Notes under the pieces: model-generated
What the model was told of the DNA's origin: nothing
Database searches by the model: none
The model's input: only the letters and a program-made list of their open reading frames with translations
Translations under genes and position numbers: made by a program
Part shown: positions 1 through 64,000 of the stretch, one piece after another
How positions within the stretch are numbered: position 1 is the first letter of the stretch
Layout of the letters: the number at the start of each line of letters is the position of its first letter
Source: Carcharhinus amblyrhynchos
Lineage: Eukaryota
Length of the DNA: 64,000 bases
Direction: 5' to 3'
Assembly (NCBI GenBank): GCA_965287045.1
Contig: OZ336871.1
Span: 106,888,001 to 106,952,000 of the forward strand

Positions 1-99
1 GGTGTTGGTTCAATATATCCTGGCACGAGGCTGTGATAACGTGAATTTAAGAACTTCTAATCTCATTCAGGGCTACTTAATTTCCAATCTTTGTTCTGT

Positions 100-345
100 A
101 ATTCTACAGTCAACGCTTAAATTAAATAGCTTGCTTACTTCTATATTATTCATGCTCAGCATGATAAAAGAGTTGTAACATATCTCTTCAATCATCTTTA
201 CAAGTAGTAAAAATAAGCCCAACTCTATGAGACACTCTTCATAACTCAGAGCGCCACGTTTTTTTCTCAGCACCCCATTCAATGCACGAAGGTAGTTTTG
301 AAGTTCGGCTGTCCACAAAATATTTTAAATGTTCGCCCAATAAAA
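100..345 (-). mobile_element. Ancient CR1 LINE ORF2 fragment
   Basis: Minus-strand translation RGALSYEECLIELGLFLL resembles the CR1 motif RGLSYEERLxxLGLFSL seen intact elsewhere in the window. Confidence 0.55.
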
Positions 346-385
346 GGTAAGTTTTTTTTTTACATTTGCTTCAGTGACAAAAAAA

Positions 386-491
386 TGATTCTGGTTCGGT
401 GCATTGACCTGAACAGGCGACCAGGGGAATTTTGCAATAACTTCATTGCAGTGTTAATGTAAGCCTTACTTGTTATTAATAAATAAACTTG
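386..491 (+). mobile_element. 3' tail only of alternative-tail V-SINE
   Basis: aacttcattgcagtgttaatgtaagccttacttgttattaataaataaactt matches tails at ~2480, ~37500, ~61680. Confidence 0.75.
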
Positions 492-569
492 GCTTTATTC
501 CTTTGTCTGCTGTTAGTTTGACTTTAGTTCTACTTTTGTGGACTACTCTAGTTGTCTAATTTTTAGTTT

Positions 570-1190
570 GGATCAACCCATGATTCTATTGAATGGTGGA
601 GCAGACTCAAGGGACCGAATGGCTTACTCCTGTTCCTATTTCTTATGATCTAGTTGAGTTTTAAATCATGCATAAGAGCCATCACAGGTTTTGAAAAGCC
701 TATCTTGATAGCATTGTAATTTTGAGCAGGTGTAGACCAAGAGAAGAATGATTCAAACTCAAAAAGTAACATGTAATTGGTAGCATTTGTATATGGAGAA
801 CAACTCTTCAAATTTCAATGGCCAGATAGTAAAATCCAGGAAATCTCTATCATTTTTTGAAGATATACAAAAGTTGAAACTGATAGAATAATACGGATAA
901 TGGCAGCATTGGCCTGAGGTTGACTGAGTGCCCGGGAATGGACAGTAACAACAGTATATAGTGGGGTTTTCCATGAGCTGGTAATAGGACAACTGCTTTT
1001 CTTGCTTTGTTTTAATGACTCAGACTTGGATATGCAGGGCACAATTTCAAATTTTATAGATGACACAAAAAATTAAAAGTATAATCAATGTGAGGAGGAT
1101 GGACCTACTCTACTGTAATGGCCAGACACATGAAAGATAACATTTAATTCAGAGAAGTGTGAAGTGATACATTTTGGGAGTGGAAGATTG
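570..1190 (+). mobile_element. Old CR1 fragments (3' tail 570-650; RT fragment ~690-1190)
   Basis: CR1 tail motif attgaatggtggagcagactcaagggaccgaatgg; degenerate SKFADDTK and KCEVIHFG coding remnants. Confidence 0.65.
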
Positions 1191-1519
1191 ATAGTAAAAT
1201 AACAAGATTATTAACTTTTAACTTTATTAGATAAGTTTCTCTGTTGCATAATGGAGTGGGAAAACTTAGAAATAGAGCATAATATAAAAGATGCATGATG
1301 ATTATGTCATGTTTTCAATAGGCTTACTGCAGTCAGACACTCCTAGATTATGAAAACTACTTGTGTAAGTGGAATGCAATGTAGAGACCCCTCTAAGAGT
1401 TGGTCAAATCTGGCCTTGATATCAGGCGCAGTCACTCTCACCTCACCTCTGTATGGGACATCAATATGCCTGGTTTCATGAATAAATAGTATAAGAGAGT
1501 TTCATGGAGTTTGGCAGTG

Positions 1520-1780
1520 ATGTGGAATAGAAACAGAGAGTCTGATCCTGGGCTTTTGCAGAACTGAGTGGGGATGCTGGTTGCTGCAATGGAGCCCCAA
1601 AGGTTTCGCAGTATGGAGGAGGATTATGCAGATTTGGCATTGTTTGATGAAAGTCCTAAAAACAAATGAAGCAATAAGGAATCTTGGAGTGTATTGGCAT
1701 GGTTGGAAAGGTCCAGGTTTTTTATGTCATTACTGCTCATTAATGGATGAGTCAGCCTGGAGGCTGAATGTGGTGAAACC
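1520..1780 (-). mobile_element. Possible highly decayed Gypsy integrase N-terminal remnant
   Basis: Minus strand reads FIKQCQIC...KPLGL, like the CxxC zinc-finger end and the KPxGLLxP motif of Gypsy integrases; weak. Confidence 0.3.
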
Positions 1781-2127
1781 CTGAGGTTTTGCAGCACAAA
1801 GATGGAAGTCCAAGTTTTTGATGGCCTTGGTTTGAAGGACACTGAGGTCTTGCTGCTTAACAACATTTTGGTTTGGAAGCACTGAGTTTTGGCAAATGAA
1901 CAAAGTTTAATTCCATGCTTCCATTTGATAGGAGATCCAGTTGTTTTGAATGAGGAGCTATACACTGTTGAGTTAGCAGAAAAAAGGCAATGCTTTCCTA
2001 TTCCCCTGGCCTTGCATTTCTTGAGCTTCAGTGAAGGGATTGGTAGGAACTGGAACTGGCCAATTTGGAGGTGCATGTGGCCCCAGAATTGCAGACTTAC
2101 ATCTAAGCCCTGTTTTCCAATGATGTG

Positions 2128-2940
2128 AACATAGAAGTTAGGATCAGATGTAGACTATTCAGCACTTGAGCCTGCTCTGCCATTCAGTAAGATCATGACT
2201 GATCTGCTTGCATTTCAAGTTCTACATTTCTATCTATCCTGATAACCCAGTGCAGCATGGTAGCACAGTGGTTAGCATTGCTGCTCCACAGTACCAGGGA
2301 CCTGGGTTCAATTCCCAGCTTGGGTCACTGTCTATGTGGAGTTTGCACATTCTCCCCAGGTCTGTGTGGGTTTCCTCTGGGTGCGCTGCTTTCCTTCCAC
2401 GTTCTGGAAGACGTGCTGGTTAGGTGCATTGATCCGAACAGGCACCAGATTGTGGCAACTAGGGGAATTTCACAGTAACCTCATTGTAGTATTAATGTAA
2501 GCCTTACTTTTGACTAATAAATGGACTTTAAACTTAATCTTTGATTCCCTTATCTAACAATAATCTACCTACATCCATCTTAAAAAAAACTTCAATGACT
2601 CCACCTCCATCGCCTTCTGAGGCAATGTGTTCTAAAGTCACACAACCTCTGAATGAAAAGAAATCTCCTCATCTCTAAAAAGGCAACCTCTAATTCTCAA
2701 TCTGTGCCCCCTAGTTCTGGACTCGCGCAGAAGATTAAATATCCTTTCCACATCCACCTTATCAAGACCAATCAGGATCTTACATACTTACAATCAAGTC
2801 ACCCTTCTAGCCCAGTCAGTCTAACCTTTCCTTATAAGACAATCCACTCATTCCAGGTATCAATCCAGCAAATGTCCTCTGAGCTACTTCCAATGCATTT
2901 TTACATCCTTCATTAAATAGGGAGACCAAAACTGGACACA
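2128..2940 (-). mobile_element. CR1 3' fragment interrupted by a SINE
   Basis: Tail repeat at 2128; LEVAQRTFAGLIPGMSGLSYKERLD on minus strand. Confidence 0.8.
2252..2536 (+). mobile_element. V-SINE (HE1-like head/core, alternative tail)
   Basis: Pol III A box tagcacagtgg and B box gggttcaattcc, V-core ggagtttgcacattctcccc, alternative tail. Confidence 0.85.
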
Positions 2941-4357
2941 CTGGGGGGTAATTTTGCCATTTTGGTTCTAAGTGCTGAATCTGGGTGTGATTCAGATCCA
3001 ACTTGGAAACCTGTTCTCAGGCACCCCCGTACACATTCAGCCTAAAAAAAAGTCTGAATCACGCTGTGGGTGGGACTTAACTCACCTGAAATGATAAGGA
3101 TACATGTGGAGGAACAAAGGGTAAAACTGCCAGGCAAGCTTCTGAACATGTTGATGAGTGTGAATTATGTTATAGAGCAAACCTTTAAACCTTTTTAGGT
3201 TTTAGATAGAAAACGGCAATGTGAGAATAAAGATCAGTCAGGTAGAAGAAGGAATAGTTGAAAGTTCCAAACAGATTCTACCTCAAAATAAAAAGGAAGG
3301 TGCTGAGGGTGCAAGGGATATAAGAGAAGTTAGATGGTTTCATTGTAATTAATTGGGCCATACAAAGTCAGAATGCTGGAGATTAATGAGCAGAAAAGTT
3401 GGAATTGTGGGACTTAAGAAAGGGAATATTAAGTTAGACACAGTGGAACAAGAAAAGCTGGTAGGATCTGTACATAGAGTGGAACAAACAATTAGATTAA
3501 ATGGAGAGTCAGAGTAAACAGCAAGTAGATAATGTGTTTGAAGACTTTGTGTGTGAAGGAAAGGTCTTTTCATATTTACAGAATGAAGTGGGTACATATA
3601 TTGAAACTTTAAGATATTCTAGACCAAATCAATCACTAATGCTGTGGGATAAAGATATTTGCTGTCCAGAGGGGATTTTGAAGGAAGAGGTTCTAGTCAG
3701 TAGCATTCATGATGAGATCTTAAGCATTCTACTAAGAAACATAACTCCTCTGGCTACAGTATACTTGAGGAGCAGTTTGAAGACAGGAGACATAGTTGCA
3801 GGCATTCAATTTCTCTTAGGGAATGATATAACTGGGTCACAATGATGCCAACTGTAGCTGAACAGCCTGTAGAAAGTCAAACTACAAAAAGATTGCACAC
3901 GGATAATCCTGGACTGTTTCCTGATTGTGTGATAATGAGATCACAGACACATGAGATGAAAGAAGAGGGGAAGGGCAGTGAATGGACACTATCTTTAGTG
4001 AGATGGATGAAGATGAAAGGGAAGGAGATAAGGAAACAGATATGTTTAGTTCAAAGAAATTGATAGAGTAGTAGCAAAGAGATGCACACACAAAATAAAT
4101 TTATCAAACAGCTTACTCAGAATTGGAAGCCCAGTGTAAAACCTGAATGACATTATGTGTAGGATAACATAGTAATGAAAAAATGGATGCCTACTAACGT
4201 TACTGCAGCTGAAAAATGGGCAGACTTTCGTTAGAATGTACTGTTGCCTGACTATAGGGTAGATATTCTAAGAATAGCCCAGGAAATTCCATTAGGGGTC
4301 ATTGAAGAATAAGGAAAACTCAAAGTAAAGGTAGAGAAACAGTTTTACTGGCTCTGG

Positions 4358-5188
4358 TTTTAAGGTCCTGAACCAGAACCCTAAGTTAAATTAGGATGCC
4401 AGACTAGACCCCAACAATGTTTCTAAATTTTAGCGTAAATGTGAGGATAGGATGCTTCATTCTAGGGTAATTCCACTGACAAATTAGGGATCTTACATAA
4501 TGAAAGAAACTTTATTTAATAACACAGTTTAAGTACAACCCCTACAAAATGAAGCAGTTTAAATCAGTGGAACAATAGCTAAATATTTAATGAATCAACT
4601 TTAATTTCTAATGTATCACTGTTTCAGTTCAAAATAAGGAACAATCTCTTTTGGACTTAAAATTCTACTTTAAATAGAGTTAGCAACCATAAATATACTT
4701 GCTGTAAGGAGTGTAGACAAGCTTAAGGCTGTCAGAAAGATCTTGAGCATCAGAGCAGCTTGCAGACCTTTGGATTTAAATAATCCCTACGCAGAACTGA
4801 AAGCTGTTTCTGTCTGTTACATACTTATCTTCTCCCATTAACCACATTATCACATAACCCCAGCAGGAATCTTCATCTACAAACAAAAATTCATTAGTTC
4901 TCTCGTAAGTAAAGTGCATGGCTAAAATGAGTAATTATCCTGCTTGCCCACTACCTGAGCTGCATTCCTTTCCAGACAAATTAACTGCCTAGAAAAGAAG
5001 CTGAATTTTAAAATATTCTCCTTAAACATAAAGGCCGGAATTTTACCAAACCATCCACCATGGGAATCGAAGCAGGCGAGCGGCAGACCAAGGGAAGGTC
5101 TGTTGACCTCGGGCAGGATTTGATAGTTTCAGGATGAGCAAGGCCAGAAAGTCCCACTCAAATATATCAATAGCACACTGTCATTACA
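4358..5188 (-). mobile_element. Solo LTR inserted in the integrase, 4-bp TSD CTGG
   Basis: CTGG at 4354-4357 and 5189-5192; removing the insert rejoins an FYW...QKDVEWFC-like integrase motif (with frameshifts); homologous to the LTR at 26716-27458. Confidence 0.8.
5033..5159. mobile_element. ~125-bp MITE (PIF/Harbinger-like) inside the solo LTR
   Basis: Ends ggccggaatttt / aaagtcccactc, 3-bp TSD AAA; absent at the equivalent site of the paralogous LTR (~26740). Confidence 0.75.
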
Positions 5189-5667
5189 CTGGCTACAAAA
5201 GATGTAGAATGGTTTTGTTGAACCTGTCACAGGTATCAAGAAATAGGGAAACCACGGAATAGGGAAATAGGAAAATAGGGGAATGTAATAAAACAGGCAC
5301 CCTTAATTCCTGTTCTGACTATTGAAGAACCTTTCACAGAAGTTCCAGTAGATTGTATGGAGCTGCTTCCTAAAGCAAGAAGTGGAAATCAATACTTACC
5401 AAAGATTGGGGCTGTATCCACTCAATTTCCTGAAGCATTCTATTAAGAAACATTACAGTGAAGAGAGTTGTAGAAGAATTAACCAAATGTTTTACCAGAT
5501 ACAGGGCTTACCAAATGAAATACAATCAGATCAAGGATCAAAGTTTATGTCAGGATTATTTAAGGAAGCTGTGAATAGCCTAAAGATAAAACAATATAAT
5601 TCCTCAGCATATCATCCAGAATCACAGGGAGCATTAGAGAGATGGCGTCAACTTTGATAATGATGAA

Positions 5668-5967
5668 GAATCATAGAATCCCTACAGTGCAGAAGGAGGC
5701 CATTTAGCCCATCAGGCCCTATCGCAGTAACCCTACATATCTACCCTGCTAATCCCCCTGACACTAAGGGTCAACGTAGCATAGCCAATCAACCTGACGT
5801 GCAAATTTTTTTGAGTATGAGAGCAAACCAGAGCACTCGGAGGAAACCCATGCAGACATAGGGAGCATGTACAAACCCAACACAGACAGTCACCCAAACC
5901 TGGAATTGAACCCAAGTCCCTGGTGCTGTGAGGCAGCAGTGCTAACCACCGTGCCACAGTGCTGCTC
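5668..5967 (-). mobile_element. HE1-type V-SINE
   Basis: tRNA-derived head, V core, CR1-type tail (gattctat) repeats. Confidence 0.9.
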
Positions 5968-6154
5968 AAGAAAGTGTACAGTCATGATTGGGGCAAATGA
6001 ATTCTATTTTCATTATTTGCCATTAAGGATTCACCAAACGGTTCCACGAAATTTAGGCCTTTTGAATTGGTTTATGAACATGAAGTGAGAGGACCACTCA
6101 AATTAATCCAGAAAAGGCTGTTGAGCAAGAAATCAGAAACTACACTTAGATTAT

Positions 6155-6349
6155 AGACAGGATTTACCTCCCAACCCACTGTGTGTTTCATGGTGAGAGG
6201 TTGCTCACCATTAGCCAGTGGCAGGATCTTAGGTCCCACTGTTGACAATATAGTTTCTGTTGAATGAATCCCACGAAACCTGTGGCAGGAATGCGCCATC
6301 GGCAGGAATTGAAGATCTCGCCAGTGTGAATGGCTGGATAGTTCTGGCC
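6155..6349. mobile_element. ~195-bp MITE in the integrase, TSD TAT
   Basis: TAT at 6152-6154 and 6350-6352; excision restores ...RLYVSNFRDRL. Confidence 0.75.
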
Positions 6350-6536
6350 TATGTATCAAATTTTAGAGACAGGCTAAATGGGCCATGTGAATTGGCAAGG
6401 AAGCATTTAAAAATTTTAGCAAGAAATGATAAAAAGAGGCTGCTCAGAAAGCAAAGACCTGTAATTTCACAACAGGATTGAAAATGCTTGTTTTATTACC
6501 TCTTTCAGGTGAAAGATTAAAACCTACATTTAGTAA

Positions 6537-7085
6537 GTCATAGAGGTTTACAGCATGGAAACAGACCTTTTGGCCCAACTTGTCCATGCCGTCCTTTTTT
6601 TAAACCCATACGCTAGTCCCAATTGCCCGCATTTGGCCATATCCCTCTATACCCATCTTACCCATGTAACTGTCTAAATACTTTTTAAAAGACAAAATTG
6701 TACCCACCTCTACTACTACCTCTGGCAGCTTGTTCCAGACACTCACCATCCTCTGTGTGAAAAAACTGCCTCTCTGAACACTTTTGTAAGTCTCTCCTCT
6801 CACCTTAAATGATGCCCTCTAGTTTTAGACTCCCCTACCTTTGGAAAAAGATATTGACTATCTAGTTAATCCATGCTCCTCATTATTTTATAGAGGGATA
6901 AGATCACCCCTCAAACTTCTACGTTCCAGGGAAAAAATGTCCCAGTCTATCCAGCCTTTCCTTATAACTCAAATCATCAAGTCCCGATAGCATTCTAGTA
7001 AATCTCTTCTGCACTCATTCCAGTTTAATAACACCCTTTCTAAAATAGGGTGACTGGAACTGTACACAGTATTCCAAGTGTGGCC
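6537..7085 (-). mobile_element. CR1 3' fragment inserted into Gypsy integrase
   Basis: FFTQRMVSVWNKLP on minus strand; splits the FSGP codons of the host. Confidence 0.85.
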
Positions 7086-7618
7086 CAGTGGACCGCACCA
7101 AATAGAGAAAAAGCTTAGAGAAGTAACTTAACTGGTTAGCACTCCAGATAAATGCAAATCTCACAAGATATGTCATGTTAACACGCTAAAGAAATATTTT
7201 GACGGAACAGAAGAGGACAAGAAGTATTTATAGTAATGAAGCAGGAAGATAAAGAAGGGTTAAGTTCCGAGAGTGATTTTTCTCGATTTCCATTTGGTAA
7301 TGATGAAGTATTTAAAAGTTTAACCAGCTTACTAAATTATCAGTCAGATTAGAGCCTACGCAAAGTGATAGCATTACTGCAACCTTATAACTGTATTTGT
7401 GGGGATAAGTTAGGATGAATGGATGTAGCTATACCTGATGTAGATGTGAGTGAAACAGTTCCAATGAAACAACATCATAGTGGCCGAATCCCACAAAACT
7501 ATCACAAGGTATAAAAGAAATTGAATATATGCTGCAAAATGACACCATTGAATTGAGTTCTGGTGATTGGAGTTCACCTATTGTAATGGTGTCAAAGCCA
7601 ATGGAAAGTAGAGTCTTT

Positions 7619-8645
7619 GGGCCTGATTTTACCATTGCATTGTGTCTGATTTTTGAGTGCAAAAACTTGGTAAGGTCAGGCATAAGATGCCTGTCTCCAT
7701 GCTGGTTCCCCTTTACCAAAGCCTGAAAATGGCCATGATCAGGACCAGAAATGGGTGCGATGGCCATTTACATGCATTTAAATTATCTTAACGGGCTGCA
7801 CGCCAACTTTACTGGCACTTCCCCCTTTTTCACCGCGTAAGCCCATCCAGAATCGGCGCGAAACAGATATGCTCCACATAAGTCCGATTTGGGCACTCCA
7901 TCAGTGAGGGTTAGTGAAGAGGTAAGTACCAAGTGTCTGATGGCTCTCTGCTGCTTATGGGGGTCCTTTCATTGTGGCCATTTTCTTTCTCAGCTCAGTG
8001 TGGACTCTGCGTGTGTGTGGGGGGACTGTTGCTCAGCAGGGTGTCTGATGTCTGATTTGCAGCACGGACCTAGGTCTCAGCACTGACCTTGGGTTTGTGG
8101 TTCTGCTGGGTCCTAGTGCACTCAGCATTCTGCCAGCTGAAGGATGTGCACATAGCCCATTGCAAATTGCACTGCTGCAGCCCCTCGACTTTTCAAGGAC
8201 CTGTGAATCTGGTGAGCATGTGGCTGGGGAAGGGGAGTCTGCTGCCACTATGCCCGAGATCAGTGGAGAGGAAGGGGGGTCTGCTGCCACTCTGCCTGAG
8301 ATCCGCGAGGAGGAAGGGGAGAGAGGAGCTTGTGATCAGTCTGGGTGGCGGAGGGAATGGGAGATAAGGGGATCAGTAATGTTGTGGGGATGAGGCAATG
8401 TCTGTGGGGGCCAAGGGGAGGCATTATCTGGCCCAGAAGGGATGTGGCAAGGGAGCAGCATTCTATCATTTTTTTCTGCACATGTGCAGTTGGAGGCGCT
8501 GATCACAGCTGGAGGGTTTTGGGCATGTTAAGCTCCGCCCACAGGCTTGTGCAGTGCGATTCGGAATCGCTGATATTTTTGCAGGCAGAGTGCATATAGT
8601 GGAGCCTGAGAATGGGTCTAAAAATCAGATCTGAAAATAGGGCAC
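7619..8645. mobile_element. ~1-kb GC-rich non-autonomous TIR element inserted in Gypsy RT
   Basis: Terminus gggcctgattttacc; inverted homolog at 22967-23882 and a fragment at 2943-3095; splits the KP...YRKVN RT motif. Confidence 0.7.
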
Positions 8646-8716
8646 ACTGTCTTCACTATAGGAAAGTGAATTCGTCACCAACAAGGATTTGTTTCTAATT
8701 TCTTGTTTGTGTAAAA

Positions 8717-8995
8717 TTTAAAGTTTATTTATTAGTGTCACAGGCAGATTTACATTAACACTGCAATGAAGTTACTGTAAAAATTCCCTAGTCACCACAT
8801 TCTGGCACTTGTTCGGATGCATGGAGGGAGAATTTAGCATGGCCAATGCACCTAACCAGCACATCTTTTGGACTGTGGGAGGAAACCAGAGTACCCGGAG
8901 GAAACCCACACAGACAGTGGCCCAAGCCGATAATGGAACTGGGGTTGCTGGTGCTGTGAGGCAGCACTGCTAACCACTGTGCCACTGTTCCATCC
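8717..8995 (-). mobile_element. V-SINE, alternative tail, internal deletion
   Basis: Reverse complement of the 2252 and 37253 copies. Confidence 0.85.
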
Positions 8996-9963
8996 CTAAC
9001 TTTAAATGAAGAATGTGCCTACAACATTTCAGAGGCTAACTAATAAAATTATTCATAAACTGAGTCTTAATGCCCAATACATTAACAGTTTGGTGGTGTT
9101 TAGTCAGGGTTGGGATGAACACTTACAGCACCTAAAAGAACTGTTCAGACGCTTAAGAAAAGCTAACTTGGTCATGAATTTGATAAAAAAAAAGTGAATT
9201 TTCTAAAGCCCAAATCTCATATTTAGGCCATATTGGGGAATATGGTCAGATCACTCCATGAAATGCAAAAACAAAGGACATTTCTGATTCTCCCAAACCT
9301 ACGATGACAAAAGAAATTTTGAGATTTCTGGGAATAACTGGATTTTACCACAAGTTTGTGCTGAGCTTTAGCAGTCTGATGGCACCACTAATGGAACTTT
9401 TAAAGAAGAATAAAAAATTTAACCGGACAGTACAAGGCCAAACTGCATTTCAGTATTTAAAAATTGTATCAGCAGCACTGTCAGTGTTAGCCATATCATA
9501 TCATGACAAAAAGTTTAAAGTGGATGTTAGGGATTTTGGCTGGGGAGGGGTTGTGTTTTTGCAAGAAGATGACACCAGAATTAAAAAGCCTTTAGGCTAT
9601 TTTTCGAGAAAAGTAAATTCTCATCAACAGAATACTAGTTTGATATTGTTGGCATTACAGCACTTTGAGATTGACGTGCTAATATAGTAATACTTCACAG
9701 ACAATATGAATCATTATCCCCTGAAATTTCTGGAAAGGTTTTGGAATCGGAACATCAGTTTGTTTTGATGGAGTCTATTGCTTCAACCACTTAACTGGAA
9801 AATCATTCACATGGCTGGGAGAAAGAATATTATTGCTGATGTCCTATCAAGGACATAAAAAGACTGATGTGGACCATATTTTTAAAAACCTTGGGGTATA
9901 TTTTATGTTAATGCATGCATTTTTATTTTTGTAATTTTAGATAAGGTAGATCTGGTACCAGTA

Positions 9964-11400
9964 GCAGGTCAGATGTTTGATCAGAATATAAAGAAAGACT
10001 AAAAGATTAATCAGGAGAAACTATCATCTGACCTGCCATTCATCTCTGCCAAGTTGTTAGCTTTTTTCTAAAGTTTGATGCTTTCTTTAACTTCTTTACT
10101 TACGATGGATGGTTGCTTCTTCCCACAGGGTTTTTCTTGATAGTAGGAATATACTTATTCTGAGTATATGGACATATTCCCTTAAGTGTCTTCCACTGCT
10201 TCCCTATTGATCTATTGCTAGTCTGGTGTCACAGTTCACTACAGTTAGCTCAACTTTCGTGCCTACATAGTTGCCCTTATTTAAAACTTAAGAATTAGAC
10301 CCGCACTTTTCCCTTTTTAATGGAATAAAAAATTCAATCACATTGTGATCACAGCTACCTAGGAGTGCCTTCCAGCTCAGGTCGTTAATGATTCCATCTA
10401 AGATAATCTGCTCTGCAGTTGGTACCAGAATTTGCTGCTTTAAAATGTCCATGCGAATCAGCTTCCCAACCATTAGCTGTATCTAACTTCCCACTGCCTT
10501 GGCAAACCAGCCAGCATAATTAAGGATCCCATACACCCTGGACATTCTCTCTTCCATCTTCTTCCATCGGGAAAAGGATACAAAAGCCTGAGGTCACATG
10601 CCATCTGACTTAAGAACAGCTTCTTCCCTGCTGCCATCAGACTTCTGAATGGACCTACCTTGCATTAAATTGATCTTTCTCTACACCCTAGCTATATTTA
10701 TAACACACATTCTGCACTCTCTCATTTCCTTCTCTATGATGGTATGCTTTGACTGTCTAGCACGCAAGAAACAATACTTTTCACTGTACATGAATATATG
10801 TGACAATAATAAAACAAATCTAAAATTAAATCTAAGAAATCATCTCAGAAATATTCCAGGAACTCCTCATCCAGGCTATCACTGACAATCTGACATTTCC
10901 AGTTTATATGGACAGAAAAATCACCCATAGTTATTGCCATCCCTTTATCACAAGCCCCCAATATTTCTTCTTGTCCACTTTGCCCAATCTGTGGTTCCTG
11001 TAGACCACTGCCATGAGAGACTTCTTCCCCTCCGCTATTCCTCATCTCCACCTAAACTGATTCTACATTCTGATTGCCTGAATCAAAGTCATCTTTAACT
11101 ACCGCACCAATGCCATCCACGATCATCTCTCCACCTTTTTGTATCTGCCTATTCTTCCTATTGAATGTCATTTACCTCTCAATATTCAGGACCCAATCCT
11201 TGTTGTCATCTTTACATAATGGCTTTCTGATCATATTTAATGTGTGCTATCAATTCATTAGCTTTGCTATGAATGCTATGCACATTCAGATACAAAATGT
11301 TTAGTTTTGTCACCTTTGCATCATCTAGTCTTGATTACAGGTGTTTTCTTAGGTTTTATCTCTCAGTACCTTCCTGCTTTCTTAATGGCCCTGGCTTTTA
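9964..11400 (-). mobile_element. CR1 endonuclease-region fragment
   Basis: MGDF and LGSCDHNVIEF APE-endonuclease motifs on minus strand. Confidence 0.75.
10493..10834 (+). mobile_element. Rex1/Babar-type LINE 3' end
   Basis: Translates IIKDPIHPGHSLFHLLPSGKGYKSLRS...KNSFFPAAIRLLNG, the typical Rex1/Babar C-terminus; tail gtgacaataataaa. Confidence 0.8.
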
Positions 11401-11427
11401 TGTTAGTATGGTCTTCTTGAAATATAG

Positions 11428-11700
11428 CATCATAGAATCCCTACAATACAGAATTAGGCCATTCAGCCCATCGAGTCTGTACTGACCACAATCCCATCCA
11501 GGCCCTATTCCCGTAACCCCATGTATTTACCCTCCTAATCCCCCTGACACTAGGGGCAATTTAGCATGGCCAATCAACCTAACCAATACATCTTTGGACT
11601 GTGGGAGGAAAGTGGAGCACCCAGAGGAAATACACGCAGACATGGGGAGAATGTGCAAACTCCACATAGACAGTGACCCAAGGCTGGAATTGAACCTGTG
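11428..11700 (-). mobile_element. HE1-type V-SINE, 5' truncated
   Basis: Core and CR1-type tail. Confidence 0.85.
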
Positions 11701-12004
11701 AATCTATCCCTTGATCTGTTACATCTACTCCCTCACCTCCTGTCTTGATTAGCTTAAAGCCCTCTCTACTTCCCTTGTCATGTGCTTCCCAAGAACACTG
11801 GTCCCAGCATTGTTCAGGTGTACAGATCCCACTTTCATCAGTACTGGTGCAAACGCTCCACAAAGCAATCCACACCAGTCTTTGACTGGTGCAGATTTAT
11901 GCATGCCTTTGAGGTTCTTCTTCTTAATTTTTTATATTAATTAGATGTGGCAGTGGGCATTGCTGGCAAGGCCAGCATTTATTGCCTATTCCTAATTGCC
12001 TTAG

Positions 12005-12430
12005 TTCCTTATCCCTATGCATCCTTAATGAACAAAAATATTAGCCTGGATTTTACGTTTTCAGTTGACCAAACCTCAACAGCTTTTAGAGGACAGTGTT
12101 CCAGTTTTCCACAACCCTTTGTGTGAAGAAGTGCATCTTGCCATCACTCCTGAATGATCATCTTTAATCTTAACTTTGTGCCTTCTTGTTCTGGACTCAC
12201 CACCAGGGGAAATGGATTTCTCACTGTAAGCGCTTTCTAATTATTTGATCGTCTTAAACACATCAAACAGATAACCCCTCTGTCTTATGTATTCAAAGGA
12301 ATGCAGGGGTAGTCTGTGCAATCCGTCCTTATAAAAACTCTTGTAATCTTGCTAGCAATCTGGAATCTGTACTGCATCCACTACAAGGTCAATATATCCT
12401 TTCTGAGGTGCAGTGCCCAGACTGGTATTA
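12005..12430 (-). mobile_element. Old CR1 3' fragment
   Basis: Similarity to other CR1 3' ends (ccacaaccctttgtgtgaagaa). Confidence 0.65.
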
Positions 12431-12949
12431 CATTTGAGAGGAGGTATTGCAGTAACTAAAACTGAATATGATTGCAGAATCAACAATCAGTCATTATGGG
12501 CGCATTATTTATATAAACACAATGCATCATCATCATATTGTTTCAGTACTGTCCAGATCAATTTTAATACTTAGAAAGAGAGGTCAAGAAAGATACTGAT
12601 TTTATTGCGAGGGGAACCGCACTAAATATACTCCAAAAAAATCTTGTTACGTGAATTATTATACACAATCAAATTTGTGTCCAGTATGGATTAGGGAACT
12701 TTTCAAAATCGGAAAACGAGATTTTTGATCCTCGCAGAGTGTGTCTGTGCCATGTCAGAGCTGGAGCTACAGTTTTAACTGCCTGCACTGCACAGCAAAG
12801 TAACACGTTTGGCCTTGAAAGTGAATTCACTCTCCCAAAGTAATGGGTTCAATGGATTAAAATATTAATACCGGGCACTGCGATATATAAACCCTGTTAC
12901 ATTAGGATTACCTCTTGCTGCAGCTCCACCCCTCCACCTCTCCCAGAGA

Positions 12950-13417
12950 TTACCAGAGGATACACTGTATAGGCCCCCCAGTGCTGGGGTTTGGGATGCT
13001 GCTGCCCATGCTCAGTGAGGGAGGGAGGGGAGGAGAGGGAGGGAGGGAGGTAGGAGGATGAGAGCCCCTGCAGCCGCGATGTGCGAGCGGATTGACGTGA
13101 ACGTGGATCAGCAGCACCAGAGAGCGAATCTGGCTGCTGGAGAGCGGATGAGATAGAGGAGGAAAAAGAGGGGAGGGACGGAGGGAGGTTTTTCCAGATG
13201 CTCTCAGCCTGTCACTGCCATCCAGTGCTGCAGCCTGCACTCTGAAGGAAGAGGAGCAAATAATAATAATTATTTTTTTAAAAAAACACCCCTCCAAACA
13301 TCTCAGGGAGGAAATCCTGAAACATTCCTTCGGGAGCCAGTGTGAGCTTAAAAAAGGCGAAGATTTTTTTTATATGATATATATGTATCTCCTGCAGGGT
13401 GGTAAAGAATATGAAAT
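12950..13417 (+). promoter_or_regulatory. ADAM22 promoter / 5' UTR region
   Basis: Repeat-free, CpG-enriched relative to flanks, (GGGA)n G-quadruplex-type tract 13019-13050, CRE-like TGACGTGA 13093-13100, directly upstream of the signal-peptide ATG. Confidence 0.65.
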
Positions 13418-13505
13418 ATGAAGCCTTTGCCGCCTCAGATTGTTTCGGTGTATCTGTGTGGACTAATCTACCTCGCTCAATATAGCAGCGCCAATAGAAA
13501 AGCTG
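13418..13505 (+). CDS. ADAM22: ADAM22 coding exon 1 (signal peptide)
   Basis: MKPLPPQIVSVYLCGLIYLAQYSSANRKA+G, hydrophobic signal-like; phase-1 donor GTAAGG at 13506; human exon 1 also ends AG in phase 1 (recalled). Confidence 0.8.
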
Positions 13506-13782
13506 GTAAGGTTATCGAGCTAAAATCCGCACCTTGATCTTTGCATGTTAAGCATTTTGCTGGGTGGACGTCTTAACATTTGTATTTGGAAAGAAAGGAA
13601 AGCCGAATTAATGATTTTAAAATGGGGTGGTTATTAGAGCTGTTTGTGATGATTGAGGGGGGCTTTTAACTTTAGACCAGTGATGGGCTCAGGTGGAGAG
13701 GGTTTTTTATTTATGATTCATGCCCAGTACATGGAAGGCACTGACAGCAAGTGTTGTATCCGGGGAACCGTGAACATTGCAG

Positions 13783-13994
13783 GTTGGCCTGAGGGTGACG
13801 ACGCCTTGAGGAGGAAGCAGGAGGAGGAGGAGGAGGTGGTGGCCGTCGCCGCCGTCGGCGGCTGGAAGATGCGCAGCCTGGAGCCACCCCAGGTCACCAC
13901 CAGCCCGCTGCGGCTCATCGAGCGGCCGGGGAGCGGGCAGCTCAGCCTGGACACCCGGGTGAAGAGGAGAGCGGAGCAGGCAGCCGCACAGCCG
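13783..13994 (+). CDS. ADAM22: ADAM22 coding exon 2 (prodomain)
   Basis: Acceptor ttgcag at 13777-13782, donor GTGAGT at 13995; in frame with exon 1; PLRLIERPGSGQLSLDTRVKRR matches ADAM22 PLRLIYRSGG...LDTRVR. Confidence 0.85.
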
Positions 13995-14354
13995 GTGAGT
14001 GCCTCTCGCGGTTCACTCCCATCTGTTTACCCTGCTGAAGATGTGCAAATTCTCTGCATCTCCCCCATTCCCCGGAGACCTCGGCTGCATCGTTAAAAAA
14101 TAACAAAAACACCGCATCAAAAACATCACTGATCAAAACGACTTAAATAAAAACAAGTAATTCTCAAGTGCGAATGATCTGCATCCATCACGGTTTCTTT
14201 ATTCATATTGCTCAGCCTTTAAAAATCCTAATTGAGTTTGCAGAGATTTCAGTGCTGCTTTTTCAGGCAGCTCTATTTATTTTTATTCTTTGCTGATTGT
14301 TATCTATTCTCTCTAGGGGCCTGGTTACTAATTGTTGGTCTTTGATTTTTGCAG

Positions 14355-14431
14355 TCCACGCATATCGCCCAGGCTACCTTCCAGGTTGACGCTTTCGACT
14401 CATCCTTCATTCTTGACGTTGAACTAAACCA
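14355..14431 (+). CDS. ADAM22: ADAM22 coding exon 3 (prodomain, 77 nt)
   Basis: tttttgcag acceptor, GTAAGT donor; STHIAQATFQVDAFDSSFILDVELN(H) vs human ADAM22 [26 protein letters not shown]; closer to ADAM22 than to ADAM11/ADAM23. Confidence 0.92.
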
Positions 14432-15539
14432 GTAAGTATTTAAAAAAAAACTCAGAAGTAGCAGCAACCCAACACCGCAGACTTCTGCTTTTGATTTACA
14501 CATTTCAGTCTTGACACAGGTAATTCTAAGTGGCTGGATGGATGGATTACCTTGTGGCGGGGAGTGGGGGGGGGGGATGGTAGTTTAGAAAATTGCAATT
14601 TGTTCTTGCTGTTGTCACTGCGATTTTCCCGACACTGATTCAGTTTTCCGAATTATTGATTGATTGGCTGAGGTTCAGAATAACTCCAGTGCTTTGCTAC
14701 TGTGAAATTGGCCAGTTACTAACGGTACATTGTGGATTGATGCAGTGTGATAGAAAGTACCTGGGAATGTATGCGAAATTTTACTTTGAGGGGATTTAAC
14801 ATTGCATATGCGTGGCTCGGGTGAACTAGAATAGGCAGACCTTTTAAAAGAAACCTCGCCGGACCTCGAGCGCACCGTTTTTAGGTTTATTGTATTAAGT
14901 ACTTAAAAAGTTGTTGCATATAGAATGTAGGTGTTACGTTTCAGCAATCACTGCAAAAAAGTGGCTTAGAGACCACCAAGGTCTAAAACAGCACTATACA
15001 TATCCGACAGAAAACATGTGAAGAGATTAAGTGAGTTTAGTGCCATTAGTATGAAATGCTGAATAATTCTGACACAAGTACAACAAATATGTCTTTAACG
15101 TAGTTACAGAGCTTTGAATTAATGCAAGATCCTGACAATTCAAAAATAATTCATTTGATCATTCAAGGTGTATGCAGACACATAAGGAAATTCACTTTGA
15201 AAATTGCTGTGGCCTCTTCCTCTACGGTAGTGATTTCCATGCAACCCCATGTAAAAATTGATCCGTTCCCCCAGCGAACCTATGCCTCCACTTCTGGAAG
15301 ACATCTATCCAAAGCAAAATAATGTTCCCATTGCATTAACTATTTCATAATTGTATGGCAGTGGAGGTTGTGTAGCATGAATATATAAAATACAGAATCT
15401 GGAATCCTCAAGACATGCTGTGCAAGATATACTGGGACCCTAACTGACACAAATCTGATGATCTTCCTAGTTGTCCTCCCTTTTGTCTAATTTGAAAACT
15501 TGTAGTGGACGATTTCCAACTCAAATACCTTTCTGAAGA

Positions 15540-15849
15540 TCATAGGATCATAGAATCTATATCCAACCCATTGAGTCTCCACCGACCACAATCTCACCCA
15601 AGCCCCATTCCCCTAACAGCTCATATTTACCCTACTAATCCTCCTGACACCAGGGGCAAATTACCATGGCCAATCAACCTAACCCACGCATCTTTGGACT
15701 GTGGGAGGAAAATGGAGCAACCGGAGGAAACCCACACAGATATGGGGGAAAGTGCAAATTCCACACAAACTCACTGAAGGCTGGAAGTGAACCCGGATGT
15801 CTGGCACTGAGAGGCAGCAGTGCTAACCACTGTGCTACCATGCCACCCC
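15540..15849 (-). mobile_element. HE1-type V-SINE
   Basis: Head, core and tail recognisable. Confidence 0.85.
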
Positions 15850-16569
15850 AACCGTTAACTGTTGTCTGAATTTGAGACAATTGAAAAAGCCCTAAATTGT
15901 TAGCTTGGGTGAAAGCGATCTCTCTAAACTTGAACTATAGCCCACCAATATATTTTTAAAGGTCTTTCATGTAACTATCATACGTTTTAGTAAGCTAACA
16001 TTTTAGATACCATATCCAAAATTGTGAGAAAAAGATTAAGGCGTTGGAATCATTTTTCTTGGTCTCAGTTTGCTTATCAAATAACTATAAATGGGTAGTG
16101 ACAATAACCAGGTTTCACTCCAAATGTCTTTGTTGCTTTCTTCAAAAGATCAGTTGCGATGAATCATATTACATTAAAGTCAAGATAAAGACAACTTCTT
16201 TTTTGCTGTGATTACTATTGTTATTTTGTACAAAACTTGACCGTTTTGCCTGTTGGAGGGAGCTGAGGCTCCCTATTGGATTAGTGTAACATGGAAATGA
16301 TAATAAAATGTTCATGTGTGTATATAGAAAATGGGCAGTGATAGCAGTGCAGGGCTAAAAGGAACAATCAGGATCTCAACCATTTGGAAATAGCCCAGGG
16401 TTTTACATGTGAATGAAAGCAAAATAGATGGAGATTGTAGGGATAGTGGTTTGAGATTTACAATTTGTCTGGGGGTGGTAATGTGATACCTAGATTGGCT
16501 CACTTTTGAGTCATCCTGCGTAACCTAGTTCAGTTACAAGAATGTATTTAAATCTTGACTTTTCCAATT

Positions 16570-17692
16570 TGGCTTCACTAAGGAGGACACAAATAACCCT
16601 CCAGAAATACTAGGGAGCAGAGGGTCGAGCATGAAGGAGGAATGGAAGGAAATTCTTATGAGTCAGGAACTTGTACTGGGGAAATTGCTGGGATTAAAAT
16701 GTAATCAGTCCCCAGGGCCTGATGCCTTGCATCCCAGGGTACTCAAGAAAGTGGCCCTAGAAATAGTGGATGCATTTGTGATCATTTTCCAGCATTCTAT
16801 AGACTCTGGAAGAGTTCCAGTAAATTGAAAAGTAGTGAGTGTAATCCCACTTTTTAAAAAAGGAGGGGAGAAAAAATAGGAAATTATAGATGGTTAGCCT
16901 GACATCAATGATGGGGAAAATGCTGGAGTTAATTATTGAGGATGTAATAACAGCATTTGGAAAGCAGTGACAGGATCGGTCCAAGTCAGCATGGATTCAC
17001 TAAAGAGAAATAGTGCTTGATAAATCTTCTGGAATTTTTTGAGGATGTGATCAGTAGAGTGGACAAGGATGAACCGTTGGATGTTGTGTACCTGGACTTT
17101 CAAAAGACTTTGGACAAGGTCCCACACAAGAGATTAGTGAGCAAGATTAAAGCTCATAGTATCGAGGGTAGTGTATTGACGCGGATAGAGAATTGGTTGG
17201 CGGACAGGAAGCAGAGAATGGGAATAAATGGGTCCTTTTCAGAGTAGGTGGTAGTGACTGTTGGGGCACTGCAGGGTTCAGTGCTGGGACCCCAGCTATT
17301 CATAACATACATGAATGATTTGGACAAAGGAATTGAATGCAATATCTCCAAATTTGCATAAATGTGAGATTATTCAGTTTGGTTGCAAAAACAAGAAGGA
17401 AGATTGTTATCTGAATGGTGGCAGTTTAGGAAAAGGGGAAGTGCAACATTACCTGGTGTCATGGTGGAAAGTCACTGAAGGTTGGCGTGTAGGTGCAGCA
17501 GATGATGAGGAAAACTAATAGCATGCTGGCCTTCATAGCAAGAGGATTTGCGTATAGGAGTAAGGAAGTCTTGCTGTAGTTATACAAGACTTTGGTGAGA
17601 CTACACCTTGAGCACTGTATGCAGTTTTGGTCTCCTAGCATGAGGAAGGACATTCTTACTATTGAGAGAGTTCAGCGAAGGATAACCAGACT
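16570..17692 (+). mobile_element. Decayed CR1 ORF2 (RT) with internal deletion
   Basis: SPGPDALHPRVLK, NLLEFFEDV, YLDFQK motifs with stops. Confidence 0.85.
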
Positions 17693-17748
17693 GGTTCAGT
17701 CCCACAGCAGAGAATGCACTTCGCAACTAAGCCATCAAGAAAGACAAT

Positions 17749-17870
17749 GATCGGAATTTTACTGCCCCATCCGCCACGAGAATCAGAGTGGGCGCTGGGT
17801 GGACAATGGAAATGTCCATTGATCCTGGGCTTTACGGTTTCAGAAGAACAAAGCCATAAAATCCTGCCCA
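17749..17870. mobile_element. ~120-bp MITE, TSD AAT
   Basis: gatcggaatttt ... aaaatcctgccc flanked by AAT on both sides; same family as 5033. Confidence 0.75.
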
Positions 17871-17964
17871 ATGTTGAGGAAAGCATTTCCTCCACAAAGG
17901 GGGTCCGTGTTGAACTTTGCATAGACAGTTGTTAGGGCCAGTTTGTTAGATATGTTCAAGAGGG

Positions 17965-20900
17965 AACTAAAGAGGTCCTAAACTGGAAAAAGGCCAAATT
18001 TGAAGATATGAGAAAGGATCTAAAAAGCGTGAATTGGGTCAGGCTGTTCTCTGGCAGGGATGTGATTGGTAAGTGGGATGCCTTCAAAGAAGAAATTTTG
18101 AGAGTGCAGAGTCTGTATGTTCCTGTCAGGATTAAAGACAAAGTGAATAAGAATAAGGAAGCTTGGTTCTCGAGGGATATTGGAACTCTGATAAAGGAGA
18201 AGAGAGAGATGTATGACGTGTATAGGCAACAGGGAATAAGATGCTCGAGGAGTATAAAAAGTGCAAGAAACTACTTAAGAAAGAAATCAGGAGGGCTAAA
18301 AGAAGACATGAGGTTGCTTTGGCAATGAAGGCAAAGGATAATCCTAAGAGCTTCTACAGGTATGTTAAGAGCAAGAGGAGAGTAAGGGATAAAATTAGTC
18401 CTCTAGAAGATCAGAGTGGTCGACTATGTGTGGAACCAAAAGAAATGGGGGAAATATTAAGTAGGTTTTTTGCATCCGTATTTACTAAGGAAACTGGCAT
18501 GGAGTCTATGGAAATAAGGCAAACAAGTAGGGAGGTCATGGAACCTATACAGATTAAAGGGGAGGAGGTGTTTGCTGTCTTGAGGCAAATCAGAGTAGAT
18601 AAATCCCCAGGACCAGACAGGGTATTCCCTTGGACCTTGACGGAGACTAGTGTTGAAATTGCAGGGCCCTGGCAGATATATTTAAAATGTTGGTATGCAC
18701 GGGTGAAGTGCCAGATGATTGGAGGATTTTTGCTGATGACACCAAGATTGGGGGAACAGCAAATTGTGCGGAGGGTGTGGAGAGTCTGCAGAAGGATCTA
18801 GATAGGCTGGGCGAATGGGCCAGGAAATGGCAAATGGAATTTAATGTTGGCAAGTGTGAGGTGGTCCACTTTGGTAGGAAGAATGGTAGGAAGGACTATT
18901 ACTTACGGGGCGAAAAACTGCAGCAGGCGACGGTGCAGAGGGACCTCGGGGTCCTTGTGCATGAGTCGTAAAAACCCAGCCTGCAGGTGCAGCAGGTGGT
19001 CAGGAAGGCTAATGGGATGCTGGCCTTCATAGCGAGGGGGATTGAATATAAAAGTAGGGAGGTCTTGCTGCAGCTGTATAGGGCATTGGTGAGGCCGCAG
19101 CTGGAGTACTGTGTGCAGTTTTGGGCGCCGCACCTGCGCAAAGATATTTTGGCCTTGGAGGGAGTGCAGAGGAGGTTTACTAGGCTGATACCGGAGTTGA
19201 GGGGGTTGAGCTATGAGGAGAGGCTGAATAAACTGGGCTTGTACTCGTTAGAGTTTAGAAGAATGAGGGGAGATCTCATTGAGACGTATAAGATGATGAA
19301 TGGGATGGATAGGATAGAGGTGGAGAGACTCTTCCCGCTCAAAAAAGACAATAGGACTAGGGGGCACAGCCTCAAGATAAAAGGGGGGCGGTTTAGAACG
19401 GAGTTGAGGAGGAACTTCTTCACTCAAAGGGTGGTGAATCTCTGGAATTCTCTGCCCGTTGAAGTGGTGGAGGCTGCCTCGCTAAATATTTTTAAGACGC
19501 GGGTTGATGGGTTTTTGATAAGAGAGGGGATTAAGGGTTATGGGGAGAAAGCGGGAAAGTGGAACTGAGCAGCGACAGATCAGCCATGATCTTATTGAAT
19601 GGCGGGGCAGGCTCGAAGGGCTAGATGGCCTACTCCTGCTCCTATTTCTTATGTTCTTATGTTCTTATGTTGTTCCGTTATTTAAAAAAAGCCCAAAAAG
19701 TAATCCGGGAAGTTATAGGCCAATAAGTTTGATGTCAGTATTAGGTAAATTATTGGAAGGAGTATTTAGGGATAGGATCTACAAATACTTGGATAGACAG
19801 GGACTTATTAGGGAGAGTCAACATGACTTTGTGTCTGATAGGTCATGTTTAACCAATGTATTAGTTTTTTGAGGAGGTTACCAGGAAAGTGGATGAAGGG
19901 AAGACAGTGAATGTTGTGTACGTGGACTTCAGTAAGGCCTTTGACAAAGTCCCGCATGGGAGGTTAGTTAGGAAGATTCAGTCGCTAGGTATACATGGAG
20001 AGATAGTAAATTAGATTAGACATTGGCTTAATGGAAGAAGCCAGAGAGTGATAGTTGAGGAATGCTTCTCTGAGTGGAGGCCTGTGACTACTGGTGTGCT
20101 GGGCCCATTGTTGTTTGTCATCTATATCAATGATCTGGATGATAATGTAGTAAACTGGGTCAGCAAATCTGCTGATGATACAAAGATTGGAGGTGTAGTG
20201 GACAGTCAGGAAGGTTTTCAAAGCTTGCAGAGGGATTTGGACCAACTAGAAAAATGGGCTGAAAAATGGCAGATGGAATTCAATGTAGACAAGTGTGAGG
20301 TATTGCACTTTAGAAGGACAAACCAAGGTAGAACATACATGGTAAATGGTAGGACACTGAAGAGTGCAGTAGAACAGAGGGATCTGGGAATACAGATGCA
20401 TAATTCCCTAAATGTGGCATCACAGATAAATTGGGTCCTAAAGAGTGCTTTTGGTACATTGGCCTTTATAAATCAAAATATTGACTATAAGAGTTGGAAT
20501 GTTATGGTGAGGTTGTATAAGACATTGGTGAGGCCTAATTTAGAGTATTGTGTGCAGTTTTGATCACGTAATTACAGGAAGGATATTAATAAGGTTGAAA
20601 GAGTGCAGAGAAGGTTCACAAACATGTTGCCGGGACTTGAGAAACTGAGTTACAGAGAAAGGTTGAATAGGTTAGGACTTTATTCCCTGGAGCGTAGAAG
20701 AATGAGGGAGATTTGATAGAGGTGTATAAAATTATGATGGGTATAGATAGAGTGAATGCAAGCAGGCTTTTTCCACTGAGGCTAGGGGAGAAGAAAACTG
20801 GAGGACATGGATTAAGGGTGAAGGGGGAAAAGTTTAAAGGGAATATTGGGGGGGGGGGGGCCGTCTTCAAACAGAGAGTGGTGGGAGTGTGGAATGAGCT

Positions 20901-21075
20901 GCCAGATGAAGTAGTGAATGCGGGCTCTCTTTTAACATTTAAGAAAACTTGGACCGGTACATGGACGAGGGGGGTGTGGAGGGATATGGTCCAGGTTCAG
21001 GTCACTGGACTAGGCAGAAAAATAGTTCAGCACAATCAAGGGCCAAAAGGCCAGGTTCTATGCTGTAATGTTCTA
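17965..21075 (+). mobile_element. Older CR1 ORF2 (tether, RT, 3' end) interrupted by a young CR1
   Basis: NPKSFYRYVKSKR, KSPGPD, YRPISL, SKSADDTK motifs; frameshifts. Confidence 0.9.
18729..19670 (+). mobile_element. Young 5'-truncated CR1 nested in an older CR1
   Basis: FADDTK to 3' tail (ttcttatg)n; about 98% identical by eye to 57220-58159; one nonsense change at 18969. Confidence 0.92.
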
Positions 21076-21351
21076 GGGAGCTAAATGTGGCCCTTGTGGC
21101 TAAAGGGATCAAGGGGTATGGAGAGAAAATGGGAATGGGATACTGAACATGCATGATCAACCACAATCATATTGAATGGTGGTGCAGGCTTGAAGGGCCT
21201 GCACCTATTTCCTATGTTTCTATAAATAACCATTTTGTTATGTTGCGTCTGCATAGTTAATAGGATACTTATTGACACCATCCTTGAATGGAACAGTACT
21301 TCCATTGAGTTACAATAGGAAAACAATTATTGTAGCTTATTTTACTTTAAG

Positions 21352-21665
21352 AGGCTGCACGGTGGCACAGTGGTTAGCACTGCTGCCTCACAATGCCAAG
21401 GGCCTGGGTTCAATTCTGGCCTTGGGGTGACTGTCTGTGTGGAACATATTCTTCCCATGTCTGCGTGGGTTTCCTCTGGGTACTCTGGTTTCCTCCACAG
21501 TCCAAAGATGTGCAGGTTAGGTGGATTAGCCATGCAAAATTGACCCTTAGTGTCGGGAGATTACCCGAGTAAATGCATGAGGTTATGGGGATAGGGCCTC
21601 GGTGGGATTGTTGTTGGTGCAGGCTCGATGGGCCGAATGGCCACTGTAGGGATTCTGTGGTTCTT
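21352..21665 (+). mobile_element. HE1-type V-SINE
   Basis: A/B boxes, core, CR1-type tail. Confidence 0.88.
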
Positions 21666-21769
21666 TATTTAGCAGAATTCAGAATTGCGACTTTATCTGG
21701 GTTCTAAATAACATACCATCATAACAATGTTAGATGTTAAGATTATGGTATGTGTTTGATGTAGTTTGT

Positions 21770-22366
21770 ATTCAATTCTCTAGCCGCTACACTATGGGAA
21801 GGATGTTAATGCATTGGAAAAGGTGCAGAAGAGATTTATCAGGATGTTGCCTAGTTTGGAGGATATGGACTATGAAGAGAGGTTGAACAAACTTGGAGCG
21901 TTGGAGGATGAGAAAGGAAGTGATTGCCCTGGAGAATGTGCAGAGGAGATTCACCAGGGTGCTGCCTGGAATGGAACATTTAAGTTATGAAGAAAGGTTG
22001 GATAGACTTGGATTGTTTTCTTTGGATTTGAGGAGACTGAGGGCAGACCTGGTCGAGCTGCATAAGATTAGGAGGGGCATGGGCACATTGGATAAGGAGT
22101 AGCTGTTTCCCTTAGTTGAAGGGTCAGTCATGAGGGGACATGGGTTCAAAATGAGTGGCAGGATGCTTAGGGGGGGAATGTGAGGAAAACGACCCGTGAT
22201 GGTCTGGGATACGCTGCCTGGGAGGGTGGTGAAGGCGGGTTGCCTCACTTCCTTTAAAACGATGGGCCAAGTGCTGGTAAATGGGATAAGGTGTGCGGTC
22301 AGGTGTTTCTCCCGTGTCGGTGCAGACTTGATGAGCTGAAGGACCTCTTCTGCCCAGTATGATTCC
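21770..22366 (+). mobile_element. Two adjacent CR1 3' fragments
   Basis: ALEKVQKRF and ALENVQRRFTRVLPGMEHLSYEERL. Confidence 0.8.
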
Positions 22367-22966
22367 ACGAGTGGCAAAATCTAATTATAACTGTGCCTCC
22401 ACAGATAAAAAGGTTACTGAAAGGATTAAGCTCTTATGTTATTTTTATTATGTCATTGGTACCTTTGTTTCTTTAACTGCCCATAGAATACCTGCTTATA
22501 TAATTGGCGGTGATTATTTGGAGTGCTCCCATTCACATTATAGGCATACCATACGGCTTTTATTCCCATTGTCTTTTATTTCACTACATCCATCACTTGT
22601 AAAATGATACCTTGATGGCCTAAGTCTGAAGAGATCCCTGTGGTTGCCTTCCATACATTTTTTTATGGTGAAGGTTTCAGGAGAAAAAGGCGCTCATTGG
22701 TGACAAAATGGCTTCGCTGAATGCCCATCCTTATGGAATGGTTGTGAAATGCAGCATTATTTTCACACAGTGGACTGTTTAACTGCAACAACAATAGCAA
22801 GCTCCATTATTACATGGTGATGCCTATCAAATCATCCATAATATGTACTTTTGTCAATGCTTTTTCCTGAAATTTAGAGAAAAGAAAAATAGGCCTATCA
22901 AAGCTTACCAGGATGCTACCAGACTTGATGGTTTGTTTGAGTTATAAGGAGAGGCTGGATAGACTA

Positions 22967-23882
22967 GGCACCCCCATATGCACTCAACCTGACAAAAAAG
23001 TCGCAAATCTGAATCGCACTGTGGGCAGGGCTTTTTGCAATCGAAATGCTGCTGTTCCGTTCAGAGCCTTCAACTGCACATGAACAGTAAAAAAAATTTG
23101 AAAATCACTCCCCTGCCCCATCGTTCCAGAACCGCAAAAAGCAGCCCGGGAATGACGGCTCTCAAAAACATCACCCCCACCCCACAATATAACTGTCCAC
23201 CTTATCCACCGCCTCCCCCTGCTACCAAGACCGATCACGATCCCCTGCCCCACTTCCCCCCACCGATCGCCCACAGAGTGGCAGTAGAGCCCTCTTCACT
23301 CTCACCAATCGCCCGCAGAGTGGCAATGAACTCTCCCTGCTCCTGCCCCCCCCTCCCCACTAGAGATCCATCTGGCCCTCCTCCTCCTCCTACCCCCCCA
23401 TTCCCCCACCAGAGAACGATCTGGCCTCCCTCCTGCTCCCCCACCAGAGAATAATCTGGCCTCCCTCGTCCTCCTTCACCACTCCCTCTGCACCAGAGAA
23501 CAATATGGCCCCTCCATCCCCATTCCCCACCAGAGAATGATCTGGCCCCCCCCCTCCCCTCCCAATCTGAGTCAGAGAGCTCCTGGAAGCTTTGAATTTA
23601 CCTCTTCAGAAGCTGGAGTGCCCGCCACAGACTTTTGCCAAGCATGTCTGTTTCGCGCCCAATCTGGATGGTGAACATGATGGTAAAGCAGATAAGATTG
23701 GGTGTCCAGCTCATTGAGTCACTCCCGTTTCAGGCGCGGTCCCGATTGTGTCCATTTGTAGGCCTCGGTAAATGGTGAATCGGTGCAGACGCAGGTGCAG
23801 ATTGCAGTACTTGCCTCATTCCCGATTTTATCAAGTTTTTGTGCTCAAAAACAGGCGCAATGCAGTGGTAAAATCGAGCCCA
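22967..23882. mobile_element. GC-rich non-autonomous TIR element within a CR1 fragment (22905-24090)
   Basis: Terminus ggtaaaatcgagccc; internal imperfect tandem units ccaccagagaa-(n)-atctggcc; homologous to 7619-8645. Confidence 0.7.
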
Positions 23883-24413
23883 GAGAGTGGTGAGTGCCTG
23901 AAACAAGCTGGAGAGGTAGTAGTAGAGGTGTACAATTTTTGTCTTTTACAAAGCGTTTAGACAGTTACAGCTGGGTCTAGGAGGATATGAGCCAAACGCG
24001 AGCAATTGTGACTAGCTTTGGGATTAAAAAAAGGGGCAGCATGGACCAGGCTGAAAGGCCTGTTTCCACGCTGTAAATCTCTATGACTCTATCAGTTATC
24101 ACACTTTTCTCTGACATTTTTATCTGCCTCTGTCCCCCAGTACTCTTCTCTACTTCCTTTTTAAGATATTCACATGCCAAGTTCCATTACCTGAGTGAGA
24201 GTGAGTTACATGTCCTTCATTTTGCTTACATATCAGTAGGGACATACAGTACAAAAGCAAGAAAGTTGTTTTAAATTGTATAACACACTGGTTTAACCTC
24301 AACTTGAATGTCACATCCAGTTCTGGGCATCACACTCCAGGAAGGTGGAAGAGAGGGTGCAGAAATGATTCACAAGATTGATTCCTGTGACAAGGAACTT
24401 CAGTTGTGCAGAT

Positions 24414-24560
24414 CAGTGATTCCCAACCTTTTCAGCAACATGGTACACTTCAATGAGACAAACAATTCCATGGTACATCCATTTTTTTTGCAGCTGAATT
24501 GATGATTCATAAACACCACATTTACTTGCATTTGGTTAAAGTCTTACTGGAGAGATTTGC
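24414..24560. mobile_element. Possible hAT-Charlie-type terminal fragment
   Basis: cagtgattcccaacctttt resembles hAT-Charlie TIRs; no partner end found. Confidence 0.35.
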
Positions 24561-24599
24561 AACATACAATTGAAATTCAAATTAGAAATTGATCGAGAA

Positions 24600-25210
24600 A
24601 GAAGGGAGAGAGAAAACAGGAAACTACATGCCAGTTAGCCTGATCTCAGTCTTTGGAAAGTGCTATTTGTTAATGTCTCTACATGCACTTAGAACATGAT
24701 GATATGATCAGTCATGGTTATGGAAAGGGAAATTAAGTTTGACAAATTTATTTGAGTGTATTTTTGAGGATGCAACTAATAGGGTGGATAAGGAGGAACC
24801 AGTAGATGTAGGATTATTGGATTTAGAAGCATAGAAACTAGAAACAGGAGAAGGCCATTTGGCCCTTCACATCCACTCTGCCATTCATTTTGATCATGAC
24901 TGATCATCAAATTCAATATCCTGATCCTGTTGTCTCCTCCCATCCCTTGATCCCTTTAGCCCTAAGAGCTATGTCTAATTTCTTCTTGAAATCACACAAT
25001 GTTTTGGCCTCAACTACTTTCTGTGATAGCGAATTCCACACATTCACCACTCTCTAGGTGAAGCAATTTCTCCTCACCTCAATCCTCAAAGGCTTACCTC
25101 TTTCCTCAAATGATGAACCTTAATTCTGGATTCCCCCACCACTGGGAACATTCTTTCTGAATTTACCCTATCTAACCCTGTTAGAATTTAGAAGATTATG
25201 AGATCCTCTT
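24600..25210. mobile_element. CR1 fragments (+ 24600-24825; - 3' end 24826-25210)
   Basis: RVDKEEPVDV motif; CR1 tail on minus strand. Confidence 0.7.
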
Positions 25211-25709
25211 TTCATGTTTCAGTCGTTTGGATATAAAGGCCAGCGTTCCAGCATCCTTCTGAATTGTTTCCTTTACCTGTTCATGACTCTCATCTTCCAT
25301 GTGATGTTTTTCTTTCTCCTTCTCTGGGGATAACTCTCGAACATCTTGCTAGTAACATTAACTCCTGTCTCCACATTTAGCATTTGTGCATTCAAGGATT
25401 TCTAAGGTTGGGTACTAGCTTTAGATCTACCAAGACCATATCGTGGTGCATTGCTGTGAACTGAAGCTTTGTTGTTTCTTCTACCTGTGCATGCTGGTTG
25501 GATATGGCTGACTGTCCCACAGCATATCACTTTGACTGGAGATGGGAACATTTAGATAGTTGGCAGCCACCATGGAAACAGTAACATCAAGACTGAATTC
25601 ATTCTGAGACTGAATTTGACTGCTGGGGTCTGGATTTTGTTGAAACCTGGTGATTCTTCCCTGCAAGCTCAGAAAAAGAACTTCCTCGCAATTGTCAGCT
25701 ATCACCACA

Positions 25710-26695
25710 AGACAAGGGCGTATATAGTGAATGGCAGGACACTGGGAAGCTCAGAGGAACAGAGGGATCTTGGGGTCCTTATTCACAGATCCCTGAAGTT
25801 GGCAGAGCAGGTAAATAGGATAAAAGCAAAATACTGCAAATGCTGCAATCAGAAACAAAAACAAAGAATGTTGGAAAAGCTCAGCAGGTCTGACAGCATC
25901 TATGGAGAGCAAATAGAGCCAACATTTTGAGTCTGAATGACTCTTCATCAGAGCTGACAAAGGGTCATCCAGACTTGAAACATTGGCTCTATTCTCTCTT
26001 CACAGTTGCTATCGGCACTGTTGAGATTTTCCAGCATTTTCTGAGGTGTATAGAATAGTTAAGAGGCATATAGGAAACTTGCTTTCAGCAGTTGTGGCAG
26101 AGAGTGTCAGAGCAAGAAGGGAATGTTGGAGTTGTACACAACATTGCTTAGGCCAGCATTGTGTGCAGTCCTGGTCACCTCACTGTAGGAAGGATATAAT
26201 AGCACTAGAGGTACAGAGGAGGTCTGCCAGGAGGTTGCCTGGGATGGCACATTCGTGCTGTTAGGAGAGACTAGATAGGCTTAGATTGTTTTCTTTTGAG
26301 CAGAGAAGGTTGAGGGGGAACGTGATTGAGGTGAATAAGATTACGAGGGGCATGAATAGGGTGAGTAGGGAGCAGTTGTTCCATGTGGTTGAGGGGTCAA
26401 TCATGAGGGGGCATTCTTCTGGGTTAAGAAAGAGGAGATTCAGAAGGGATTTGAGAAAAAATTCTTTTTCCTCAGTGGCGGTGGGAATCTGGAATGCAGT
26501 GCCTGAGAAGGTAGTGAAGGCCAGAAACTTTGCAACCGTTAAAAAATATTTGGATGAGCACTTGAAATAGCTTAACATTCAAGGATATGAAACAAATGCA
26601 GGAAAATGGGATTAGTGTACCTTTAGTGGTAGTTATTCTGTGTGCAGACTTCATGGGCTGCAGGGCCTTTTCTGCAGTGTATGACTCTTAAGACT
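25710..26695 (+). mobile_element. CR1 3' fragment containing a palindromic insertion
   Basis: EQRDLGVLIH, FSFEQRRLRG, VGIWNAVP motifs. Confidence 0.8.
25821..26045. mobile_element. Palindromic Penelope-like element with two minimal hammerhead-type cores
   Basis: ~90-bp imperfect inverted arms centred ~25952; minus strand CUGAUGA-a-gaguc-auuca-gacuc-AAAA; plus strand CUGACAA-a-ggguc-aucca-gacuu-GAAAC. Confidence 0.65.
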
Positions 26696-26715
26696 ATTTC
26701 CATGGCAGCGGTCTC

Positions 26716-27458
26716 TGATGATACAATGCTATTGATATATGTTATGTTTAAGGGGAATGTTTTAAGATTCAGTTCTTTTTACAGATAGTCATTACGTCTG
26801 GGAGGAATACAGCTCATATATTGGAAAAGCGGTATAATTACTCATTTGAGCCATGTAATGTTTACTGAGAAGAGGCTAATGGACTCTTGTTTACAAAAGA
26901 AAAGATCTTCTGGTTTTTTTTGATAACAGGAATGGAGACTGGGGTTTTTGTTTAGGTATACAGGGTCATGTGATACTGTGGAAGGAGGTATGTTTGTAGC
27001 AGAGAAGCTGTTTAAAGTTGGCTTTCCTCCTGGGGCAGTTTAAAGACAGAAGTCTGCAAGCCGCTTTGAACATCAAAACTTCTTGAAAGCTGCAAGGCTG
27101 GTAACAGAGTTTACAGCAAGTATGTCTGGGTTTGCTAACTACATTTAAAATGTCATTTGAATCTAAAAGGACTGTTGCTTATTTGGAATTAAAATAGTGA
27201 TAAGTTAGAAAATAGAGTTGTTTCCTTTCATTTTTAAACTATTTTTCAACTTAAAAATTAAGCTGCTTCATTTTGTTAGAGTTATATTTGAATCATGTTA
27301 TGAATAAAGCTTGTTTTGATAAAAAAAAGCCTCTAATTAGTCAGTAGAATTAATCCTTGAGTGAAGCAGCTTATCCTTGAATACATGCAAAATGGAGAAA
27401 TTGTTGGATTTAGTCTGGCTTCACAATATAGCTTGAGGTTCAGTTCCAGGATCCAACA
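26716..27458 (+). mobile_element. Solo LTR (same family as 4358-5188)
   Basis: TG...CA ends, AATAAA at ~27303, both ends align with the reverse complement of 4358-5188. Confidence 0.8.
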
Positions 27459-28265
27459 TGCCTCATCCCAAACCTGATTCCTCATCAGTTTATTGCCTTT
27501 ACCCAAATCTTGGCCTTCATTTTATTGTTCTTTAGGCCCTCTATGAAAATGTCTCTAAGGTTGATTTCTAAGTTTGTGTCATTCCCACAGTGGCAAGAGA
27601 GTTTCTTTATCTTGAGAATGTTATCAGTTAAAGACTCACTTGGTAATTGCTCCCTTTGGTCTGAATCCAACTTTTAGTGCAATCTCATTCATAAATGTAC
27701 CATAATATGAGTCCAGAATCTCATTAATTTTACTATATTCTACCATACTTGGGTCTTGTGAGCAGCACTGATTAAATACCAAATCAAAACTCTCTGGCTC
27801 AATAAAGAACAAAGAAAATTACAGCACAGGAACAGCCTCTTCAGCCCTCCAACCCTGCACCGACCACGCTGCCCATCTGAGCTAAAACCCCTTAACCTTC
27901 TGGGGACCATATCCCTCTATTCCCATCTTATTCATGTATTTATCAAGACACCCCTTCAAATTCACAATCGTACCTGCTTCCACTACCTCCCCTGCAGTGA
28001 GTTCCAGGCACCCACCACCCTCTGTGTATAAAATCTGTCTTGTACATCTCCTTTAAACCTTGCCCCTCGCACCTTAAACCTGTGCCCTCTAGTAATTGAC
28101 TCTTCCACCCAGAGAAAACGCTTCTGCTTCTGCCTCTTGACATGGTGAGGGAAACATCTACTTTAGTCTCATCTACTATTTTATTTATTTTCAAATGTAC
28201 AGCCTTTGTTTGTAATTATGTCAGTTCTCCTTGTCAGGGTTGAAGTCTCCCATTGTCACCAAATA
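27459..28265 (-). mobile_element. Gypsy gag relic, interrupted by a CR1 3' end (27805-28120)
   Basis: MGDFNPDKEN...VSLTM and EQLPSESLTDNILKIKKLSCHCG...LRDIFIEGL gag-like motifs. Confidence 0.65.
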
Positions 28266-29533
28266 TGATTCCAGTGTCATTTCTGTCAATCATGATTTGT
28301 ATTCACTCACTGTACCCCAAGATGATGTGCATGTGAAGCAATCTTTCAAACTGCTCAAGCTTCCTCAAAGTTAATTTTAGGAGTTCCAAGACATGTGTTA
28401 CAATATTCAATCCTTCATTTCACAAATAAAATGTGAAAAGGAATTCCATCCTAGTCTTGTTGCCATTCTTCTGTTGCGTACTGCACTGAGAAAAGCTTCA
28501 GCTTGTGGTCTGGCAGTAAGCAGTCATTATTGAACTATATTTCTAACTTCCTAAACTATATTTCTAACTAAGAGAGGACAGCAGAGAAGGCAGTATAATA
28601 AAATGTGTAGTTCCTATAATCTCCATTTCCCAAAAAGCTTTGGCTTTTTGCTGCTGAAAGATTCATCTGTATCTGGTTCATCTATATACAGTTGAACCTT
28701 CTGATCATTTTAAAAACCCACCCTCACCATGCCCCTCATTCTCTCAGCCCTACCCCACTGATCTTCATTCCTCTCATCCCTCATCGTCACCTCTCTCGCC
28801 CAATATCCACTTTCTGATCAGAACTTACAAACTCTATTATAACAGTTGGAAACTGTTGAATATCCATAACATTGGCTGTGTAAGCAAACAGGCTCTTTAA
28901 ACCAAATTAGGTAAAGACAATTTGCTGATGAGGAAGCAGATTTGGGATGAGGCCATTGCCTTGAAAATGGCAGAAAGAGATAGCTGAAAATTGTGAGGGA
29001 GTTCTATTCCTGACCTAGGTAAATAATGCAAGCACTTGTAAAATGATTAGGCAGTTGGGTTGCGGCCAAGAACCCATAAAATTCCCTATGCAAACAAGCA
29101 GACTTCAGAACTGCTATCTTAACAGATTTCTGGACAGCTATAAGCAATGGGAAAAATGAAACATTTACCCTTGGGGGTTTTTATGCTAGGAAACCTGGCT
29201 GTTCCCTCCTTTCCCATCAGCAGCAGCGGTCCATCATATATGATGGCCGATGTATGCCCATGTGAACCTTGAAGGCTCTTGGATCCCCAGGACAGTTGGG
29301 TGGTCGTGGCTGTGAGACGTTACCCTAACCCTCCTGATGCCCTGCACCAAACCTTTAATCCCTTACCTTAACTTGAAGAATGTGGAAGCTAACACTGGTG
29401 AGGATTAAGTGACAATGGCCTTTTGGTTGCATGAACAAGGCTCACAGGAATGATAGAGGGCACAAGTACTATCTGATCCAGAGAAAGGCACCCCCAGTAG
29501 ACTCAATAAATAGTCAATCTAATTGCTATCACA

Positions 29534-30355
29534 CTTTTACACTTTAAGATACCAGGGCAGCCACTGCATTACCGATGACTAAATGTGCAACAGTGCACCT
29601 CATATTCCCCCACCCGCCTCCAACCTCAACAATACTGTCCTGCCTTCTCTCTCTGGATGTCATGCAGCCAACCCTTAAACTAGCAATCTTAAGTTTTATT
29701 ATTTCCTTTCTCACACACCATGAGCCACACTGCACCAGACCCCCAGGCCATTAGCGGGCAATATCTGTGAGCTTATTCTCACTTTAGTGCACAACCTGAA
29801 AATTCAATACTGACAGTAAAAAGGTATTCAGACAAGAACCACTTCATTCTAATCTCTAGGGGCTGAGATCAGTCTGGTTGGAAAAAAAAGCCCTATTAAA
29901 AAAAACTGAAGTGAAGCCAGATAGCAGGTATTTAACTGCAGACCTATTCAAACTTCATGGAATGTCAAAAGTTGTATAAACAAACAATTTCAAGGGAATC
30001 TACGAAGCCAGATCACAACTGTGTTACCACAGAGCTTAGTCAAACTCCATGGGGTGTGAAGTGCTTTTCCAAAAGACAGGCTGCAGAATAGCACTGCTCT
30101 TTGAGATTTTAGGGCAGATGGGCTGAAGATGTGCTGTGGAATGTTAAAGGGTTTTAAATCTGAAAGACAGCAAGCTTCAAGACTAAACAAACCAGCGCAA
30201 CTCCCATCATGGCTGCCTGACATCCAGAGAGAGAAGGCAGGACAGTACTGTTCAAGCCAGAGGCAGGTGAGGTGCTGGTAGGGGAATATGAGTTGCACTG
30301 TTGCGCATTTAGTCATAGGTAATGCAGTGGCTGCCCTGGTGTCTGAAGTGTAAAG
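29534..30355. repeat. Inverted repeat, ~140-bp arms (29534-29670 / 30210-30355)
   Basis: ccagggcagccactgcattaccgatgactaaatgtgcaacagtgca pairs with tgcactgttgcgcatttagtcataggtaatgcagtggctgccctgg. Confidence 0.85.
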
Positions 30356-32896
30356 GGAGAGACCTCTGACTTGGCCCCTTCATCCTCAGCATGATCCCTC
30401 TTAACCCTCATCTCCCTTGAAGGATGCCCTCCCACCCTTGCACGTGGCCGGTGGCTACTTTATCCTTGTGTACCCTGGCACTAAGTGGAGAAGAGTACTC
30501 ACTGCCTTCCTCCCACTTGGAGTCCATTGCGCCTGGTCTATGTTTTTGAAGTGCAGTAATAATTGGCATCTGCATGACATCTTGCTGGTGGGCGGGAAGA
30601 TTCAGTGAGGCCGGGACACCTGCGTTTAACCTCACTGATGACATTCAAATCAAGTTCTCACCCTTTCTGGGCGTGAACCTAATTACACCAATAGGAAGGG
30701 TTCAAGGAAATTGCATTCAGAGTTCCCACCAGCAAAAATCCTGCTTTTCTCGGCAGACTTAGCCCTAATTGGATTTGCTCCCATGGCAAATGGGCCCAGA
30801 AAATCGCGGCCCTACTAAAGTTAAAAATTCCACCCTCTATTTTTATTTTAAATAAATTTATTTTAGGCATGCAAGGCTCTCTATTGTAGCAATATAGTAT
30901 GGGTGCTGGTATCTGAGAAGCATTATTACAGCACATTAAAGCTTTATTTCATGGTTGGGAGCCACAACCAATCCTCTTGATCCCCACCCCCACGAGCATT
31001 TCTGTCCCTGAACATCTGCAGTGTGTTTTTTTGTTTGAATATCTGCTAGTTTTAAATGATTATTCATCAAGACAGTAAGCATTGTTTGTTGACAGCTTGA
31101 TAAAGCTTTTTGGGAGAGCAAATCTATGAGATTCTTCCTGCTGACTTAGTTCTTCACTAAGTGCATTGTCAACCTTCATACATTTTTAAAATTCTTAATT
31201 AGCAAATATTGCTTATTTGATCAGACATAAATAGCCCCAACCAATGCAAGAGTTTATTGAAGATGAATCCCTCATTGCTGCAACTGTACTGCAATGGATA
31301 ATTCAGCAGATATGGTCTAACGCTTTACAACCTTTTAAGTGTCAAGATTTGACAACGTATTAGATCCTGAGGGGCTTGATTGTGTAGATGCTGAGATGAT
31401 ATTTCTCCTCATCTGGGAATCTAGAATTGGGGAGCACAGTTTAAAAAATAGAGGATCTCCCATTTAAAAAGTGGATGAGAAGAAATTTCTGCTCTTAGAG
31501 ACTTATTAGTGTTTGGAATTCATTTTCCTGTGAACTGCTCATGGTACAGAGGCTGTGATGTGAATCTTGCCAATAGGGGGACGGGTGGAGTATCAACTCA
31601 TCTGTGAGGCCGGCTGCTGAGCTCCAGGGGAGTGCCACTGTGCAGGTGCCCCGATCTCCCAGTGTACTGTGTACACAGTGTACACATTATACTGGGAGAT
31701 CTGTCATCCCCCTCCACACCCCACTGATCGCCACCCCAACTATTTGTCAGTGTGGATCTCGAGCAGCGAGAGAACTAAGGTAAATGAGCCCAGACAATTG
31801 CATCCCAGACTCATTAATGATACGTAAACATTAATATTTAAATCAGCCTTGCGTCCTTTCCATTGCAAAGTCAATTTCATCGGCACAGTAGGACCAGCAA
31901 GGTTGTGAGGGGCAAGAAATCGGGCATGGACCCGGTTTTTTGCCTCTTGTCCTATTTAACTGGCTCACTGATCAACTGGCGTGGCAAGCTGGTAAGATCT
32001 TGCCCATTGTGTTCAAATGACATTCATGAACTTACAAAATTGTTTCTTTTGTTAAACTTAGCAATTAACATTAGCAGTTAATAGCTAACCTCCAGCCCGC
32101 TGTTACAAATGATCAGCGGGTAAAGATTGGTTTAGGCCAGGAGCCTGAACCAAGCTCAGTGAAATGACAACCTATTGATTTCAACTGGAAAGAAAATCAG
32201 CTGCAGCATGCAACTGCTGCCAAATTGCTATGAACACAATTATGCACGACTGGCAAAAAATTAACTCTACCCCAAAATTTGGAAGCCTCAATAGTATGAG
32301 CCCATGTAGGCTGGCCTTTGCAAGACTCTTGGAAAATGTAAACTGTGAAGCAGGATTGGCTTTGAAGAAATTCCAGACCAGTCATTTGTTTTGGCTCCTC
32401 TGACCTTGACAATCTGCCTTAACCCAGTCAACATCCCCCCTCCCCACCCCCCACATACCCCCATCCCCACCCCCACCCATCCAAGCAAAACAACTAATGA
32501 CTAATGATTATTAACAGTACCACACTACAAAAAAAACACTCAGAAGCTAGCTTCTAATTGACTTCAAAATTCACTTTGACACCAACTCACTGAGCATACG
32601 TTTCTCCCACTTTCTCCAAAGCATTCTGCATTCATTACTCAGGTTTCCTGTCCTTCTCTGGGGAGCCAACACATTCAGCCAGAAGCAGCACCCGAACAGG
32701 GACTTGGCTCATGGACTCTCAAAGTTTGATTTCCCTGCTGACTGATCTACCTGGGCCTTAAAACGCACCTTGACTGCCAGGGTAACTATTATACAACCTC
32801 TGAGCTCCCCATTAAGGAATTGAACCCAGGAAAAGCCCTGATCAGGCATGGTTGCACCTTAGTGGTTAAACATTCTAACCATGCTCCTAACTGTAA

Positions 32897-33010
32897 GCAA
32901 TGATGCAGGTGCTGGAATATTTAAATAAAGACAGGAAATGCTGCATATCAGATGGTATCTGTGGTGAGGAAAACAATGTGACATTTCAGGTCTGTTGAAA
33001 GCTTTAGGTA
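32897..33010. mobile_element. Older half-copy of the 25821 Penelope-like family
   Basis: gatgcaggtgctggaat...gacaggaaatgctg...gtgacatttcaggtc parallels the left arm at 25830-25935. Confidence 0.5.
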
Positions 33011-35717
33011 GTTTTCCTTTTCGCCAGTGGTTCTAAAAGCTATAGGAACACAGTGACAATTTTCAACTATTTTAATTGACTTATGAATTCTATTCAGTAT
33101 TTTAGTGGCTGATTGGTGGTCCTGTATTTTCACTGTTCTTTTAAATCTTGTTAATTGAGGCTGTCAGTACTGCGGCGATAGATACCTAGGGGTCTAATAA
33201 CATTTAACTCTGAGTTATATTTGTTACAGCCAGCAGTTCCTATAATATTTGTACTAAATGACGCATATCAAAATAAAAATCACTTAGTGTAAATAATTAA
33301 AATGTTTCTCATTTTCATTCATGAGTCTACACGTAGACTTTAGCTAAAGATTTTATTTCCTAAAAACTGAAGAACAGTAATTACGCTGCTGGTGCAAAGC
33401 CTGCAGGAGTACTGTCAATTATTCAGATCTGTCATTCCTGCAGCACTCTCATATCATTACTGAGAAGGCGGAGAATGCTTTTCTACATCTTTCAGTGACT
33501 GCTTTCACTCTGTAGTGCCTGGTCACTGAATCGCCTATGTTGGAGTCCCATGATATGTTATTAACAAACGTCAGACCTTTAGCTAAGCCTCAATATAGAT
33601 ATTGATGAAAAAAATGGATGTTATTTATTAGTTACAACCAAACAAACTTGGTATATATTATTTATTGCAAATTAAGTATTAGCTATAGCAACCACCTTTA
33701 GGAAGAAGGTGAGTTCTTTAGGCAAAGGTTGTTTTGTAGATATGGTTTAATATCCAACTAATACATGATGCTTGCTCGAAACTGTGTTAACACTGTCTGG
33801 AAATTTCCCCACTCAGTAGACCAGTCTTGGTATAAAGTGCCCCTTTGTCTACTATTTTACCCCTAGGTAAGTTTAGGTTAGTTAGAGTCGGACTTGCTAC
33901 CACAGGAGTAGCTGGTTAAAAGGCCCCCCTCAGTTTCCTTGGACTTTGTCCCAGTTGTTTGGTTACGTTTTTGGCTTTTTAGTCCTCACCCCTCACATCC
34001 CATCATCCCCAACTCACTCCCATGCCAACTCCATGCCCCTATGCCAAATCATGCCCATCGCCAACCCACCATGGCCCCATATTCCCTCCAGTGCCAACTT
34101 ATGGCTCTCCCATGCCCTTTCATTCACTATGCTTTAGGTACAAAACCAATGAACCCTATAGTAACATTGTCATTTGTGAAGCTGCGTAAGAAAACATTAA
34201 TTCATATCTTTTTGAAAAATAAGACTGGTGATCCAATGGTGCTATTAGAGTGTCAATAAAACAGACCATTAAACTATCAATAGTATTAGCTTAAAGTCTT
34301 GACATTCTGAATTTTGTGAAAATAAACATTGAAACATTGACAGAAGATATCACAGAAAAAATAGCTTATGACCTCAGAGAGATATCAGTCAAGCAGATTT
34401 AACCGTTCTCTGCACTTGTGTAAACAAACTCACCTGTATAGTCCTTTTGTAAGTTTGACTTCTCAGCATAGTTGTGATCATGTGAATAAATTTATTTGCA
34501 CAAGTGGAAGGGGGAGACAGGAGTTGTATTTGAACTGGAATAGAGGGGGCATGGAGAGCCTGGGTAAGGCATTTTGAACTTACCCTTCAAAAGGTTCCCA
34601 AATTCAGGCTATGCAATTGGCACTGAAGTCTGCCCTGCCAAGGCTGCAGTGTCAGCACAATGGCCCTCAGCGCATCGGAGGGGGAGTTGTGCCACAGTGA
34701 AATTGTCCGATTAATACCCGAGAAGGAGAGATCTAGATGAGGATCTTCAGGATATGGAGTCAGTAGAAGACAAATCTTGGTGCCTTGTTGGCCATATGAG
34801 TCTAGTCACCCTGGATACAGGGAAACCTAGGCATTGCCTCAGAGCTACCAACAGAATACACTATTCCCATTGGATCAGATGTAGTGCCTTGCAATCCTCC
34901 AATCCTCAGAGAAATGTTCCAGGGAACCTGAGGTCCTGAAATGCAGGCCAGAAAAGCTAAAGAATTGCTAAGGAACTCAAAGACAACTCTGTAATCTTCA
35001 ATGAACTCACAGAGACAAAGAATTGCCGCTCGTCTGGGGCCCTTTTTTACCCACCCTTGGATGAGCAAATGCAGAAAACGTGGTTAGCGCCCGCTCATTT
35101 TGTTCATGCTTTGAGCTGAACATTGTATGGTCAGCATAAAATCACTGTTCATTGGTTGTTGTTGGCTTTAATTAGCCCATTAATCATCGGCAAGTGCAAA
35201 TCGAATTCACATGTACGCTCTTCAACCTTAAAATTGCACACGTGCACAAAGACGTCAGGGATCTGGGTTGATTGCACCCCGACCCCCAAATATAAAATTC
35301 TGGGCTTTGGTTTCAGGGTATTTGGAGTTTGGTCTAAAATGGATTTAATTGCCTATGATGACAATTGCCATATGCTGGCTAAATGGGGTTAATTACTCTG
35401 CACGTTCGTATTCACTGAGGAGGCTGACTGCGTAGCATAATGAACAACCAAACCGCAGGATGGGAATAGAAATCCAATGTAAATATTTTATACGGCAAAC
35501 ATGTTGGTGAGTTATATGAGTTTCTGCTGATGGTGAAGTCTCTCTCAGTCAAATAGCAATCAAAAAATCAGAACCCGACTTATATATATCTGATTTACTT
35601 TGTGCCCAACTTTCTTATATCTAAATTTTGGACTGAGCAGAGGGGGCTCATGTTGCAAGGATGAATGTGCCTCATTTCAGTGGAATATAAACTATCATAT
35701 CCCTGAGGATCTCTCTT

Positions 35718-36052
35718 CATAGAAATCTCAGAATCCGTACAATACAGAAGGAGGTCATTCAGCCCATCGAGCTTGCACCAAAAACAGTCCCACTCTGGCC
35801 CTATCCCCTTAACAATGCGCATTTGCCCTGCTAATCCCCCTAACCTACACATCTTTAGGGGGTAATTTAGCAAGGCCAATTAACCTAACCCACATCATTG
35901 GAGTGTGAGAGGAAACTGGAGTGTCTGAGGAAACCCTCACAAACACTGGGAGAACATGCAAGCTCCACATAGACGGTTACCTGAGGCCGGATTTGAACCA
36001 GGTCCCTGATGCTGTGAGACAGCAGTGCTAACCACTGTACCACCATGCGGCC
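35718..36052 (-). mobile_element. HE1-type V-SINE
   Basis: Head, core, CR1-type tail. Confidence 0.85.
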
Positions 36053-37252
36053 ATCACCAATCTTGCCACTGCATTTAAAATAGATGAGTCAGATGTGCAA
36101 CAGGGTGAATTTTAATACAAGATTATTGTTATTTCATTTGTTGCTGAAGTCTAGTTTTAATCATTGTGCATTTCTTCAGTTGTTCACCAAATAGAATGGA
36201 ATCCGCTTTCAGGGATAAACTGGGTGTCACTGCAGCACTAATAGTAATGAGGACACCTACCAAACCATTGCTGATTTATGAATTTGGTTGTTGAAAATTG
36301 TGTTGGTGAAATCACTCATCCTTCTTGATCCGCTGTAGCATTGAAGCATGGATTGAGATCATTATCAGTTCTTGGATCAACTCTGTAAAAAATAAAGACT
36401 GAGAGATTGGCAAGGCAGCCTTTGGGCCTCTGATTTCAATCAGTGTCGCAGATCTGTTTTAAAGAGCTATTGGAATGCTTCATTTTCCTTCATAATAGTG
36501 CCCATTAGTTTATTACTCTCTGGGTATAAATGTTGTTATTTCAGCAGCCTATTGCTTTGATGCAAATGTTTGTTGCAGCAAAGATCACAATTGTATATCA
36601 GTAAAATGAATCAATAAAGCTCAATAGCTAAGCAGTTACTGACAAGAGGCCCCAGCTGTACATCATCCGAAACATTTGGCACAATTTATGTCCATGGCTT
36701 CTCAATCAACTCATTTGATTTTGAGAACAGATGATTCCTGACAGCATATCAGGTTTCAAACTATGATCACAATGCAATTTCACTGAAAGCATTACATAGT
36801 CCTAACGGGAACAAGCGCAAACTCAGCCATCTGGAGGAAGGGGAACTGTGTCAGCATTAGGCCATGAGTAGCGAGTAGGAGCAAGTCCAGTGGGTGACAA
36901 AGAGGAATTTAGATCAGCTCATGGGTGCACTTGGAAAGGTTCTTTGATTTGGGGACAGCTCAGAGATACAAAGTTGAAGGGGTAGAGGTGGCTAAGGGTA
37001 TCTTACCCTATGTGAAAGGGGTTGGAAGATGACAACATTCAGGGAGAATTAAGTCTAACCAAATGGAAAAAAAAATGAGTTATTTTCATTGGTTTCACTG
37101 CTTGTATTGGAAAACAGTAAAATTCATTCACTATTCAGAGCTTCTACACAGCTTTCTAAATGTGAAAGATGGAGATCCGTGTGAGTGTAACCTGGATGAC
37201 GTTTTCCATTTCTGCTGTTGAAGTGACATTATACATCAGGCATTACAACACA

Positions 37253-37561
37253 GCGACATGGTGGCCCAGTGGATAGCATTGCTGCCTCAAAGCATCAGGG
37301 ACCCGGGTTCAATTCCCAGCTTGGTCAGTGCCTATGTGGCATTTGCACGTTGTCCCCATGTCTGCATAGGTTTCCTCTGGGTGCTTCGGTTTCCTCCCAC
37401 AGTTCAAAAGATGTGCTGGTTAGGTCCATTAGCCATGCTAAATTCTCCCTCAGTAAACCAGAACAGGCACTGGAGTATGGTGACTAGGGGATTTTCACAG
37501 TAACTTCACTGCAGTGTTGATGTAGGCCTACTTGTGGCAATAATAAATAAACTACAAACTG
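37253..37561 (+). mobile_element. V-SINE, alternative tail
   Basis: A/B boxes; tail cctacttgtggcaataataaataaact. Confidence 0.88.
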
Positions 37562-38720
37562 GAAAAATGGCAGTAGTTAGCCTAGCAAAACATGTTGCGA
37601 ATTGGTAGAGTTCCCAGGAGAGGAAAGCAGAGAGTGCAAGAGTCCTGCAGATTCAGAATTGTTTAGACATCAAATACAATCACACAAACTAGAAATAGCA
37701 ACAGTAATTGCAGCAATGCATGACAAACTGTTACTTATTTGGAATCTAACTCTTAGTTGGGGAATAAACACAGCACACACACATACACAAATCTTCTGCG
37801 TGCCCAGAACCCAGGAACTGTTGGAAAGGACAGACCAGAATAATCTGGAAACTTTAACACTGGAGATCAATGAGAGAGAAATATAGCTGGGAGGAGAAAA
37901 ACTGTCAATTAAATGGCTAATTTTATGAGAAAATCTTATATTTATTAAAATGTTCTAATTCAGTATATTTTCTATATTATAAATCTTACATTTAACTGTA
38001 TACTGAGTGCAGCGAATAGGAAAATTGCTGCAGAACACAGTTCCAAACCATTTTTGAGTGATTTGATTGATGTTTTGTGAATTATTTGATTCATTGTCTG
38101 ATTTAGTGATTTGACTGATTGGTTGTTTTGTGGTAGTTGATCGTTGTGGGTTGATGGCTGTACTCGTTTGCTGTTAGTAATGTAGATAGTGCTATGTTTC
38201 CACTGTTGAGAGTGTAATTTGGCTGTTGGGTTTGTATAGCATTGACTGATAATTCCTTCAGCCACCATTTTTTCCTCTAATTGAAAATTGCAACAGCCAA
38301 CTTAAGGGTTTGAACAAAATAAAACAAAATTATTAATTTTATAATTGTATCCGATGGCTTGTAATTTATGTATAATTAAAGACTTTCTTTGAAGACCTCA
38401 AAGTAAATTTCTTTGATTTGATATTTTAGCTTTGCCTTTGCAGTGTTTTCCAGTAAGTGGAGTAATTTACTCTACCTCACAGCACTTTCTGCCCAGTAGG
38501 TTTTTGCTCCCATAAATCATTTCAAAAAAGAAGAGGACAAATTTGAAAAGCTTTCCTTGGGTAAAATATATTTTGTGTTCAGTGGTTTTGTTTTACAGAG
38601 CAGTCCTGAGTATGGTGTGCGTGCGTGCATTTGTGTGTGGTCAATGTTCTGGTAGCACTCTTTTTAATGGGGCAGGGGAGTGGATTCTCCAGCTCTGAGG
38701 GGGTAGGAGTGCTGAGTGAT

Positions 38721-38770
38721 GGGGGGGGGGGGGGGGGGGGGGGGTGGGGGGTGGTGGGGGCGGTGGTGTG
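38721..38770 (+). repeat. G24 homopolymer plus G-tracts (G-quadruplex potential) within a decayed TIR element ending ~39105
   Basis: 24 consecutive G at 38721-38744; TIR-like ggtgaattgcgccc at ~39092-39105. Confidence 0.7.
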
Positions 38771-39530
38771 GCGTTGAACCACTCTGATGCCTGCGCATTT
38801 TCGGGGGGTGATTATTATTTCAGTGATGGGGGGATGCCCCTCTTTGCTGAGGGCTTGCTGGTTCTCCCCCAGCCAGCAAGGAGGGCACCATTTCAGTTTT
38901 GGAGGTGAGGGGGCCCTGTCCACGAATGCAGAGATGGGGTGCCCTTTAAAAAGGGGTTTGGCCAACGGGTTTCTTGGGATGGGCTCATTTACATGTTTCA
39001 GATGGGTGAATTTCACTTGACAGAAGCTCCTGGTGCTTGTGGGAAACCCTCCTGTTTACCCTGTTGGTGTGGGCGCTTACTTTCCAATTTGGGTGAATTG
39101 CGCCCATAGTTTCTGTGTTTAATAAACTGTATAGAGCTATAGAAGGGAGAGGGAGAGAGGGCACGATCAGTGAATCAGGTAGAAAAATGAGATAGAGCGA
39201 ATGCGCTTTCTCCATTTAATATTACTACAAATTTTCTAGTCAAAACATTGTTGAGCCATTTAATTGGAAACTGTACCTCTTTCAAAGCACCAGTACAGAA
39301 AGAATAGGTTGAATCACCTCCTTTTGTGCTGTATGATTCTATTACACTGCGATGAATATCTCCACTTGCAGTTTGCTGATAGAAAATGTCACTGATAATC
39401 ACTTATTTTGGAAAGACAGAGGGCTCGATTTTACTCACACACTGAAAACAGGCTGGTATATTACTGGAGCAGGAACCACAGCTTGGGTGGCCAAATGAGA
39501 TTGTTAAGTGTCCAATTCCTTCCATTTCCT

Positions 39531-39674
39531 GGTAAGAAGTCTCACAACACCAGGTTAAAGTCCAACAGCTTTATTTGGAATCACGAGCTTTTGGAGCACA
39601 GCTCCTTCATCAGGTATTGTGAAACTTTTTACTGGGCCCACCCCAGTCCAATGGTGGCATCTCCACATCATGGC
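39531..39674 (-). mobile_element. Collapsed Penelope-like palindromic element with a minimal hammerhead-type core
   Basis: Minus strand uac-CUGAUGA-a-ggagc-ugu-gcucc-AAAA-gc-UC-gug; outer ends gtaagaagtctcacaacacc / ggtattgtgaaactttttac are inverted. Confidence 0.65.
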
Positions 39675-39930
39675 TACCATTTCCTATCCCCATGAACATT
39701 TTCTCAATTCTGGGGTGGGATGGGGGTAGGGGAATGGGTGTGCTACTTTATGGCCATGCCCCATGGTGGGTCCTCCGTGGCAGTGGCTGCCCTCATGGCT
39801 ATGGCGCCACTGATAGAAATTGTCCTCCGATCCTGGGGCCTGTTTACGTGCCTGCTTGGCCCAGTCACAAATAAGAAGAAAGCTTACCTATCTTTGAGAG
39901 CACCTCAATGCTGAAGTACTCTCATAAAAG

Positions 39931-40270
39931 ATCATAGAATCCCTACAGCACAGAAAGAGGCCATTTGGCCCATTGTGTCTGCACCGACCACAATCCCACC
40001 TAGGCCCTACCCCCATATCCCTATACATTTAGCCACTAATCCCCCTAACCTACGCATCTCAGGACATGAAGGGGCAATTTTAGCATGGCCAATCAACCTA
40101 ACCTGCACATCTTTGGACTGTGGGTGGGAACCAGAGCACCCAAAGGAAACCCACGCAGACACGAGGAGAATGTGCAAACTCCACACAGACAGTGGCCCAA
40201 GCTAGGAATCGAACCCAGGTCCCTGGAGCTGTGAAGCAGCAGTGCTAACTACTGCGCTACTGTGCCGCCC
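39931..40270 (-). mobile_element. HE1-type V-SINE
   Basis: Well-preserved copy. Confidence 0.9.
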
Positions 40271-41488
40271 TGTCCTCCTTCCTGCAGCCCCAGCAGCAGC
40301 AACCTCTACTGGTTGTGTTGTGGAGGGTGCCTATTTGTCGCCTCTCTTTGCCAGACAGGCTGCCATCCTCCATCAGATGGTAAACATGGTGGCAGTCTCT
40401 TAATTGAACCCCTGCCAGTAAAATGCTGCCTAGCATCCCACCTACCCCACAGGTCCAGATGACCACACAACTCACCTTTGCATGAAGATTAACCTAGAGA
40501 TTCTGTCTTCAAGCATCAAAGATACAAAGCAGAGAGCAACAGCGAGATAGACACAAATAGGAAGATAAGCAGACAGGTCTTCTTTCTGCAATCTAATTTG
40601 ATTGCTTTTGAATTTGAATCATCAAAGCAAATATATCCTTTTTAAGAGAAATGTTTGAGAAGTAAATGAAAGGCAGCAGAGAAGGTGGTTGGGGTACCTC
40701 CCCCTTGCAGAAAATGAGCAGAAGTGGCTGAGATTGCATGGAGGGTTCCCAGTGAAGTGAGAGAGAGGAAGGGTTGAATGCCTCTGTCAAGGAGGAAGAG
40801 CTAGGATGGTGATAGGAGTGATTGTGTGGGAATGTTTGGAAGGGGACTGGGTAATGGGTAGCATAAGGCTTGATGGGGTGAAGAGATAGATAGAAGTTGT
40901 AGTAATGGAGGGGAGAAGATGGGACATCCTGAGGGCCACATTTTCTCTACAACTCCCACCATTTTGCAGCTTGCAGCTATTAATGCGTCCATTTCCTACC
41001 TCACCATGTCAAACTCACCAACATTTCCTATAATATCCTACAAGTGAAGCAGAACAGAGAAGCAAAAGAATATAAGGAAAGAGAGAATCAACATAATCAT
41101 AGCAGAAACAAGTAAGATAGGGATTGGATTCTCTGAGCTACTATATTCAGTGCCCATGTGTTTATTTCATTCAATATTCATTCATTGCTTTGTTAGATTT
41201 TTTTTTACTAAACAGCAAAATGTTGAGCAATTTGGAAAGCCAAATAGACTTGACTGAAACACAGGTGTTTCTCTGTAGTACAGACAGTATAGCTGGGAAA
41301 TGTGAAACGTGTCAGGAGGGTATAATTAGAGTATTGTAATGTTCTGTTTCAGTTATTACACATCATTACATACAACACAGAAACAGACCAGTCAGACCAG
41401 TTACTCCATGTTGTTTATTTTCCAAACAAGCTTGCTTTTTCATCTAATCTTATCAGCATAACCTTTTCTTCCTTTCTCACCCGTGTTT

Positions 41489-41880
41489 AAGAACAAAGAA
41501 CAGCACAGCACAGGAAACAGGCCCTTTGGCCCTACAACCCCACGCCGCCCATTGTAACACTCAGTGAGTGCCTCATTCCAATCCTCCTTCTACCTACGAC
41601 TTTTGTCTACATCGTGTGGACTCCACAATAAAGGGGTGCAAATTTAGAGAATTTTATGTGCACCAGATTAAGGGAGATCCAATTTAGGGACAATTTATTA
41701 ACACCAGTCAGCCTAAAAACACGTTTTTGGGGTGTGGGTGGAAACCGGAGCACCCGGAGAAAACCCATGCAAGCATGGGGAGAATGTGCAATCTCCCACA
41801 GACACCGACCCAAGCCGGAGATCCGACCCAGGTCCCTGTAACTGCACAGCAAACAGTGATAGTCACTGAGCTGTCGTGTT
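41489..41880 (-). mobile_element. V-SINE variant with longer unique middle and a third tail
   Basis: V core at 41725-41840; tail aagaacaaagaacagcacagcacaggaaacaggccc resembles CR1 tails at 27805 and 59650. Confidence 0.7.
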
Positions 41881-42330
41881 GTCCATCAGTTGGTCCAGTT
41901 TAAGCATACACTAACAAAGCGAAGCACTAGGCAAGTCTCGAAGCAACATCTAAGAGCAGCCCTCGCACGACCCACCGCGTGTATGCCCCTTGTTGTCCAA
42001 ACTTTGCTGGTTTATATGGATTGCTTTCAGTTGCATCTATACTATTCACCTCAACTCCTGCTTCTGATAGTAAGTTTTACATTCTAATCTCTGGAAGAAT
42101 AAATTCCTCCTGAATTACGTATAGCATTCATTATCGACTATGGTATCTTATCCATTATGAAAAATAAAATCAGGCAGGTTGTGAAACAAGTGGCCAATCT
42201 GTCTTTCTGTCACTTGCTTGTTAAGTTAAAGGTTTCTCTTGGCCCTGAGTCCCCGTGTACAATACCACAGGATATTGACTATATAAATGTATTTGCTCTA
42301 AATTGCCTTGTAAATTAAATCCAGAGTTTT

Positions 42331-42620
42331 GGGAGCACGGTGGCACAGTGGTTAGCACTGCTGATTCACAGCTCCAGGGATCTGAGTTTGATTCCGGCCT
42401 TGGGTGATTGTGTGGAGTTTGCACATTCCCTCCATGTCTGTGTGGGTTTCCTCCCACAATCCAAAGGTGTCTAGGTTAGGTGGATTAGCTGTGTAAAATG
42501 CACAGGGTTATGGGATGGATGGTGGGGGGGGAGCTTGGATGAGACGCTTTTTCAGAAAGTCAGTGCAGACTCGATCGGCCAAATGGCCTCCTTTTGCACT
42601 GTCGGGATTCAATCGTTCTA
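42331..42620 (+). mobile_element. HE1-type V-SINE
   Basis: Head, core, tail. Confidence 0.85.
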
Positions 42621-43786
42621 TAGTTTCCAATTACAAACAATTCTGTTCTCTTTGTGACCCAAAAAAAGTTGCTGACAGCTGAATTCATTGCTTTCTTTTG
42701 ACCTAGATTCACAAAAAGTTAAACCATAAATTCAGAAAAGCTATTTATTTACTTTTGAGTACATAGCTTTCCTTGTTTGGCAGACATTTATGAAAGTGGA
42801 TTGACTAGGGGATTGTTAGATGTGAAAGAAATAAAGAGAGTGAAATTAGGCTTTGACTGTATTGCAAAATGAGCGATGGTGAATTGCCATCTCTTTGTAC
42901 ATTCTATTTGACTTTCTTTTGCATTGAAACCAATGAGAAAAATAGTGCAGACTGGTGTAAAACAGGCAGGCAATTCATTATTACACTTTTGCATTGTTGC
43001 CAAAGACTGGTTATGCTCCAAGTTGTTGGTTGAAGAAGTAATTTGAGCATGGTGAGCAGAGCTGCTGAGTTGTCAATGCCTGGTTCACTTCTTGCCACTG
43101 ATCATTTTCAATTATGTGTTCCAGGTCTATTTTGGATGGCCGCTATTTTATTGTGGTTAGAAATTGGTTTGGTTTTGTAAAAATGAGCAGAATGTTTCTC
43201 ATAGTTTTCAAACTGCTTTGTAAGAACTTTTATGTACCAGTTTCTGTTGGAAGACCTTAATTCCCTCTCCCAAAGTGAGTTTGGAGGCAGGAGACATTTA
43301 GTCAAGTGAGGTTGTGCCTGGCAGGGATCCTAACGCCTTCCTGACTCTGCCCCAATTAATTAAGAGGTGAAAAGGTTTGTGGTCAATCTTTCCACCAGAT
43401 GCCAATTAAGGTCCTTAAATAGGCAGTTTATTCCCACTTAAGGCCTCATCACTTTGCCACTGGCATTTCCACATGGGAGAAGCCCGGCAAGTGAATCTTG
43501 TTGAGTTGCTGGTAGGATCCCAGAGGGAATTCCTCATTCAAAGACTCAGTGCCTGATCAAGGGACACAGTATCAGGAAGGAGGGAACACCTTTGAAAGCC
43601 AACCCCTGCCCTTTCTTCTGACTTCACCAGCCCATCCCACCAGTGATCCTCTACCCTCAACCCCCTGGCAGCCCTCATGCATTTGTGCTCCAAGTGTCTC
43701 ACTGATCTGTCAAAGATGAAGCTGAGCAAAGAGCATCACTAACTGTAAATCCCCCACTGTTTGGAGGTCAGTTTCTCCTGAAAAGA

Positions 43787-44328
43787 ATGGCTGGATTTGA
43801 CCATGTTGTCGATGTATATGACATTGCTGAGTATCATAAGACTAATGGGAGACCTCATGCCATTATTTGCAACAATCATCAATGGACATTCAATCGTGTG
43901 TTAGATTCAGTCCTAATGAAGAAGAAGGAGGCTACAGAAAGCCATGATGAAACCTTGAATGTGCACGTGCTCCAGCTCCAGGATTTGTGTAATAGTAGAC
44001 GTGAGACCCATTGAAACTGCCTTTGCTTAAAAGAAGTGAGACTAAATTAGCCACTTATGTGTTCTATTGAATGTGCTTCATGGATGATGTGTTGGAGACT
44101 ATTTTCAAATGAAAGCTTGGAGATAGACTTTTTAGAGGTATTCTGGCAGTTCTTTTCACAGATGATTTTGGTATCTTTAGTAGAAGATCATTATCAACCC
44201 CAAAGAAATTAAATAAAATGCCATTTACATCACTCATGTGGTTTTCTACTGCTGATAAGGCAAAAGATGGCAAAGCGCCCACAGAATTTGTAACCCAATG
44301 TGTTTTTGGTGAACTTGAGTATTATTGA
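43787..44328 (+). pseudogene. Decayed intronless coding relic (R3HCC1-like RRM + MIF4G-like segment, tentative)
   Basis: FDHVVDVYDIAEYHKT/DLMPLF.../VDVRPIETA and MDDVLETIFK*KLGDRLF...CVFGEL; frameshifts and stops; similarity judged from memory. Confidence 0.3.
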
Positions 44329-44344
44329 GTGCAATGAGTACCAC

Positions 44345-44670
44345 TTATTTGGCACAATGCAGTAATTCACAAAGCTTTCTGCAGTAGCATCTCCCAAACC
44401 CACAGCTGCCACCATTTAGAAGTATGACAGAAGTTACTTGGAAACACCATCATCTCGAGCTTCCTCTTCAAGTCACAAAAAGTACTGACTTTCACACATT
44501 TTGTTTCCTTCATTGTCATTGGTCTAATGTGCTTGAAATCCCTGTTTAACAAAATTGTAGGAACATCTTCAGTACATAGACAATAGCAATTCAAAATGAA
44601 GGCCCTCTATCACCTTCTTGAGGGAAAATAGGGATTGGCAATGAATGGTAACTTGCCAGCAAAGCCAACC
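44345..44670 (+). mobile_element. CR1/L2-clade LINE 3' end (family also at 55865-56537 and ~11945-12005)
   Basis: Tail caccttcttgagggaaaatagggattggcaatgaatg parallels ctctcaagggcaattagagatgggtaataaatgctgg. Confidence 0.65.
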
Positions 44671-45012
44671 TAGTCCTCTTGAACCAAAGTAAGCAGAAAT
44701 GATGGTTACTTTAATCTTTCACATCTTTCTTCCATGCAAAAATCACAATGTACATTAAGCTTCTGATGTATAAGATTTGCAGTAAATTATGCTCCCTTCA
44801 TTGTTCAGTATTTCAACGTATGCAAGGGAAGTACTTCTTTGACCCCATGTGCAAAACACATTATTCAAATAAATTACTTCTGACTTTAAGGGCAGAATCA
44901 TCGTAGAGACTTAACCAATGGCAAATGCACTTTGGGAAGCTTTTAAAAAATATATCAAGAATTCCTCTGAATGAGGCCATGCTTCAGAACTCAAGCTAAG
45001 TTGACAAGTTGT

Positions 45013-45289
45013 TCCAAAGGTGTGTAAGTTAGGTGAATTAGCCATGATAAATGCATAAATTATGGGGATAGAGCAGAGGGTGGGCCTAGGAAAGATGCTC
45101 TTTCAGGAGTTGATGCAGAGTCAATGGGTTGAGTGGCCTCCTTCTGCACTGTAGGGATTCTATAGGTAGAATTTTCCCATCTCACCCTCCATGGGAATCG
45201 TAGCAGATGGGACACGGGCCATGCAAAGGTCTGTTGACCTCGGGTGGGTTTTCCGGTCTTGGGGTGAACATGGCTGGAAAATCCTGCCT
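45013..45289 (+). mobile_element. HE1 3' half with a ~125-bp MITE (45164-45289) inserted in its tail
   Basis: gggattc-TAT-[aggtagaatttt...aaaatcctgcct]-CAT-gattc. Confidence 0.75.
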
Positions 45290-45959
45290 CATGATTCGAC
45301 TTTCTTGGAAACAAATATCATTTTCAATACTCGTAAATCCCATCAAAATAGTCCGTTTTCACCTTTGCAGAAAAATGTACTTTGATGTTACTCTGCATTA
45401 CCAGCAATGGAAAATCAGGTTTAATTTCTCAGCCCCATGCTTCCATCAGGGAAACTATGCATGAACTTCAGGGATTACCGAATGGAAATTAACCAGCAAC
45501 ATTGTACTCCCAATTCCTTGGCCCACGCTCCTTGCAAGGAAGGTGCATCTGCAGCTTGCCTTATTACAAGCTTATGTCCCAATAGGCTTTGGTTTGGATT
45601 TATTAATTCCAGCCTGAATCTTTCTGCTTTTATTGTAGGTTGGAACTTTGGAAATTTTCAAGGTGAAATCTGGGCGATTTCACCTTTCTTAATGTATTCC
45701 TTCCTCCAAATCAGAAATTCTAGAACATAAACATAGGATTTATTAACAGGAAGAAGAGTTATTCAGAGCAATTTGAGAGGCATGTCTTACATTGATTGTA
45801 GACCTCTTGTTTTTGAATTAGCAAGTTGTGTTTTTTTAATTTCATTCCACCATTTGAGCATGTAACCTAGTTCGATCCTTCTGTGCAGTGACGTGTGAGT
45901 GCTGTATAGTCAGAGCTCCTGTACTTCAAGTGAGAAGGGAAACAGAGGTTCCAGATAAA

Positions 45960-46085
45960 CAGTAAAGGGGAACTCTTCTGGTGTCCTGGCTAACATGCAT
46001 CTCTCAAACAATATTACTACTTTATTATTGAATTCAGCAGAGTTTGCAGGACCTTATTCTATTGGTTGGTGCAGTTGCATACATC
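45960..46085 (+). mobile_element. DeuSINE (AmnSINE1/SacSINE1-like) core relic
   Basis: ggggaactcttctggtgtcctggctaacatgcatctctcaaacaa resembles the recalled Deu-domain GGGGAGTTCTCCCCGGTGTCCTGGCCAATATTTATCCCTCAACCAA. Confidence 0.55.
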
Positions 46086-46289
46086 ATGGGGTACATTTTA
46101 TGACTCCCACCCTGCCCCCAGCCAGTGTATTGGAAGACAGGGGGCATGTAAAATAAGGAGGGTTACCAGCCCACCCGCTTCCTTCCCACTCACCCTGAAT
46201 TATTGCCCCCATATTATGGTGAGCGGAAACGCATCTGAGACAGGTATCTCCCCTACCCAACAACAGCCCACATTTTAAACAACTGCTGT

Positions 46290-46982
46290 TGTTTAAAAAT
46301 AAGGTGTCACCCATTTAAGATGGAGATGATGAGAATTCTTTTCTCTCAAAGGGTGTGTGTCTTCTCACAGCGGAGGCAATTATTTTTAAGGAAGAGGTGT
46401 ATAGATTCTTGATAAGCAAGGAAGTGAAGGGTTATCGGTGTAGAATGAATGGTGGAGTTGAATTTCCATTCAGACCAACTATGGTCTCATTGAATGGTGG
46501 AGCTGGGTTGAAGGACTGAGTGCTCATTCCTGGTCCTAATTTGCATGTTCACATATATAGAGTCACAGAGTCATAGAGGTTTACAGCATAGAACCAGGCC
46601 CTTTGGCCCAACTTGTCCATGCCGCCTGTTTCATTTTAAAACCCCTAAACTAATCCCAATTGTCCGCATTTGGCCCATATCCCTCTATACCCATCATACC
46701 CAGGTAACTATCTAAATGCCTTTTTAAGAGATAAAATTGTACCCACCTCTACCACTACCTCTGGCAGCTTGTTCCAGACACTCACCCTCTGTGTGAAAAA
46801 ATTGCCCCTGTGGACACTTTTGTATCTCTCCCCTCTCACCTTAAATCTGTGCCCTCTAGTTTTAGACTCTCCTACTTTTGGGAAAAGATATTGATTTGAC
46901 CTTATCTATGCCTCTCGTTATTTTATAGACCTCTATAAGGTCACCCCTCAGCCTCCTATGTTCCAGAGAAAAAAGTCCCAGT
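46290..46982. mobile_element. Tail-to-tail CR1 3' fragments (+ 46290-46555; - 46560-46982)
   Basis: CR1 tails; LGLFSLEHRRLRGDLIEVYKI on minus strand. Confidence 0.8.
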
Positions 46983-47116
46983 ATGTTGGGAATATATTGA
47001 AATACCTTGTCAAGAACATGCAGAGGCAACAGTGTGGCCTTGGAGAGAATGCAGAAACCTCCAAACACCTCACCTGCCTGAACCTTCAAATACTATCAAA
47101 CTGGAGTGGAAGCAAA

Positions 47117-47433
47117 TCATAGAATCATAGAATCCTTACAGTGCAGAAGTAGGCCATTGGACCCATCAAGTCTGCACCGACCACAATCCCATCCAGGCAC
47201 TATCACTCTAACCTCATGCATTTAACCCAACTGGTCCCACTGATACTGAGGGACAATTTAGCATGGCCAGTCCACCTAACCCACATGTCTTTGGGCTGTG
47301 GGAGGAAACCGGAGCATCTGGAGGAAACCCATGCACGCGTGGAGAGAATGTGCAAACTCTACGCAGGGAATCAAACTTGAGTTGCTGGCGCTGTGAGGCA
47401 GCAGTGTTAACCACTGTGGCCACCGTGCTGCCC
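47117..47433 (-). mobile_element. HE1-type V-SINE
   Basis: Head, core, tail. Confidence 0.85.
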
Positions 47434-47774
47434 CACATTATCCTTGATCCCAAGGTGCCGATCCCAAGGTGCCGCCTATAAGAAAACAAGACCAGTGGTG
47501 GTGAAATGAGGCCCCGAAGTGGCTTCTTAAAGGCTCCAATCCGCCTGAGTAGTAAGGCCATTCTCGATCCTTCCCTAGACTACATTGGAGGGAGGCAAAA
47601 AGATGGTGGCGTCTCCACTCTGCGCCTTTCCACCTCAGAGGTCACTTCAATTTCACCCATCATCTTTAAAAGCTGCTCTCACCTGGGTAAAGACATTTTT
47701 AAGAAGACCCAGATCACCTGGCTCTGAAAGTTTGTGCTAGCTTCAACAGTAGTTTGAATTGTTGTAGTACTGTT

Positions 47775-47937
47775 AACATGATAAAACCACCCACGGTGCT
47801 TCACAGGAACATTTTAACCTAAACATTTGACACTGAGTGACATAAGGAAATGTCAGAACAGAAGGTGGAAAGCTTGGCCAAAGAAAAGAGCATCTTAAAA
47901 AAGAGGAAATAGAGGTAGAATTGCAAAGAGGTTTTAG
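47775..47937 (-). mobile_element. L2-type LINE 3' end
   Basis: Reverse complement parallels the L2-like tail at 49990-50220. Confidence 0.55.
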
Positions 47938-48616
47938 TGAACAAATTGTTGAGATTAACTCCACCTTGTTCACAGTAAACTGTTTGATGTGCATGAGCAA
48001 CATGCAATATTAGCCTATGCAGTTGTGATGGGATCTAACCAAATCATCAGACCCTCTACTTCAAAGCACTTAGTGAAACATTTGGTTGACAAAATTCCAT
48101 TCCAACATCTCAGATGTGTCAAACATTTTGCCTTTTTGTTGTTACATTCATCATACTGTGACATTTCCGTATCATGACATCCCTACAAATAGCACACAGA
48201 AATCAATCACAGTCTGTGTTTTTGACGGTGTCTTCATGACAAACCAAATGGTTGCACAGTTGAGGCTTCTTTTATCCAGAATGATACAAGTATTCATGGT
48301 GAAAGCATCCTGCTGCATTTTTTTCAGTGCTATTCCCAGAGTCCTGTGTTTGAGAAGCTAGTCTATCCCGACAGTGCTACAGGGCTGCGACAAAAGTGAC
48401 AAAAACAGTTTCTAGCAGAAATATCTCCTGTGACATTTCTAGACAAAAATACCAACTAGACATGGAGATCAATAGTGCAGAATATCTTCTATCAACATTA
48501 TATCATCAATGATATTAGCTAATAACTTGTTTCAAAAAGTGATCATTAAATTTACAAGTTCTGTCAATTCTGTAGAAAATCATTCTTTTGGATTTGCTAA
48601 ACTATAATTAATAATA

Positions 48617-48952
48617 GGGGCAGCATGGTGGTACAATGGTTAGCACTGCTGCCTCACAGGTTCGCAGGGATCCAGGTTCAATTCCCGACTTCGATCACTG
48701 TCCATGTGGAGTTTGCACATTCTCCCTGTGTCTGCGTGGGTTTCCTCCAGATGCTCTGGTTTCCTCTCTCAGTCCAAAGATGTGCAGGATAGGTGGATTG
48801 GCCCTTAGTATCGAGGGGGTGTGGGGGTGGAGGTGCCTAGCTACGGTAAATACATGGGGTTATGGAGATAGGGCCTAAGTGGGTTTGTGGCCGGTGCTGA
48901 CTTGATGGGCTAAATGGTCTCCTTCTACACTGTAGGGATTTTATGATTCTAT
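48617..48952 (+). mobile_element. HE1-type V-SINE
   Basis: Head, core, tail. Confidence 0.88.
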
Positions 48953-49181
48953 AACATTCTGTTGACAGTTACAAAATTTGAATGATTTCCTTTTCCTTGC
49001 GCTTAAGATAGTGACTGTTCCATAATGTGGCAAAAATTGCCCTATGGCAGGGGAACTGATAGGTATTTACTTCACAGGAATAGTAAAATATATTCTAAAA
49101 ATTTGGTCTGATAGCTCAATATTTTAACCACTTTTTTGCATCCTTCTTATACCATACTGCAACCCATCTGAATTTTTTTTT

Positions 49182-49488
49182 AAATTTAAAGTTTATTTAT
49201 TAATGTCACAAGCAGGCTTACATTAACACTGCAATGAAGTTACTGTGAAAATTCCCTAATCACCATACTCTGGTGCCTGTTTGGTTACACAGAGGGAAAA
49301 TTTAGCTTGGCTAATGCATCTAATCATTATGCCTCTTGGGCTGTGGGAGGACACTGGAGTACCTGGAGGAAAGTACTAAGAATGTGGGAGAATGTGCAAA
49401 CTCTACACAGATAGTAACCCAAGCCGGGAATCAAACTCGGGCCCCTGGTGCTGTGAGGTAGTAGTGCTAACCACTGTGCTACCGTGCT
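49182..49488 (-). mobile_element. V-SINE, alternative tail
   Basis: Reverse complement of the alternative-tail consensus. Confidence 0.85.
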
Positions 49489-49526
49489 TCCTCATGATGC
49501 CCCATGAAAAGGATGGACTGCTGCTG

Positions 49527-49828
49527 AGGGCGGTTCGCACTGCTGCCTCACAGTGCCAGGGGACCGGGTTCAATTCCAGCCTTGAGCTACTGTTTGTATG
49601 GAGTTTGCATATCCTCCCGTGTCCACATGGGTTTCCCCTGGGTGCTCCAGTTTCCTCCCACAGTCCGAAATATGTGCTGGTTAGGTGCATTGGCCATGCT
49701 AAAATTGTCTCTCAGTGTACCCAAACTGGCAGTGGAATGTGGTGACTCGAGGATTTTCACAGTAACTTATTGCAGTTGTTAATGTAACTACCTATGATAC
49801 CTATGACACTAATAAATAAACTTTAAAG
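49527..49828 (+). mobile_element. V-SINE, alternative tail
   Basis: Head-to-head with the 49182 copy. Confidence 0.85.
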
Positions 49829-49989
49829 TTTTGAGTTTATTGCGCAGCCGAAATTTTAGATGTATGGTTGCTAACAATGGTTAAAGGCAAAGAAGATTGA
49901 CATTCTGGTTTGTGGGATTTTAACTTTTGGAGTGTAGAATTGTTTAAATATCGGATCAGCAACCATGAAGCATCTCTCCCTGTTTCTAT

Positions 49990-50220
49990 GAACAGTGGCT
50001 GTACCATGGTGCCCACGCCTTCAGGCCCCAAGCTCTTGGAAGTTCCTCCCTACACCTCTCTGCCTTTCCACCTTGCTTTCTGCCTTCACAACACATTTTA
50101 AAACCTACCCTTTGACCAAGCATTTGATCACTTGACCTAATATCTTCTTGACACTGCCATATTTTGTTTTCTAATGCTCCTGTAAAGTGCCTTGGGACAT
50201 TTCATTCTGTTAAAGCACTG
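49990..50220 (+). mobile_element. L2-type LINE 3' end
   Basis: ttaaaacctaccctttgaccaagc...cctgtaaagtgccttgggacatt. Confidence 0.6.
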
Positions 50221-50261
50221 TCTCAGTTAAAATTGCTGCTGAACAGATAATTAGGAAAGAT

Positions 50262-50530
50262 TAGGAAATTTTTTTTTCAAAAAAAATTAGGAAAGGGTTG
50301 TGAATCTGCAGGATTCCCTGCCCAGTGAAACAGCTGAGACTATCTCATTGAATGTTCTTAAGGCAAGGATAGATATATTTTTGAACAGTAAAGGAATCGA
50401 GGGTTATTGTGAGCAGCTGGGTAAGTGTAGCTCAGTCCACAAAAAGAGCAACTATGATTTTATTGAATGGCGGAGCAGGCTCAAGGGGCCAGATGACTTA
50501 GTCCTGCTCCTAGCTCTTATGTTCTTATTA
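50262..50530 (+). mobile_element. CR1 3' end
   Basis: NLQDSLPSETAET; tail attgaatggcggagcaggctcaagggg. Confidence 0.8.
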
Positions 50531-51634
50531 GGAAACGGAGGCTCATTTTAATCAATCACCCAAAGTCAAAATTCTTCCAATGTTCTAATTCTCCTTCCTT
50601 TTTCATCACATTGCCACAGTTGCATAATGATCCTATGAATTGAAGTTACTAAGCTACATCATCATATACCAACACATGAGGTTGAATTTTCGTAACTCTT
50701 TGAAGATGGACTCGGAGATGGGAAGACTGGTAATATAGTGGAGGACGCTGTCGAATGCCTTCAAGGGATTTCAGCAAGGCATCACTAGAAGGGAAATGTA
50801 TCGTGTGGTCTAGTCTTAGTTTCACTTCTAGTTTGAGTAAAGCACACACACACATCTCTGTTGCCCTCAAGCTTTGTTTCTTTGTATAATTGTTTCTATG
50901 TGCCTAGTCTTAATAATTTAACTCACAGCATGTTTACCTAATCCATTATGAGTGATTGGTGCCTGTACAATAAATAAGCCAAAGATACTCTGCCATTATA
51001 ATAACATGATGATCAATGGTGGTAAGATAGATGGCAACAAGATTAAGTACAGGTATGACATGGTGAACAGCCTTAAAGCATGCAGTGTTGTATGAGATAG
51101 CACTTAATGTTTTGGTCAGATTGCAGTGAAGTTGCAGCGTGGAGAGTGTTGAAAATGCAGCATGTTAACAGCACAGAAAAACTTTGGAGGCACAGTGCTG
51201 AACTAGTGCTCAAATAAGCAACTGGTAAGCAGACAGATTCCTCAGAGTGAGATTATAGTGTACAGCATGTAAGTTCCATGAGTGAGACTGTGCACCAAGA
51301 GGACTAGCTTCACGTGAACTCTGTCGGGAATTAGAAGTACCAAGGTGTGGGCAGGATGAAAACAGGACAGGAAGAGTCAAACAAAAAGAAACCCCCAAAA
51401 AAGAAAAAAAAAATCAGCCCAGAGAAGTTGTGATTATGGAAGCTTCAGAAGCTGCTGAATGATAATTTGAATAAGAAGCAAAGATGCTGTTACTCCATCA
51501 TGCTCCCTGCCACAACTCAGCATCATGGGCAGAGCTTCAAAAATGTGTGTGGAAGGGGCAACAATGACATTTATCTCAGGTACTACAGGAGAGGGAAGGT
51601 CAAAGGAATATTGTCAGAATGTCCACAAAATTCT

Positions 51635-53600
51635 CCAGTTGAACAGGGTTGCAGTTGGCCTACTATCCAAATTCAATGCTTATACAGCGCGCAGAGTTAC
51701 AGTTTCTCGCTTCAGGTGTGTCCAAACCAGTCAAACAAGCCATAAAATTTCATCTAACAATTGGGAATGAAGATCTACACAGGCTGAACATGTCAGGATT
51801 AACAGCAGAAGGGCTAAATTCTGGCAGCACGGTGGCACAGTGGTTTGCACTGTTACTTCACAGCGCCAGGAACCCGGGTTCAATTCCAGTCTAGGGTCAC
51901 TGTCTGTGTGAAGTTTGCGCATTCTCCTCCTGTCTGCATGGGTTTCCTCCGGGTGCTCCAGTTTCCTCCCACAGTCTAAAGATGTTCAGGTTAGGTGCAC
52001 TGGACATGCTAAATTGCCCCTTAGTGTCAGGGGACACTACGTAAATACTTGGGGTTACAGGGATAGGGCCTGGGTGGAATTGTTTTCAGTGCAGACTCGA
52101 TGGCCAAATGGCCTCCTCTGCATTGTAGGCATTCTATGATTCCATGATGATAAATGATCCCCAAAAGATATGAGCAACATTGGAGGACCAGCTTGAATCA
52201 GATTAAACTTCTTTATTCATTGATTAGAATTCACGTCGACTACAGCCTACAGAATCTGTGGACCACTTTGTCAGCAGATGCAGAGTAAAGGGTAAGTAGC
52301 GTGTTTTTGCAAGCTCAAAGCTTGCAAACAGAATTGTTGAGTTGCTGATTGCATCCGCTCCTCTGACAGCACTCCAGAAAGATCTGCTTGACAAGCTCAA
52401 AATGTATAGCATTCAAGTGCTATCCAAGGATGCATGTTAAGTGTGAATTGATCCTTGTAAGTCCACAACGCTTACAGGTTCAGTTGTTGATGTACTCACA
52501 AGAATACCCATATTGAGCAAGACAGGAGCGATTCTCCCAAAAAAATTCCAAGTGCCAAATTTGTGTGTAAACTGGAGTAACTCCTGTTGATTTTTTTTAG
52601 TGTGATTCTCAGAATGAATCTCCCACACTCTCAGCACTACAGAGTGCCCCAGCAGGATTCACTCTGAAAATCAGTGGGCAGAGATTGGCAGCATTGTGTT
52701 GAACAGGCCACTGTACAACTGTCGACTCCCGATCACTGGCCAGCCCCGCTACCCCGTATTGCTGCCCCCCCCATTCCCTGCTCCCCAACACCCGATCGCT
52801 GGCCTCCGATGCAATTCCCTGCCAGTCCTGATCTCCCCACCACCCCTCCCACACCACCCAGATGGCCAACCCTGATCACCCCCTTCCCTCCCTCTCCCAG
52901 CTATCTTCTGGCAGAGAGGCAGCAGGAAATCCCCACTCCCACCAATCACACTCCTCCAGAGACCCTGCCCCAATAAGCCCTGCCCCCTCTGGCCGTACCC
53001 TGTTGGCATTGCCTGATGCCCAGTGGGCAGTGCCAGTGTGCCTCTTGGGCATTGCCAGCTTGCTGGTTGGGCAGTGCCAAGGGGCCAGGCTAGCAGTGTC
53101 AGGCTGGCACTGCCTGGGGGCACTTCCCTTAACCCCAACCTCTTGAGGTAGCTTCTTTGGCCTCATTTCCCTCCAGCGGGGTCAGCTGCCTGTTCCCCAT
53201 TCAGGGAGAGCTGTTGTAAACCCCACTGGAGGGAACCACTCATGGTGAGGCAGGAGAGAGATGCTAGTGGGGCTAGAGGCTTCAGTCCTGGGCCCACTAA
53301 TCATATTTAAATGCTGATTTAAATACTGGAATCAGCTCCGCACTGAGCTGATTAGTCCAAAAATCTTGGAGCTGAAGATGCACGGAGGCCATGACCCTCA
53401 GGGGGGAGCCTGCTAAATGGCCCCCATTGATGTCTCCTGGCCCATTGCACTGCTAAACAGTGCAGTGGGCTGGGAGAATTGCTTCCAACACGTGGAAGGT
53501 GTGGACCTCTGCAAGTACACGGGAAATGCTCAACTTTTCATCAATCCTGCCCAGTTTGTGACAGGTAGAGCCAGTGGTAGCGCAGGCGCACTGGAGAAAA
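51635..53600 (+). mobile_element. Gypsy gag relic interrupted by HE1 (51823-52147) and a TIR element (52524-53486)
   Basis: IGNEDLHRLNMSGL|DPQKI...QPTESVDHFVSRCR...LQKDLL; degenerate GRCG...CP...HW knuckle after 53487. Confidence 0.65.
52524..53486. mobile_element. ~960-bp GC-rich non-autonomous TIR element
   Basis: aggagcgattctccca ... tgggagaattgcttcc; co-linear with 62547-63562. Confidence 0.75.
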
Positions 53601-54071
53601 GGTTGCTGCAGCTACAAAGAGCCATGCACTGATCGAAATAGACCGTACACAATTGGTATCTTCAAGCAGTAAGAACACCATCTGTTATCCCGTCAGGAAC
53701 ATTTATATGAGGTGGCTGATAAGCCAGAAAATGACAATGATGTGCATCACGTGGTTGAATAAATTGGCTCTTCAGGATCTTGTGTGTTTCAATGAGATAT
53801 CACCTCTCATCCTTTTAAACTCCAGAGAACATAGGCTCAATTTACTCAGCCGCTGACCATCGAACCATTCTCTCTTCCCAGGGACCAATTTAGTGAGCCT
53901 TTACTGTACTTCCTACAATCAGCACTCTGAGTGCACCTATATTAGTTGGATTGTAGTGGTTAAAGAAGACAGCTGATCAACACCTTATCCAGGGATATTC
54001 ACACATAGATGAATAAAACGCCTACTAAGATGGCATTTTAAGCATCTAAATGTTGTCGTACAAAAATGACA

Positions 54072-54385
54072 GGGCGGCACAGCAATTAGCACTGCTGCTT
54101 CATAGTGCCAGGGACCTGGGTTCCATTGCCAGCTTGGGTCACAGTCTGTGTGGAGTTTGCACATTCTCCCTGTGTCTGCGTGGGTTCCATCCGGGTGCTC
54201 TGGTTTTCTCCCACAATCCAAAAATGTGCGGGTCAGGTTGATTGACCTTGCTAAATTGTCTCTTAGTAGCAGGGGGACTAGCTAGCGTAAATGCATGGGG
54301 TTACGGGGATAGGGGCTAGGTGGGATTGTGGTCAGTGCAGACTCGATGGGCTGAATGGCCTCCTGTGCACTGCAGGATTCTATGA
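54072..54385 (+). mobile_element. HE1-type V-SINE
   Basis: Head, core, tail. Confidence 0.88.
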
Positions 54386-55100
54386 ACAAGAAATATTGCA
54401 ATTTTGAAATCCTGGAAAAAAGATGAGTTTAGAATAGGATATTTTGCCTTAAGTCTTCAATATAGTGAGTTTACAGTGAAGGTAGTCTTTCTGAGCCCTC
54501 CCCAACAGGGATATGTCCACATGCTTATTAAAATATCGTCAGCAGTGTCCATGAGTTTCCAGGGCCCATTAGTGGTTTCAAATTTTACCTTCTTGTTCAT
54601 ATTTGGATATATGTTGCTTGGGAAAATTTGAGAGGAAGTTTAAATGAACACCAACCAATGGAGTTTTGCTGAAAGCACGTAACAAGAATTAGATTCAATT
54701 CTAAATAATGCTTAATCAGAACAAAATTAACTGCCACTCTTTTGATACTGGTACAATCAACTCAGTTCTGCAGTCCAAAATTATTGGTCAATTTAATAAA
54801 CCTCTTATTCCTGAAGGTCCCTGGATCGATTCTGGTGCAGTCTGTAAACAAAATCACTTTAAAGCTGTGATTATGTAATGGGGGTCTTTGGCCTGTAGCA
54901 GTTTTCTAATACTTTCAAGCCTTGCTTCAATTACAGTGTTCAGATGGAGTATTGAACACTGCTGGATCAAACAGAAGTTGTTTGTTTCCATGCATACAAA
55001 GCAGCACTGAACTTGAGACCCCACTCCAGCCCAGTATACTAGGCTAGATTTGTGTTACCCTGTGTAAATATTGTATACCCAATTGGAGAAATAAGCTGCA

Positions 55101-55396
55101 GGGTGGCATGGTGGCACAGCGGTTAGCCTTCAGTTGTTATTGCATCAGGTTTGATTCCTGACTTGGGTTACTATCTGTGAGGAGCTTGCGCACTTTCCCT
55201 GTGTCTGGGTGGGCTTCCTCCGGGTGCTCTGGTTTCCTTCCAAAGATGTGTAGGTCAGATGGGTTAGCCATGGTAAATGTGTGGGGTCATGGGGATAGGG
55301 TGGGAGAGAGAGCCTGGGTAAGATACTTGGTCAGAGAGTCGCCATGGACTTTAATAGGCTGGATGGTTTCTCCTACAATGTAGGGACTCTGTGATT
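55101..55396 (+). mobile_element. HE1-type V-SINE (older)
   Basis: Degenerate head, core, tail. Confidence 0.8.
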
Positions 55397-55864
55397 GCAG
55401 TGCCAGATTTTCACTCATTTAACAATTAATTTTCTGGAAGGTTAAAAGTGCACAATAGACTGCAGTTAATCACATTCAAGATGAAGTAATTTAGAGCTTC
55501 ACAGCGATTCCCAGTTTTTATTCCAGTAAGAGAGTTTAGTTATCCTGGACTGTCAGAAGTGCAGTTAAAGAGTCAAATAGGAAGCAACATTCTGAGCTTA
55601 TTTCCAATTCTTTTCTTGCCTCTCTTGTTTCTGTTTGTTTCTGCATAGTGCAGAATTTAATAAGTGGAATATGTATTCCAGTGACAGAACCAAACGTGTG
55701 GCACTTCCACTTGCGTGTTAAGAGTTCTGTACGCACACAACTGCAATTAAAATTTAAGAGCTCAGCAACGGGCACAGGTGATATAGGTGGTGGGAGCGGG
55801 TGTTCACTGAGGCCCTGCCATCAGCTGACAGTGCAACAGTTCCAGGCAGGCTTTAAAAGAGCCT

Positions 55865-56537
55865 TCTAGACAATTCCCCAAAGCCTGCCAACCATCCACA
55901 GGACTGCAATGGAATACTTTTCAGTTGCTTGGATGTGCGTAGCTCTATCAACACTCAAGAAGCTTGACATCAACCAGGACAAGCAGCCCACTTGATTGAC
56001 ACCCCCATCCACCATCTTCAACTTCCATTCCCTCCACCACCAATGAACAGTGGCAGCAGTATATATTCCCCATAAGATTGTCGGCAAGGTGCATTTTCAC
56101 AATTCATCGAGTCTCTGTCAACAGTACATTCCAAACAGATGACAATTGGGGAGGAGAAGGCCAGTAGATCCATAGAAACGTCATCAGCTTCAAGCATCAC
56201 ACCATCCAACCATATCACCATTCATTCACTGTCACTGGGCGGGATTTTATGGCCTTGCTCATCCCAAAACTGTAAAATCCTGCCTGAGGTTGACAGACCT
56301 TTCCAAGGTCTGCCCCTTGCCTGCTCTGATTCCTGTGGTGGGAGGGGTGGAAAACTTATGGCCACTGTGCCAAAATCCTGGAGCTCCTTCCCTAACAGCA
56401 CAATGGGTGTATCTATATTACAGGGATTGTGGCGGTTCAAGAAGGTGGCCCAACACCAGCCTCTCAAGGGCAATTAGAGATGGGTAATAAATGCTGGCCT
56501 AACCAGTGACAACCACATACTGTGAATGAATGAAAAG
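55865..56537 (+). mobile_element. CR1/L2-clade LINE 3' end with MITE insertion (56237-56363, TSD ACT)
   Basis: gtc-ACT-[gggcgggatttt...aaaacttatggcc]-ACT-gtgcc. Confidence 0.75.
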
Positions 56538-56544
56538 AAACATA

Positions 56545-58332
56545 TATTAGGCAGAAGAAAAGGCTGAACAGTTTTCCACCTTTGCTATCTCAGACACATC
56601 TTCAGCATCTCTTGACAGGACAAGCTGACCAACTCAGAGGTGCTATTTGCATTACCTTATACCTATTGCAAAACCACTGATGTCTGTAATGGCTCAGTCA
56701 CTCTAATCAGATGGATGATGCCTGTATACCCAAAAACCTTCTGTGTGGTGAGCTGGCCACTGGATCGTAACACCCACATATCTTTTCCAAGGATATTTGC
56801 AAAGCAAGACATGAAAATGGCAAATATTGACACTGAACGCTGGTAGACAGTTGCAGCACGGTTTCATTAAAGGGAAGTCGTGTCTGACAAATTTACTGGA
56901 GTTCTATGAGGATGTGTCTAGGGCGGTGGATAGAGGAGATCCGGTGGATGTGGTCTTTCTAGATTTTCAGAAGGCGTTTGACAAAGTGCCTCACAAGAGG
57001 TTATTGCAGAAGGTCGAGGGACATGGAGTTGGGGGTAGGGTGTTAGCGTGGATAGAGGATTGGTTGTCAAATAGGAGGCAGAGAGTGGGGGTCAACGGGT
57101 GCTATTCGGATTGGCGGATGGTGACTAGTGGAGTGCCCCAGGGGTCGGTGCTGGGGCCTCAGCTTTTTACCATTTATATAGATGATCTGGAGGAGGGAAC
57201 CGAGTGTAGAGTGTCGAAATTTGCTGATGACACCAAGATTGGGGGAATGGCAAATTGTGCGGAGGGTGTGGAGAGTCTACAGAAGGATCTAGATAGGCTG
57301 GGCGAATGGGCCAGGAAATGGCAAATGGAATTTAATGTTGGCAAGTGTGAGGTGGTCCACTTTGGTAGGAAGAATGGTAGGAAGGACTATTACTTACGGG
57401 GCGAAAAACTGCAGCAGGCGACGGTGCAGAGGGACCTCAGGGTCCTTGTGCATGAGTCGCAAAAACCCAGCTTGCAGGTGCAGCAGGTGGTCAGGAAGGC
57501 GAATGGGATGCTGGCCTTCATAGCGAAGGGGATTGAATATAAAAGTAGGGAGGTCTTGCTGCAGCTGTATAGGGCATTGGTGAGGCCGCAACTGGAGTAC
57601 TGTGTGCATTTTTGGGCGCCGCACCTGCGCAAAGATATTTTGGCCTTGGAGGGAGTGCAGAGGAGGTTTACTAGGCTGATACCGGAGTTGAGGGGGTTGA
57701 GCTATGAGGAGAGGCTGAATAAACTGGGCTTGTACTCATTAGAGTTTAGAAGAATGAGAGGAGATCTCATTGAGACGTATAAGATGATGAATGGGATGGA
57801 TAGGATAGAGGTGGAAAGACTCTTCCCGCTCAAAAAAGACAATAGGACTAGGGGGCACAGCCTCAAGATAAAAGGGGGGCGGTTTAGAACGGAGTTGAGG
57901 AGGAACTTCTTCACTCAAAGGGTGGTGAATCTCTGGAATTCTCTGCCCGTTGAAGTGGTGGAGGCTGCCTCGCTAAATATTTTTAAGACGCGGGTTGATG
58001 GGTTTTTGATAGGAGAGGGGATTAAGGGTTATGGGGAGAGGGCGGGAAAGTGGAACTGAGTAGCGACAGATCAGCCATGATCTTATTGAATGGCGGGGCA
58101 GGCTCGAAGGGCTGGATGGCCTACTCCTGCTCCTATTTCTTATGTTCTTATGTTCTTATTTCCCTGGTGTGGAAAAATTGAGTGGAAAAGGCATATTTGG
58201 CTGAGATGAGGACTTAGAGAAAACAAAGGCAAGTGACTTGTGCACCTTCTCAACCCACTGTCTTCCTGCAGGAGATGCAACAGAAACTGCCATGTCAGGG
58301 CTAAGCTCCTAAATCACACCAGATGATGTTTA
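56545..58332 (+). mobile_element. RTE (BovB-like) LINE 3' fragment split by a young CR1
   Basis: QDKLTNSEVL...WLSH..MDD..IPKNLL.GELATG...DICKQDMK; C-terminal CRRCNRNCH...NHTR knuckle after 58260. Confidence 0.75.
56854..58159 (+). mobile_element. Young 5'-truncated CR1, uninterrupted RT C-terminal ORF
   Basis: ORF 56827-58059 QHGF...GVPQGSVLGP...FADDTK with no stops; (ttcttatg)n tail. Confidence 0.95.
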
Positions 58333-58583
58333 AGAGTAAAGCTATCGCCATATGAGATGGAAAGCTGTCATTTTGCTTTTGTCTTTCACAATATAATAAA
58401 CAGTGCAATTCACAAAATTAAATGGCATCACTTGCAATCTACTGCTGCTTTACGTGCTGTAAAGGAGCTCTTTTTTGTCCCTGATAGGAGTGAATTGGAT
58501 AGGATAGTTATGATCAACTCACCAGATAAAGCCAATAAGATTTCATGGTCAATGCTTATAAGCATGAGAGTATAAGTGAAATC

Positions 58584-58845
58584 TGTGGTAGCGTGGCCCC
58601 TTTAAGCATGGTTCCTGAGGACCATGTGATCGGACCAGCCCCGATGGAGTGTCAAGATGGGAAACTGAGCCTATCGAGTGCATGGGTGAGTACAATGGAT
58701 CATGGAGCCAATTGGAGCCAGGTAGGAGTGTTGTACAATTGTGTAGTTATTCTGTCAAACCCTATTAGTGCAAATTCTTATTAATTTGCTGGCAATAAAG
58801 CCTTGTGTCTCTGAAGCCTCATCAAGTTGCCCTTGATTTATTACA
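58584..58845 (+). mobile_element. 262-bp solo LTR
   Basis: TGTGGTA...TATTACA ends, AATAAA at 58794, 5-bp flanks aaatc/gaatc. Confidence 0.7.
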
Positions 58846-58869
58846 GAATCACTGGTCAATGATTAATTA

Positions 58870-59262
58870 TAGAATTACAAAATCATTGCAGCACAGTGAA
58901 AAGACATTCAGCGTGTCTGCACTGGCTTTCCCAATGATCAGTTCGCCTAGTGCCATTCCCCTGCTTCTGCCCATAATGCTGCATATTTTATCTTTTCAGG
59001 TAATCATCCAACTCCCGCTTAAATGCTTCAGTTGAATCTGCCAGGCACTGTATTCCAGATCTTAACAAGTCACTGTGTGAAAAAGTTTCTCCTCATGCCT
59101 CCACTGCTTTTTTTGCTAATTATCTTAAATCTGTGTCTGTCTTGATTCTTCCATCAGTTGGAACAATTTTTGCCCATCTACCCCCTGCAGGTCCTCATGA
59201 TTTTGAACACCTCTATCAAATCTCTGCTCACATTTCTCTTCTCCAAGAAAAACAGCTCCAAC
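58870..59262 (-). mobile_element. Old CR1 3' fragment
   Basis: cactgtgtgaaaaagtttctcc; ttttgaacacctctatcaaatc. Confidence 0.7.
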
Positions 59263-59646
59263 TTGTGAAAAGAATTTGAGTTGTTTTCCTGCATTTTTCT
59301 CACAGTATACTCATATTGCCTGTTCAATTCACCTACATGACATACCTTAGCACTTTTGGTGGGGATGGGGAATTATTTTCATGCTACAATAATGGAAAGC
59401 AATAACAATAAAAAATGTCCTACAATCAATTTGTTTCAATGCAGACTAAATTACAGCATGTAGCTCGGACATTATATTCCATTTCATTATGTTTCAGGCC
59501 ACAGCTCATTTATATTCTGAAGGTGTTAGCTACTGAGCTACTCAGAGCCATCTTTCTGAAAATCCAACCTCTATTCAAGTGTTCTTTGTATCCCTGGAGA
59601 TAATGGGGGTGATTTTTTCGACTCCTACATGCTTGGTGCATCTCAT

Positions 59647-60905
59647 GGAACATAGAACATAGAACATTACAGCGCAGAACAGGCCCTTCGGCCCACGATG
59701 TTGCGCCGACCAGTTAAAAAACAATGACCCACTAACCTAAACCAATCCCTTTTCATCCATAAACCTATCCACGGATCTCTTAAACGCCCCCAAACTAGGC
59801 GCATTTACAACTGCAGCAGGCAGGGCATTCCAATCCCTCACCACCCTCTGGGTAAAGAACCTACCCCTGACATCCGTCCTATAACTACCCCCCCTTAATT
59901 TAAAGCTATGCCCCCTCGTGCTAGATTTCTCCATCAGAGGAAAAAGGCTATCACTATCCACCCTATCTAAACCTCTAATCATCTTATATGTTTCAATAAG
60001 ATCCCCTCTTAGCCGCCTTCTTTCCAGCGAAAACAACCCCAAATCCCTCAGCCTCTCCTCATAGGACCTCCCCTCCATACCAGGCAACATCCTGGTAAAC
60101 CTCCTCTGCACCCTCTCCAAAGCCTCCACATCCTTCCTGTAATGTGGGGACCAGAACTGCACACAGTACTCCAAGTGCGGCCGCACCAGAGTTGTGTACA
60201 GTTGCAACATGACGCTGCGACTCCTAAATTCAATCCCCCTACCAATAAACGCCAAGACACCGTATGCCTTCTTAACAACCTTATCTACTTGATTCCCAAC
60301 TTTCAGGGATCTATGTACACATACACCTAGATCCCTCTGCTCATCCACACTATTCAAAGTCCTCCCGTTAGCCCTATACTCGACACATCTGTTATTCCTA
60401 CCAAAGTGAATTACCTCACACTTCTCCGCATTAAACTCCATCCGCCACCTCTCGGCCCAGCTCTGCAACCTGTCTAAGTCTTCCTGCAAACTATGACACC
60501 CTTCCTCACTATCTACCACACCTCCGACTTTGGTGTCATCAGCAAATTTACTAATCCACCCAACTATACCCTCATCCAGATCATTAATAAAAATTACAAA
60601 CAGCAGTGGCCCCAAAACAGATCCCTGAGGCACACCACTCGTAACCGAACTCCATGATGAATATTTACCATCAACCACCACCCTCTGTCTCCTATCCGCT
60701 AGCCAATTCCTGATCCAATTCCCTAGATCACCCCCAATCCCATACATCTGCATTTTCTGCAGAAGCCTACCATGGTGAACCTTATCAAACGCCTTACTAA
60801 AATCCATATACACCACGTCCACTGCCTTACCCCCATCCACCTCTTTGGTCACTTTCTCAAAAAACTCAATAAGGTTAGTAAGGCACGACCTACCCGCCAC
60901 AAAAC
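59647..60905 (-). mobile_element. Young 5'-truncated CR1 (second subfamily), 387-aa open RT C-terminus
   Basis: ORF 59737-60900 without stops; (gttctat)n tail. Confidence 0.95.
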
Positions 60906-60908
60906 AAA

Positions 60909-61229
60909 GGGCGGCACGGTGGCACAGTGGTTAGCACTGCTGCCGCACAGTGCCAGGATTTCAGGTTCAATTGCAGCCTCAGGTCACTGTCTGTGTGGAG
61001 TTTGCAATTTCTCCCTGTGTCTGCGTGGGTTTTCGTCCAGGTGCTCTGGTTTCCTCCCATACTCCAAAGATGTGCAGAGGGTTAGGTTGATTGGCCATGC
61101 TAAATTACCGCTAGTGTTGGGGGATTAGCAGGGTAAATGAGGGTTACGGGAATAGGGCCTAGGTGGGATTGTGTTATGTACCAACTCGATTGGCCAAATG
61201 GCCTCCTTCTGTATGAAGGGATTCTATGC
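60909..61229 (+). mobile_element. HE1-type V-SINE, full length
   Basis: Starts gggcggcacggtggcacagtgg; ends gggattctatg. Confidence 0.9.
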
Positions 61230-61439
61230 CAATTCCAGGAAATAACAAGCGGGCCTAAAAATTGTGTCTGCACCCGGTGCCAAACAGTTTGCTGTCGCCT
61301 CAACCCCTTTCTACTGGCGCAAACCAGATTGTGCCCAGAAACAGCAGGCTGATTAGTATGACATTGACTTAATTTTGATCTCATTAGCGAGTTTGGTACT
61401 TGATCGCTCCCTCCTCGTGGAATGTTCCCACCTCTCAAT

Positions 61440-61745
61440 GGGCGGCACAGCGGCACAATGGTTAGCACTACTGCCTCACAGCACCAGGGATCTGGATTCA
61501 GTTCCCAGCTTGGGTCACTGTCTGTGCGGAGTCTGCACGATCTCCCCGTGTCTGCATGGGTTTCCTCCGGGTGCTCCAGTTTCCTCCCACAGTCAGAAAG
61601 ACATACTGGCTAGTTGCTAAATTCTCACTCTGTGTAACCGAACAGGTGCCAGAGTATGGCAACTAGGGGATTTTCATTGTAACTTCATTTCAGTGTGAAT
61701 GTAAGCCTACTTGTGACATTAATAAATAAACTTTTAAATTTTAAA
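61440..61745 (+). mobile_element. V-SINE, alternative tail
   Basis: Tail gcctacttgtgacattaataaataaactttt. Confidence 0.88.
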
Positions 61746-62546
61746 CCCTGACGGGACGGCACATCACTACTGGTCTCCATTAGTGGAGACAGGGCGTGAT
61801 GGCCACACGAGGGTGGGGGGAGGCATCAGAGACCATTAAAGCCCTGGGTAGAGGGGGGCAGGGCTGGGCAGTGCCCATCAGGTTGTGCCCACCTGGCACA
61901 TTGACAGCAGCTACCGGACACCATGGAAATGTCCATTGGACACCCTAGCAATGCCCACTATATAGTGTGCTGGGGCAGTGCCAAGGGAGTGGGGCCTGAG
62001 TGGGGATGGGTTCTGAATGGGGACAAGGACAGGGGTCCTGAGTGATGCTATGAAGGGGGCTGCCTGAGTGGGGGAAATGCAGGAGGGGGCTGGACAGGGG
62101 AGGGTCATGCAAGGGGAGGTGGGATGTGAAGGGGTGGAAAATTCCATCCAACATGTAGCAAACCAAAATGTGAGGAAGCATGTACTCAAGAAAATTACTG
62201 TATGCAGTAAATGGATGATCTGAATATGAAATCATGTCAGATTGTAACCAATATCCTTTGCAGAGGTGAAAGAATCTAAGTTCAATTCATTCATTTTTGC
62301 AAATTGGAACATGCTACGATGCAAGCATAACTTGTATATTTCAATATTGACAAATTATTTCATTACTGTGGCATACAGTGGAGAAAGTCTTGAACGCTGG
62401 AATCTTAGGAGAAGAAAACCTTTGCATTTATTATTGAAATTCGAGAGGAAATTAGTTATTTTGGCAGTTGTAGTGAAGAAGAGAGGGCTACTAAATGCAA
62501 ATGATGTTGCTCTTTCTAGCAGCAATTAAAATGAGTGGAAAACTGT

Positions 62547-63562
62547 GGCCAGGATTCTCATAAAAATACTCAAAGTCCCCAGTTTGCGTGAAAATGGCAG
62601 TAATTCCTGCAGTTATTTTTAGTGTGATTTTCAGATTGAATCTCCCACACTCGGTGCGTCATGTGGAGTGCCCTTGCGGGATTCACTCTGGAAATCACAC
62701 GGTGGGACCTATTCCCACTGGAGAGGCCGGCAGCATAGTGCATTGCATGATCTGTCAGCGCTGAGATTGGTACATGCACAGTGGCCCCACACTGCCAGCC
62801 ACCCGACCGCTGACCAGACTCATCACCCTCCCCCTCCCCCTCCCCAATGCAGCCCCTCTGGCTGCCCCCTCCCACCCCTTGATCGCTGGCCCCTTGGACC
62901 TCGCTGGATTACCCTCGATGCTTCCCCCTCTGGCCAACCCTGATCTCCTCGACCACTGGTCAGACCCGAACTCCCTCGACAATCCCGACAGCACCCTCTG
63001 CCCCTCGCAACCCCAGCCACCCCCCACCCGGATGGCCCTTCCCGATCACCTTCCTCCTTCCCGTGATCTCGAATGCAGAGTGGCAGCGGGACATCCCCCC
63101 CCACCCCGCACTTCCACCAATCGATCCCATCCCCAACAGACTCTGGCCCCACTCCCTTGACATTGCCAAATGCCCAGTGGGCAGTGCAGAGGTGCCCTCA
63201 GGGCAGTGGTGGGGCCAGGCTGGGGCACCCCCTCTTACCCTCAACCTTCTGAGGAGGGCCTCAGTGGCCTCTCTTCGTTCCAGTGGGCTTGGATTGCCTG
63301 TTCCCCGTTAGTGAGGAGCAGTTGTAAACCCTGCTGGAGTGAACAATTCCCGGCAGTGGGGGAGAGACGAGTCCGGAGACTTCAGTCCCAGGGCTGCTGA
63401 TAAGATGGATATCCTGACTAGCATATTGAAATCAGCTTCACATCGATTTCTAGCACGGAGCTGTTTAGTCTGAAAATTTGGGTCCCAGAGAAGCCCGGGA
63501 AAGGGCCTCCGCTGATGTCTCCCGGCCCACTGAGCAGTGCAGGGGCTGGGAGAATCGCCTCC
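62547..63562. mobile_element. ~1-kb GC-rich non-autonomous TIR element
   Basis: ggccaggattctc ... gggagaatcgcctcc; co-linear with 52524-53486. Confidence 0.75.
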
Positions 63563-64000
63563 TTAAATTCCCGATACCCAATCTCAATGCTGAACTCCAA
63601 ATCTACATTAAGCTGTTCATTGTGGTTCTCGTCCAATTATTTTATCAATGTTAAAAAAAAGGGTTATAGGTCAATGCTTGCTGATAGTTTATGTAGCCTA
63701 ATAGACTAACCAAGAAGGAGGTTACCATTAGAATAATGAAGCAGTGTTTTTGCACTTAACCTCCTCTCTGTGACAAAACCCCATCTTCTCCAATACGGCT
63801 ACATCATTCAATCCTCCTCCAGCATGTAGCTGCCTGTTATGATAGATACTGTGCCCTGTTATGTGCCTTCTCCTGTCGCACTAAGAGATAACAGACACCG
63901 TGGGTGTGAAAGCTCTTCTGCGCTAATCATTTCTGACAATGCCTTGGTAATAATTGATCTCTTACATTTTTTCAGCTAACTGGTCCCTGTTCTGAGTTGT

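Follow-up and report, generated by a model that had tools for sequence, protein, structure and literature searches.

Head-to-head inverted copies of the pseudo-LTR (pLTR) with a palindromic junction, a tail on one side only, and a target-site duplication (TSD) have already been published for Penelope-like elements (PLEs) (PMC3846280; PMC8557442), whereas the formation of the inverted ends is described as undefined (PMC8557442). The tail itself is described in three papers (PMC8557442; PMC3846280; PMC11167929). The closest described elements are Pen2a_Av and its relatives (PMC3846280; scheme in the legend to Fig. 2 of PMC8557442), which combine a head-to-head inverted pLTR and a palindromic junction with a tail of 30-40 nt on one arm, a TSD, and a TATA-like box in the pLTR (PMC3846280). 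The minimal hammerhead ribozymes of metazoan PLEs (Cervera and de la Pena 2014, PMC4209133) are characterized by CUGANGA, an extra base before stem II, a G10.1-C11.1 pair, a palindromic 15.2-16.2 segment (ACGU), a short stem I, and the lack of helix III. The palindromic ACGU allows hammerhead dimers, and dual minimal hammerheads lying close together on opposite strands were already noted in 2014 (PMC4209133). In the Poseidon element of Anolis (PAc; Frangieh et al. 2024, PMC11167929), the protein cuts and extends both target strands in vitro, and two internal reverse transcription starts bracket the tail; hammerhead cleavage is dispensable, uncut RNA is the main template, and no reads end at the cut site. 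Non-LTR retrozymes (PMC7229834; bioRxiv 10.64898/2026.07.22.740005) are non-coding, carry a type-I hammerhead, are related to PLEs, and include a case in a cartilaginous fish.

We analyzed a 64,000-nt stretch of the Carcharhinus amblyrhynchos genome, hereafter the window, in which a palindrome with two hammerhead cores shares these features. The locus differs from Pen2a_Av in that its arms are cut to the last 90-135 nt of the element and contain no ORF, and in that the TSD is 12-14 nt rather than 8-10 nt in this family, which is present in thousands of copies and so permits end statistics. No shark family appears in the available text or searchable supplements of the 2014 survey (PMC4209133), and the window copy, unlike the hammerheads described there, is mutated at both G8 and G12. 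PAc probably belongs to a different clade, the shark parent having a CxxC linker between the reverse transcriptase (RT) and the endonuclease (EN), and the available text of the PAc paper (PMC11167929) gives no explanation of inverted ends. Retrozymes are head-to-tail tandems with at least two cores per strand (bioRxiv 10.64898/2026.07.22.740005), whereas the window palindrome is head-to-head with one core per strand. Our literature search found no paper on palindromic PLE stubs in sharks or on PLE twin priming; Repbase and Dfam lay outside that search and may hold the family. Two observations are new: the 5' ends of the arms form a wall 30 nt downstream of a TATA box (41/89) and not at the ribozyme cut site, and in 28 of 54 pairs each arm carries sequence missing from its partner.

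The palindrome, its insertion site, and its parent element

The coordinates of the features are listed in Table 1. The imperfect palindrome of about 185 nt, first recognized by inspection, was recovered as a predicted hairpin at approximately 25861-26044, with folding energies of -101.7 and -100.7 kcal/mol on the two strands (z scores of -10.9 and -11.05). None of 200 shuffled sequences was equally stable on either strand, and the arms are complementary at 76% over 172 nt. The TSD of the window copy is decayed, its score of 6.5 not being significant alone (a score of 6 is reached by 14.6% of controls); in the one informative locus, a paralogue of the host repeat carries the 14-mer once. We take this host repeat to be a CR1-like LINE. 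Contigs from sequencing runs under two organism labels, one of which may be the window's own species, span both element-flank junctions with few differences, indicating that the insertion is real and common to at least one other organism label. An assembly artefact was rejected, since contigs of other runs cross both junctions. No empty orthologous site was found among the contig pieces listed. The locus is likely an ordinary dead transposon fragment, old as an insertion and inert.

Table 1. Features of the palindromic insertion and its surroundings in the window (numbering of the arms relative to +1 of the PLE end).
Feature	Position	Strand	Remarks
77-nt exon, ADAM-like prodomain piece	14355..14431	+	AG/GT ends; from sequence
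Older interspersed repeat hosting the insertion	25707..26500 (approximate)	+	Repeat family D5; high flanking contig depth; empty-site paralogue
TSD, left copy	25809..25822	+	14 bp; last 2 nt common to element end
Long arm, +1..+135 of PLE pLTR end	25821..25955	-	88.9% identical to consensus end of EN-bearing PLE family; predicted RNA 5' end at 25955
Unpaired tail of ~33 nt, +103..+135	25821..25853	-	One arm only; bimodal 3' ends near +101 and +135
Splice-acceptor-like sites	25845-25915	-	Arm +44..+60, +91..+107
Minimal hammerhead core, minus arm	25921..25951	-	CUGAUGA, extra A, stem II GAGUC/GACUC, AAAAUGUU
Head-to-head junction	25954..25955	.	2-nt overlap (CT) inside self-complementary AGCT at +1..+4
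Short arm, +5..+94 of same PLE end, no tail	25954..26043	+	88.9% identical to consensus
Minimal hammerhead core, plus arm	25954..25984	+	CUGACAA, stem II GGGUC/GACUU, GAAACAUU
Splice-acceptor-like sites	26000-26043	+	Arm +44..+60, +91..+107
TSD, right copy	26044..26057	+	Matches left copy at 11/14
Older, more diverged solo arm, about +21..+132	32895..32994	-	No CUGANGA box; consensus search

The original prediction placed the palindrome in an ADAM22 intron. Upstream of it lies an exon that we take to encode an ADAM22/23/11-type prodomain piece, although neither Pfam nor PDB searches recognized its 29-aa product. A disintegrin exon follows on the same strand about 195 kb downstream; its best PDB match is ADAM22 (E 4.4e-7), in a ranking that cannot separate ADAM22 from ADAM11/23 if the latter are not deposited. 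On the sequence of these two exons, the element likely lies downstream of the first in an intron of an ADAM22-like gene. The half-copy suspected near 32900 was recovered by a consensus search with a score of 76.5, compared with 42.5 for the next-best background tile; blastn with the window copy did not detect it, and the consensus search revealed no inverted partner. Elsewhere in the window, two LINE-like repeat copies at 18729-19660 and 57220-58151 are 98-99% identical and form a recent insertion pair. A tRNA-derived SINE-like repeat, presumably of HE1 type, is present in numerous copies on both strands at many sites (families D1-D9).

A search of the genome for GIY-YIG domains returned 68 matches, of which 15 loci were examined. 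At one of them (L041), the GIY-YIG domain (Pfam E 1.4e-5) is followed on the same strand by a pyrimidine-rich 3' UTR and then by the arm, which terminates 29 of 29 relatives of this locus; its end falls at either of two positions separated by about 33 nt. These relatives form a sister subfamily with a few diagnostic differences from that of the window. The exact subfamily of the window also has EN-bearing copies; the arm is present in 27 of 29 of them (GIY-YIG motif seen in translation), and their consensus end matches the consensus arm of the palindrome. Longer copies contain RT motifs and the CxxC linker before the EN. The Penelope-like origin proposed from the hammerhead was thus borne out, and an element with RT, GIY-YIG, and the same end does exist in such long copies, in which RT and EN were assigned from broken frames and not from one intact ORF. 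Pfam RVT_1 was recognized weakly, in two of nine degenerate fragments (best E 0.0033, both below the cut-off); one fragment shares 53% identity with a shark protein that carries the PF00078 annotation, the closest named proteins are from rays and a bamboo shark, and a PDB search with an RT fragment gave nothing useful. The CxxC linker suggests the Neptune/Nematis type, for which a Zn-finger-like CxxC linker between RT and EN is described (PMC8557442). We found no full-length parent in which an ORF follows a 5' pLTR; downstream sequence is not shared among 163 tail-bearing arms, and none of the examined loci contained a partial-tandem pLTR-ORF-pLTR copy.

Several other copies and features were observed. 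A 2.9-kb copy (L176:4023-6929) with RT, EN, and a tailed arm is bordered at its 5' end by a short inverted arm and represents the architecture of the window palindrome at a larger scale. At L040:987-2159, a different PLE family is inserted inside one arm of the window family, the insertion having duplicated about 14 nt. Another GIY-YIG PLE family (L043:6-2138, L040:2015-2050) ends in a hammerhead-like sequence of its own (CUGAUGA...GAAAGCU) and has an inverted 5' copy of 750 nt, and a third, more diverged one occupies loci L031-L039. The parent arm is predicted to form a long stem-loop at +57 to +127, the 3' half of which holds both end sites; a stem-loop at the region of the RT start is likewise reported for the Anolis element (PMC11167929). 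The arm also contains two splice-acceptor-like sites, each a pyrimidine tract with CAG, and an ATG with a frame open through the tail follows the first. Among the ray proteins that match the parent RT, several carry annotations as host-gene isoforms, and exonisation of PLE pieces is hinted at by these sequences.

Hammerhead cores

Minimal hammerhead cores had been recognized on both arms, and their boxes were located as described, CTGATGA on the minus arm (25951-25945) and CTGACAA on the plus arm (25954-25960); stem II is followed by AAAA on the minus arm and by GAAAC on the plus arm. In the consensus of 29 top-scoring copies, the core consists of CUGACGA, an extra A, GGGUC/GACUC, GAAAC, and GUU, and the same sequence is the majority in the 27 EN-bearing copies, in agreement with the ancestral core that had been deduced from the two arms. 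The 3' strand of this core pairs with AGCU directly upstream, giving stem I AGCU/GGCU with the triplet GUU. The family consensus thereby contains all elements of a minimal type-I hammerhead: CUGANGA, the extra base, stem II with G10.1-C11.1, GAAA, an NUH cleavage site (GUU), and stem I.

Both defects originally noted in the window copy are G>A changes at CpG sites, namely G8A in the plus core (25959) and G12A in the minus core (25928). Two further CpG changes were found, G16.2A in the plus arm (25982) and C15.2U in the minus arm, the intact form of which is predicted to be cut after 25921. In hammerhead catalysis, G12 acts as general base and the general acid is provided by G8 (PMC6155905), and the mutation G8C abolishes cleavage of a PLE hammerhead (PMC11167929). 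The window copy does not retain intact G8 and G12 in an accessible fold, which bears out the expectation that it is inactive. In the predicted folds, the penalty for opening the core is 21.6 kcal/mol on the plus strand and 27.0 kcal/mol on the minus strand, and the closing pair of stem II forms with a probability of about 1e-13 on either strand; the unmutated model palindrome is also predicted to bury the core. Because each strand carries one sense core, the head-to-head layout gives no dimer in cis.

Across 49 arms covering the box, the identity of core bases was 0.61 at G8, 0.53 at G12, and 0.61 at the non-catalytic N7, and all 11 core bases were retained in 9 of the 49. Since G8 and G12 were lost as often as N7, they appear to decay like non-catalytic CpG, with no sign of selection for cleavage after insertion. 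An Rfam scan of the whole window gave 11 matches at E<=10 with no hammerhead model among them, and no hammerhead model matched the window copy at the gathering level. A miRNA precursor was rejected; the Rfam match to MIR5048 was weak (32.6 bits, with a cut-off of 160).

Arm ends and target-site duplications

A similarity search with the window copy (4577 first-look candidates, 40 scored) selects symmetric look-alikes; samples drawn by exact motif are independent of symmetry. For sample 1, 4635 genomic matches to a 23-mer were available and the first 70 were taken; once a segmental duplicate and a second arm had been dropped, the remaining 68 comprised 29 adjacent inverted pairs, 7 long copies, and 32 other short copies. 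Sample 2 comprised 90 of 2706 matches to a 34-mer further downstream, namely 30 plus 60 of the next 70 (skipping 3 already sampled, 4 near another match, and the last 3); one second arm was dropped, leaving 89, including 31 adjacent pairs. A few elements were common to both samples, and removal of one duplicate pair on pooling gave 59 adjacent pairs. Both samples were taken from the first part of one contig by an exact match of 23 or 34 nt and so favor younger copies. The tail was found on exactly one arm in 54 of the pooled pairs, on both arms in none, and on neither in 5. TSD scores of at least 7.5 were reached by 35 of 58 elements, compared with 1.8% of 3000 mismatched flank pairs, and TSD lengths were 8-16 nt, mostly 12-14 nt.

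Of the bases following the tail in 163 tail-bearing arms, positions +136 to +141 were biased (T 110, C 79, T 81, T 82, A 81, A/G 103). This bias in host DNA or TSD may reflect either a target preference or priming aided by homology past +135.

In long copies, TATAAAT starts 30 nt before +1 (AGCTCTGA). Among the 89 arms of sample 2, 41 started at -3 to +5, 2 at -24 to -4, 10 further upstream, and 36 at +6 to +62, and the 5' wall was also seen in 31 of 61 short copies of sample 1. Since TATAAAT sits 30 nt upstream of the wall formed by the arm 5' ends, +1 is probably the transcription start. No pile-up was detected at the predicted cut (+36), with 4 of 89 starts at +33 to +41 and none at 35-37; the absence of arm ends where hammerhead cleavage would put them suggests that the template RNA had escaped cleavage by its ribozyme, as in the Anolis element (PMC11167929). 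Against the reading of +1 as the transcription start, the promoter of Penelope in D. virilis is reported to be internal and TATA-less (PMC2377424), which shows the type of promoter to differ among PLEs. Counted by exact match across the genome, 3202 arms reach +1, and 318 of these continue into the parent's upstream bases; reversed patterns gave no match, and each such count is to be read with the loss of roughly half of the matches to decay for 5 extra bases. Both solo arms and long RT/EN copies sharing this end occur commonly.

Formation of the inverted ends

In L1 twin priming, the second target strand primes internally on the RNA, and the resulting inverted 5' piece is joined by microhomology; L1 inversions are non-overlapping and start at the poly(A). 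In the shark family, by contrast, both starts appear to be fixed internal sites, and the arms usually overlap. We consider it highly probable that the window palindrome is a de novo inverted-end product of the insertion of an EN-bearing PLE and, granted this origin, we lean towards twin priming as the way it was made. The same 135-nt end closes the long copies with RT motifs, the CxxC linker, and GIY-YIG. The TATA box lies within the 3' UTR of the parent, and transcription beginning 30 nt beyond it, at +1 (AGCUCUGA), would place the hammerhead first in the RNA. As suggested by in vitro work on another PLE, the protein would cut both target strands, here with a stagger of about 12-14 nt, and reverse transcription would initiate at two internal RNA sites, here near +101 and +135. 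One target strand would prime at each site, and both cDNAs would extend toward the 5' end of the RNA until they halt there or short of it; microhomology of 0-8 nt or a few filler nucleotides would then join them. With two cDNAs started at two sites and joined in this way, the result would be an inverted repeat carrying a one-sided tail. The product in the window has no TATA box and no ORF, each of its cores lacks a catalytic G, and its hairpin is predicted to bury both. It would be a case in which both arms got to the RNA start (+1 and +5).

The arm extents of the 54 one-tail pairs bear on this mechanism. In 28 pairs, the tail arm failed by more than 10 nt to reach the point at which its partner starts; it came within 10 nt of that point in 18 and was longer in 8. 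The most extreme pairs meet at about +98 to +101 with almost no overlap, as at one locus where +100 to +135 is joined to +1 to +101 (L265). The 28 pairs favor priming from both cut strands, because each arm holds sequence that the other lacks, and twin priming would explain all three classes. Later deletions in unstable palindromes could also make junctions uneven and mimic it.

The main alternative retains the same origin but has the mirror half made by fold-back of the cDNA or by self-priming on antisense RNA, as already proposed by Arkhipova et al. 2013 (PMC3846280), with central deletions accounting for uneven junctions. Positions +1 to +4 (AGCT) are self-complementary, and exact matching found 148 perfect palindromic junctions genome-wide (some counted from both arms) and, as a separate count, 51 junctions of the type seen in the window copy, that copy included. 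Fold-back would fit the 26 of 54 pairs made up of the 18 near-equal ones and the 8 with a longer tail arm; the variable loop base at +21 was usually common to both arms (9/11), as any one-template model predicts. In the other 28 pairs, however, the tail arm is too short to have templated its partner, the nearly non-overlapping pairs meet at the second end site, and fold-back alone leaves the fixed +101 end of the second arm unexplained. We regard this alternative as possible but less likely.

The original prediction of a non-autonomous palindromic element presenting a hammerhead whichever strand is transcribed, taken as a family that is copied as a unit, is very improbable. In its favor, the consensus core qualifies as a minimal hammerhead with GUU as the cleavage triplet, and the search with the window copy yields many near-symmetric look-alikes. 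That search selects for them, however, and in the unselected samples 53 of the 54 one-tail pairs had distinct junctions; CUGA was kept on both arms in 3 of 29 pairs of sample 1 and 4 of 31 pairs of sample 2 (one element being in both samples). Because nearly all junctions differ and exact palindromic junctions are a minority, we conclude from the sequences that each insertion event creates its palindrome afresh. The TATA box is missing from short copies, and the predicted burial of the core, the lack of a cis dimer, and the neutral decay of G8 and G12 also argue against a two-way ribozyme element.

A domesticated hairpin or ribozyme acting on the ADAM22-like pre-mRNA (by cleavage, as an editing substrate, or on splicing) is scarcely credible: the element is intronic on the transcribed strand, would form a long double-stranded stem, and is common to at least one other organism label, and domesticated intronic hammerheads exist in amniotes (PMC6155905), but both arms are 11% from the consensus, no closer than typical copies, they have drifted to 76% complementarity, and the sense core carries G8A and G16.2A. 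A MITE or DNA transposon was rejected by the lack of a fixed terminal inverted repeat pair, the RT/EN parent, and the variable TSD, and a tandem retrozyme by the head-to-head units with one core per strand.

Returning to twin priming, the stubs may be the Penelope counterpart of strong-stop DNA and a genome-wide readout of PLE integration. A protein dimer would prime both target strands from two fixed positions within a capped RNA that is uncut and has the hammerhead first, and every inverted pLTR with a one-sided tail would come from twin priming and not from antisense self-priming; we give this general form of the proposal an even chance. The family offers thousands of datable mini-insertions, whose end and junction statistics separate twin priming from self-priming, and the end statistics speak for a template left intact by its ribozyme. 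In genome annotation, palindromes of this kind should be classed as insertion products of PLEs and not as MITEs, miRNA hairpins, or new ribozyme elements. The locus is mainly useful as a record of how PLEs likely copy themselves.
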